Assembly: GCA_043816185.1 (NCBI GenBank)
Contig: JBDRIG010000070.1
Coordinates: 1-37,629 of the forward strand
Origin: Elusimicrobiota bacterium
GTDB lineage: Bacteria; Elusimicrobiota; UBA8919
Reading direction: 5' to 3'
DNA: 37,629 nt
The position numbers and the translations under genes are program-made. Numbering within the stretch: position 1 is the first letter of the stretch; every line of letters starts with the position of its first letter. Under the pieces are notes generated by a model that saw nothing but the letters and a program-made list of their open reading frames with translations, did not search any database and had not been told where the DNA came from. Below, in pieces: positions 1 to 37,629 of this stretch.

Positions 1-8
1 GGGCGCTC

Positions 9-105
9 GGGAATAAGTTTCTTTGAGACGCTCGTCAGAACTCGCTCTGCAATTTGCTCCTGGAACAAATAAGTCGCAAATTGAGGCTCTGCAGAAACTT
101 TTCCC
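9..105. repeat. Imperfect palindromic (REP-like) element
   Basis: GGGAATAAGTTTCT (9-22) pairs with AGAAACTTTTCCC (93-105); inner CAATTTGC (50-57) pairs with GCAAATTG (76-83). Confidence 0.5.
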
Positions 106-179
106 TCACTCTGGGATGAGGAAGGTGGTTGCTCACAAGCAAATTTTTTCCTTATCTTACGATTATAAGACGATAAATG

Positions 180-743
180 ATGAAAATTGGTATATTCGGC
201 GGAAGTTTTGACCCAATTCACAAAGGGCACCTAAAATTATCTAAATGCGCGATAAGGCAACTAAAACTTGATTTTTTGTTTTTTGTTCCAGCATTTTTAC
301 CTCCCAATAAATTTAGAAAATTATCCAACGCATTTCATAGAAAAAAAATGTTGCAACTATCCATTAAAAATTCCAAAAAATTTTTAGTATCAGATTTTGA
401 ACTCAAGTCAAAAAAAATGGTATATACATATCAAACATTAAGATATTTTCACAAAAAATATCCAACAGCAGAACTTTTTTTTATTATGGGTTCTGATTCC
501 GTGAATGATTTAAAAAATTGGAAAAACGTATCGGGAATTTTACAAGTAAGTAAAATTGTTTTTATTCAAAGAGGCGATTATAAAGTAAAAATAAAAAAAA
601 AATTCATAAAACTTAAAGGGGTTATTACAAACATTTCGTCAACCGATATTCGTGAAAAGATAAATGGACGCATTTCTATCAAAGGACTTGTTCAAAAAAC
701 AGTTGAAAGCTACATCAAAAAAAATGGTCTCTATAATAATTGA
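180..743 (+). CDS. nadD: Nicotinate-nucleotide adenylyltransferase
   Basis: GIFGGSFDPIHKGH (HxGH), FIMGSD, ISSTDIRE motifs; nadD-yqeK-LCP-rsfS synteny; alternative start 177. Confidence 0.95.
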   Translation: MKIGIFGGSFDPIHKGHLKLSKCAIRQLKLDFLFFVPAFLPPNKFRKLSNAFHRKKMLQLSIKNSKKFLVSDFELKSKKMVYTYQTLRYFHKKYPTAELFFIMGSDSVNDLKNWKNVSGILQVSKIVFIQRGDYKVKIKKKFIKLKGVITNISSTDIREKINGRISIKGLVQKTVESYIKKNGLYNN

Positions 744-1248
744 TATTAAAAAATATCTTGCAAGAAATCTAACGCAGGATAGATATAGCCATACATTAAA
801 AGTAGCAAATCTTGCTGTAAAATTAGCAAAGCATTATAAATTAAAAGATATTGTAAAAATAAAAATTGCATCATTGCTGCATGATTGTCAAAAAAATTCT
901 AACCACCAAAGCAACCACTCGTTTTTAGCGGAGAAAATTGCTAAAACAAAATTCAAAATAAAAGACAAAAAAATATTAAATGCTATTAAACATCATACTT
1001 TTGGTTGCAGAAAAATGGATGTTTTTTCTAAAATAGTTTATATCGCCGATATATCAGAACCATCAAGAAAATTTGAACAGGCAAAGAAAACAAGAAAGCT
1101 TGCGTTTAAAAATTTAGACGAAGCTATGGTCTTGGCACTTTCAACAAAAATCAAACATGTACTTGATGAAAAAAAATCATTGTCCTTGGAAAGTGTTATG
1201 CTCTACAACAAAATGATTGCAGCGATAAAACCAAGATTACGACGATAG
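724..1248 (+). CDS. yqeK: HD-domain Ap4A hydrolase YqeK-like
   Basis: RYSHT, LLHD, AIKHHT, IVYIADISEP motifs; follows nadD; start uncertain (ORF open from 664). Confidence 0.85.
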   Translation: MVSIIIDIKKYLARNLTQDRYSHTLKVANLAVKLAKHYKLKDIVKIKIASLLHDCQKNSNHQSNHSFLAEKIAKTKFKIKDKKILNAIKHHTFGCRKMDVFSKIVYIADISEPSRKFEQAKKTRKLAFKNLDEAMVLALSTKIKHVLDEKKSLSLESVMLYNKMIAAIKPRLRR

Positions 1249-1319
1249 AAAATGTATTATTGGTGTTGTGGATTACATCGCCATGCTCAATATTTCGAGC
1301 AAGTAAATAATAATTTAAA

Positions 1320-2495
1320 ATGAAAAAATATATAATTTTTTTTGGAATATTCTTTTTTGTTACAGCAATCCTTTCGTTTCTTAACACGCTTACATTAAAT
1401 ATTATTTCAGGTAAACGCATTAACGGAATCATTATAGGTACTGATGATGTAGGTAACACTAAACACTCAGACGTATTAATTTTTCTGTCATATAATCCAA
1501 AAAAAAGGTTTTTAGATATTATTTCAATTCCACGCGATACCAAAATATCTGTTGACGGTATTGCTATACGAAAAATAAATCAACTTTATGCCTATTCATA
1601 TAAGAATACCAAGAATCATTATACTGCTTGTGAAAGCGTAAGAAACGAATTGCAAAAAATTCTTGGTATTGACATACCGTTTTATATTCAAATTGATTAC
1701 AATGGTTTTAAGAATCTTATTGATGTTTTGGGTGGTGTGAAAGTTGAAATTAATCAGCCAATGAACTATGACGATAATTGGGGTAATCTTCATATACATT
1801 TTTCAACAGGCACACATTTGCTTGATGGACAGAAGGCGTTGGAATATGCAAGATATAGAACTGGCGATCGTGCAGATTTAGACAGAATTTTAAGACAGCA
1901 GTATTTTATGCACGAGATTATAAATAAAATTAAAGAACCCAGGGTTATTATTGGGTTTCCAAAAATTGTAAAGATTCTTTATGATAATATTCACACTAAC
2001 ATATCTATTTGGGATATACTGGCAATTATTTACGAATTAAAAAATTTTAATTTTTCAAATGTTCGATTACAATCGTTACCAGGTTCTCCGTCAAAAAGTT
2101 TCTGGATTCCAGATTTTTCTGGCATTCAGAAATCAGTAGAATTAGTTATGACTGGTGGTGTAAAAAATATTGAAAAATTTTCTACATATTCAGATATTGT
2201 TATTGAAATATTTAATGCATCGGGTAAAGCAAATCTCGCTAAAAAGATGCGAAATATATTTATGAAAAATGGTTTTGATGTTATAAAAACTGGAAATTAC
2301 GAGTCAGACTCAAGATATGAAAAAACACTTGTCATAGATAGGTTGGGAACACTTTCAAAAGCGCAGCAAATTGCGAACGTTATAGGCGTAAAGGAGGTCG
2401 TTACAAAAGTTGATGCTTCTCGAGGCGTGGATGTTAGTATTATTATTGGACGTGACTGGGAGGGACTTAAAAAAAATATATGGGACAAAAAATAG
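1320..2495 (+). CDS. LCP (LytR/CpsA/Psr) family protein with C-terminal LytR_C domain
   Basis: N-terminal TM, GTD..HSD, SIPRDT, KIN, ARYR..D..R..RQ; C-terminal IEIFNASG...DVSIIIGRD. Confidence 0.9.
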   Translation: MKKYIIFFGIFFFVTAILSFLNTLTLNIISGKRINGIIIGTDDVGNTKHSDVLIFLSYNPKKRFLDIISIPRDTKISVDGIAIRKINQLYAYSYKNTKNHYTACESVRNELQKILGIDIPFYIQIDYNGFKNLIDVLGGVKVEINQPMNYDDNWGNLHIHFSTGTHLLDGQKALEYARYRTGDRADLDRILRQQYFMHEIINKIKEPRVIIGFPKIVKILYDNIHTNISIWDILAIIYELKNFNFSNVRLQSLPGSPSKSFWIPDFSGIQKSVELVMTGGVKNIEKFSTYSDIVIEIFNASGKANLAKKMRNIFMKNGFDVIKTGNYESDSRYEKTLVIDRLGTLSKAQQIANVIGVKEVVTKVDASRGVDVSIIIGRDWEGLKKNIWDKK

Positions 2496-2875
2496 ATTTC
2501 AAGAAATTGGCAAAAATTTCCGCACAATTGCTTAAAGGGAAAAAAGGCAAAGATATAGTTGTTCTGGATGTAGGAAAAGTTTCAGATTTTACAGATTATC
2601 TTGTTGTAGCAAGTGGAACTTCTGATACTCACATAAGAACACTTTATTCAGAGGTAGAAGAAAAACTACCGATTTTACCGTGCAAAAAAGAAATAAAAAA
2701 TAAAACAAAGTGGGCTGTTCTTGATTACGGAGGTTTTATTGTCCACATATTTCATGCTGACTCGAGAAAATTTTACAATCTTGAAAGCAACTGGGGACTC
2801 GCAGAAAAAATCGTAAGTCGTAAGGTCCACGGAAAAAAATCACAAAAGACGCACAGAAAAAATAAAAAACAGTGA
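2480..2875 (+). CDS. rsfS: Ribosome silencing factor
   Basis: KGKDIVVLDV, DYLVVASG, WAVLDYG..IVHIF...R.FYNLE..W; basic C-terminal tail. Confidence 0.93.
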   Translation: MGQKIDFKKLAKISAQLLKGKKGKDIVVLDVGKVSDFTDYLVVASGTSDTHIRTLYSEVEEKLPILPCKKEIKNKTKWAVLDYGGFIVHIFHADSRKFYNLESNWGLAEKIVSRKVHGKKSQKTHRKNKKQ

Positions 2876-3006
2876 TATTGCGATGTAGGTCAACGGCGAT
2901 GATATAGCGTTGTGGTTTTATGTATCATCATATCAACGTATCGTCGTATCAGCAGAGAAAAATCTTGTGTTCTCTGCGTCAATCTATCGCGATTCACATT
3001 AAAAAA

Positions 3007-4671
3007 ATGTTAACAGAAACGAGAGAAATAATTAAAAAAATTTTAAATAGCCTTCACATTGCTGACGATTTAAAATATTCAGTTGAACATCCACCTCAAG
3101 ATATTGATGCAGATGTTTCTACTAATATTGCAATTTTACTTTCAAAAATTCTTAAAAAAAATCCGTTAGAAATCGCAGAAAAAATAATAGAAGATTTAAA
3201 AAAAGAAAAGATAATAGCCGATGCAAAATTCCAATCAGGATTTATAAATATAGTTTTTTCGGATAGTTATATTCATCAGAAAATTATTTCTTTACTTATA
3301 TCAAACACTTCATCACAACGCAGTTCTATTTTAAAAAATAAAAAAATTCTTATAGAATTTGTTTCCGCCAATCCTACAGGTCCGCTACATATAGGTCATG
3401 GTCGCGGTGCTGTTTATGGCGATGTTCTTTCACGGCTTTTTGAATTTTTAGGTGCAGATGTTAAGCGAGAATATTATATAAATAATGTCGGAAATCAAAT
3501 GGAAATTTTAGCAGAATCCGTATTATCATATATTTCTCAAAAACCAGTTCCAGAAAATGGATATAAAGGCAAATATATTGAAGATATTGCAAATGAAATC
3601 CAGAAATCAGAAATCAGAAATCAGAAATCAGAAATAAAAGAATATACAATAACTAAGATTCTTGACTGGATAAAAGATGATTTAAGGAAATTTGGAATTA
3701 ATTTCGATAATTGGTTTTTTGAATCATCGCTTTATTCCACGCCCCATGGAAAAACTTCTACGAAAGACGGGGTTTGTGAAAAAAATGAAGTTGAGGAAAT
3801 AATAAAAAAATTAACAGAAAAAAAATTGGCTTTTGAAAAAGATAATGCTGTTTGGTTTAAATCAACAAATTTTGCTGATGATAAAGACAGAGTACTTATT
3901 CGCGAGGACGGAAGACATACATATCTTGCGTCGGATATTGCATATCATTTCAATAAATATCAGAGAAATTTTGATGAGTACATAAATATCTGGGGTGCAG
4001 ATCATCATGGTTATGTGGAAAGAATGAAAGGTGCTGTTAAAGCGATTGATTGCGATGAAAAAAAACTTAAAATAATTTTGTATCAGCTTGTCAATATAAT
4101 TAAAGACGGAAAAAAAGTAAATATGTCAACACGAGCAGGTGAGTTTATATCTCTTAAAGAGGTTATAGATGAAGTTGGTGTTGATGCAACGAGATTTTTT
4201 CTTTTAATACGCAACTCTGAAAGTCACATGGATTTTGATTTAGATTTAGCAAAAAAACAAACATTAGAAAACCCAGTTTTTTATGTTCAATATGCTTATG
4301 CGAGAATTTGTTCTATATTCAAGGAAACGAAAAAAATGGCTGGGAATCTGGCATCGCTAAGCGAGTTTGTTACAGTTGAAAAAATCGAAAGTTTGGGAAA
4401 TCTTAAATTAAAAGAAGAAATGAAATTGATAAGAAAAATTTTATACTTTGAAGATATAGTAGAAATTGCCGCTAAGGACTACGCACCACACTATCTTACA
4501 AAATATTTACAAGATATTGCATCTTGTTTCCACTCTTATTATAATAAAAACAGAGTGATAACCGAGAATGTTGCTACAACCAATGCCCGTCTTATAATGT
4601 GTCAAGCGGTAAAAAAGGTGATAAAAAACGGATTAGATATTCTTGGTGTTTCAACTCCTGAAAAAATGTAG
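3007..4671 (+). CDS. argS: Arginine--tRNA ligase
   Basis: EFVSANPTGPLHIGHGR (HIGH), WGADHHGY, MSTRAG, YVQYAYARI; start set at ATG 3007 because the upstream part of the ORF is tandem repeat. Confidence 0.97.
   Translation: MLTETREIIKKILNSLHIADDLKYSVEHPPQDIDADVSTNIAILLSKILKKNPLEIAEKIIEDLKKEKIIADAKFQSGFINIVFSDSYIHQKIISLLISNTSSQRSSILKNKKILIEFVSANPTGPLHIGHGRGAVYGDVLSRLFEFLGADVKREYYINNVGNQMEILAESVLSYISQKPVPENGYKGKYIEDIANEIQKSEIRNQKSEIKEYTITKILDWIKDDLRKFGINFDNWFFESSLYSTPHGKTSTKDGVCEKNEVEEIIKKLTEKKLAFEKDNAVWFKSTNFADDKDRVLIREDGRHTYLASDIAYHFNKYQRNFDEYINIWGADHHGYVERMKGAVKAIDCDEKKLKIILYQLVNIIKDGKKVNMSTRAGEFISLKEVIDEVGVDATRFFLLIRNSESHMDFDLDLAKKQTLENPVFYVQYAYARICSIFKETKKMAGNLASLSEFVTVEKIESLGNLKLKEEMKLIRKILYFEDIVEIAAKDYAPHYLTKYLQDIASCFHSYYNKNRVITENVATTNARLIMCQAVKKVIKNGLDILGVSTPEKM
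3601..3635 (+). repeat. Perfect heptamer tandem repeat (CAGAAAT)5 inside argS
   Basis: Five exact units, translated as QKSEIRNQKSEI. Confidence 0.95.
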
Positions 4672-4690
4672 AAAAAGTATAAGCAATTTT

Positions 4691-5380
4691 ATGATTTCCG
4701 ATAATATAAAAATTATTTTTGAAAAAATTGAAAAGGCAAAAAACAAGCTTGGTGAAAAAAACGATGTAAATTTTATTGCAGTTACTAAAACAATTTCGGT
4801 TAACAAAATAAAAGAAGCGATTGATTGTGGCATAACGGATATCGGCGAAAATCGTATTCAAGAAGCAGAGAAAAAATTTAAAGAACTTACAGATTCTACT
4901 AAAATTAAAAAACATTTAATCGGACATCTGCAAACTAACAAAGTAAAAAAAGCGGTTGAGTTATTTGATTTAATTCAATCGGTTGACAGTGTTCATTTGT
5001 TGGAACAAATAAATAAGTGTGCGGAAAAAATTAAAAAAATTCAAGAGTGTCTTATTGAGGTAAAAGTATCACAAGAAGATACAAAATATGGCGTAAATCC
5101 ATCTGACTTGAAAATGTTTTTAGATAAAGTTTGGGAGCTTAAAAATGTGAAAATTACAGGGTTAATGGCAATTGCTCCGTATTTTGAAAATCCACAGTTA
5201 GCAAGGCCGTATTTTCATAAAGCGAAAGAAATTTTTGAGCAGATTAGTTCTTATTTTACAAGCCGTAGTTTACAATTTAATATTTTATCTATGGGAATGA
5301 CAAACGATTTTGAAGTTGCAATCGAGGAAGGCTCAAACATGGTACGTATTGGCACAGGAATTTTTGGAGCGAGAAAATAG
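4691..5380 (+). CDS. yggS: PLP homeostasis protein YggS/PLPBP
   Basis: [27 protein letters not shown]...AIEEGS.MVRIGT.IFG. Confidence 0.95.
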
Positions 5381-5435
5381 ATGTATATTTGGTAGTACTA
5401 CTCGGAACGTTAAATACATGATTTGATACGCAGGG

Positions 5436-5463
5436 TTGACATAGATACTTTTTTTGATATAAT
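5436..5463 (+). promoter_or_regulatory. Sigma70-type promoter of rplM-rpsI
   Basis: TTGACA (5436-5441), 16 bp spacer, TGn-TATAAT (5458-5463). Confidence 0.8.
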
Positions 5464-5693
5464 GATATCATAAAGAAATTATCGATAGTCTTGATAGCAG
5501 CAATTTTAAAAGAACCATAACAGTGATTAATGACGACGATTTATCCTTGTAATCGATGTTTTTACTCGGTCTTATTGTCGGCGAGATTGTCTAAAGAGCT
5601 GGTTGATTAAGTCTTAAAAGAATTTAATTACGCCATTAGGATAATACTGTGGATTATCGTTGTGCTCGGATATTAAAAAGGAAGGTAATAATT

Positions 5694-6101
5694 ATGATTG
5701 AAAGAAAATGGTATTGGATTGATGCAAATGATGAGGTTTTGGGACGACTTTCGACGGTTGCCGTCAGTATTTTACAGGGTAAAACGAAGCCAGAATACTC
5801 GCCCAATAAAGATATTGGCGATTTTGTGCTTGTAACAAATGCTGCAAAAATAAAGATGACAGGAAATAAATTAGAGCAAAAATTAGATTACAGACATTCA
5901 GGTTATCCTGGTGGCGACAAATATACTCTCTATAAAGATTTAATACAAACCAACCCAGAAAAAATTGTCAAGCTTTCCATAAGCGGAATGTTGCCTAAAA
6001 ATCGACTACGTACGAAAATGTTAAGGCGTCTTAAAATCTACAAAAACGATGCCAAACAATTGGAGGCAAAATGTCAGAAGATATCGCCACAAGTAAAGTA
6101 A
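5694..6101 (+). CDS. rplM: 50S ribosomal protein L13
   Basis: RKWYWIDA, LGRL, KPEYSP..D.GD, HSGYPGG, GMLPKN; ATG 5694 after an AAGGAAGG purine tract. Confidence 0.96.
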   Translation: MIERKWYWIDANDEVLGRLSTVAVSILQGKTKPEYSPNKDIGDFVLVTNAAKIKMTGNKLEQKLDYRHSGYPGGDKYTLYKDLIQTNPEKIVKLSISGMLPKNRLRTKMLRRLKIYKNDAKQLEAKCQKISPQVK

Positions 6102-6481
6102 TTACAGCAGTAGGAAGGAGAAAAACCGCAGTAGCATCGGTAAAACTTTTAAGTGGAAGTGGAAAAGTGCTCGTTAACAATAAATCGCTTGATAGTTATT
6201 TTGCCGGCTTAATAAGATTGCAGCAAGTAGTTCTTATGCCACTTAACGCAGTAAAAGCTTCTACACAATACGATGTTTTTGCAACCGTTAGAGGTGGCGG
6301 GGTGATGGCACAGGCGGAGGCGGTAAGACATGGGATCGCTCGTATATTAGCGTCAATCAATACCAAATTTAAGGTAGTCGTTAAAAAAGAAGGTTATCTG
6401 ACTCGCGACGACAGAATGGTTGAAAGAAAGAAGCCAGGAAAGGCCAAAGCAAGAAAGAGTTTCCAGTGGACAAAAAGATAA
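6071..6481 (+). CDS. rpsI: 30S ribosomal protein S9
   Basis: GRRKTAVA, GGG..AQA.A.RHGIAR, LTRDDRMVERKK, QWTKR; GGAGG RBS. Confidence 0.97.
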   Translation: MSEDIATSKVITAVGRRKTAVASVKLLSGSGKVLVNNKSLDSYFAGLIRLQQVVLMPLNAVKASTQYDVFATVRGGGVMAQAEAVRHGIARILASINTKFKVVVKKEGYLTRDDRMVERKKPGKAKARKSFQWTKR

Positions 6482-6513
6482 TAACTGTTAAGATAGTACT
6501 AAATTTTAAAATT

Positions 6514-6778
6514 CCTGTTCGACCTGCCCAACAGCACACTTCGCAGCAAGTGAGTTGTTGGGCGAGCAAATTTGGTTGGACAGGTGACTGTTGTCAGAAG
6601 TTCACTTCGTCGAGAATCGCCGAAGTCGAGCACTTCGTTAAAATTCATTCCATCAAAATTTGCTAAAACCTGACAACCAAGATTAATAAACAGACAAACG
6701 CGAAGCCGATGCTAAGTTTTGTGTTCGTCTTGTGCTCAATTTTGTACTTACCTTACTCTCCTCGACGCGAAGTGAACT
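6514..6778. other. Structured intergenic region with two long hairpins
   Basis: Stems 6514-6524/6574-6584, 6525-6541/6548-6564, 6599-6614/6761-6778, 6628-6633/6732-6737, 6692-6706/6716-6730. Confidence 0.6.
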
Positions 6779-6808
6779 ATCTCAGACGAATCTATTTGCG
6801 ATTTTACT

Positions 6809-8557
6809 ATGAAGAAAAAGATAATTGGATATTTGCTTGGCGTGTTAGCAATTTTCATAATTTTGGCTTTCAATTTTTTTGGCGCGTTCGAATCGTTAGA
6901 ATATAAATCTTATGATTTTCGTTTAAAATTAAGAGGTTTAAAAAGTTCTACCGAGCAAATAGTAATTGTCGCGATTGACGAAGAAAGTTTGGATAAATTA
7001 GGTCGTTGGCCATGGGACAGAAGTATTCATGCGAAGCTCATAGAAAGATTGGTTAAAGCAGATGTCAAAACAATAGGGATTGACGTTTTATTTATTGAAA
7101 AAAGTAATTCGCAAAGCGATAAATTATTATCCGATGCGATGGCAAAATCTAAAAAATGTGTTAATGAAATTTTTTTTGAAGTTGTAAATGGCGTACCAAT
7201 AAAAGCCAAATTGCCCATAAATGATATTGCGAAAAGTTCTTTGTCTCTCGGCTCACCACACATTTTTCCAGAAACCGATGGCGTTGTGAGAAAGATGATG
7301 CCTGTCATGGAATACAAAGACATGCAATGTCCACACATTTCGATAGCAGTTGCATCTGCATATCTCAATAAGCCATGGCAGCATTTAGTGAAAAATCTTT
7401 CATTAGACAGAAATAGTGAGATGTTGATAAACTACCACGGTGAATTTGAAACATTTAAATACATATCGTATTACAAAATTCTTACCGGCAACTTCAATCA
7501 GAATCTTCTTAAAAATAAAATTGTTTTAATTGGTTATGCTGCGGCTGGTCTTGGCGATAGACATGTTACTCCGTTTTCTCCAGCAATGCCAGGCGTTGAG
7601 ACGATTGCAAACAGTACCAATGCTTTTATTGATTCAGATTTTATTTCATATTCAAACCATTGGGTAGGATTTTTATCGGTAGTTATTGTTGGTATTGTTT
7701 TAGGGTTTTTATTACCAAGACTCCTGCCATTGAAATCAGCATTTTTAACAATTTTTATTTTCGTTTTTTGGTCTTTTATATGCAATTATTATTTTGTCAA
7801 CAAAAAAATCTGGCTTGAATATATACCGACGGCATGCCTGATTGTTTTCTCATATATTTCAATAACATTATGGCGGTTTATTACTGAGGAAAAAGAAAAA
7901 AGATGGTTGAAAAAGACGTTTGGGCATTATCTTTCTCCATTGGTAATTAATGAACTTATAAAAAATCCCAATGTAATTACTTTGGGGGGAAAGAGATCGG
8001 AATTGACTGTTTTATTCTCAGATATACGAGGGTTTACGACGATATCAGAAATATTTACACCAGAAGCAGTTGTGTCACTCCTAAATGAATATCTTACGGA
8101 AATGACAAAGATAGTTTTTAAATATGGAGGGACACTTGATAAATTTATTGGCGATGCAGTGATGGCTTTTTGGAATGCACCTCTTCCACAAAAAAATCAC
8201 GCAGAAATGGCCGTTTTCTGTGCTATTGATATGATAAAAGAATTGACAAAACTTCAGCAAAAATGGCGCGTTGAAAAAAAACCTATAATTAATATTGGAA
8301 TCGGTATAAATAGTGGTGATATGATTGTTGGAAATGTGGGTTCACTTGAAAGAATGAACTATACGGTTGTTGGCGATAATGTCAATTTAGCGTCTCGATT
8401 AGAATCGCTCAATAAAGAATTTAAAACACACATAATTATTTCGCAGTCAACATATTTGCATGTAAAAGATAAAGTTGTTGCTAAACCACTTGGCGCAACA
8501 GAGATTAAGGGCAAAGAAAATCCTGTAGAGATTTATGAGGTGTTAGCACGGAACTAA
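6809..8557 (+). CDS. CHASE2-domain class III adenylate cyclase
   Basis: IVIVAIDEESL..LGRWPW.R (CHASE2), TM helices, FSDIRGFT, DKFIGDAVM, YTVVGDNVNLASRLE. Confidence 0.93.
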   Translation: MKKKIIGYLLGVLAIFIILAFNFFGAFESLEYKSYDFRLKLRGLKSSTEQIVIVAIDEESLDKLGRWPWDRSIHAKLIERLVKADVKTIGIDVLFIEKSNSQSDKLLSDAMAKSKKCVNEIFFEVVNGVPIKAKLPINDIAKSSLSLGSPHIFPETDGVVRKMMPVMEYKDMQCPHISIAVASAYLNKPWQHLVKNLSLDRNSEMLINYHGEFETFKYISYYKILTGNFNQNLLKNKIVLIGYAAAGLGDRHVTPFSPAMPGVETIANSTNAFIDSDFISYSNHWVGFLSVVIVGIVLGFLLPRLLPLKSAFLTIFIFVFWSFICNYYFVNKKIWLEYIPTACLIVFSYISITLWRFITEEKEKRWLKKTFGHYLSPLVINELIKNPNVITLGGKRSELTVLFSDIRGFTTISEIFTPEAVVSLLNEYLTEMTKIVFKYGGTLDKFIGDAVMAFWNAPLPQKNHAEMAVFCAIDMIKELTKLQQKWRVEKKPIINIGIGINSGDMIVGNVGSLERMNYTVVGDNVNLASRLESLNKEFKTHIIISQSTYLHVKDKVVAKPLGATEIKGKENPVEIYEVLARN

Positions 8558-8594
8558 CAGACACCTTTAGATAAACTTAATTCGGTTGCCAAGT

Positions 8595-8621
8595 TGTTAC
8601 CGAAATTGTGGAGTATTACAC
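8595..8621. repeat. 27-bp repeat, possible orphan IS end (copy 1)
   Basis: TGTTACCGAAATTGTGGAGTATTACAC; 26/27 identical to 13357-13383. Confidence 0.7.
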
Positions 8622-8834
8622 TTGAGAGCACCGATAGATGACTGAAAACTGATCGCCAGTATCTCTTTTAATTGTTTCCAGTATTTCTTTTAATTGTAAT
8701 CATAAGAAAACATTACACCTTTATTATTGGTGTCATTTACAAATTTATATTCGTTTATCTCCACCCGTTTAGCGGGAAGGAAGCGTGTCAAAAGATGCTG
8801 ATTTTTTACATGGGATGCTATTTTCTACTTGACA

Positions 8835-9232
8835 AACAAGTTCAATATGTTAGTGCAACACCGCTGTATCTTCCAGAACAGCTTTGTTTTCATCTTTGTC
8901 TCCGTTGCCTAAAAACATTTTGCAATCCATTACATATAATAATGGTTCGGAAAATGTCCAACATGATATCATAAATACTTCTTTGGGTACTTCTTCTTTC
9001 TTTTGTAGTCCTTATCATTCTTGGGAAAAAGGTACTGTTGAAAATACTAACGGTTTGATAAGAAGATCCTTGCCAAAAAGAACTAATTTTGATACTATTT
9101 CTGATGATGATATTTCAAAGGTCGAATCTTGGCTTAATAACAGACCAAGAAAATGCTTGGGGTTCTCTACCTCAAATGAGGTTTTCAATTCCGCTGAATG
9201 CGGGGGTGTTGCACTTGGTGGTTGAATTCACC
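8835..9232 (+). mobile_element. Internally deleted IS30-family element (both ends plus transposase 3' fragment)
   Basis: Left end 8835-8866 is 30/32 identical to 37480-37511; right end GGTGTTGCACTTGGTGGTTGAATTCACC (9205-9232) is its imperfect inverted repeat. Confidence 0.85.
8884..9225 (+). pseudogene. IS30 transposase C-terminal fragment
   Basis: SITYNNGSE, FCSPYHSWEKGTVENTNGLIRR.LPK, LNNRPRKCLGF; N-terminal part absent. Confidence 0.9.
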
Positions 9233-9235
9233 ACA

Positions 9236-9345
9236 CAAAAGTTATCCACAAGATAATTTCTGGATTTTGTCCCAAATTTTGTAAATTTTGTCTTATTAAC
9301 TTTTCAAAGAACAGTTGGTTGCTATTGTGATACAGTCTGAGTGAC
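9236..9345 (+). repeat. 110-bp dispersed repeat with TTATCCACA and a MITE-type end (copy 1)
   Basis: 107/110 identical to 24691-24800. Confidence 0.92.
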
Positions 9346-9359
9346 GACAAAAGCCCTTA

Positions 9360-9393
9360 CAATAACGAACTGAATTTAATGAAGTATTGATAG
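9360..9393 (-). repeat. Reverse copy of the CACTACTTCGTTAA-family terminal module
   Basis: Reverse complement CTAT-CAATACTTCATTAAATTCAGTTCGTTATTG resembles 33727-33756 and 24581-24610. Confidence 0.75.
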
Positions 9394-9474
9394 TTAGAAC
9401 AGAATTAAAAAATCTAATCTTTAAAGTCTTGCTAAAAACGTGATAATTTAATTTTTAATTCTTGGGAGATTACT

Positions 9475-11193
9475 ATGATATTCAAAGGAATTCCAGCTGC
9501 ATCTGGTATTGCTATTGGAAATGTATTTCTTATTGAAGATGAAGAATTTTTTGCAGTAAAAAGAAATATCGCTAAAGATGAAGTAAAAAAAGAAGTTGAG
9601 AGATTTAAAGAAGCGATTGTCGACATAAAAATAGAACTCGAAAAAACAAAAAACGATGCAGCAAAACATCTTGGCAAAAAACATTTAAGAATTTTTGATG
9701 TCTATCTTTTTATCGTTGATGATCCCGTTTTAAAAGATGAAGTGATATCAAAAATTACAAAAGAACTTGTAAATGTCGAGTATGCTTTATATGAAGTAAT
9801 GGAAGCAAATGCTAGGATTTTTGAAAAAATAGAAGACGAATATTTTAAGGAACGAGGAAAAGATATTTATAATGCAGGCAAAAAAATACTTAAATATTTA
9901 GCCGGTATTTCTAAAAAAAGTTTAGAGAATGTCATGGAAAATTCGATTGTTTTTGCAAACAATCTTACTCCAACAGATACAATCACAATGAAAAATGAAA
10001 ATGTAATGGGTTTTGCTATAAATTATGGTGGTAAAACTTCACATACGGCTATTATGGCACGAGCAATGGAAATACCTGCCGTTGTGGGGATGAAGGATAT
10101 AACCTCCAAAGTAGTGCATGGTGATATTGTTATTGTAGATGGTAACGAGGGTATCGTTATAGTAAAACCTGATGTAGAAACACTTGAAAATTATCGACGA
10201 CATTTGGAAAATTATCGTATTGAAGTAAAAGATCTCTCTCAGCTTGTTAATATTTCTACAGCTACACGCGACGGTAAAAAAATAATTATTGCAGCAAATA
10301 TGGAGGTTCCAGAAGAAGTTCATTCTATAATATTGTCTGGTGCAGATGGCATTGGACTTTTCAGAACAGAGTATCTTTTTATTGGCAGAACTGAATTTCC
10401 GACAGAAGAAGAGCAATTTGAATCATATTCACAGATTGTTGAAAGGATTTTTCCAAATCCTGTAATTATGAGAACTATTGATTTAGGTGGTGATAAGCTA
10501 CTTCCTTATTTTAACGTTGGCGCCGAAAGAAATCCGTTTATGGGTCTTCGTGCTATAAGATTTTGTCTTAAGTATCCGGAAATATTCAAAAAACAATTGC
10601 GGGCAATTTTGCGTTCTTCTAATTTTGGTAACGTAAAATTAATGTATCCAATGATTTCAGGAGTTGAAGAATTATTTGCTGCAAATGTGATATTAAATGA
10701 AGTAAAACAGGAATTAAGAAACAAATCGATACCGTTTGATGAAGACATAGAAGTTGGTGTTATGGTGGAAATACCATCAGCAGCGATTACTGTAGATTTG
10801 TTTGCAAAAGAAGTGGACTTTCTTTCTATAGGAACCAATGATTTGATTCAGTATACACTTGTAGTTGACAGAGTCAACGAATATGTCGCTGATCTTTATA
10901 ATCCATTTCATCTTTCAGTGTTGCGACTTCTTAAAAATATAATTGATGTTGGGTACAGAGAAGGTAAGTGGGTTTCGATGTGTGGTGAGATGGCGGCTGA
11001 TCCATCTTGTATAGAAGTACTTTTAGGTCTTGGGCTTGAACATTTCAGCGTTGCAGCTACATCTGTATTAAAAATAAAAAAAGAAATATTAAAAACCAAT
11101 CTATCAAAGGCAAAGAAATTTACGGAAGAAATTTTTAACGAGTTTGGTAATACAATGTCTGCTAAAATATTAAAACAAAAAAAGAGAATATAA
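9475..11193 (+). CDS. ptsI: PEP-protein phosphotransferase (PTS enzyme I)
   Basis: GGKTSHTAIMA phospho-His, GIGLFRTE, RTIDLGGDK, NPFMGLRAIR, SIGTNDL.QY, CGEMA. Confidence 0.97.
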   Translation: MIFKGIPAASGIAIGNVFLIEDEEFFAVKRNIAKDEVKKEVERFKEAIVDIKIELEKTKNDAAKHLGKKHLRIFDVYLFIVDDPVLKDEVISKITKELVNVEYALYEVMEANARIFEKIEDEYFKERGKDIYNAGKKILKYLAGISKKSLENVMENSIVFANNLTPTDTITMKNENVMGFAINYGGKTSHTAIMARAMEIPAVVGMKDITSKVVHGDIVIVDGNEGIVIVKPDVETLENYRRHLENYRIEVKDLSQLVNISTATRDGKKIIIAANMEVPEEVHSIILSGADGIGLFRTEYLFIGRTEFPTEEEQFESYSQIVERIFPNPVIMRTIDLGGDKLLPYFNVGAERNPFMGLRAIRFCLKYPEIFKKQLRAILRSSNFGNVKLMYPMISGVEELFAANVILNEVKQELRNKSIPFDEDIEVGVMVEIPSAAITVDLFAKEVDFLSIGTNDLIQYTLVVDRVNEYVADLYNPFHLSVLRLLKNIIDVGYREGKWVSMCGEMAADPSCIEVLLGLGLEHFSVAATSVLKIKKEILKTNLSKAKKFTEEIFNEFGNTMSAKILKQKKRI

Positions 11194-11200
11194 GAGTTTG

Positions 11201-11385
11201 ATAGCGAACGGTTTTTAGGTCGTTCGTTTTTAACAGGGTCTGAAGGCCCTGTTCTACCTTGGATATAGAACGAGACGGTTTTAACCGTGCAACATCGCAC
11301 GAATAAATTTGCGTCTACAACAATCTCTACCTCTCTGTTTCTTGAAGAAATAGTCATCTCGATAAATTGAGTTTAGTTTATCTAC
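11201..11385. repeat. Cluster of degenerate GTAG-family REP-like hairpins
   Basis: Hairpins preceded by ATAG or followed by CTAC, e.g. CAGGGTC-TGAA-GGCCCTG-TT-CTAC (11234-11257) and GCACGAATAAATTTGCGT-CTAC (11297-11318). Confidence 0.55.
11203..11231 (+). terminator. Possible intrinsic terminator after ptsI (also REP-like)
   Basis: AGCGAACGG/TCGTTCGTT stem ending in a T5 run, 10 nt after the stop. Confidence 0.4.
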
Positions 11386-11438
11386 TTTTCGTCCACACGT
11401 CCATATAGTTGTCAACGAATAAAATGGAACTAACTTAA

Positions 11439-13280
11439 ATGAATATTAGAAATTTTTCAATCATAGCACATATTGATCACGGAAAATCAACTTTGGCAGA
11501 TCGTCTTTTAGAATTTACATCTGCAATTTCTACTTCACACCATGGACAAGTTTTAGATGCAATGGATTTGGAAAGAGAACGTGGAATTACAATTAAAGCA
11601 AAAGCAGTTCGACTGAAACATGTAGCTTCCGACGGTAAAATATATCAGTTGAATCTTATAGATACTCCAGGCCATGTCGATTTTACTTACGAGGTTTCCC
11701 GTGCACTTGCTGCTTGCGAAGGTTGTCTTCTTTTAGTTGATGCTTCTCAAGGTGTTGAGGCACAAACGCTTTCCAATTTTGAACTCGCCCGTCAACATAA
11801 CTTGAAGATTATCCCTGTTATTAATAAAATTGATTTAAAACAGGCAGATGTTGCGAAAACCATCCAACAAATAGAAAAAGTATTGAAAATTAAAGAGAGC
11901 CCTATTCTTATTTCCGCTAAACAGAATATTGGTACAAAAGAAATAGTTGATGCTATAATTGAAAAAATTCCTTTACCCGATGGAGATACGAAAAAACCAC
12001 TCAAAGCGTTGGTATTTGATTCACATTACGATTCTTTTCGTGGGGTTATAATTTATATTCGTATTTTTGATGGTGAAATTTCAACCGGAGATAAGATACT
12101 TTTTTTATCAAGCTTAGAAAAATTTAATGTTGAAGAAGTTGGATTTTTTCAAATTCAAAATCCATCTGCACCCGCAGGGCGTAAGATGACGAAAAATCTT
12201 TCTGCTGGTGAGGTCGGTTATGTAATTCTTGGTATCAGAGATATCCACAAAATAAAAGTTGGCGATACTATTACGGAACTTGAAAATCCAACATCAACAC
12301 CACATCCAGGTTACCGTGAATTAAAACCATTTGTGTTCTGTGGACTATACCCCATTCAACCGGGTGATTATGCTAATCTATCTAAGGCGATGGGAAAACT
12401 TCATCTTGAAGATTCATCTTTTTTTTATCAGCCAGAAACATCTGTTGCCCTCGGTTTCGGATATCGTTGTGGATTTTTGGGACTTCTCCATATGGATATT
12501 GTTAAAGAGCGTCTCCAAAGAGAGTTTAACCTTGATCTTATTATAACAGCACCAAACGTCAGATATAGAATAAAATGCATTGATGGAAGTAAGCCAGTAA
12601 ATGGTGCAAAAGGCGAGCATTCTATAATCGAAATAGAAAACCCATCAAAGTTTCCAGAAAGACAATTTATAGAAAAAATTTATGAGCCATATATTCTTGC
12701 GACAATTATTTTACCGTCTCAATTTGTTGGAAACGTGATGGCTCTTTGTGAAGGGAAAAGAGGCGATTTTCTTGATATGACATACATCACCGAGGATAAA
12801 GTAAAACTTACCTACGAAATGCCGTTGGCAGATGTGATTGTAGATTTTTATGATAATCTGAAATCAATTTCATCCGGCTATGCCTCATTTGATTACGAAT
12901 TTTTTGACTATAAAGAATCGGAGTTGGTGAAAATGGACATTCTTGTTAACAGCGAGCCTGTCGATGCACTCTCCTTTGTTATTCATAAAAATAATGCCGA
13001 ATTTTATGGAAGAAAAATAACCGATAAATTGAGAGGACTTATTCCTAGACAACAGTTTGAAGTTCCTATACAAGCATCAGTTTCAGGAAAGATTATTGCT
13101 CGGGAAAACGTTCGCGCATTACGAAAAGACGTAATAGCCAAATGTTATGGTGGTGACATTTCAAGAAAAAGAAAACTTCTCGAAAAGCAAAAAGAAGGAA
13201 AGAGAAAAATGAAGCAGTTTGGCAATGTTTCAATTCCACAAGAGGCATTTTTGGCCGTGCTGAAACTTGACGATAAATAA
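11439..13280 (+). CDS. lepA: Elongation factor 4
   Basis: IRNFSIIAHIDHGKSTLADR, DTPGHVDF, NKID, GFLGLLH, KCYGGDISRK.KLLEKQKEGK. Confidence 0.98.
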   Translation: MNIRNFSIIAHIDHGKSTLADRLLEFTSAISTSHHGQVLDAMDLERERGITIKAKAVRLKHVASDGKIYQLNLIDTPGHVDFTYEVSRALAACEGCLLLVDASQGVEAQTLSNFELARQHNLKIIPVINKIDLKQADVAKTIQQIEKVLKIKESPILISAKQNIGTKEIVDAIIEKIPLPDGDTKKPLKALVFDSHYDSFRGVIIYIRIFDGEISTGDKILFLSSLEKFNVEEVGFFQIQNPSAPAGRKMTKNLSAGEVGYVILGIRDIHKIKVGDTITELENPTSTPHPGYRELKPFVFCGLYPIQPGDYANLSKAMGKLHLEDSSFFYQPETSVALGFGYRCGFLGLLHMDIVKERLQREFNLDLIITAPNVRYRIKCIDGSKPVNGAKGEHSIIEIENPSKFPERQFIEKIYEPYILATIILPSQFVGNVMALCEGKRGDFLDMTYITEDKVKLTYEMPLADVIVDFYDNLKSISSGYASFDYEFFDYKESELVKMDILVNSEPVDALSFVIHKNNAEFYGRKITDKLRGLIPRQQFEVPIQASVSGKIIARENVRALRKDVIAKCYGGDISRKRKLLEKQKEGKRKMKQFGNVSIPQEAFLAVLKLDDK

Positions 13281-13356
13281 GCACCACCGAAAAAACAAAA
13301 GTTCCTTGAAACAACGACGAAACTGCAAGGAAAATATACAAAAAACTCAAGAAATC

Positions 13357-13383
13357 TGTTACCGAAATTGTGAAGTATTACAC
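13357..13383. repeat. 27-bp repeat, possible orphan IS end (copy 2)
   Basis: TGTTACCGAAATTGTGAAGTATTACAC. Confidence 0.7.
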
Positions 13384-13406
13384 GAAGGATCTCGCAATGA
13401 GACTGT

Positions 13407-13523
13407 CAGACTGTGTCACAATCCATCTTTTACCATCTAGTGTTGGATTACAGTACCATATTTTACCATCAGTTGCTATCTTCTACAAAAATGCAACTTT
13501 TTAGCCCATTGTGACACAGTCTG
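13407..13523. mobile_element. 117-bp inner MITE with perfect 16-bp TIRs
   Basis: CAGACTGTGTCACAAT (13407-13422) / ATTGTGACACAGTCTG (13508-13523), flanking TGT/TGT duplication. Confidence 0.85.
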
Positions 13524-13546
13524 TGTATCACAATAGTAAAATGTGT

Positions 13547-13633
13547 GTCATTACGAGCGAAGCGAAGCAATCTTTAAAACATTTCTCGTCGGAAAGAGAT
13601 TGCCGCGGCTTCCTTCGAAAGCCTCGCAATAAC
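13547..13633. repeat. GTCATTGCGAG...CTCGCAATGAC-type palindromic repeat (copy 1)
   Basis: 87 bp, near-identical to 24604-24690; internal GCAATCT/AGATTGC stem. Confidence 0.88.
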
Positions 13634-13755
13634 CAAAAGTAGAATTGTGGCACAGTCTGAATGACACCTTATAACACTACACCATGCTGTTCCTACCGGA
13701 TATGTAAAAAATTTGATTTTTTTTGCGACGAAATCGCTTATCTTTTGGAGGTTAA

Positions 13756-14571
13756 GTGACAAAAGAATTTTCTGTAATTTGGTTTCAAGGCGCTGCTTGT
13801 TCTGGATGCGCTGTTTCGGTACTTAATTCATTGAGACCGACGATAAAAAATGTTTTGCTGGACGAAATTGTCCATGGAAAACATATAAATTTATTATTTA
13901 TGCCTGTTGTGATGGCGGCATCCGGAAAACCAGCAATAGATGTGATTATTGACGCTGAAAAAAATAAAAGTGGCGAATACATACTAATAGTCGAAGGTTC
14001 AATTCCGGAAAACGATTTTGGAGATGTCGCAGAGAAATCAATAGAAGATAATGTCGAAGAACTATCAAAAAATGCCTCTCTAATTTTATCACTCGGAACC
14101 TGTTCGGCATTCGGTGGCATTCCAAAGGGAAAGCCAAATCCAACTAAATCAAAAAGCGTCGAAGAATTTTTAAGATTAAAAAATATAAAAAAACCCATAA
14201 TAAATATTCCTGGATGCCCACCTCATCCAGATTGGTTTGTCGGAACAGTTGCCAACCTTTTATTTTTTGGAGTTCCTCAATTGGATGAACTTTCAAGACC
14301 AAAACTTTTTTATGAAAAACTTATTCATGAAAATTGCGAGAGAAGACCATATTTTGACAAGGGAAAATTTGCCAAAAAATTTTCTGATGAAGGCTGTATG
14401 TATGAACTTGGCTGTAAAGGTCCATATACGCATGCAGATTGCCCAATAAGGAGTTGGAATTCCGGTGTCAATTGGTGTATTCAAAATGGTTCTCCTTGTA
14501 TCGGATGTGTAGAACCGGAGTTTCCAGATTTAGAAGCGATGTATAAAAAAACCTGCTGGAGAAAAAAATGA
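13756..14571 (+). CDS. [NiFe]-hydrogenase small subunit, group 1-like, no Tat leader or membrane anchor
   Basis: GTG start after GGAGG; CSGC, GTC, PGCPPHP, IHENC, GCMYELGCKGP, ADCP, WCIQNGSPCIGC. Confidence 0.93.
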   Translation: MTKEFSVIWFQGAACSGCAVSVLNSLRPTIKNVLLDEIVHGKHINLLFMPVVMAASGKPAIDVIIDAEKNKSGEYILIVEGSIPENDFGDVAEKSIEDNVEELSKNASLILSLGTCSAFGGIPKGKPNPTKSKSVEEFLRLKNIKKPIINIPGCPPHPDWFVGTVANLLFFGVPQLDELSRPKLFYEKLIHENCERRPYFDKGKFAKKFSDEGCMYELGCKGPYTHADCPIRSWNSGVNWCIQNGSPCIGCVEPEFPDLEAMYKKTCWRKK

Positions 14572-16061
14572 CAAAAATTGTGATAGACCCAGTAACAAGA
14601 ATTGAAGGACACTTGAAGATTGAAGCAATCGTTGACGGTGGAATTGTAAAAGAGGCGAATTCATCAGGTACACTTTTCAGAGGGCTTGAAATAATATTAA
14701 AAAACAGAGATCCGCGAGATGCTTCACAAATCACTCAAAGAATTTGCGGTGTTTGTCCGATTTGTCATGCAACTGCTTCTGCATTTGCTCTTGATTCTGC
14801 GTTTGGGATTGCCGACAAAATTACAGATAATGGTCGCATAATAAGAAACTTGATTCTTGGTGCTAATTTTATTCAGTCGCATATTTTGCATTTTTATCAT
14901 CTTGCGGCACTTGATTTTGTTAAATCACCCGATATACCTCCGTTTATTCCAAGATATGAAGGTGATTATCGTTTTAGTGAAAAAGAAAATACAGAATTGA
15001 CACAGCATTACTTAAAGGCGTTTGAAATCAGACGAAAAGCACACGAAATGCTTGCGATATTCGGCGGAAAAATACCACACAATGTAGGTATTATTGCTGG
15101 TGGTGTTACAGAAAAACCGACAACAGATAAAATTATAAATTTTCTGTGGCGACTAAATGAATTGCGCGAATTTATTAACAATGTTTATATTCCCGACGTA
15201 ATTTTTGTTGCTAAAAAATATCCTGATTATTTTCAAATTGGTAATGGTTGTGGAAATTATCTTACTTACGGTGTTTTTGATTTGGAAGGAAACGAAAAAA
15301 ATTATCTTTTAAAAAAACGACTTTTAAGAAGCGGAATAGCCTCAACAGATCTGATATGCAAAGCTGTCGATTTATCTAAAATTACGGAGGATGTAAAATA
15401 TTCTTGGTATGACGATTCACAATCACACAGGCATCCTTTTGACGAAGAAACAATTCCAAAAAAAGATAAAAAAGATGGGCATTCGTGGCTCAAATCACCA
15501 AGATACGAAGGAAATGTTTACGAAGTTGGACCTCTTGCTAGGATTTTGGTAAATTATATTTCTGGTGATGAAACAATTAAAAAACTTGTCGATAGTGTTC
15601 TTTTAGAATTCAATGCGAAACCAGATGTTTTGTTTTCTGTACTTGGGCGGCATGCGGCAAGAGCAATCGAAACAAAATTTATTGCTGACAATATGGCAGA
15701 GTGGATTCTGCAACTAAAACCTGAAGAACCAGTTTTTGTTGAATATCAGATGCCTGATGAGGCGGAAGGTGTAGGGTTAACAGAGGCACCACGTGGCGCT
15801 CTCGGCCATTGGATAAAAATCAAGAATAAAAAAATTGAAAATTATCAGTGTGTTGTACCGACTACTTGGAATGCGTCTACAAAGGACGATAATGAACAAT
15901 TTGGGCCGATTGAGCAGGCGATTATTGGAACAAAAATCAAAGACGAAAATAATCCTTTTGAAATAGTTCGCATTATTCGTTCGTTCGATCCTTGTCTTGC
16001 CTGTGCGGTTCATTTGGTTGATTTAAGAGGAATTACAATTGGAAAATTTGAAACGACCTAA
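14568..16061 (+). CDS. [NiFe]-hydrogenase large subunit, group 1-like
   Basis: DPVTRIEGH, L1 QRICGVCPICH, EAPRGAL.HW, L2 SFDPCLACAVH plus 15-aa C-terminal extension; ATGA overlap. Confidence 0.96.
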   Translation: MTKIVIDPVTRIEGHLKIEAIVDGGIVKEANSSGTLFRGLEIILKNRDPRDASQITQRICGVCPICHATASAFALDSAFGIADKITDNGRIIRNLILGANFIQSHILHFYHLAALDFVKSPDIPPFIPRYEGDYRFSEKENTELTQHYLKAFEIRRKAHEMLAIFGGKIPHNVGIIAGGVTEKPTTDKIINFLWRLNELREFINNVYIPDVIFVAKKYPDYFQIGNGCGNYLTYGVFDLEGNEKNYLLKKRLLRSGIASTDLICKAVDLSKITEDVKYSWYDDSQSHRHPFDEETIPKKDKKDGHSWLKSPRYEGNVYEVGPLARILVNYISGDETIKKLVDSVLLEFNAKPDVLFSVLGRHAARAIETKFIADNMAEWILQLKPEEPVFVEYQMPDEAEGVGLTEAPRGALGHWIKIKNKKIENYQCVVPTTWNASTKDDNEQFGPIEQAIIGTKIKDENNPFEIVRIIRSFDPCLACAVHLVDLRGITIGKFETT

Positions 16062-16545
16062 AATTGCCGTCGTAGGTTTCGGAAATATTTTAATGGGTGA
16101 CGAAGGAATTGGCGTGCACGTCATCCATGAACTACAAAAAAATTATACCTCATACCCTACATCTTACACCATTGAACTTATCGACGGTGGAACATCCGCC
16201 CTTGATGTGATTTTATCTTTAAAAGATATAGACAAACTGATAATTATTGATGCTATAAAAAATGGAAGTAACCCCGGAGATATTTATAAATTTCATCTGT
16301 CTCAAGTGAATACAGTTTCACAATCTTGCCATGATGGGATACGTGGGATACAAAAAAGTTCACTGCATGATTTGAATTTAATCGACGCATTAAAAATTGT
16401 TGAAAAACTTGGGACATTGCCAAAAGAGGTTATCTTTATCGGTGTTGAACCGAAAAAAATTGAGCCAAACATTGAACTTTCAGAAGAACTTAAAATTAAA
16501 ATTCCGGAAATTACAAAAACTATTCTATATGAGGTAAAACAATGA
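16039..16545 (+). CDS. Hydrogenase maturation endopeptidase (HyaD/HybD family)
   Basis: GFGNILMGDEGIGVH, DGGT, IIIDA, SLHD, GVEP; overlaps the large-subunit stop; exact start uncertain. Confidence 0.93.
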   Translation: MENLKRPKIAVVGFGNILMGDEGIGVHVIHELQKNYTSYPTSYTIELIDGGTSALDVILSLKDIDKLIIIDAIKNGSNPGDIYKFHLSQVNTVSQSCHDGIRGIQKSSLHDLNLIDALKIVEKLGTLPKEVIFIGVEPKKIEPNIELSEELKIKIPEITKTILYEVKQ

Positions 16546-17243
16546 TTGTAACTCATGCAAAACCGTTTGAGGAAATTTTGAAAACAGTTGAAGGTGAAAG
16601 AAGTGTTTTTATAGTCGGATGTAGCGGCTGTGCAAAAGTTTGTGAGACAGGCGGCGAAAAAACATGCGCCGAGCTTAAAAAAAAATTTGAAGAAGCAAAA
16701 ATTAAAGTTAATGGTTGCACAACGATTGATTTTATGTGCAACAAACTTTTAGTGTTACTTAAATTGTCGCGGTATAAAGAAAAAATTGAAATAGCAGATT
16801 CTGTAATTTCTTTAAGTTGTGGGATAGGAGTTCAATCACTATCATCTGTGGTTGATAAATATGTTCATCCTGCAAATAATACTATTTATCTCGGAGGGTT
16901 TCAAGGAATCTGGCCATCACAAGAAAAATGTGCTCAATGTGGCGAGTGTGTTTTAGATTTAACCGGTGGAATTTGTCCAATAACAAATTGCTCAAAATCA
17001 CTTCTTAATGGTTCGTGCGGTGGTGCGAAAAATGGGAAATGTGAAATAGATAAAGAGTTTGACTGTGGCTGGGAGAAGATTTATAACCGTCTTAAAAAAC
17101 TCAACAAATTAGAAAATTTTCATAAGTTTTCAACAAAACTTCGTGATTATTCAAAAATGTTTCCACCTGCAGAATTAAGGAAGACAGTTTTTTATGATGT
17201 GGAAACTATTGAAGAAAAGGCAGAATTAAAAATCGAGGGTTGA
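16542..17243 (+). CDS. metV: Methylene-THF reductase Fe-S/Zn subunit (MTHFR_C domain)
   Basis: GCSGCAKVCETGG, CGIGVQ, CAQCGECVL..TGGICPITNCSKSLLNGSCGG..GKCE...DCGW; upstream of metF. Confidence 0.9.
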   Translation: MIVTHAKPFEEILKTVEGERSVFIVGCSGCAKVCETGGEKTCAELKKKFEEAKIKVNGCTTIDFMCNKLLVLLKLSRYKEKIEIADSVISLSCGIGVQSLSSVVDKYVHPANNTIYLGGFQGIWPSQEKCAQCGECVLDLTGGICPITNCSKSLLNGSCGGAKNGKCEIDKEFDCGWEKIYNRLKKLNKLENFHKFSTKLRDYSKMFPPAELRKTVFYDVETIEEKAELKIEG

Positions 17244-17274
17244 AAACTAAATCTCTATATTCTTGTATCGGAAA

Positions 17275-17375
17275 AACGCACGAATAGTTCGGAGTTCAGA
17301 GACTATGAACTCGTAACCATGTCTTTGTAGGCATGGTCTGTCAGACTGTGCGCCGTTCATTGTTTGTCGTGCGTT
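17275..17375. repeat. Multi-hairpin metV-metF spacer including a GTAG-type REP
   Basis: AACGCACGA/TCGTGCGTT outer stem, GAGTTCA/TGAACTC, GTAG-GCATGGTCT-GTC-AGACTGTGC (17327-17351). Confidence 0.55.
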
Positions 17376-17402
17376 GTTGTATGTTTTTTGTGGTAAAAAA
17401 TT

Positions 17403-18305
17403 ATGAAATTAACAGAACTGTTTTCTTCGAAAGAATCTGTTCAGACAAAAAAGTTTGTTGTTACCTCGGAAATCGGTCCGCCAAAGGGTTGTCAAATTGA
17501 CAAATGCCTAAATGAGGCACAACACCTTAAGAGCAAGGTTGATGCGATAAACGTTACCGATAATCAATCGTCTGTAATGAGATTTGGCTCGCTTGCAACT
17601 TGTCATTTTCTAAAAGACAGAGGAATTGAACCGGTATTCCAGGTTGTTTGTCGTGACAGAAATAGAATTGCACTTCAGTCGGATATTTTAAGTGCTGCCG
17701 CTTTTGGTATTGAAAACCTTTTACTTTTAACAGGAGACCACACAAAGTTGGGCGACCATCCTCAAGCAAAACCAGTGTTCGATTTGGACGCTGTTTCTCT
17801 TATTTATGCTGTGAAAAAACTTGAAGAAGGTGTCGACCTTGCTGGTAACAAACTTGAAGGTGAACCACCAAAATTCTCGATAGGTGCCGTTGTATCGCCG
17901 TGCTCAGATCCTATTGAACCACAATTAATAAAAATGGAGAAAAAAGTAAAAGCTGGTGCGGAATTTTTTCAGACACAGGCAGTTTATGAAGTAGAAAAAT
18001 TTATAAAGTTTATGGAAAAAGTTCGTCGTGGCGGATTCGAAGTACCTGTTATGGCAGGGATAGTTGTCTTAAAATCCGTCGGTATGGCAAAATATATGAA
18101 TGAAAATGTTGCAGGTGTTTATGTTCCCGACAATCTAATTGAAGAGCTCAAAAAAGATAAAGAAAAAACAAAATCAGGACAAACAGGGATTGAAATTGCT
18201 GCACGACTCATTAAAGAACTTAAACCTTATTGTCAAGGTGTTCACATAATGCCACTCGGCTGGGGCGACAAAGTCCCAAAAATTCTTGAACTTGCAGGAT
18301 TATAA
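17403..18305 (+). CDS. metF: Methylenetetrahydrofolate reductase catalytic subunit
   Basis: EIGPPKG, DAINVTDN, CRDRNRIALQSD, LTGDH, VFDLD, GAEFFQTQ, GVHIM. Confidence 0.94.
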   Translation: MKLTELFSSKESVQTKKFVVTSEIGPPKGCQIDKCLNEAQHLKSKVDAINVTDNQSSVMRFGSLATCHFLKDRGIEPVFQVVCRDRNRIALQSDILSAAAFGIENLLLLTGDHTKLGDHPQAKPVFDLDAVSLIYAVKKLEEGVDLAGNKLEGEPPKFSIGAVVSPCSDPIEPQLIKMEKKVKAGAEFFQTQAVYEVEKFIKFMEKVRRGGFEVPVMAGIVVLKSVGMAKYMNENVAGVYVPDNLIEELKKDKEKTKSGQTGIEIAARLIKELKPYCQGVHIMPLGWGDKVPKILELAGL

Positions 18306-18946
18306 TGTCCGAAAAACCTCAAAAATATCTTAATTCATCTGTAAAAGAATATTTAGACAATCTATCAGCAAAACTGCCGACACCTGGTGGTGGTAGCGCT
18401 GCTGCTTTGGTTTCTGCTACAGGAGTATCCTGTCTTTTGATGGTTGTTAATTTTACGGTCGATAAGAAAGGTTACGAACAATATAATGACGAGATAAAAG
18501 AAATTTTAGAACAGCTTACAACTTGCAAATTACAACTTACAACTTTAATTGACGGGGATGTATTAGCGTACACAGTTTTTACTGTTGCGTGTAAACTTTC
18601 CAAAAACACAGATGCCGAAATAAAAATAAGAAACGAAAAAATACAATCGGCATTAAAAAATTCGCTACTTGTACTATGTAAAATTTTTGAAATATCCGTT
18701 TCTGTCTTGCCTTTGGCGAAACAACTTTTAGATATCGGAAACAAAAATCTTTTAAGTGATGTTGCCTGTGGTGTTTCGTTTTTACGTGCAGGAATTGAAT
18801 CAGCAAAGTTCAATATAGATATAAATCTTAAATTTATAGATGATGTTAATTTTAAGAAAGAAGCAAAAATAAAATACAAAAAAATAATGAAAAACGCTTT
18901 TATAAAGATAGAAAAAATAATTAAAAAAGTGGAGGCGAAACTATGA
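18305..18946 (+). CDS. fchA: Cyclodeaminase/cyclohydrolase family protein (methenyl-THF cyclohydrolase FchA-like)
   Basis: PTPGGGSAAAL, GNKNLLSDV, NIDINL (FTCD_C); between metF and folD with overlapping stop/start. Confidence 0.85.
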   Translation: MSEKPQKYLNSSVKEYLDNLSAKLPTPGGGSAAALVSATGVSCLLMVVNFTVDKKGYEQYNDEIKEILEQLTTCKLQLTTLIDGDVLAYTVFTVACKLSKNTDAEIKIRNEKIQSALKNSLLVLCKIFEISVSVLPLAKQLLDIGNKNLLSDVACGVSFLRAGIESAKFNIDINLKFIDDVNFKKEAKIKYKKIMKNAFIKIEKIIKKVEAKL

Positions 18947-19863
18947 GTGCGAAAATTATTGATGGAAATGAAATTGCGAAAGAGATAAAACAAAATATAA
19001 AAGCAGAACTTGAAAAATTAAAAGAGAATCTTGTGCTTGTTGCTGTGCAGGTCGGAGAAAATCCAGCAAGTAAAATTTATATAAAAAATCAAAAATTGTT
19101 TTGCGAAGAGGTTGGAATTGGTTACACACTTATTCAATTAGACGCTTCTATTTCTGAAGATAATTTAATTTCCGAGATAAAAAAATTATGTCAGGACGAA
19201 AAAATTACTGGTATAATTTTACAGATGCCATTACCTGATCATATAAATTCAAGAAAAATCCAAACGTCAATCCTCCCAATTAAAGATGTGGAAGGTGTTA
19301 CACCCGCAAACCTTGGCAAGCTTTTATATGCTAATCTCGACGGGACGAGACCAATCATTGCTCCGTGTACTGCACTTTCTATTATGGAATGTATAAAATC
19401 AACAGGAGAAAATATAAAAGGTAAAGATGTTGTAATAGTTGGCCATAGCGAGATTGTTGGAAAACCCGTAACACTTATGCTCCTTTCTTCACTTTTGGAA
19501 TCCGCTACGCCGACGGTATGTCACATCGCAACAAAGGATTTGACAAGCCATACGAAACGTGCGGAGATACTCATTGTTGCCGTCGGTAAGGCAGGGCTTA
19601 TCAAGGGTAGTATGGTAAAAGATGGAGCAATCGTAATAGATGTCGGAATAAACAGAGTACAGATTAAAGATGAAAAAGGTAATCCTATAATTGATGAAAA
19701 AACCTGTAAACCGAAAATGAAAACAGTTGGTGATGTTGATTTTGACGAAGTAGTAAAAGTTGCAAGTTATATTACGCCAGTTCCAGGTGGTGTTGGTGCA
19801 ATTACAACCACTATGCTTTTGAAAAATCTTTTAAGTTTGTATAAGGTGCAGAGTGAAAAATAA
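18943..19863 (+). CDS. folD: Methylene-THF dehydrogenase (FolD family)
   Basis: AKIIDG, GIILQMPLP, KDVEG, PCT, G.S.IVGKP, IDVGINR, GDVDF, ITPVPGGVG. Confidence 0.95.
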   Translation: MSAKIIDGNEIAKEIKQNIKAELEKLKENLVLVAVQVGENPASKIYIKNQKLFCEEVGIGYTLIQLDASISEDNLISEIKKLCQDEKITGIILQMPLPDHINSRKIQTSILPIKDVEGVTPANLGKLLYANLDGTRPIIAPCTALSIMECIKSTGENIKGKDVVIVGHSEIVGKPVTLMLLSSLLESATPTVCHIATKDLTSHTKRAEILIVAVGKAGLIKGSMVKDGAIVIDVGINRVQIKDEKGNPIIDEKTCKPKMKTVGDVDFDEVVKVASYITPVPGGVGAITTTMLLKNLLSLYKVQSEK

Positions 19864-19901
19864 TGTAGCATATTTTTTTCTTTGTTTTTTTGTGGAAAAC
19901 T

Positions 19902-19910
19902 TGGTATAAT
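19902..19910 (+). promoter_or_regulatory. Extended -10 promoter candidate for recA
   Basis: TGG-TATAAT (TATAAT 19905-19910); weak -35 TTGTTT 17 bp upstream. Confidence 0.5.
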
Positions 19911-19995
19911 AAAACGAGATGAAAATAAAAATAATCGGTAAGGATTAAGAAAAAAATACAATTCTCGATCCTCGGTTGGTTTCATGGAGGTTTTT

Positions 19996-21057
19996 ATGGC
20001 GAAAGCGGAAAAATCAGACAGAGAAAAGGCGTTGGAATTAGCACTTTTACAGATAGAAAAAGAATATGGAAAAGGTACTGTAATGCGTTTAGGTGAAAGT
20101 CCACATCAGAAAGTTGAGGTAATCCCGACGGGAATTATCGGACTTGATGTAGCACTTGGCGTTGGTGGAATTCCAAAAGGAAGAATCATTGAAATTTATG
20201 GCCCAGAATCATCAGGTAAATCTACACTCTGTCTTCAGATAATTTCTAGTTCTCAAAAATTGGGTGGGACCTGTGGTTATATTGATGCCGAGCATGCAAT
20301 GGATCCTGTTTACGCAACAAAACTTGGCGTTAACATTGATAAACTTCTTATTTCTCAACCAGATTCTGGTGAGCAAGCACTCGAAATTACAGAGAAACTT
20401 GTCCGAAGCAATGCTGTTGATGTAATTGTTATTGACTCAGTTGCAGCGTTGACTCCTCGTGCGGAAATTGAAGGTGAAATGGGTGATTCGCATATGGGGC
20501 TTCAGGCGCGGCTTATGAGTCAGGCACTCAGAAAACTTACTGCTATCGTTTCAAAATCAAAAACAACGGTAATTTTTATTAATCAAATAAGACAGAAAAT
20601 AGGTGTTATGTTTGGCAATCCAGAGACCACAACAGGAGGACTTGCTTTAAAATTTTATGCCTCAGTTCGAATGGAAATAAGACGAGTAACAACAATAAAA
20701 AATGGAGATAACGCAATAGGTACAAGGGTTCGCGTTAAAGTTGTAAAAAATAAAGTTGCATCGCCTTTTAAACAGGCAGAATTTGACATGATTTTTGGCG
20801 AAGGAATTTCGCAAGAGGGAAGTATTTTAGATACAGGTGTTGAATATGGAGTGATAGAAAAAAGCGGCAGTTGGTTCGTTTTTAAAGGTGAAAAACTTGG
20901 TCAAGGAATGGATAACTCAAAGTTATTTTTAAGAGAAAACCCAAAAATTAATAATGAAATTAAAAAGGCAATATTTGAAAAAGCATTCTGCACACCAGCC
21001 GCTAACCGAGCAGATTCGTCTATCACAAAAGATGAATCTATAAATCGTAAATCGTAA
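19996..21057 (+). CDS. recA: Recombinase A
   Basis: [60 protein letters not shown]. Confidence 0.98.
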
Positions 21058-21109
21058 ATTACGTCGTAAATTACACAGAACAATCTTAAAACCCCCATAA
21101 CTTCTTTCA

Positions 21110-22015
21110 ATGCATAATAAAGGAATTTTACTTCTTAAAATGCCGGTATTTTTTAATTTTGTAATCATTCTTAGTATTTTTATATTTATCTGGGGATGGT
21201 TTTCCTCGTCTTTGGTATTGAAAGTTCCCAGATTATCGCTTGAAATTAATCCAGCCAATTTTAATCTTAATTTTGAAAATATTACCTTCCAGACGGTTGA
21301 CGATATAAATATTAACGGTTGTTTTGTTTATTCTAAAGAAAAATCGGATAAGACAATTATTATTTGCCATGGCTGGGGTGCGAATTTAGCAGATGTTTTA
21401 CCGTCGACAGTCTTTCTTCTCAAAAAAAATTTTAATCTTTTGTATTTTGATTTCCGAAACCATGGTAAAAGTTCTGGCAATGTTTCATCTTTTGGAAAAT
21501 TAGAGAGTATAGATGTAACTACTATAATCGAATATCTTACAAAAGAAAAACCAAATTTTTCAAAAAAGATAGGTATATATGGTATTTCTATGGGCGGTAG
21601 TGTTGCGATTTTAGCCGTTGCACAAAACGAAAAGATATCCGCAGTAGTTGTTGATTCGCCGTTTTCAAGTTTCAATTATATTGTAGCAAGATACGCAAAA
21701 CTTTTTTATAAAATTCCAAAATATCCATTAGTTCCAATAACATTTTTATTTGTTAAAATGCGGCTTGGATTTGATCCAAATGATTTTTCAGCAATTAGAT
21801 ATGTTGAGAAAATTTCTCCTCGCCCAATATTTTTTATTCACGGTGCGAATGATAAGAGAATTCCTGTTAGCGAGGGAAAAAAATTGTATGATATGGCAGA
21901 TTCGCCAAAAGAATTTTGGCAAGTTGTAGATGCTAATCATATAGAATCATATAGTAAAGACCCGTTTGAATACGAAAAAAGAGTTGGTGAATTTTTTCGA
22001 AGGTACTTAAAATGA
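21110..22015 (+). CDS. Membrane-anchored alpha/beta hydrolase
   Basis: N-terminal TM, HGWG, DFRNHG.S, GISMGG, HGAND, ANH; alternative start 21140. Confidence 0.88.
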   Translation: MHNKGILLLKMPVFFNFVIILSIFIFIWGWFSSSLVLKVPRLSLEINPANFNLNFENITFQTVDDININGCFVYSKEKSDKTIIICHGWGANLADVLPSTVFLLKKNFNLLYFDFRNHGKSSGNVSSFGKLESIDVTTIIEYLTKEKPNFSKKIGIYGISMGGSVAILAVAQNEKISAVVVDSPFSSFNYIVARYAKLFYKIPKYPLVPITFLFVKMRLGFDPNDFSAIRYVEKISPRPIFFIHGANDKRIPVSEGKKLYDMADSPKEFWQVVDANHIESYSKDPFEYEKRVGEFFRRYLK

Positions 22016-22857
22016 AGGTTATTCATAGCATCAAATCAATTCAAGGTTTAACACCCAAACTTAAACAGCACAATAAAAAGATTGGTTTTGTTCCAACGAT
22101 GGGTGCTTTACATCAAGGACACATTTCTTTAATTCGTCGAGCAAAAAAGGAAACTGATATAGTTGTTGTTAGTATTTTTGTAAATCCAACACAATTTAAT
22201 AAAAATGAGGATTTTAATAAATATCCAAAACCTATTAAAAAAGATATTGCTTTGTGTAAAAATGAGAACGTTGATTTAGTTTTTATTCCGAAGATGTCTT
22301 TGGTGTATACTGAAAATTATCTGACATATATTACAGTCGAGAAACTTTCCGATATAATGTGTGGTAAATTTCGAGCAGGACACTTTAGGGGTGTTACAAC
22401 TATTGTCGCTAAACTTTTTAATATCGTCCAGCCAGATAGAGCATATTTTGGATTAAAGGATTTTCAGCAATCAGTTATTATTAAAAAAATGGTTTCAGAT
22501 CTTAATTTTCCAGTAAAAATTATTACCTGTCCAACGATTCGTGAGAAAAACGGGTTAGCGATATCGAGTAGAAATATCTATTTAACAGAATTAGAGAAAA
22601 AAAAAGCACTTATAATTTCCTCTGCGTTGCAAGAGGCAAAAAATTTAATAAAATATAAAAAAGTAAAATCAGTAGAAGAAATAATTTTCAAAATGCGAAA
22701 GATGATTTTACCAAATGTTGATAAGATTGATTATATAGATATCAGGGATGCACATATGCTTGGAGAAATTAAAAAAATAGATAAAAAAGTTATAATTGCA
22801 GTTGCTGTATTTGTTGGAAAAACTCGACTCATAGATAATATAATTGTGGATTGTTAA
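22012..22857 (+). CDS. panC: Pantoate--beta-alanine ligase
   Basis: GFVPTMGALHQGH, SIFVNPTQF, GHFRGV, FGLKD.QQ, GLAISSRN, RLIDN. Confidence 0.97.
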   Translation: MKVIHSIKSIQGLTPKLKQHNKKIGFVPTMGALHQGHISLIRRAKKETDIVVVSIFVNPTQFNKNEDFNKYPKPIKKDIALCKNENVDLVFIPKMSLVYTENYLTYITVEKLSDIMCGKFRAGHFRGVTTIVAKLFNIVQPDRAYFGLKDFQQSVIIKKMVSDLNFPVKIITCPTIREKNGLAISSRNIYLTELEKKKALIISSALQEAKNLIKYKKVKSVEEIIFKMRKMILPNVDKIDYIDIRDAHMLGEIKKIDKKVIIAVAVFVGKTRLIDNIIVDC

Positions 22858-22919
22858 AAAAATCTCCATACAGCAGCAAATCCGTCAGATATATGTAATC
22901 GATTAGTTTCGAATGAAGC

Positions 22920-23639
22920 GTGAGGATTAATTTGCGAATTTTTAAATCAGCAGTAGCCATATTGTTGATCCCATTTTTTTTAGGATTGTTAATATCGTTC
23001 GGAGGGCTTGTTACATCTTTTTTACCTTTAAGTTCTTCTGAAATTTGGTTTTCAACTGGTTTCGTGTTTTTCTTTATAGTATCTTTAATAAAGCCCGTCT
23101 CCAGTAAGATATATATTTTTGGTCACGAACTTACACATGCATTTTGGATAATTTTATTTAGAGGGAAAGTTAAAGAATTTAATGTTTCTTCAAAAAGTGG
23201 AAGTGTTACGACAACAAAAAGCAATTTTCTAATATCGCTTGCACCATATTTTTCCCCCGTTTATACATTTTTAATAATTTTTATTTTTTATCTTTTGGCT
23301 TTAATTTTTCCTGTTTCAAAATATATTGAATGGTTGTTTTTTTTAGTGGGGTTTTCATATTCTTTTCACATTTTTTTAACTTTAGAATCATTATCAATTG
23401 ACCAACCAGATATAAAAAAAACTGGTAAAATTTTTTCGTATATCACCATAGCAATTCTTAATATTATTGTTATGGTTATTGTGTTTAAATTTGTAATACC
23501 AGACAAAATCATTATTAAAAAGTATTTTTTGGAATCTTGGATAATTGCATCAAAAATATACGAATTTATTTGGAGGAATTTAATTCCGTTTTTTGATTTG
23601 TGTGTAAAATGGTTGAGAGAAAATTTTTTGTCAAGGTAA
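22920..23639 (+). CDS. Integral membrane protein, putative M50-like zinc metallopeptidase
   Basis: Multiple TMs, HELTH (HExxH), LAPY, downstream Asp (QPD). Confidence 0.65.
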   Translation: MRINLRIFKSAVAILLIPFFLGLLISFGGLVTSFLPLSSSEIWFSTGFVFFFIVSLIKPVSSKIYIFGHELTHAFWIILFRGKVKEFNVSSKSGSVTTTKSNFLISLAPYFSPVYTFLIIFIFYLLALIFPVSKYIEWLFFLVGFSYSFHIFLTLESLSIDQPDIKKTGKIFSYITIAILNIIVMVIVFKFVIPDKIIIKKYFLESWIIASKIYEFIWRNLIPFFDLCVKWLRENFLSR

Positions 23640-23646
23640 TGTGGGG

Positions 23647-23674
23647 TTGACAGAATTTTATAATTTGATATAAT
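23647..23674 (+). promoter_or_regulatory. Sigma70-type promoter of rplU-rpmA
   Basis: TTGACA (23647-23652), 16 bp spacer, TGn-TATAAT (23669-23674). Confidence 0.8.
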
Positions 23675-23750
23675 GAACACAATAATTATGAATTGTAATC
23701 TTTTTACAAGTTTGTGCAAGATATGATGAGCATTATATTAGGAGTAATTT

Positions 23751-24044
23751 ATGTATGCAATAATTGAAGCAAGTGGGAAGCAGTATAAGGTAGAAGAAGG
23801 TGAGACGATAAAGGTGGATTTGCTTGACAAAAAAATTGATGATATGGTTGAATTCAACTCGATTTTTACTTCAGGCAAAGATAAAGAAATTACAACCGTT
23901 CCGGTAAAAGTAACAGGGAAAATCATAGGATTTACTAAAAGCAAGAAAATAATTGTATTCAAAAAAAGGCCAAAAAAAGGTTACAAGAAAACAATTGGTC
24001 ATAGACAAAATTATACAGAAGTAGAAATTATAAAAATTGGTTAA
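23751..24044 (+). CDS. rplU: 50S ribosomal protein L21
   Basis: MYAIIE.SGKQYKV.EG, KIIVFKK, GHRQ.YT. Confidence 0.97.
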   Translation: MYAIIEASGKQYKVEEGETIKVDLLDKKIDDMVEFNSIFTSGKDKEITTVPVKVTGKIIGFTKSKKIIVFKKRPKKGYKKTIGHRQNYTEVEIIKIG

Positions 24045-24093
24045 GGAGACGGGTTAGGAAGCGGAGAATAGAAAATAGAGAAAAAGAAGTTTC

Positions 24094-24133
24094 TTAATCT
24101 CTTGATTTTTTAATCTCTCAATCTTTTAATCTT
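24094..24133 (+). repeat. Degenerate octamer tandem repeat (TTAATCTY-like)x5
   Basis: TTAATCTC TTGATTTT TTAATCTC TCAATCTT TTAATCTT, preceded by a purine-rich block. Confidence 0.75.
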
Positions 24134-24143
24134 TGGTGTTAAT

Positions 24144-24398
24144 ATGGCTCACACAAAAGCCCAGGGATCAACTGGAAACGGACGGGATTCTGTAGGTCAG
24201 CGATTAGGAGTAAAATGCTTTGAAGGCGAAGTTGTTCCAGCTGGAAGTATTATTGTTCGTCAACGCGGCAGAAAATATCATGCTGGGTTAAATGTTGGTG
24301 TTGGCAAAGACGATACACTTTTTGCAAAAATTACTGGCAAGATCAAATTTCACTGGGTATCTGCCTATCGCAAAAAAGTAAGTGTAATTCCGTCTTAA
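24144..24398 (+). CDS. rpmA: 50S ribosomal protein L27
   Basis: MAHTK..GS..NGRDS...[25 protein letters not shown]. Confidence 0.97.
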
Positions 24399-24580
24399 AA
24401 TCGCTCCTATTTTGTTAAAGACGATTAAATTTGTTGACCAAACAACATTAGTTGGACAGGTGGGTGGGTAGATAAAATCAGTTTTAATTGGTTAATTAAT
24501 ATTTTTTATGCATAAAGAACGCTGATTGTCGCTGATTTTTATCTGTTGACATCTGCGTTTTTTTATCTACAAATATCTAA

Positions 24581-24800
24581 CACTACTTCGCTAAATTCAG
24601 TCTGTCATTGCAATCGAAGCGAAGCAATCTTTAAAACATTTCTCGTCGGAAAGAGATTGCCGCGGCTTTCTTCGGAAGCCTCGCAATGACCAAAAGTTAT
24701 CCACAAGATAATTTCTGGATTTTGTTCCAAATTTTGTAAATTTTGTCTTATTAACTTTTCAAAGAACAGTTGGTTGCTATTGTAACACAGTCTGAGTGAC
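24581..24800 (+). mobile_element. Composite repeat: CACTACTTCG end + palindrome (24604-24690) + 110-bp repeat (24691-24800) with ACACAGTCTG end
   Basis: Modules shared with 13547-13659, 9236-9345, 26881-26922, 29569-29760 and 33727-33824. Confidence 0.85.
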
Positions 24801-24820
24801 TTTTTCGATGGTTTCACAAT

Positions 24821-26071
24821 ATGTTTATAGATAAAGTAAAACTTTTTATTAAAGCGGGAAAAGGTGGCGATGGATGTCTTTCTTTTCTTCGAGAAAAATA
24901 TAGACCTTTTGGTGGGCCTAATGGTGGTAATGGAGGCAATGGTGGCGATGTAATAATAAAGAGCGATGAGAATTTAAAAACATTTTTGGATTTACAAAAA
25001 AATTCGCATTATAAAGCAAAAGAGGGTGAGCAGGGTGGATCAAACAATCGCTATGGAAAATCAGCGGAAGATCTTATAATAAAAGTTCCACTTGGTACCG
25101 TTGTTAAAAAAAATGGTTCTGTGATATTAGATATAACAAAACAGTGTCAAGAAATTGTCGTTGCAGTTGGTGGTCGTGGAGGAAGAGGTAATTCCTCATT
25201 TAAAACGTCAAAAAATACTGCACCTCGTATTAAGGAATTAGGTCAGCCAGGCGAAGTATGCACGGTAGAATTAGAACTCAAACTAATTGCTGATGTAGGA
25301 ATTATTGGTTATCCAAATGCCGGAAAATCAACGTTTTTAGCAAAGGTATCACACGCAAGACCGAAAACAGCAGATTATCCATTTACTACTTTAGCTCCTA
25401 ATTTAGGTATGATAATTTCGCCTTGGCATGACGGTAAAGCATTTATTTTTGCAGATATGCCAGGACTTATTGATGGTGCTGCTTCAGGTCGTGGCTTAGG
25501 ACATGATTTTTTGAAACATATAGAGCGGACAAAAATTCTTCTTCACATTGTTGACGCTTTTGGATATGATGGTAAAGATGCTTATTCGACCTACACTGCG
25601 ATAAATAAAGAGTTGAAAGATTATTCTCCGAAACTTGCTAAAAAATTGCAGATTATAGCAATCAATAAAATTGATATTCCGTCGTCTGAAAAAGCAATAA
25701 AAATGTTTAAGAAAAAAAGAAAAACCGTTTTTCCAATTTCGGCAATAAATGGTGATGGCGTAAGACCGTTATTGGAAGAAATTTTTAAAAAAATTGAGAA
25801 AGTAAAAGAAGAAAAACCAGTTGAAATAAAAAGTACTTACTACAAATATGAGCCAGATTTTATAGTTTATAAAGAGGAAAATATCTTTAAAATTACTGGA
25901 AAAAAGATTTCCGATCTTGTTATGATGACCAATTTTTCAGAGAGAGAATCGTTAAAAAGATTTCAAGGTATACTAAAAAAAATCGGCCTTGAACAAAGAT
26001 TGAAAGAAGAAGGTGCAAAAACAGGGGATATTGTTAAGGTTGGAAGTTATGAGTTCAGTTATCAAGAGTAG
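24821..26071 (+). CDS. obgE: GTPase ObgE/CgtA with C-terminal domain
   Basis: MFID, glycine-rich Obg fold, GYPNAGKST, DYPFTTL.PNLG, DMPGLI, NKID. Confidence 0.97.
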   Translation: MFIDKVKLFIKAGKGGDGCLSFLREKYRPFGGPNGGNGGNGGDVIIKSDENLKTFLDLQKNSHYKAKEGEQGGSNNRYGKSAEDLIIKVPLGTVVKKNGSVILDITKQCQEIVVAVGGRGGRGNSSFKTSKNTAPRIKELGQPGEVCTVELELKLIADVGIIGYPNAGKSTFLAKVSHARPKTADYPFTTLAPNLGMIISPWHDGKAFIFADMPGLIDGAASGRGLGHDFLKHIERTKILLHIVDAFGYDGKDAYSTYTAINKELKDYSPKLAKKLQIIAINKIDIPSSEKAIKMFKKKRKTVFPISAINGDGVRPLLEEIFKKIEKVKEEKPVEIKSTYYKYEPDFIVYKEENIFKITGKKISDLVMMTNFSERESLKRFQGILKKIGLEQRLKEEGAKTGDIVKVGSYEFSYQE

Positions 26072-26870
26072 GGTTGTCATAAAAATTGGGAGTAAACTTG
26101 TTACATCGGAAGATGTTATTTTGGATATTGTTGAAAATATTGTTTCATTCAACAATATGGAAAACGAGGTTGTTATTGTTTCTTCAGGTGCTATCGCGAC
26201 AGGTTTATTAAAATTGGATATTGAAAAAAAATCTTTAGATCTACCGTCAAAACAGGCTGCAGCATCTATTGGTCAGGTGGGCATTATGAATAAATGGGCG
26301 CAAGCATTTTCAAAATACGATAAATCTTGTGCACAAATACTCCTTACAAAAAGCGATTTTGAAGACAAAAATAAATATTTTAATGTAAGAAACACGATTT
26401 TGAAACTTTTGTCTTGGGGAGTAATTCCTATTATCAATGAAAATGACACGGTTGCAACGGAAGAAATAAAATTTGGCGATAACGATACTTTATCTGCTAT
26501 TGTTGCAACAAAAATTGATGCTAATTATCTAATAATTCTTACTGACGTTGATGGTCTTTATAAGGGAAATCCTCAAAAAAATAAGGATGCAGAATTAGTT
26601 TTAGAGGTAGCCCACTCAGCTTTTTTATCTACAAGAAGACAAGAAGTAACAATAAGTGATGTTGAAAAATATGCTACATCCGATGGTGGCTATGAGTTTT
26701 CCGTCGGTGGGATGTTGTCGAAGATAGAGGCTGCAAAAATTGCGACATCTTCAGGTGTCGAAACATATATAGCAAATGGCAAAAAAAACATATGCATTTC
26801 AGATATAATTTCGGGAAACGTTAGATGTACAAAATTTATCGCAGATAATAGAATTGACGAAATAATTTAA
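26049..26870 (+). CDS. proB: Glutamate 5-kinase without PUA domain
   Basis: RVVIKIGS, VSSGAI, KQAAASIGQ, PIINENDTV, FGDNDTLSA, GGM.SK. Confidence 0.93.
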   Translation: MSSVIKSRVVIKIGSKLVTSEDVILDIVENIVSFNNMENEVVIVSSGAIATGLLKLDIEKKSLDLPSKQAAASIGQVGIMNKWAQAFSKYDKSCAQILLTKSDFEDKNKYFNVRNTILKLLSWGVIPIINENDTVATEEIKFGDNDTLSAIVATKIDANYLIILTDVDGLYKGNPQKNKDAELVLEVAHSAFLSTRRQEVTISDVEKYATSDGGYEFSVGGMLSKIEAAKIATSSGVETYIANGKKNICISDIISGNVRCTKFIADNRIDEII

Positions 26871-26880
26871 TGTGGTCTAT

Positions 26881-26922
26881 CACTACTTTGCTAAGTTCAT
26901 TTTGTTATTGCGACACAGTCTG
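26881..26922 (+). repeat. Minimal composite repeat (CACTACTT end fused to ACACAGTCTG end)
   Basis: CACTACTTTGCTAAGTTCATTTTGTTATTGCGACACAGTCTG. Confidence 0.75.
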
Positions 26923-27042
26923 ATTGTGTAGTGTGTAACTTGTAGATTATATCGCATAGTTTGTAAATCAAACAAAGAGTTGACTCCAAGTTTGTCGCGA
27001 CTCGTAAGAGTAAAGTTTAATTTGTAGTAAGGGCTAACTTAC

Positions 27043-28023
27043 ATGCAAATAGGAATTATTGGACTTCCAAACGTCGGAAAATCAACACTTTTTAACTCAC
27101 TTACAAACGCCAACGCTGTTGTTGCGGATTATCCTTTTACAACAATTGAACCAAATATTGGAATCGTTTCCATCCCAGATGTGCGTTTAGAAAAACTTGG
27201 AAGTATTTACAAACCAGAAAAACTAACACCAACAACGATAAAATTTGTTGACATTGCTGGGCTTGTTAAGGGTGCGTCAAAAGGCGATGGGCTTGGCAAT
27301 AAATTTTTATCTCACATAAGAGAGATGGATGCTCTTATTCAAGTGGTTGGATGTTTCAGAGAAGATAGTACTGCCGCTGATGAAATTGAGATAATAAAAA
27401 CTGAACTTTTTCTTGCCGATTTAGAAGTTGTTAATAAAAAAATTTCTTCAATTTCAGCACGAGCAAAATGTGGAATAAAAGAGGCAAAAGAAGAACTTGA
27501 AGTTTTGTATAAAATAAAATCAGAAATTGAAACAGGGCAAGTATCACAATTAAAATTTGCCGATATAATACTGCTTTCTTCTATCCCTGTAATTTATATT
27601 GCGAATGTGAAAGATACCACATCCAAGCTATCTGCTATTTTCTATCCTTTGATTGCAATCAATGCTAAACTAGAAAATGAACTTTTAGAACTTTCCGACG
27701 AGGAAAAAAAAGAATTTGGCGTAAAGTCGGAATTAGCCAAACTTATATTAGCAAGTTATAAACTTTTAAATTTAATTACTTTTTATACAACCGTTGGAGC
27801 TGAAATTAGGGCATGGAACATAAAAGAAGGAACTTCGGCGCAAAAGGCCGCAGGAAAAATTCATACCGATTTTGAAAAAAATTTTATTCGTGTTGAGGTT
27901 TTTAATTTTTCTGAACTTGAAGAACACAAGACAGATAAAATTTTGCACGACAAAGGTCTTATAAGAATTGAAGGTAAGGATTATATTGTAAAAGATGGTG
28001 ATATATTGAGAATAAAAATCTAA
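27043..28023 (+). CDS. ychF: YchF/Ola1 ATPase, shortened
   Basis: GLPNVGKSTLFN, YPFTTIEPN, FVDIAGLVKGASKG.GLGNKFL, AAGKIHTDF, EGKDYIVKDGD. Confidence 0.93.
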   Translation: MQIGIIGLPNVGKSTLFNSLTNANAVVADYPFTTIEPNIGIVSIPDVRLEKLGSIYKPEKLTPTTIKFVDIAGLVKGASKGDGLGNKFLSHIREMDALIQVVGCFREDSTAADEIEIIKTELFLADLEVVNKKISSISARAKCGIKEAKEELEVLYKIKSEIETGQVSQLKFADIILLSSIPVIYIANVKDTTSKLSAIFYPLIAINAKLENELLELSDEEKKEFGVKSELAKLILASYKLLNLITFYTTVGAEIRAWNIKEGTSAQKAAGKIHTDFEKNFIRVEVFNFSELEEHKTDKILHDKGLIRIEGKDYIVKDGDILRIKI

Positions 28024-28074
28024 ATCTATCTCCTGTTATTGAATGATAATTTTAATAAAGGAGGAAGTAATAAA

Positions 28075-29561
28075 ATGATAAAATTTGGAACATCAGGTTG
28101 GCGAGGAATAATTGCTGATGATTTTACTTTTGACAATGTCAAACTTGTAACCCAAGCGATTTCGGATTATATAAAAACGGGGTGTAGTCAAGCAGGTTTG
28201 CAGCAAATGAAATCTGTAGCGAAGGCGAAGAAAGCCGAATGTAGTAAAGCTCATGTCGCGCGTCCTCTATCCCCTGCTGTTATCGTCGGTTACGATACTC
28301 GTTTTCATTCAGAAAATTTTGCAAAAATATCTTCAACGGTTCTTGCAGCAAATGGAATTAAGGTTTTTCTAACAAAGAGAGATTGTCCGACACCCGTTAT
28401 ATCTTATGAAATTTTAAGACAAAAAATAGATGGTGGACTAAATTTTACCGCAAGCCATAATCCTGCGGAATATAATGGTTTAAAATTTTCACCTTCTTGG
28501 GGAGGCCCAGCGCTTCCAGAGACGACAGATGCAATAGAAAAGAAATTACAGATTACAGATTACAGATTACAGAGATGGATTTTGAAGAGGGAAAAAGAAA
28601 AAATCTAATTAAAGAAATTGAGCCAGACAAAAATTATCTTAAAAAAATATCGGAACTTGTAGATTTAAAGGCGATAAAAAAATCAAATATAAAAATGGTG
28701 TTAGATGTTCTCTATGGTACTGGCAGAGGATATCTTGATAAAATTTTAATCGATGCTGATTGTAAAATAAAAGTACTCCACAATTTGCGGGATGTTTTAT
28801 TTGGTGGTAATCCTCCTGAACCAGCGAAAAAAAATCTCGGCGAACTTTTACAAATTTTGAAAAAAGAAAAATATCAGTTAGGACTTGCTACTGATGGAGA
28901 TGCGGATAGATTTGGTATTATTGATAGCGACGGAACTTTTATTACACCGAACGAAACTATTGCACTTTTGTTGGAGCATCTTATAAAAACAAGAGGATGG
29001 AAAGGAGTGGTTGCTCGTTCAGTTATGACAACACATCTTGTTGATGCCATTGCGAAAAAACATAATGTTGAAATTAGAGAGACCCCAGTAGGATTTAAAT
29101 ATATTGGCGAGGTAATGACAAAAGAAAAAATGATTATCGGCGGTGAAGAATCTGGCGGACTTACTATTATGGGGCATATTCCTGAAAAAGACGGGATACT
29201 TGCTTGTCTCTTGGTTGCAGAAATGGTTGCTATCAACAAAAAACCCATTAAAGAAATTTTAAAACAAATTTACAGAGAAGTCGGAACAATTTTATCGGAA
29301 CGACTTAATTTTCATTTACCCTCTGAAAAAATGAACAGCATTAAATCCAAACTTGAGCAAAATCCACCGTTGGAAATTGCATCAATTAAGGTTAAAAGTA
29401 TAAATAAAATAGATGGGTATAAATTTTTATTAGACGATGGTTCATGGGTAGGACTTCGTCTTTCGGGAACAGAGCCAGTTGTAAGGATATATATCGAAGC
29501 GAACAGTCAGAAAAAAATAAATAAATTGATTTTAGCATCACAAGATTTTCTTAATGCGTAG
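28075..29561 (+). pseudogene. Phosphoglucomutase/phosphomannomutase frameshifted at a heptamer repeat (fragments 28075-28608 and ~28575-29561)
   Basis: FGTSGWRG, GYDTR, TASHNP in one frame; DGDADR, GEESG, RLSGTEP in another; may be phase-variable or an assembly artefact. Confidence 0.9.
28546..28573 (+). repeat. Perfect heptamer tandem repeat (TTACAGA)4
   Basis: Four exact units at the frame switch. Confidence 0.95.
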
Positions 29562-29568
29562 TATTTAC

Positions 29569-29760
29569 CACTGCTTCGTTAAGTTCAGTTTGTCATTGTG
29601 GGTGATTTTGTCCGCCATTGTGAGCGACACTGTTTGTTATTGCGAGGGCGAATGAAACGAGCGACGAAGCAATCTCGAACTTCAACTTCAACACAGAGAT
29701 TGCCACGAGCCGATAAATCGGCTCTTGCAATGACCAAAAGTGGGGTTATAACACAGTCTC
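29569..29760 (+). mobile_element. Composite repeat, divergent copy
   Basis: CACTGCTTCGTTAAGTTCAG start, GTTATTGCGAG...CTTGCAATGAC palindrome (29636-29734), CAAAAGT linker, ATAACACAGTCTC end. Confidence 0.8.
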
Positions 29761-29797
29761 GAAGTCGGGCATATCTTAACAATCTCAAAATACTATT

Positions 29798-30865
29798 ATG
29801 AAAGTTTTAAAAAGACACGATTATAACGAGAAATTGTTTGAAAATTTGAGGAAAAAATACCTTACTGGTGAACTTTCTAACGAGAATAATATACTAAAAG
29901 CAAAAGTGGATCCGCCAGATGAAACAAAATTCTTCAATTTCAAAAAAGATGCTTCTCAAAATGAAAGATTAAAGATTGTAGGTGCTAAGGTAATAAAAAG
30001 TGGTAAACTTGGTGTTGTAATTGTAAACGGTGGCACGGCAAGTCGTTTTGGTGGAGTTGTTAAAGGTATTATTGAAGTCTATGATGGGAAAAGTTTTCTT
30101 CAAATAAAATTAGAGCAAATAAAAAAAATAAATCAAAAATATAATGTACAAATTCCGATATATTTGATGAATAGTTATGTAACAGGAGACACGACTCTTC
30201 AGCATCTTAAAAAAAACAATTATTTTGGGCTTAAAGACACAATAAAATGTTTTAATCAATTTATTGCAAAACGATTAAATGTTGATGGTAGTTTTGTTGA
30301 AAGACTATCGGAAAAAGAAACTTATTGTGGTCTTGGTCATGGTAATTTTGTTTCTTCGTTTTCTCAAAAAGGATATTTATCGTCTTTCATTAAAAATGGT
30401 GGAGAACATTTGTGGTATTCTAATATCGACAATCTTGGTGCAATTGTTGATGAGATTATTTTAGGTTATCATATTGATAAAAAGTCAGAAATGACCGTAG
30501 AACTTGTGGAAAAATATCTTTTAGATAAAGGTGGGGCACCTGCCGTTGTAAATGGTCACCTTGAAATTGTAGAGCAGTTTAAGTTTCCGCAGGATTTTAA
30601 CCAGGATTTAATTTCAGTTTTTAATACAGCAACATACATTTTTAAGGCAGATTCATTAAACAAAAAATTTAATCTTCCATTTTATTATGTTGAAAAAGAA
30701 ATCAAAGGAAAAAAGGTTATACAATTTGAACAACTTGCAGGCGACCTTTCCTTATATCTTGAAACAGAATACATAATAACTAATAGAGAAGAGCGATTCT
30801 TTCCGATAAAAACTCCGCAGGATTTGGAAAAAAACCGATACAAGATGAGGAATAGATTTGGATGA
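29798..30865 (+). CDS. UTP--glucose-1-phosphate uridylyltransferase (UDPGP family, not GalU type)
   Basis: NGGTASRFGG..K, LMNS, FNQ, GHG, SNIDNLGA, KGG, FNT, RFFPIK; follows pgm. Confidence 0.82.
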   Translation: MKVLKRHDYNEKLFENLRKKYLTGELSNENNILKAKVDPPDETKFFNFKKDASQNERLKIVGAKVIKSGKLGVVIVNGGTASRFGGVVKGIIEVYDGKSFLQIKLEQIKKINQKYNVQIPIYLMNSYVTGDTTLQHLKKNNYFGLKDTIKCFNQFIAKRLNVDGSFVERLSEKETYCGLGHGNFVSSFSQKGYLSSFIKNGGEHLWYSNIDNLGAIVDEIILGYHIDKKSEMTVELVEKYLLDKGGAPAVVNGHLEIVEQFKFPQDFNQDLISVFNTATYIFKADSLNKKFNLPFYYVEKEIKGKKVIQFEQLAGDLSLYLETEYIITNREERFFPIKTPQDLEKNRYKMRNRFG

Positions 30866-32559
30866 AAAAATTTTCAAAAATCGTTCTGTTTTATACGAGT
30901 TTTCTCTTGCTTTTGTTTGGGTTTTTACTTGCTCCTTTAAAAAATAGAATTTGCAATCAGAAAAATAATGCTGTTGCACTTGCCGTCGAATATGATGATA
31001 TAGCAAATTTTTTCGGTATAGAAAAATTAAAAGATTTCAAAGCCGCTGGAATAAATACCGTTGTAATTTCTGATGAAAAGGCAGTGGATTTTTTTGTCGA
31101 GAGTAATTGGAATCCAGAGTTTAAAAAGTTTCCGCAGGAAAAATATCTTGGCATTTCATCTGAAAAGATTTCAATTGCTTCAAAGTTGAATCTCGATATT
31201 GTTTTTTCAATTCAGGGCGACATATCACTAATTCCACCACCCACATATGTAGCGAATAATCACACTTTTGACATAGAAACACGTAATATAACAACCCATA
31301 TAAAAATTCCAAACATTTTGGCTGTCATTTTAACAGATGGTTTTTATGGTAAAATACCAACAGGCCTTGATTATACTTTTGGAATTGTTGAATTTGCCAA
31401 ACAAAAAGAGGTTAAAAAAATACTTAAAAATTCTACTTACGGTTACAAAGTTTTTAAGTTAAAGTGGGACTCAGATTACAAAAAAAATCTTGATAAAATA
31501 AATCGTGCTGTCGTTGAGAGAAATACTGGAATAATAATTTTAGATTTGTCTCAAACAACGTTTGAATATGCGATTGAATATATCAGAGAATCAAAAAAAA
31601 ATCTTGAAAACGCAAGATTTTTTGTAGGTCGTCCAAAACCAATCAAAGAAATTAACCACGTACTTCTAAAACATATTACTTTTACGAAAATACTTTCACT
31701 TCTTATTGCTTTAATATCACCTGTGATTTGCCTTTTATTTTTATATTTTTTCACACCTGCTTATCAAATTCCATCGAGCAAGGAAAATCTTTCAATCCAT
31801 CAAAGTCAAAGCGATGAATGCGAAAAGAGTACTCCTCTGCCAGTTTTATCTCAGTTAAAATCTGACCTACTTGAATCAAATAAAATTAGAAATGGTTCAT
31901 ATTGTATTTTCGGTGAAAATTTTTTTGTAATAAAAACTATTTCAGTTTTTTTAATAATGACTGTTTTTTCTATTCTATCAGGTGCGACAATATCATCACT
32001 TTTATCTACAAAGGATTTTATGCTTAGTAGCGAAGTATTTAGAGGTGTAAAAATAGCATTTTTGTTGCCAATAGTAGGCTTAATTTATTTATTATATAAA
32101 GATAATTTAAAAGATTTTCTAAAAAAACCGATATTGCGCAGCGAGGCAATTTTTATTGGCATTTTATTATTCGTTATTGGTTTTTATATTGTTAGAACAG
32201 GGAATTATGGTTTAACTACTTTTTTCGAAGATAATTTACGGTTGTTTTTAGAAAAAATATTTTTCGTTAGACCACGATTCAAGGAATTCCTAATTGGACA
32301 TCCTTTTATAATTTTGGCAGTTTATTTGAAATGCAAAGAAAACAATTTTTTATGGAAACCATTTTTTATCGTTGGCATCGTAGGCCAGATTTCAATAATA
32401 AACACGTTTTGTCACATACACACACCTTTTTTTATTTCACTTTTAAGAAGTTTTAATGGATTGTGTATAGGAGTAATTTTTGGCATAATTTTAATTTATT
32501 TGTACAACAAATGTGTTCAAAAAAATAAGTCACAGATTAGTACAAATAGCGTCGGATAA
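30862..32559 (+). CDS. DUF5693-like membrane protein
   Basis: RAVVERN, FRGVK, RTGN, RPRFKEFLIGHP, INTFCHIHTP; directly upstream of csaB. Confidence 0.8.
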   Translation: MKKFSKIVLFYTSFLLLLFGFLLAPLKNRICNQKNNAVALAVEYDDIANFFGIEKLKDFKAAGINTVVISDEKAVDFFVESNWNPEFKKFPQEKYLGISSEKISIASKLNLDIVFSIQGDISLIPPPTYVANNHTFDIETRNITTHIKIPNILAVILTDGFYGKIPTGLDYTFGIVEFAKQKEVKKILKNSTYGYKVFKLKWDSDYKKNLDKINRAVVERNTGIIILDLSQTTFEYAIEYIRESKKNLENARFFVGRPKPIKEINHVLLKHITFTKILSLLIALISPVICLLFLYFFTPAYQIPSSKENLSIHQSQSDECEKSTPLPVLSQLKSDLLESNKIRNGSYCIFGENFFVIKTISVFLIMTVFSILSGATISSLLSTKDFMLSSEVFRGVKIAFLLPIVGLIYLLYKDNLKDFLKKPILRSEAIFIGILLFVIGFYIVRTGNYGLTTFFEDNLRLFLEKIFFVRPRFKEFLIGHPFIILAVYLKCKENNFLWKPFFIVGIVGQISIINTFCHIHTPFFISLLRSFNGLCIGVIFGIILIYLYNKCVQKNKSQISTNSVG

Positions 32560-32598
32560 AATCGGATAAAAATTTGACGTAATCGGTGTTCAAAAAAT

Positions 32599-33678
32599 AT
32601 GTCTGACATACTTATATCAGGTTATTATGGTTTCAAAAATATAGGCGATGAGCTTATCCTTAAAGCGATAATATCAGATTTGCGGAAATATTCGCAGGAT
32701 ATTAAAATTACTGTTTTATCCGTTACGCCCAACGAAACTTCAAATAAGTACAATGTATGTGCCGTCAACAGATGGAATATTTTTTCAATCGTTAAGGAAA
32801 CCATAAAATGTAAGATACTAATATCAGGTAGTGGCGGACTTTTTCAAGATACAACTGGCACATTAAGTTTGTTGTATTACCTCTTAATAATTTTAATTGC
32901 GAAATTTTTCAAAAAAATTGTTTTTATTTATGCGGTTGGAATTGATGAAATTAAATATGCGTTTAATGGTTTTCTAATAAAGAAGTGTTTTAACAACGTT
33001 CATTTTATAACAGTAAGAACCGAAGATGATAAAATTAAACTTCAATCTTTGGCAGTTAACAAAAAGATAATTGTAACATCCGATCCAGTTTTTGGTTTAG
33101 AACTACAGCAATTGGAAAAGAAGAATAATAAAAAACAAAGAGTCGGAATAATTTTAAGAAAAACAAAACATTGGAAAAAAGATGTGAAGATATTTTCTGA
33201 GGTATCTGATTTAATTGTAAAAAATTTAAAAGCTGAAGTTATTTTTATACCGTTTCAATTATCAGAAGATATAGAATTGTTAAATATAATTAAAAATAGT
33301 ACGAATGTTCCGGTTGATATTTTTATATGGAACGATATTGAAGAACTTTTAAAAATATTCTCGCAACTTGATATGGTAGTGAGTATGCGATTACACGGAC
33401 TAATTTTGGCAGCAAAATATAAAATTCCTTTCGTGGCAATATCGCGATATTCAAAGATTAAAAATTTTTTGCGAACAATTGGAGAGCCACTCTGTGATGC
33501 TGATGAGACAAAAACCGAAAAAATATATACTCAAATTTTAGATAAAATTAATGATAGAAAAAATCTTGAAAAAATATCCGCCGTTGTTGATGGTTTGCAA
33601 GATAGATCAAAAAAGACAGCACAACTGTGTGTATCAATGCTGACTTCACATTGTAATATGTGTGATAGAAAATTTTAA
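32599..33678 (+). CDS. csaB: Polysaccharide pyruvyl transferase
   Basis: ISGYYGFKNIGDELIL, GGLFQD.T..SLLYY, ITVR, TSDPV, MRLHGLI. Confidence 0.9.
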   Translation: MSDILISGYYGFKNIGDELILKAIISDLRKYSQDIKITVLSVTPNETSNKYNVCAVNRWNIFSIVKETIKCKILISGSGGLFQDTTGTLSLLYYLLIILIAKFFKKIVFIYAVGIDEIKYAFNGFLIKKCFNNVHFITVRTEDDKIKLQSLAVNKKIIVTSDPVFGLELQQLEKKNNKKQRVGIILRKTKHWKKDVKIFSEVSDLIVKNLKAEVIFIPFQLSEDIELLNIIKNSTNVPVDIFIWNDIEELLKIFSQLDMVVSMRLHGLILAAKYKIPFVAISRYSKIKNFLRTIGEPLCDADETKTEKIYTQILDKINDRKNLEKISAVVDGLQDRSKKTAQLCVSMLTSHCNMCDRKF

Positions 33679-33680
33679 AA

Positions 33681-33708
33681 TTGACGTGTAATTAAAATAT
33701 GATATAAT
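33681..33708 (+). promoter_or_regulatory. Sigma70-type promoter upstream of ftsX
   Basis: TTGACG (33681-33686), 16 bp spacer, TGn-TATAAT (33703-33708). Confidence 0.7.
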
Positions 33709-33726
33709 CAAAAGCGTTGAATCTAA

Positions 33727-33824
33727 CACTACTTCGTTAAATTCAGCTCGTCATTACGACACAGTCGCAACGACCATGAACATAAAATAGGTTGTCAGTA
33801 AATAAGTTACTTAACGAAGTAGTG
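33727..33824. mobile_element. 98-bp MITE with perfect 14-bp TIRs and CTAA target duplication (IS701-like)
   Basis: CACTACTTCGTTAA (33727-33740) / TTAACGAAGTAGTG (33811-33824); CTAA at 33723-33726 and 33825-33828. Confidence 0.88.
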
Positions 33825-33947
33825 CTAACGCTCTTGATTGCAACGATAAAGGTATCGATTATAACGACAAATTTTCATCAGTAAATCTTGGCATCGTTTC
33901 TTTATCGCCGTGATCGTTTTTTAGAAATCACTGTAACTAGATCTATT

Positions 33948-34703
33948 ATGAAAAAAATATCAGTGCTTGTTATTATATTCGTTATAAGTTCAACTGTATT
34001 CTTGGGATTTTTTTCACTTATTGTGAAAAATCTCTCTTACTATTTTTCTGAATTTTCTGATCGGATTGAAATAGTTGCATTTATTGACGATAAACTAAGT
34101 GATGTCGAGAAAAAAAAACTTGTTGAAAAAATTGAAAGTATGGATATGATTGAAAAAATAAAGTATACTTCAAAAACTGAAGCGATGAATGAATTTAGTC
34201 TTGATCTCGAATTTTCCAAACAGATAAGAATTCTTGGAGAAAATCCACTACCTGCAGTTATCGATATCTACTTAAAAAAGAAAGATCCGGAAACGGTGGA
34301 AAAAATTGCAAAGGAAGTAAAATTAGTCAGTGGTATTGAAGATATTTATTATGCTTCTGTTGAAGCGGAAAAATTGCTTGCCATAAATAAAACATTTAAT
34401 ATTTTAAGAAAGTGGTTCAGTTTAATTTTTGGTATATTTGTGATCATTTCAATTATTTCGCTATCAATTGTTGTGCATGGTAAAAAAATCCTTTTTGGTA
34501 TAGTAGATGCTATTGTTGGAGGTGGAATAGGTTTTTGTATCCTATATTTGATGCATAAATATATTTTTATACAAAATTTCAAAACACCCGTTTTTTTTAG
34601 TAAGTTAGAAATTGCAATAAGTTTTATTGTTTTGGTAAGTATATGTCTTATAGTAAGAGTTCCGAGAATGATAAGGATTCCAAAAAACGTTGTTGAAGAA
34701 TAA
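33948..34703 (+). CDS. ftsX: FtsX-like permease, divergent
   Basis: TM1, extracellular domain EIVAFID...Y.SK.EA...F...LGENPLP, further TMs; upstream of envC and ctpA. Confidence 0.8.
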   Translation: MKKISVLVIIFVISSTVFLGFFSLIVKNLSYYFSEFSDRIEIVAFIDDKLSDVEKKKLVEKIESMDMIEKIKYTSKTEAMNEFSLDLEFSKQIRILGENPLPAVIDIYLKKKDPETVEKIAKEVKLVSGIEDIYYASVEAEKLLAINKTFNILRKWFSLIFGIFVIISIISLSIVVHGKKILFGIVDAIVGGGIGFCILYLMHKYIFIQNFKTPVFFSKLEIAISFIVLVSICLIVRVPRMIRIPKNVVEE

Positions 34704-34771
34704 AAAAGCGAGTGACGATACGATTATGTGATGATATGTTGAAAAAGATGATAATGCAATTATGCGTTGAT

Positions 34772-36053
34772 ATGCTAATGTATAAAAACCGAATTACAAT
34801 ATTATCATATTATCGTATTGTCATCATTACCCTTCTACTTTGCACTTTACGTTTTATGCCTTGCGTCGTCATCTATGCTTTCAATTACGATAAACAGATA
34901 GAAGAATGCAAGCAGAAAATTAAAGAGAGTAAAATAAAACTTACAGATGTTCAATCAAAAATTTCTAATAAAAAAAATAACATAAAAACTATAAAGAAAA
35001 AAGAAACATCTCTTGGGGCATATCTTGAGAATACTATAAGAAAACTTGAAACTACAAAAACAGGACTACTTAAAACAAAAATATTAATAAAAAAACAGCA
35101 AGAATCGATAGATACGCTAAAAATAAAATTAGAAATTGCAAAATTGGAAACGATCAGATGGAAAAATATATTAAAAAAAGAGTTAAGATTTGCACATAAG
35201 TATAGCGTAACGAAAGCGATTGATGCTCAATATTTTCCAAGAATAATACTTTCTTCAAATTCATCTGTTGATATAGCTAAGCGATATAGGTTTCTTCAGA
35301 TTATAGCACGACAAAAATCGTTTGTTTATATTCAGACATTAAAAAATATTCAGAAATACGAAATATTAGAAACAGGACTTGAGACAAAGATGTGCAGATT
35401 AAAAGAGTTGGAAAAAGAGAAAAAAAATTCAGAACAGTTATATGTGAAGCAGAAAAAAGAAAAGGAACAATTATTATCAACAGTAGTAAAAAAACGAATC
35501 TTTTATGAAGGTGAACTTTTAAATTTAAAAGATTCTGAAACAATGCTCTCTAATTTGATAATACTTTTAAGAAAAAAAACAGCAGAAACTGCTAAACAAA
35601 AAAAAAAAAGAAGAAGAATTATCTTATTTAAGAATGTCAAAAAGAAAAGGTGTTATATCGTGGCCTATTGAAGATGACCCATCGAAGTTAAGAAACAGTT
35701 TAGATGCAATTTTCGGCAAACAAAAACATCCACAGTTTGACACTTGGGTTGTAAATAACGGTATCAGAATTAGATCGGCCATAGGGCAAAATGTAATTGC
35801 TGTTGACGGCGGGAAAGTGGTATTTGCCGATGACTTTAAGTCGTACGGAAAGACGGTTATTATCGATCATTCTGGTGGATTTTATACTGTCTACGGTAAT
35901 CTTGATGAAATAGCTGTCAAAGACCAACAGAATATTGAGAAAGGTGAAATTATTGGTATGGTTGGAGTTTCTATCTATTCACAAAATGCATCTTTGTATT
36001 TTGAGTTTCGTAAAGATGGTATTCCACAAAATCCACTTGTTTGGCTAAAATAA
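34772..36053 (+). pseudogene. envC: EnvC-like coiled-coil + M23 protein frameshifted at A12 (35598-35609)
   Basis: Coiled-coil ORF to 35671; M23 domain (WP, NNGI.I, YGKTVIIDH, VYGNL, LYFEFR, NP..WL) in the next frame; start uncertain. Confidence 0.85.
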
Positions 36054-36163
36054 AAAAAAAGACAATCGAGGCGGGTTCACATGATGGTCGTCGAGACAAA
36101 CGAATAAAATTAGATTTAGTTGATCAATTATCGTCTTAATCGTTGTTTACGGAGGAGAGAAAA

Positions 36164-37453
36164 ATGTTTAAGAAAAAAAGTTTGTTTTTTGTTGTTGCTT
36201 TATTTTTTGTAATAAGTGCATCATTAGTTAAACTCGATACAATAAAAGCTACAGGAGATGATATCTATGAACAGATAAAAATTTTATCACAGATATTGGT
36301 TTATGTTCGTGAAAGTTATGTAGATGAGCCAGATATGAAAAAACTTATTTATGGTGCTGCCGACGGTATGATAAGAACCCTTGATCCATATTCTCAATTT
36401 ATGGAACCACAAGAAGCAAAAGAAATGAAGGTTCATACTGAAGGACATTTCGGAGGTTTAGGCATCAGAATTACATCTTCAAAAGAAGGATGGATTACTG
36501 TTGTTACTCCAATTCCAGGAACACCTGCGTGGAGACAAGGAATTTTACCAGAGGATAAAATTATAAAAATTGATGGCGGAAGTGCTAAAGATCTTTCAAC
36601 AGATAAGGCGGTAGAGAAGCTTCGTGGAAAACCAGGAACAAAAGTTACGATTACAATAGCACGAGAAAAAATTGAACCATTTGATTTAACAATCGTTCGC
36701 GAGGATATTCCTATCATTACCGTAACTGGCACAAAAATGCTTGATAAATCAATCGGATATTTTAGAATTACCGAAATGACCGCCAAGACAACTGAAGAAC
36801 TTGACAAAGCGTTAGCTGAATTGAAAAACAAAGGAATGGAATCGCTGGTTATTGATTTGAGAAATGACCCAGGTGGATTACTTAGTATTGCCGTGAATAT
36901 TTGTAAAAGATTTGTCGACGAAAATAAACTTATTGTTTATACTCAGGGCAGAAGATTTCCAAAATATGAATATCGTGCCGATAGTACAGCTCAGTATTCA
37001 GATATTCCACTCGTTATTCTTGTCAACAAGGGGTCTGCGTCAGGTAGTGAAATAGTTGCTGGTTGTATGCAGGACAATAGAAGAGGAATTATTATTGGGA
37101 TGCAGTCATTTGGTAAAGGTTCTGTGCAATCCCTGCTTCCTCTGGAGGGAGAAGCATCTTTACGACTTACGACACAAAAATATTATACACCATCTGGTAA
37201 ATGTATTCATCGCGATGATGAAAAGAAAACAGGTGGCATAACTCCCGATATGGTTATTGAGGTTTCACGCGAGGTTGAAATAGCACTTCAAAAACAGGAA
37301 ATTGATACCGAAATTACAAATGCCAAACACAGGGATGAAAAATATGATGTTAAAGTATCAACAGCTGCATCACAAAAAGATACAATAAAAGATGAGATTC
37401 TTGAAAGGGCGGTGCAGATATTAAAAGTGCGTGATATTTTGATACACAAATAA
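36164..37453 (+). CDS. ctpA: Carboxyl-terminal processing protease, S41 family
   Basis: LDPYS, FGGLGI (PDZ), DLRNDPGG, SASGSEIVAG, SFGKGSVQ, YYTPSG, GITPD; GGAGG RBS. Confidence 0.93.
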   Translation: MFKKKSLFFVVALFFVISASLVKLDTIKATGDDIYEQIKILSQILVYVRESYVDEPDMKKLIYGAADGMIRTLDPYSQFMEPQEAKEMKVHTEGHFGGLGIRITSSKEGWITVVTPIPGTPAWRQGILPEDKIIKIDGGSAKDLSTDKAVEKLRGKPGTKVTITIAREKIEPFDLTIVREDIPIITVTGTKMLDKSIGYFRITEMTAKTTEELDKALAELKNKGMESLVIDLRNDPGGLLSIAVNICKRFVDENKLIVYTQGRRFPKYEYRADSTAQYSDIPLVILVNKGSASGSEIVAGCMQDNRRGIIIGMQSFGKGSVQSLLPLEGEASLRLTTQKYYTPSGKCIHRDDEKKTGGITPDMVIEVSREVEIALQKQEIDTEITNAKHRDEKYDVKVSTAASQKDTIKDEILERAVQILKVRDILIHK

Positions 37454-37479
37454 TTAGAATTGGTGAATTCAACCAACAC

Positions 37480-37629
37480 AACAAGTTCAACACGTTAGTG
37501 CAACACCGCTGACGCTGGATTGAAAATCTGCTATAATAGGCAGATATGAAAAGAACATATAGTCATTTAACGGAAGCAGAACGGAACTTAATTGTTGTCA
37601 TGGTAAACCGCAACAAATCGGTTCACGAA
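37480..37629 (+). mobile_element. Left end of an IS30-family element, truncated by the window edge
   Basis: Terminal repeat AACAAGTTCAACACGTTAGTGCAACACC; TGC-TATAAT inside the hairpin ATCTGC/GCAGAT; transposase start at 37546. Confidence 0.85.
37546..37629 (+). CDS. IS30 transposase N-terminus, partial
   Basis: MKRTYSHLTEAERNLI: Y.HLT..ER..I start typical of IS30 transposases; not in the ORF track. Confidence 0.8.
   Translation, partial: MKRTYSHLTEAERNLIVVMVNRNKSVHE

Follow-up and report, generated by a model that had tools for sequence, protein, structure and literature searches.

Within the window, the 37,629-nt stretch of Elusimicrobiota DNA analysed here, a forward-strand gene block lies at positions 13756–19863, flanked by lepA (11439–13280) and recA (19984–21057). 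The block was annotated on the basis of ORF coordinates and Pfam/NCBIfam matches. It opens with hydS (13756–14571; 271 aa, PF01058 and PF14720) and hydL (14568–16061; 497 aa, PF00374, E = 2.7e-154), predicted to encode the small and large subunits of a [NiFe]-hydrogenase, followed by a gene for a maturation endopeptidase of the HyaD/HybD type (16039–16545; 168 aa, PF01750). Downstream lie metV (16542–17243; 233 aa, PF12225, E = 1.2e-31) and metF (17403–18305; 300 aa, PF02219, E = 2.5e-41), for the Fe-S subunit and the catalytic flavoprotein subunit of the MetVF methylene-tetrahydrofolate (THF) reductase, and then fchA (18305–18946; 213 aa, methenyl-THF cyclohydrolase, PF04961, E = 8e-53) and folD (18943–19863; 306 aa, methylene-THF dehydrogenase/cyclohydrolase, PF02882 and PF00763). 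The FchA match to NF045657 (153.6 bits) is under the cut-off of 275, and FolD scored 215–270 bits against the FolD NCBIfam models, each under its cut-off. As the initial annotation had claimed, neighbouring genes overlap: by 4 nt at hydS–hydL, protease–metV and fchA–folD, by 1 nt at metF–fchA, and by 23 nt at hydL–protease if the TTG start of the protease is used. Its statement that the block holds no gene for cytochrome b, Hdr, MvhD, RnfC/RnfC2 or a diaphorase also agreed with the Pfam/NCBIfam matches.

The metV and metF genes are separated by a 159-bp spacer (17244–17402, forward strand). The repeat noticed there is a single copy of a REP/MITE-like motif dispersed through the genome, with 123 occurrences against ~5 expected. 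A second copy lies upstream of hydS (pair I7), where a 475-bp non-coding leader (13281–13755) contains nested inverted repeats of the motif (inverted repeats I1 and I3, and direct repeat D8). The spacer is predicted to form a branched fold followed by a U-rich run (−40.6 kcal/mol, z = −2.3), and a consensus scan found no terminator-like site in it. In relatives, metV and metF are at most ~80 bp apart or overlap. The structured spacer is thus specific to this genome, in which alone the repeat and its U-rich tail could attenuate read-through between the two genes.

By family models and nearest solved structures, the hydrogenase is a Group-1a-like member of the [NiFeSe] family. HydL scored 695 bits against NF033181 (cut-off 600) and HydS 248 bits against TIGR00391 (cut-off 179.5); among solved structures, they come closest to periplasmic [NiFeSe] hydrogenases (E = 3e-140) and [NiFeSe] small subunits (E = 3e-68), respectively. 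HydL carries the motifs RICGVCPICH and DPCLACAVH, a Cys where [NiFeSe] enzymes have Sec, and a C-terminal extension of 15 residues past the last His. Its putative maturation protease matched TIGR00072 with 125 bits (cut-off 47). HydS retains the ligands for three Fe-S clusters at invariant Cys/His positions but has no C-terminal anchor. An in-frame TAA (13753–13755) stands immediately 5' of the GTG start of hydS, with GGAGG (13748–13752) before it, and the sequence upstream of the start leaves no room for an N-terminal extension bearing a Tat signal. The missing Tat signal is a point beyond what the initial annotation had stated. Because this signal is absent, the hydrogenase is predicted to be cytoplasmic. 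The proposed Group 1 assignment thus stands in that NCBIfam models place the enzyme as Group-1a-like, but it is a Tat-less cytoplasmic offshoot, not an ordinary Group 1 hydrogenase. The closest solved relatives of both subunits, the periplasmic Group 1a [NiFeSe]/[NiFe] Hys enzymes of Desulfovibrio vulgaris and Desulfomicrobium baculatum, share the large-subunit family model, a three-cluster small subunit, C-terminal processing and a dedicated protease. In contrast to Hys, whose partner is a periplasmic cytochrome, the enzyme described here lacks the Tat signal, has Cys for Sec and has MetV as its proposed partner.

The synteny of hydrogenase, metV and metF, which had been proposed for checking in other genomes, is not unique to this one. 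The order hydS-hydL-protease-metV-metF-fchA-folD was found in 5/5 same-family genomes with this hydL, and a genome of a second Elusimicrobiota family (G108) carries fhs-hydS-hydL-protease-metV-metF. Among 58 loci compared, metV follows hydL in all nine with at least 58% HydL identity (one contig ends inside metV) and in none of the 49 with at most 51%. The nine linked loci span Elusimicrobiota, Spirochaetota, Ca. Fraserbacteria and Dehalococcoidales MAGs, and they have only hydS-hydL-(protease)-metV-metF in common, with no extra flavoprotein conserved. In an independent metagenome set of 80 loci, of which 57 were scorable (at least 1300 bp downstream), metV lies within 1.5 kb of the hydrogenase in 51/57, although, kin not being independent, such counts exaggerate how many separate events occurred. 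Two further metagenome loci, L102 and L103, have metF downstream, and in L102 metV is located 13 bp upstream of hydS. Sequence comparison therefore indicates that the block arrangement, kept in same-family genomes and in other phyla, is far beyond chance and that this HydL clade is almost obligately linked to metV.

Linkage to metV is tracked by the export features of the hydrogenase. In 9/9 testable linked loci, only 0–3 extra N-terminal residues are possible on HydS, and an RR motif occurs in 35 of the 43 rows without metV linkage. The metagenome loci divide into 43 with metV and no Tat signal, three with a Tat signal and no metV, and 1 + 1 off the diagonal. In the HydL tree, the metV-linked sequences form one clade (SH-aLRT 86) and linkage is a single change, a value as low being reached in 0/500 shuffles. 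The sister of this clade (support 99) has the Tat leader, a hydrophobic tail or membrane anchor, and cytochrome b. These patterns support the idea that the hydrogenases linked to metV are the ones that have lost Tat signal, membrane anchor and cytochrome b.

The slot upstream of metF is occupied by different modules within the family. All four metF-bearing same-family genomes without the hydrogenase fill the same slot with an RnfC-type gene; it encodes a MetV-RnfC fusion of 663–705 aa in three of them, each with fhs 5' of the fusion, and is cut by a contig end in the fourth. One genome (G010) combines the hydrogenase type with a cluster for an NAD/FAD protein, a 1579-aa HdrA/GltD-like protein, MvhD, MetV and MetF. 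PF12225 frames exceeding 253 aa were found in 0/6 hydrogenase-type genomes. Consistently, MetF is 76–89% identical across family genomes whatever the upstream module, whereas the MetV described here is 75–83% identical to other hydrogenase-linked copies and hydrogenase-linked and RnfC2-linked MetVs share 42–51%. A same-genus pair of differing module types shows 89% identity in MetF and 51% in MetV. MetV has 12 invariant Cys; the additional N-terminal cysteines seen in Elusimicrobiota MetVs lack conservation in the Fraserbacteria and Dehalococcoidales copies and are therefore no class marker. In the MetV tree, a branch with 94/97 support has all 12 hydrogenase-linked sequences on the same side; the long-branched MvhD-linked and orphan MetVs fall on that side too, without resolution. 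Judged by identity and tree position, the MetV encoded here is of the hydrogenase-linked class. These comparisons support co-variation of MetV, but not MetF, with the upstream module, and we propose MetV as the adaptor between HydS and MetF.

The expected pathway genes were largely found elsewhere in the genome: Fhs, AcsB, AcsE, CODH and CdhD, with CODH/ACS present, as well as Rnf and acetate kinase. HypD, also on the suggested list, was not found in this genome; it is present in 10/10 other family genomes, one copy being in two pieces broken by stops. The proposed role in a Wood-Ljungdahl methyl branch is thus matched by the rest of the pathway, while the alternative role in methionine synthesis is disfavoured because neither MetH (PF02574) nor MetE (PF01717) was found in this 94%-complete genome. 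No formate dehydrogenase (PF00384) was found in the genome; the methyl branch may therefore depend on external formate, or the gene may be missing from the assembly. On C17 the genome carries another [NiFe] hydrogenase, which is of NAD(P) type. Neither an [FeFe] (HydABC-type) hydrogenase nor MvhD was found, and the one copy of RnfC is inside an rnf operon. Among MvhD, RnfC and [FeFe] hydrogenase, the genome therefore offers no alternative partner for MetVF, which supports the hydrogenase as electron source.

Collectively, synteny, slot swap, MetV co-variation, Tat loss and pathway genes favour the earlier proposal that MetV occupies the redox-partner position in a soluble H2–methylene-THF module. 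We put the probability at roughly two in three that HydS-HydL is a cytoplasmic H2-oxidising input module dedicated to the MetV-MetF methylene-THF reductase. Because a hydrogenase with neither Tat signal nor its usual partner fills the slot of the relatives' NADH module, H2 probably feeds methylene-THF reduction directly. HydS-HydL, matured by the co-encoded protease, would split H2 at HydL's [NiFe] site and send the electrons through the three Fe-S clusters of HydS and those of MetV to the MetF flavin, which would reduce methylene-THF and so supply the Wood-Ljungdahl methyl branch with methyl-THF. From sequence, we infer a physical HydSL-MetVF complex, this electron path, the H2-uptake direction and the physiological role. 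The ancestor would have been a Group 1 enzyme exported by Tat, bound to the membrane and linked to cytochrome b, whose descendant may have shed signal peptide, anchor and cytochrome and moved into the slot of RnfC2 (NADH input) or HdrA-MvhD.

From E0' values of −414 and −200 mV (quoted in PMC9586279), reduction of methylene-THF by H2 is calculated to release ~41 kJ/mol. The mechanism as stated looks incomplete because a non-conserving reaction would waste this energy in an energy-limited acetogen. HydSL-MetVF might instead bifurcate electrons in the manner of MvhAGD-HdrABC, coupling H2-driven methylene-THF reduction to endergonic ferredoxin reduction by H2 and supplying reduced ferredoxin for CODH/ACS and Rnf, which need it in a genome where neither [FeFe] hydrogenase nor MvhD was found. 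EtfB/EtfA-like and HdrD-like genes directly 5' of hydS in one Dehalococcoidales locus, and an HdrA-like gene upstream of metV-hydS in L102, point the same way. We nevertheless regard bifurcation as unlikely: the linked loci conserve no extra flavoprotein, the second [NiFe] hydrogenase exists, and purified MetFV did not bifurcate according to the available portion of PMC8578170.

Alternatively, the genes may adjoin only since both enzymes are needed for growth on H2, the hydrogenase reducing a pool of soluble carrier, for instance ferredoxin, from which MetVF draws without a complex. Reduced ferredoxin serves MetFV enzymes as donor in vitro, as described in parts of PMC8578170 and PMC8515935, yet the same parts argue on energetic grounds against ferredoxin as physiological donor. 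Among 120 listed of 1941 longer MetV-domain proteins, the fusions were MetV-MetF and MetV-RnfC only and none joined a hydrogenase to MetV, which fits co-regulation. This account leaves unexplained why divergence according to the upstream module affects MetV but spares MetF, why the hydrogenase sits with start/stop overlaps in the exact RnfC2/HdrA-MvhD slot, and why linkage is nearly obligate, and we consider it quite improbable.

Operation in reverse, with methyl-THF oxidised and H2 released during syntrophic acetate or methyl-group oxidation, is very unlikely. Syntrophic acetate oxidisers do run the Wood-Ljungdahl pathway backward (PMC6895022, in the part available), and [NiFe] hydrogenases are reversible in principle. 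However, passing electrons from methyl-THF (−200 mV) to H2 (−414 mV) is strongly endergonic and by our arithmetic would proceed without energy input only at an H2 pressure near 1e-7 bar; the hydrogenase is closest to an uptake-type family, and the genome encodes acetate kinase and a forward-type gene set. An H2-sensing regulatory hydrogenase controlling metVF and methyl-branch expression can hardly be expected, for although known H2 sensors are likewise cytoplasmic and Tat-less and a histidine kinase or response regulators lie near a few related loci (L102, L103 and L046), such genes are absent from this block and most linked loci, and HydL is Group 1a-like by NCBIfam and, unlike sensor hydrogenases as far as is known, is extended at its C terminus and served by a dedicated maturation protease.

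The dedicated H2 input favoured here recalls several known systems. In type III RnfC2-MetV-MetF of Acetobacterium woodii, which is NADH-dependent, a MetV-MetF core likewise has its input module encoded directly upstream, and exactly this type fills the slot in same-family Elusimicrobiota genomes; there the input is an FMN/NADH module, whereas here it would be a [NiFe] hydrogenase using H2, with MetV of a different class and no RnfC2 fusion in the genome. Type IV HdrCBA-MvhD-MetVF of Moorella thermoacetica and Sporomusa ovata also wires MetVF to a multi-cluster redox module, but here Hdr and MvhD are missing and a catalytic hydrogenase stands in place of the MvhD subunit alone. The two-subunit Fe-S/flavin MetFV of type II (Clostridium ljungdahlii, Thermoanaerobacter kivui and Eubacterium callanderi) has no dedicated partner gene, in contrast to the conserved hydrogenase genes translationally coupled to metV here. 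MvhAGD-HdrABC (Group 3c) of methanogens similarly uses an Fe-S adaptor to hard-wire a cytoplasmic [NiFe] hydrogenase to a reductase in the same compartment and is a mechanistic model for a possible bifurcating version, although its hydrogenase group differs (weak N-terminal similarity, E ~1e-34 to 1e-36), as do both adaptor and acceptor.

The initial annotation knew of no characterisation of this arrangement, and indeed it is not known to have been characterised; it has, however, been noted in print. Section 16 of a 2024 paper (PMC11287216) describes HysAB adjoining MetVF in Ca. Bipolaricaulia MAGs, another phylum, and makes the same electron-supply suggestion in one sentence of genomic inference, which tempers the novelty of our finding. 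Its main text, as far as available, does not analyse Tat loss, the exchange of modules, co-variation of MetV or how widely the pairing occurs. Which donor MetFV-type enzymes use physiologically "remains enigmatic" (PMC8578170, available portion). If the proposed mechanism is true, it would provide an H2 input to the poorly understood methylene-THF reduction step of the CO2-fixing Wood-Ljungdahl pathway.

The hydrogenase–MetVF block comprises seven genes on the + strand (13756–19863), with lepA on one side and recA on the other. Pfam identities were clear for all seven, among them hydS (13756–14571), hydL (14568–16061), fchA (18305–18946) and folD (18943–19863). Between them lie the maturation endopeptidase gene (16039–16545), which overlaps hydL, metV (16542–17243, PF12225) and, behind a 159-bp spacer (17244–17402), metF (17403–18305, PF02219). 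The ORF coordinates and Pfam assignments agreed with the gene order and overlaps described in the initial annotation, and a Pfam search likewise found no cytochrome b, Hdr, MvhD, RnfC or diaphorase gene within the block. A MetF (PF02219) with an adjoining MetV (PF12225) marks the pair as a MetVF-type methylene-THF reductase, with predicted activity and a predicted donor. The metV of the window is the only PF12225 copy in its genome, and the MetV profile matched no solved structure at E values up to 0.01.

Elsewhere in the window, two overlapping frames (28039–28608 and 28497–29561) are parts of one split phosphoglucomutase/phosphomannomutase gene. The first, a 189-aa ORF, holds domain I and the second, of 354 aa, domains II–IV, owing to a frameshift that is either genuine or an error of the assembly. 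At 33888–36053, an FtsX-like ORF (FtsX_ECD) precedes a 319-aa ORF without a Pfam match and an overlapping 139-aa Peptidase_M23 ORF; this may be a split EnvC/M23-type activator gene. A 582-aa CHASE2-adenylate/guanylate cyclase sensor protein is encoded at 6809–8557, between ribosomal protein genes and PTS enzyme I.

HydL passed the NCBIfam equivalog NF033181 (695.3 bits, cut-off 600) and fell below the cut-off of the Sec-specific model NF045518 (593.6 bits, cut-off 780). Among solved structures, the periplasmic [NiFeSe] enzymes of Desulfovibrio and Desulfomicrobium match it best (E 3e-140), in agreement with the result for HydS. These enzymes carry Sec at the active site, whereas no selenocysteine was found in hydL; the position is Cys and the ORF has no in-frame TGA, so HydL is a [NiFe] enzyme. 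The Ni-Fe site is bound by a pair of CxxC motifs, N-terminal RxCGxCxxxH and C-terminal DPCxxCxxH, which read RICGVCPICH and DPCLACAVH in HydL and are invariant across the linked clade, that is, the HydLs encoded beside metV or metF. HydS retains the ligands of three Fe-S clusters, as in Group 1a: the invariant residues C15, C18, C116 and C154; H191, C194, C214 and C220; and C229, C248 and C251, which we take to serve the proximal, medial and distal clusters. A MetVF-adjacent enzyme has been reported as Group 1a (PMC11287216). Membership in Group 3c/Mvh was rejected, the similarity being weak and N-terminal only.

The HydS protein of the window begins with MTKEFSVIWFQGAACSGC, and its start codon is directly preceded by an in-frame TAA, with GGAGG upstream, so that no twin-arginine leader can fit in front of it. 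The protein also ends without a hydrophobic tail. The enzyme is thus predicted not to be periplasmic, and departs from Group 1a in its lack of a Tat signal. The same held across linked loci, as an N-terminal extension of only 0–3 residues was possible in all nine that could be tested. In unlinked loci, which have neither metV nor metF beside hydL, an RR motif on a 35–118-residue leader was present in 35 of 43 rows; three of the remaining eight were uninformative and five were Bacillota-type enzymes with leaders lacking the motif.

Relatives of hydL (E up to 1e-60) occurred in 9 of 401 sampled genomes of the phylum, including that of the window, and a scan of species-representative genomes yielded 58 loci. 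At a HydL identity of at least 58%, metV directly followed hydL or the protease gene in nine of nine loci (one contig ends inside metV): four Elusimicrobiota already seen, one Spirochaetota, one Ca. Fraserbacteria and three Dehalococcoidales MAGs. At 51% or less, neither metV nor metF was found in any of 49 loci, 10 of which had a cytochrome b match. As a prospective test, a profile of the linked HydL clade was searched against metagenome contigs; it matched at least 582 relatives, and the analysis went on with the 80 best. Among these 80, metV lay within 1.5 kb in 51 of the 57 loci with at least 1300 bp 3′ of hydL and was still visible in 13 of the 23 shorter ones. Since the loci were picked by clade similarity and many are kin, these counts indicate that clade membership predicts linkage, not the number of independent events.

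Several metagenome loci deviated. In L102 and L103 the order is HdrA-like, metV, hydS, hydL, cNMP-binding histidine kinase, metF, response regulator and a second MetV-like gene, so that metF stands further downstream, behind the kinase; metV is 13 bp upstream of hydS in L102. The pairing of hydrogenase and methylene-THF reductase is kept here, with regulators inserted. L153 had neither metV nor metF, and three loci (L162, L165 and L166) had a canonical Tat motif and no metV, with hypF and hypD next instead in L162. Cross-tabulation of 48 metagenome loci gave 43 with metV and no Tat motif, one with both (L140, a weak TRRAVM on a 24-residue extension), one with neither (L102, linked upstream) and three with a Tat motif and no metV. 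In one Dehalococcoidales MAG (L048, 1378–5908), genes for EtfB-like, EtfA-like (N-terminal 2x[4Fe-4S]) and 655-aa HdrD-like CCG-domain Fe-S proteins directly precede hydS-hydL-metV-metF; these proteins may serve as an additional redox partner peculiar to that lineage.

In a 55-row HydL tree, from which seven loci were left out because their single-frame match was too short, the 12 linked sequences formed one side of a branch (SH-aLRT 86), requiring one label change (0 of 500 shuffles as low). Sister to this clade (support 99) is an Elusimicrobiota enzyme that has a Tat leader and a hydrophobic tail at the C terminus, with a cytochrome b gene downstream. The simplest history would start from an uptake hydrogenase bound to the membrane, whose leader, anchor and cytochrome were lost and which was recruited as a partner of MetV; afterwards the cassette would have been inherited. 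It was probably also transferred between phyla.

Within the family of the window, hydL was present in 5 of 10 other genomes, all five of which keep the full seven-gene order; the synteny is therefore not unique to this genome, whereas uniqueness was what the initial annotation had named as refuting its proposal. Four of the five family genomes without hydL have metF, and all four carry an RnfC-type gene ahead of metV-metF. In three it encodes a 663–705-aa fusion of MetV-like, RnfC_N, Nuo51 FMN and 4Fe-4S domains, preceded by fhs, and in the fourth it is cut off by the contig end. This fusion is of the Acetobacterium woodii type and its architecture is widespread, some copies being named Blautia, Lachnospiraceae and Alkalibaculum among 120 matches listed of 1941. 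It was found in none of six hydrogenase-type genomes. One of the latter, G010, has a second methylene-THF reductase cluster (L101, contig C5, 492–7995) encoding an NAD/FAD protein, a 1579-aa HdrA/GltD-like multi-flavin protein, MvhD, MetV and a 316-aa MetF. A response regulator and a histidine kinase are encoded downstream of it. Immediately ahead of metV-metF, this one family thus has three kinds of input module. In a genome of a second Elusimicrobiota family (G108), the order is fhs-hydS-hydL-protease-metV-metF, placing the hydrogenase exactly in the slot of rnfC2 elsewhere.

MetF was 84–89% identical to that of the window in hydrogenase-type genomes and 76–89% in RnfC2-type ones. MetV identity was 75–83% within the hydrogenase type and 42–51% across types; in the same-genus, RnfC2-type genome G001, MetF was 89% and MetV 51% identical. 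In a 21-row MetV tree, 12 hydrogenase-linked MetVs from four phyla lay on one side of a 94/97 branch, with RnfC2-linked MetVs and RnfC2 N-terminal domains of the window's own family on the far side; MvhD-linked and orphan MetVs formed long branches without resolved position on the hydrogenase side. Divergence of MetV by module and constancy of MetF is the pattern expected if MetV is an adaptor that contacts the input module. Complex prediction for HydS and MetV (9-row alignment each) gave a score of 0.01 and a mark of 0.32, which counts as evidence in neither direction. A Rosetta-stone search for MetV–hydrogenase fusions found none among 120 matches listed of 1941 longer proteins. Extra N-terminal MetV cysteines were dropped as a mark of the hydrogenase-linked class, as a cross-phylum alignment confined them to Elusimicrobiota, with one kept in Spirochaetota. 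An orphan MetV-like gene (PF12225; L100, G003 contig C17, 4143–4868) is not beside metF; its neighbours encode two Nitro_FeMo-Co (DUF) proteins, a methyltransferase and a NUBPL/ParA-type Fe-S ATPase.

The metV–metF spacer measures 159 bp in the window and 15–80 bp, or is replaced by gene overlap, in relatives. It was described at the outset as repeat-filled and indeed holds a copy of a dispersed motif with the core CACAGTCTG, which occurs 123 times on 61 contigs of the genome against about 5 expected; a 16-mer of the repeat, CAGACTGTGTCACAAT, has 25 copies. Copies in the window lie in the operon leader (13281–13755) and the spacer (17244–17402), and the repeat looks like a REP/MITE-like element filling intergenic regions. 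Folding of the spacer (−40.6 kcal/mol; z −2.3; equalled by 4 of 200 shuffles) predicts a branched structure with a 9-bp closing stem, after which comes a U-rich run. A consensus scan gave 7 terminator-like sites versus 4.5 ± 2.7 in shuffles, none of them in the spacer, and promoter-like sites, at 20 versus 22.3 ± 5.5, were no more frequent than in shuffles; neither scan is informative. The spacer may attenuate the transcript. In one metatranscriptome run, 0.08 of the sampled words were present.

The genome of the window (1.44 Mb, 94% complete, 0.5% contamination) encodes Fhs, with AcsE and acetate kinase adjoining; AcsB, CODH and CdhD in a single cluster; and an Rnf operon. HypD and MvhD were not found. 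HypD is present in all 10 other family genomes, in one of them as two pieces interrupted by stops; an assembly gap therefore probably explains why it is missing here. With no PF02662 (MvhD) in the 94%-complete genome and neither Hdr nor MvhD in the block, the enzyme does not belong to MetVF Type IV (Hdr-MvhD). Nor does it belong to Type III (RnfC2): no RnfC2 fusion or long PF12225 frame was found in the genome, and the sole PF01512 match is the 448-aa RnfC of the rnf operon. No [FeFe] hydrogenase was found, and a second [NiFe] hydrogenase is of the NAD(P)-type, with FAD/NAD and Fer4_22 subunits. Adjoining the operon of the latter on contig C17, beside another radical SAM/BATS protein, a 418-aa ORF (L037, 2627–3883, − strand) combines HupF/HypC and radical SAM domains, an unusual maturation-factor fusion. 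No molybdopterin oxidoreductase (PF00384), and hence no recognisable formate dehydrogenase, was found in the 94%-complete genome, in which the remaining Wood–Ljungdahl pathway is present. Neither a MetH nor a MetE domain was found, and the alternative role in methionine synthesis offered in the initial annotation is disfavoured. A preprint on the phylum predicts its Wood–Ljungdahl lineages to be Rnf-dependent acetogens, and its relevant passages make no mention of a Group 1 hydrogenase (10.1101/765248).

In our best reading, electrons taken from H2 at the [NiFe] site would be relayed by the three clusters of HydS and then those of MetV to the flavin of MetF, which would reduce methylene-THF; the methyl-THF formed would feed AcsE and CODH/ACS. 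The uptake-type family and the thermodynamics point to H2 uptake as the direction. From reported E0′ values of −414 mV for H2 and −200 mV for methylene-THF (PMC9586279, PMC6895022), we calculated that the forward reaction releases ~41 kJ/mol. Dissipating this amount would be costly for an acetogen, and the genome shows neither HydABC nor Hdr-Mvh to make reduced ferredoxin from H2; for these reasons a version in which HydSL-MetVF is a minimal four-subunit flavin-based electron-bifurcating enzyme, with H2 reducing both methylene-THF and ferredoxin, remains of interest. It is nevertheless unlikely, as the linked loci share no extra conserved flavoprotein. If true, it would be the step, so far missing, at which the methyl branch couples energy, and would give acetogens without HydABC and Hdr-Mvh their reduced ferredoxin. 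Looser coupling of the hydrogenase and MetVF through a soluble carrier is less likely than direct transfer through MetV, as is reverse operation, for which the calculation requires H2 near 1e-7 bar. Regulatory hydrogenases are marked by a large subunit that lacks a C-terminal extension, by the absence of a maturation protease and by linkage to a histidine kinase; HydL has 15 residues after its last His and its own endopeptidase, encoded by the overlapping gene, and the block holds no kinase, making an H2-sensor role less likely too.

Full-text literature searches found no biochemical or structural work on the hydrogenase–MetVF pairing, so the initial impression that it had not been characterised stands; the pairing itself is not new to print, one sentence on Ca. 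Bipolaricaulia MAGs having noted HysAB next to MetVF and suggested the hydrogenase as electron source for methylene-THF reduction (PMC11287216). As the initial annotation had stated, the characterised MetFV enzymes described in PMC8578170, PMC6895022 and PMC8515935 have only RnfC2, Hdr-MvhD or no partner, and the relevant passages of PMC7325909 and PMC9586279 link MetVF to Hdr/MvhD or RnfC only. The "hydrogenase" beside metFV in PMC6895022 was set aside as a prior case, as it appears to be the MvhD/MvrD subunit of its abbreviations. The physiological donor of MetFV has been called "enigmatic", with hypothetical coupling to respiratory complexes invoked (PMC8578170). On sequence grounds, we class the hydrogenase–MetVF system as a putative further, H2-dependent type of MetVF reductase, in print but uncharacterised. 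New here are the module swap within a family and within a genus, the contrast between constant MetF and variable MetV, and the sister enzyme with Tat leader, anchor and cytochrome b in the same phylum.

The electron donor of MetVF is the least settled step of acetogen bioenergetics. A hydrogenase hard-wired to MetV, if true, would add a further H2-dependent type and offer a concrete four-protein target. The natural swap in one family, in which NADH, Hdr-MvhD or hydrogenase modules stand ahead of the same MetF, provides a ready comparison for how MetV chooses its partner. It also shows a route by which a respiratory hydrogenase of the periplasm can come to work in the cytoplasm, in a clade that, with at least 582 metagenome relatives, is widespread in uncultured anaerobes.
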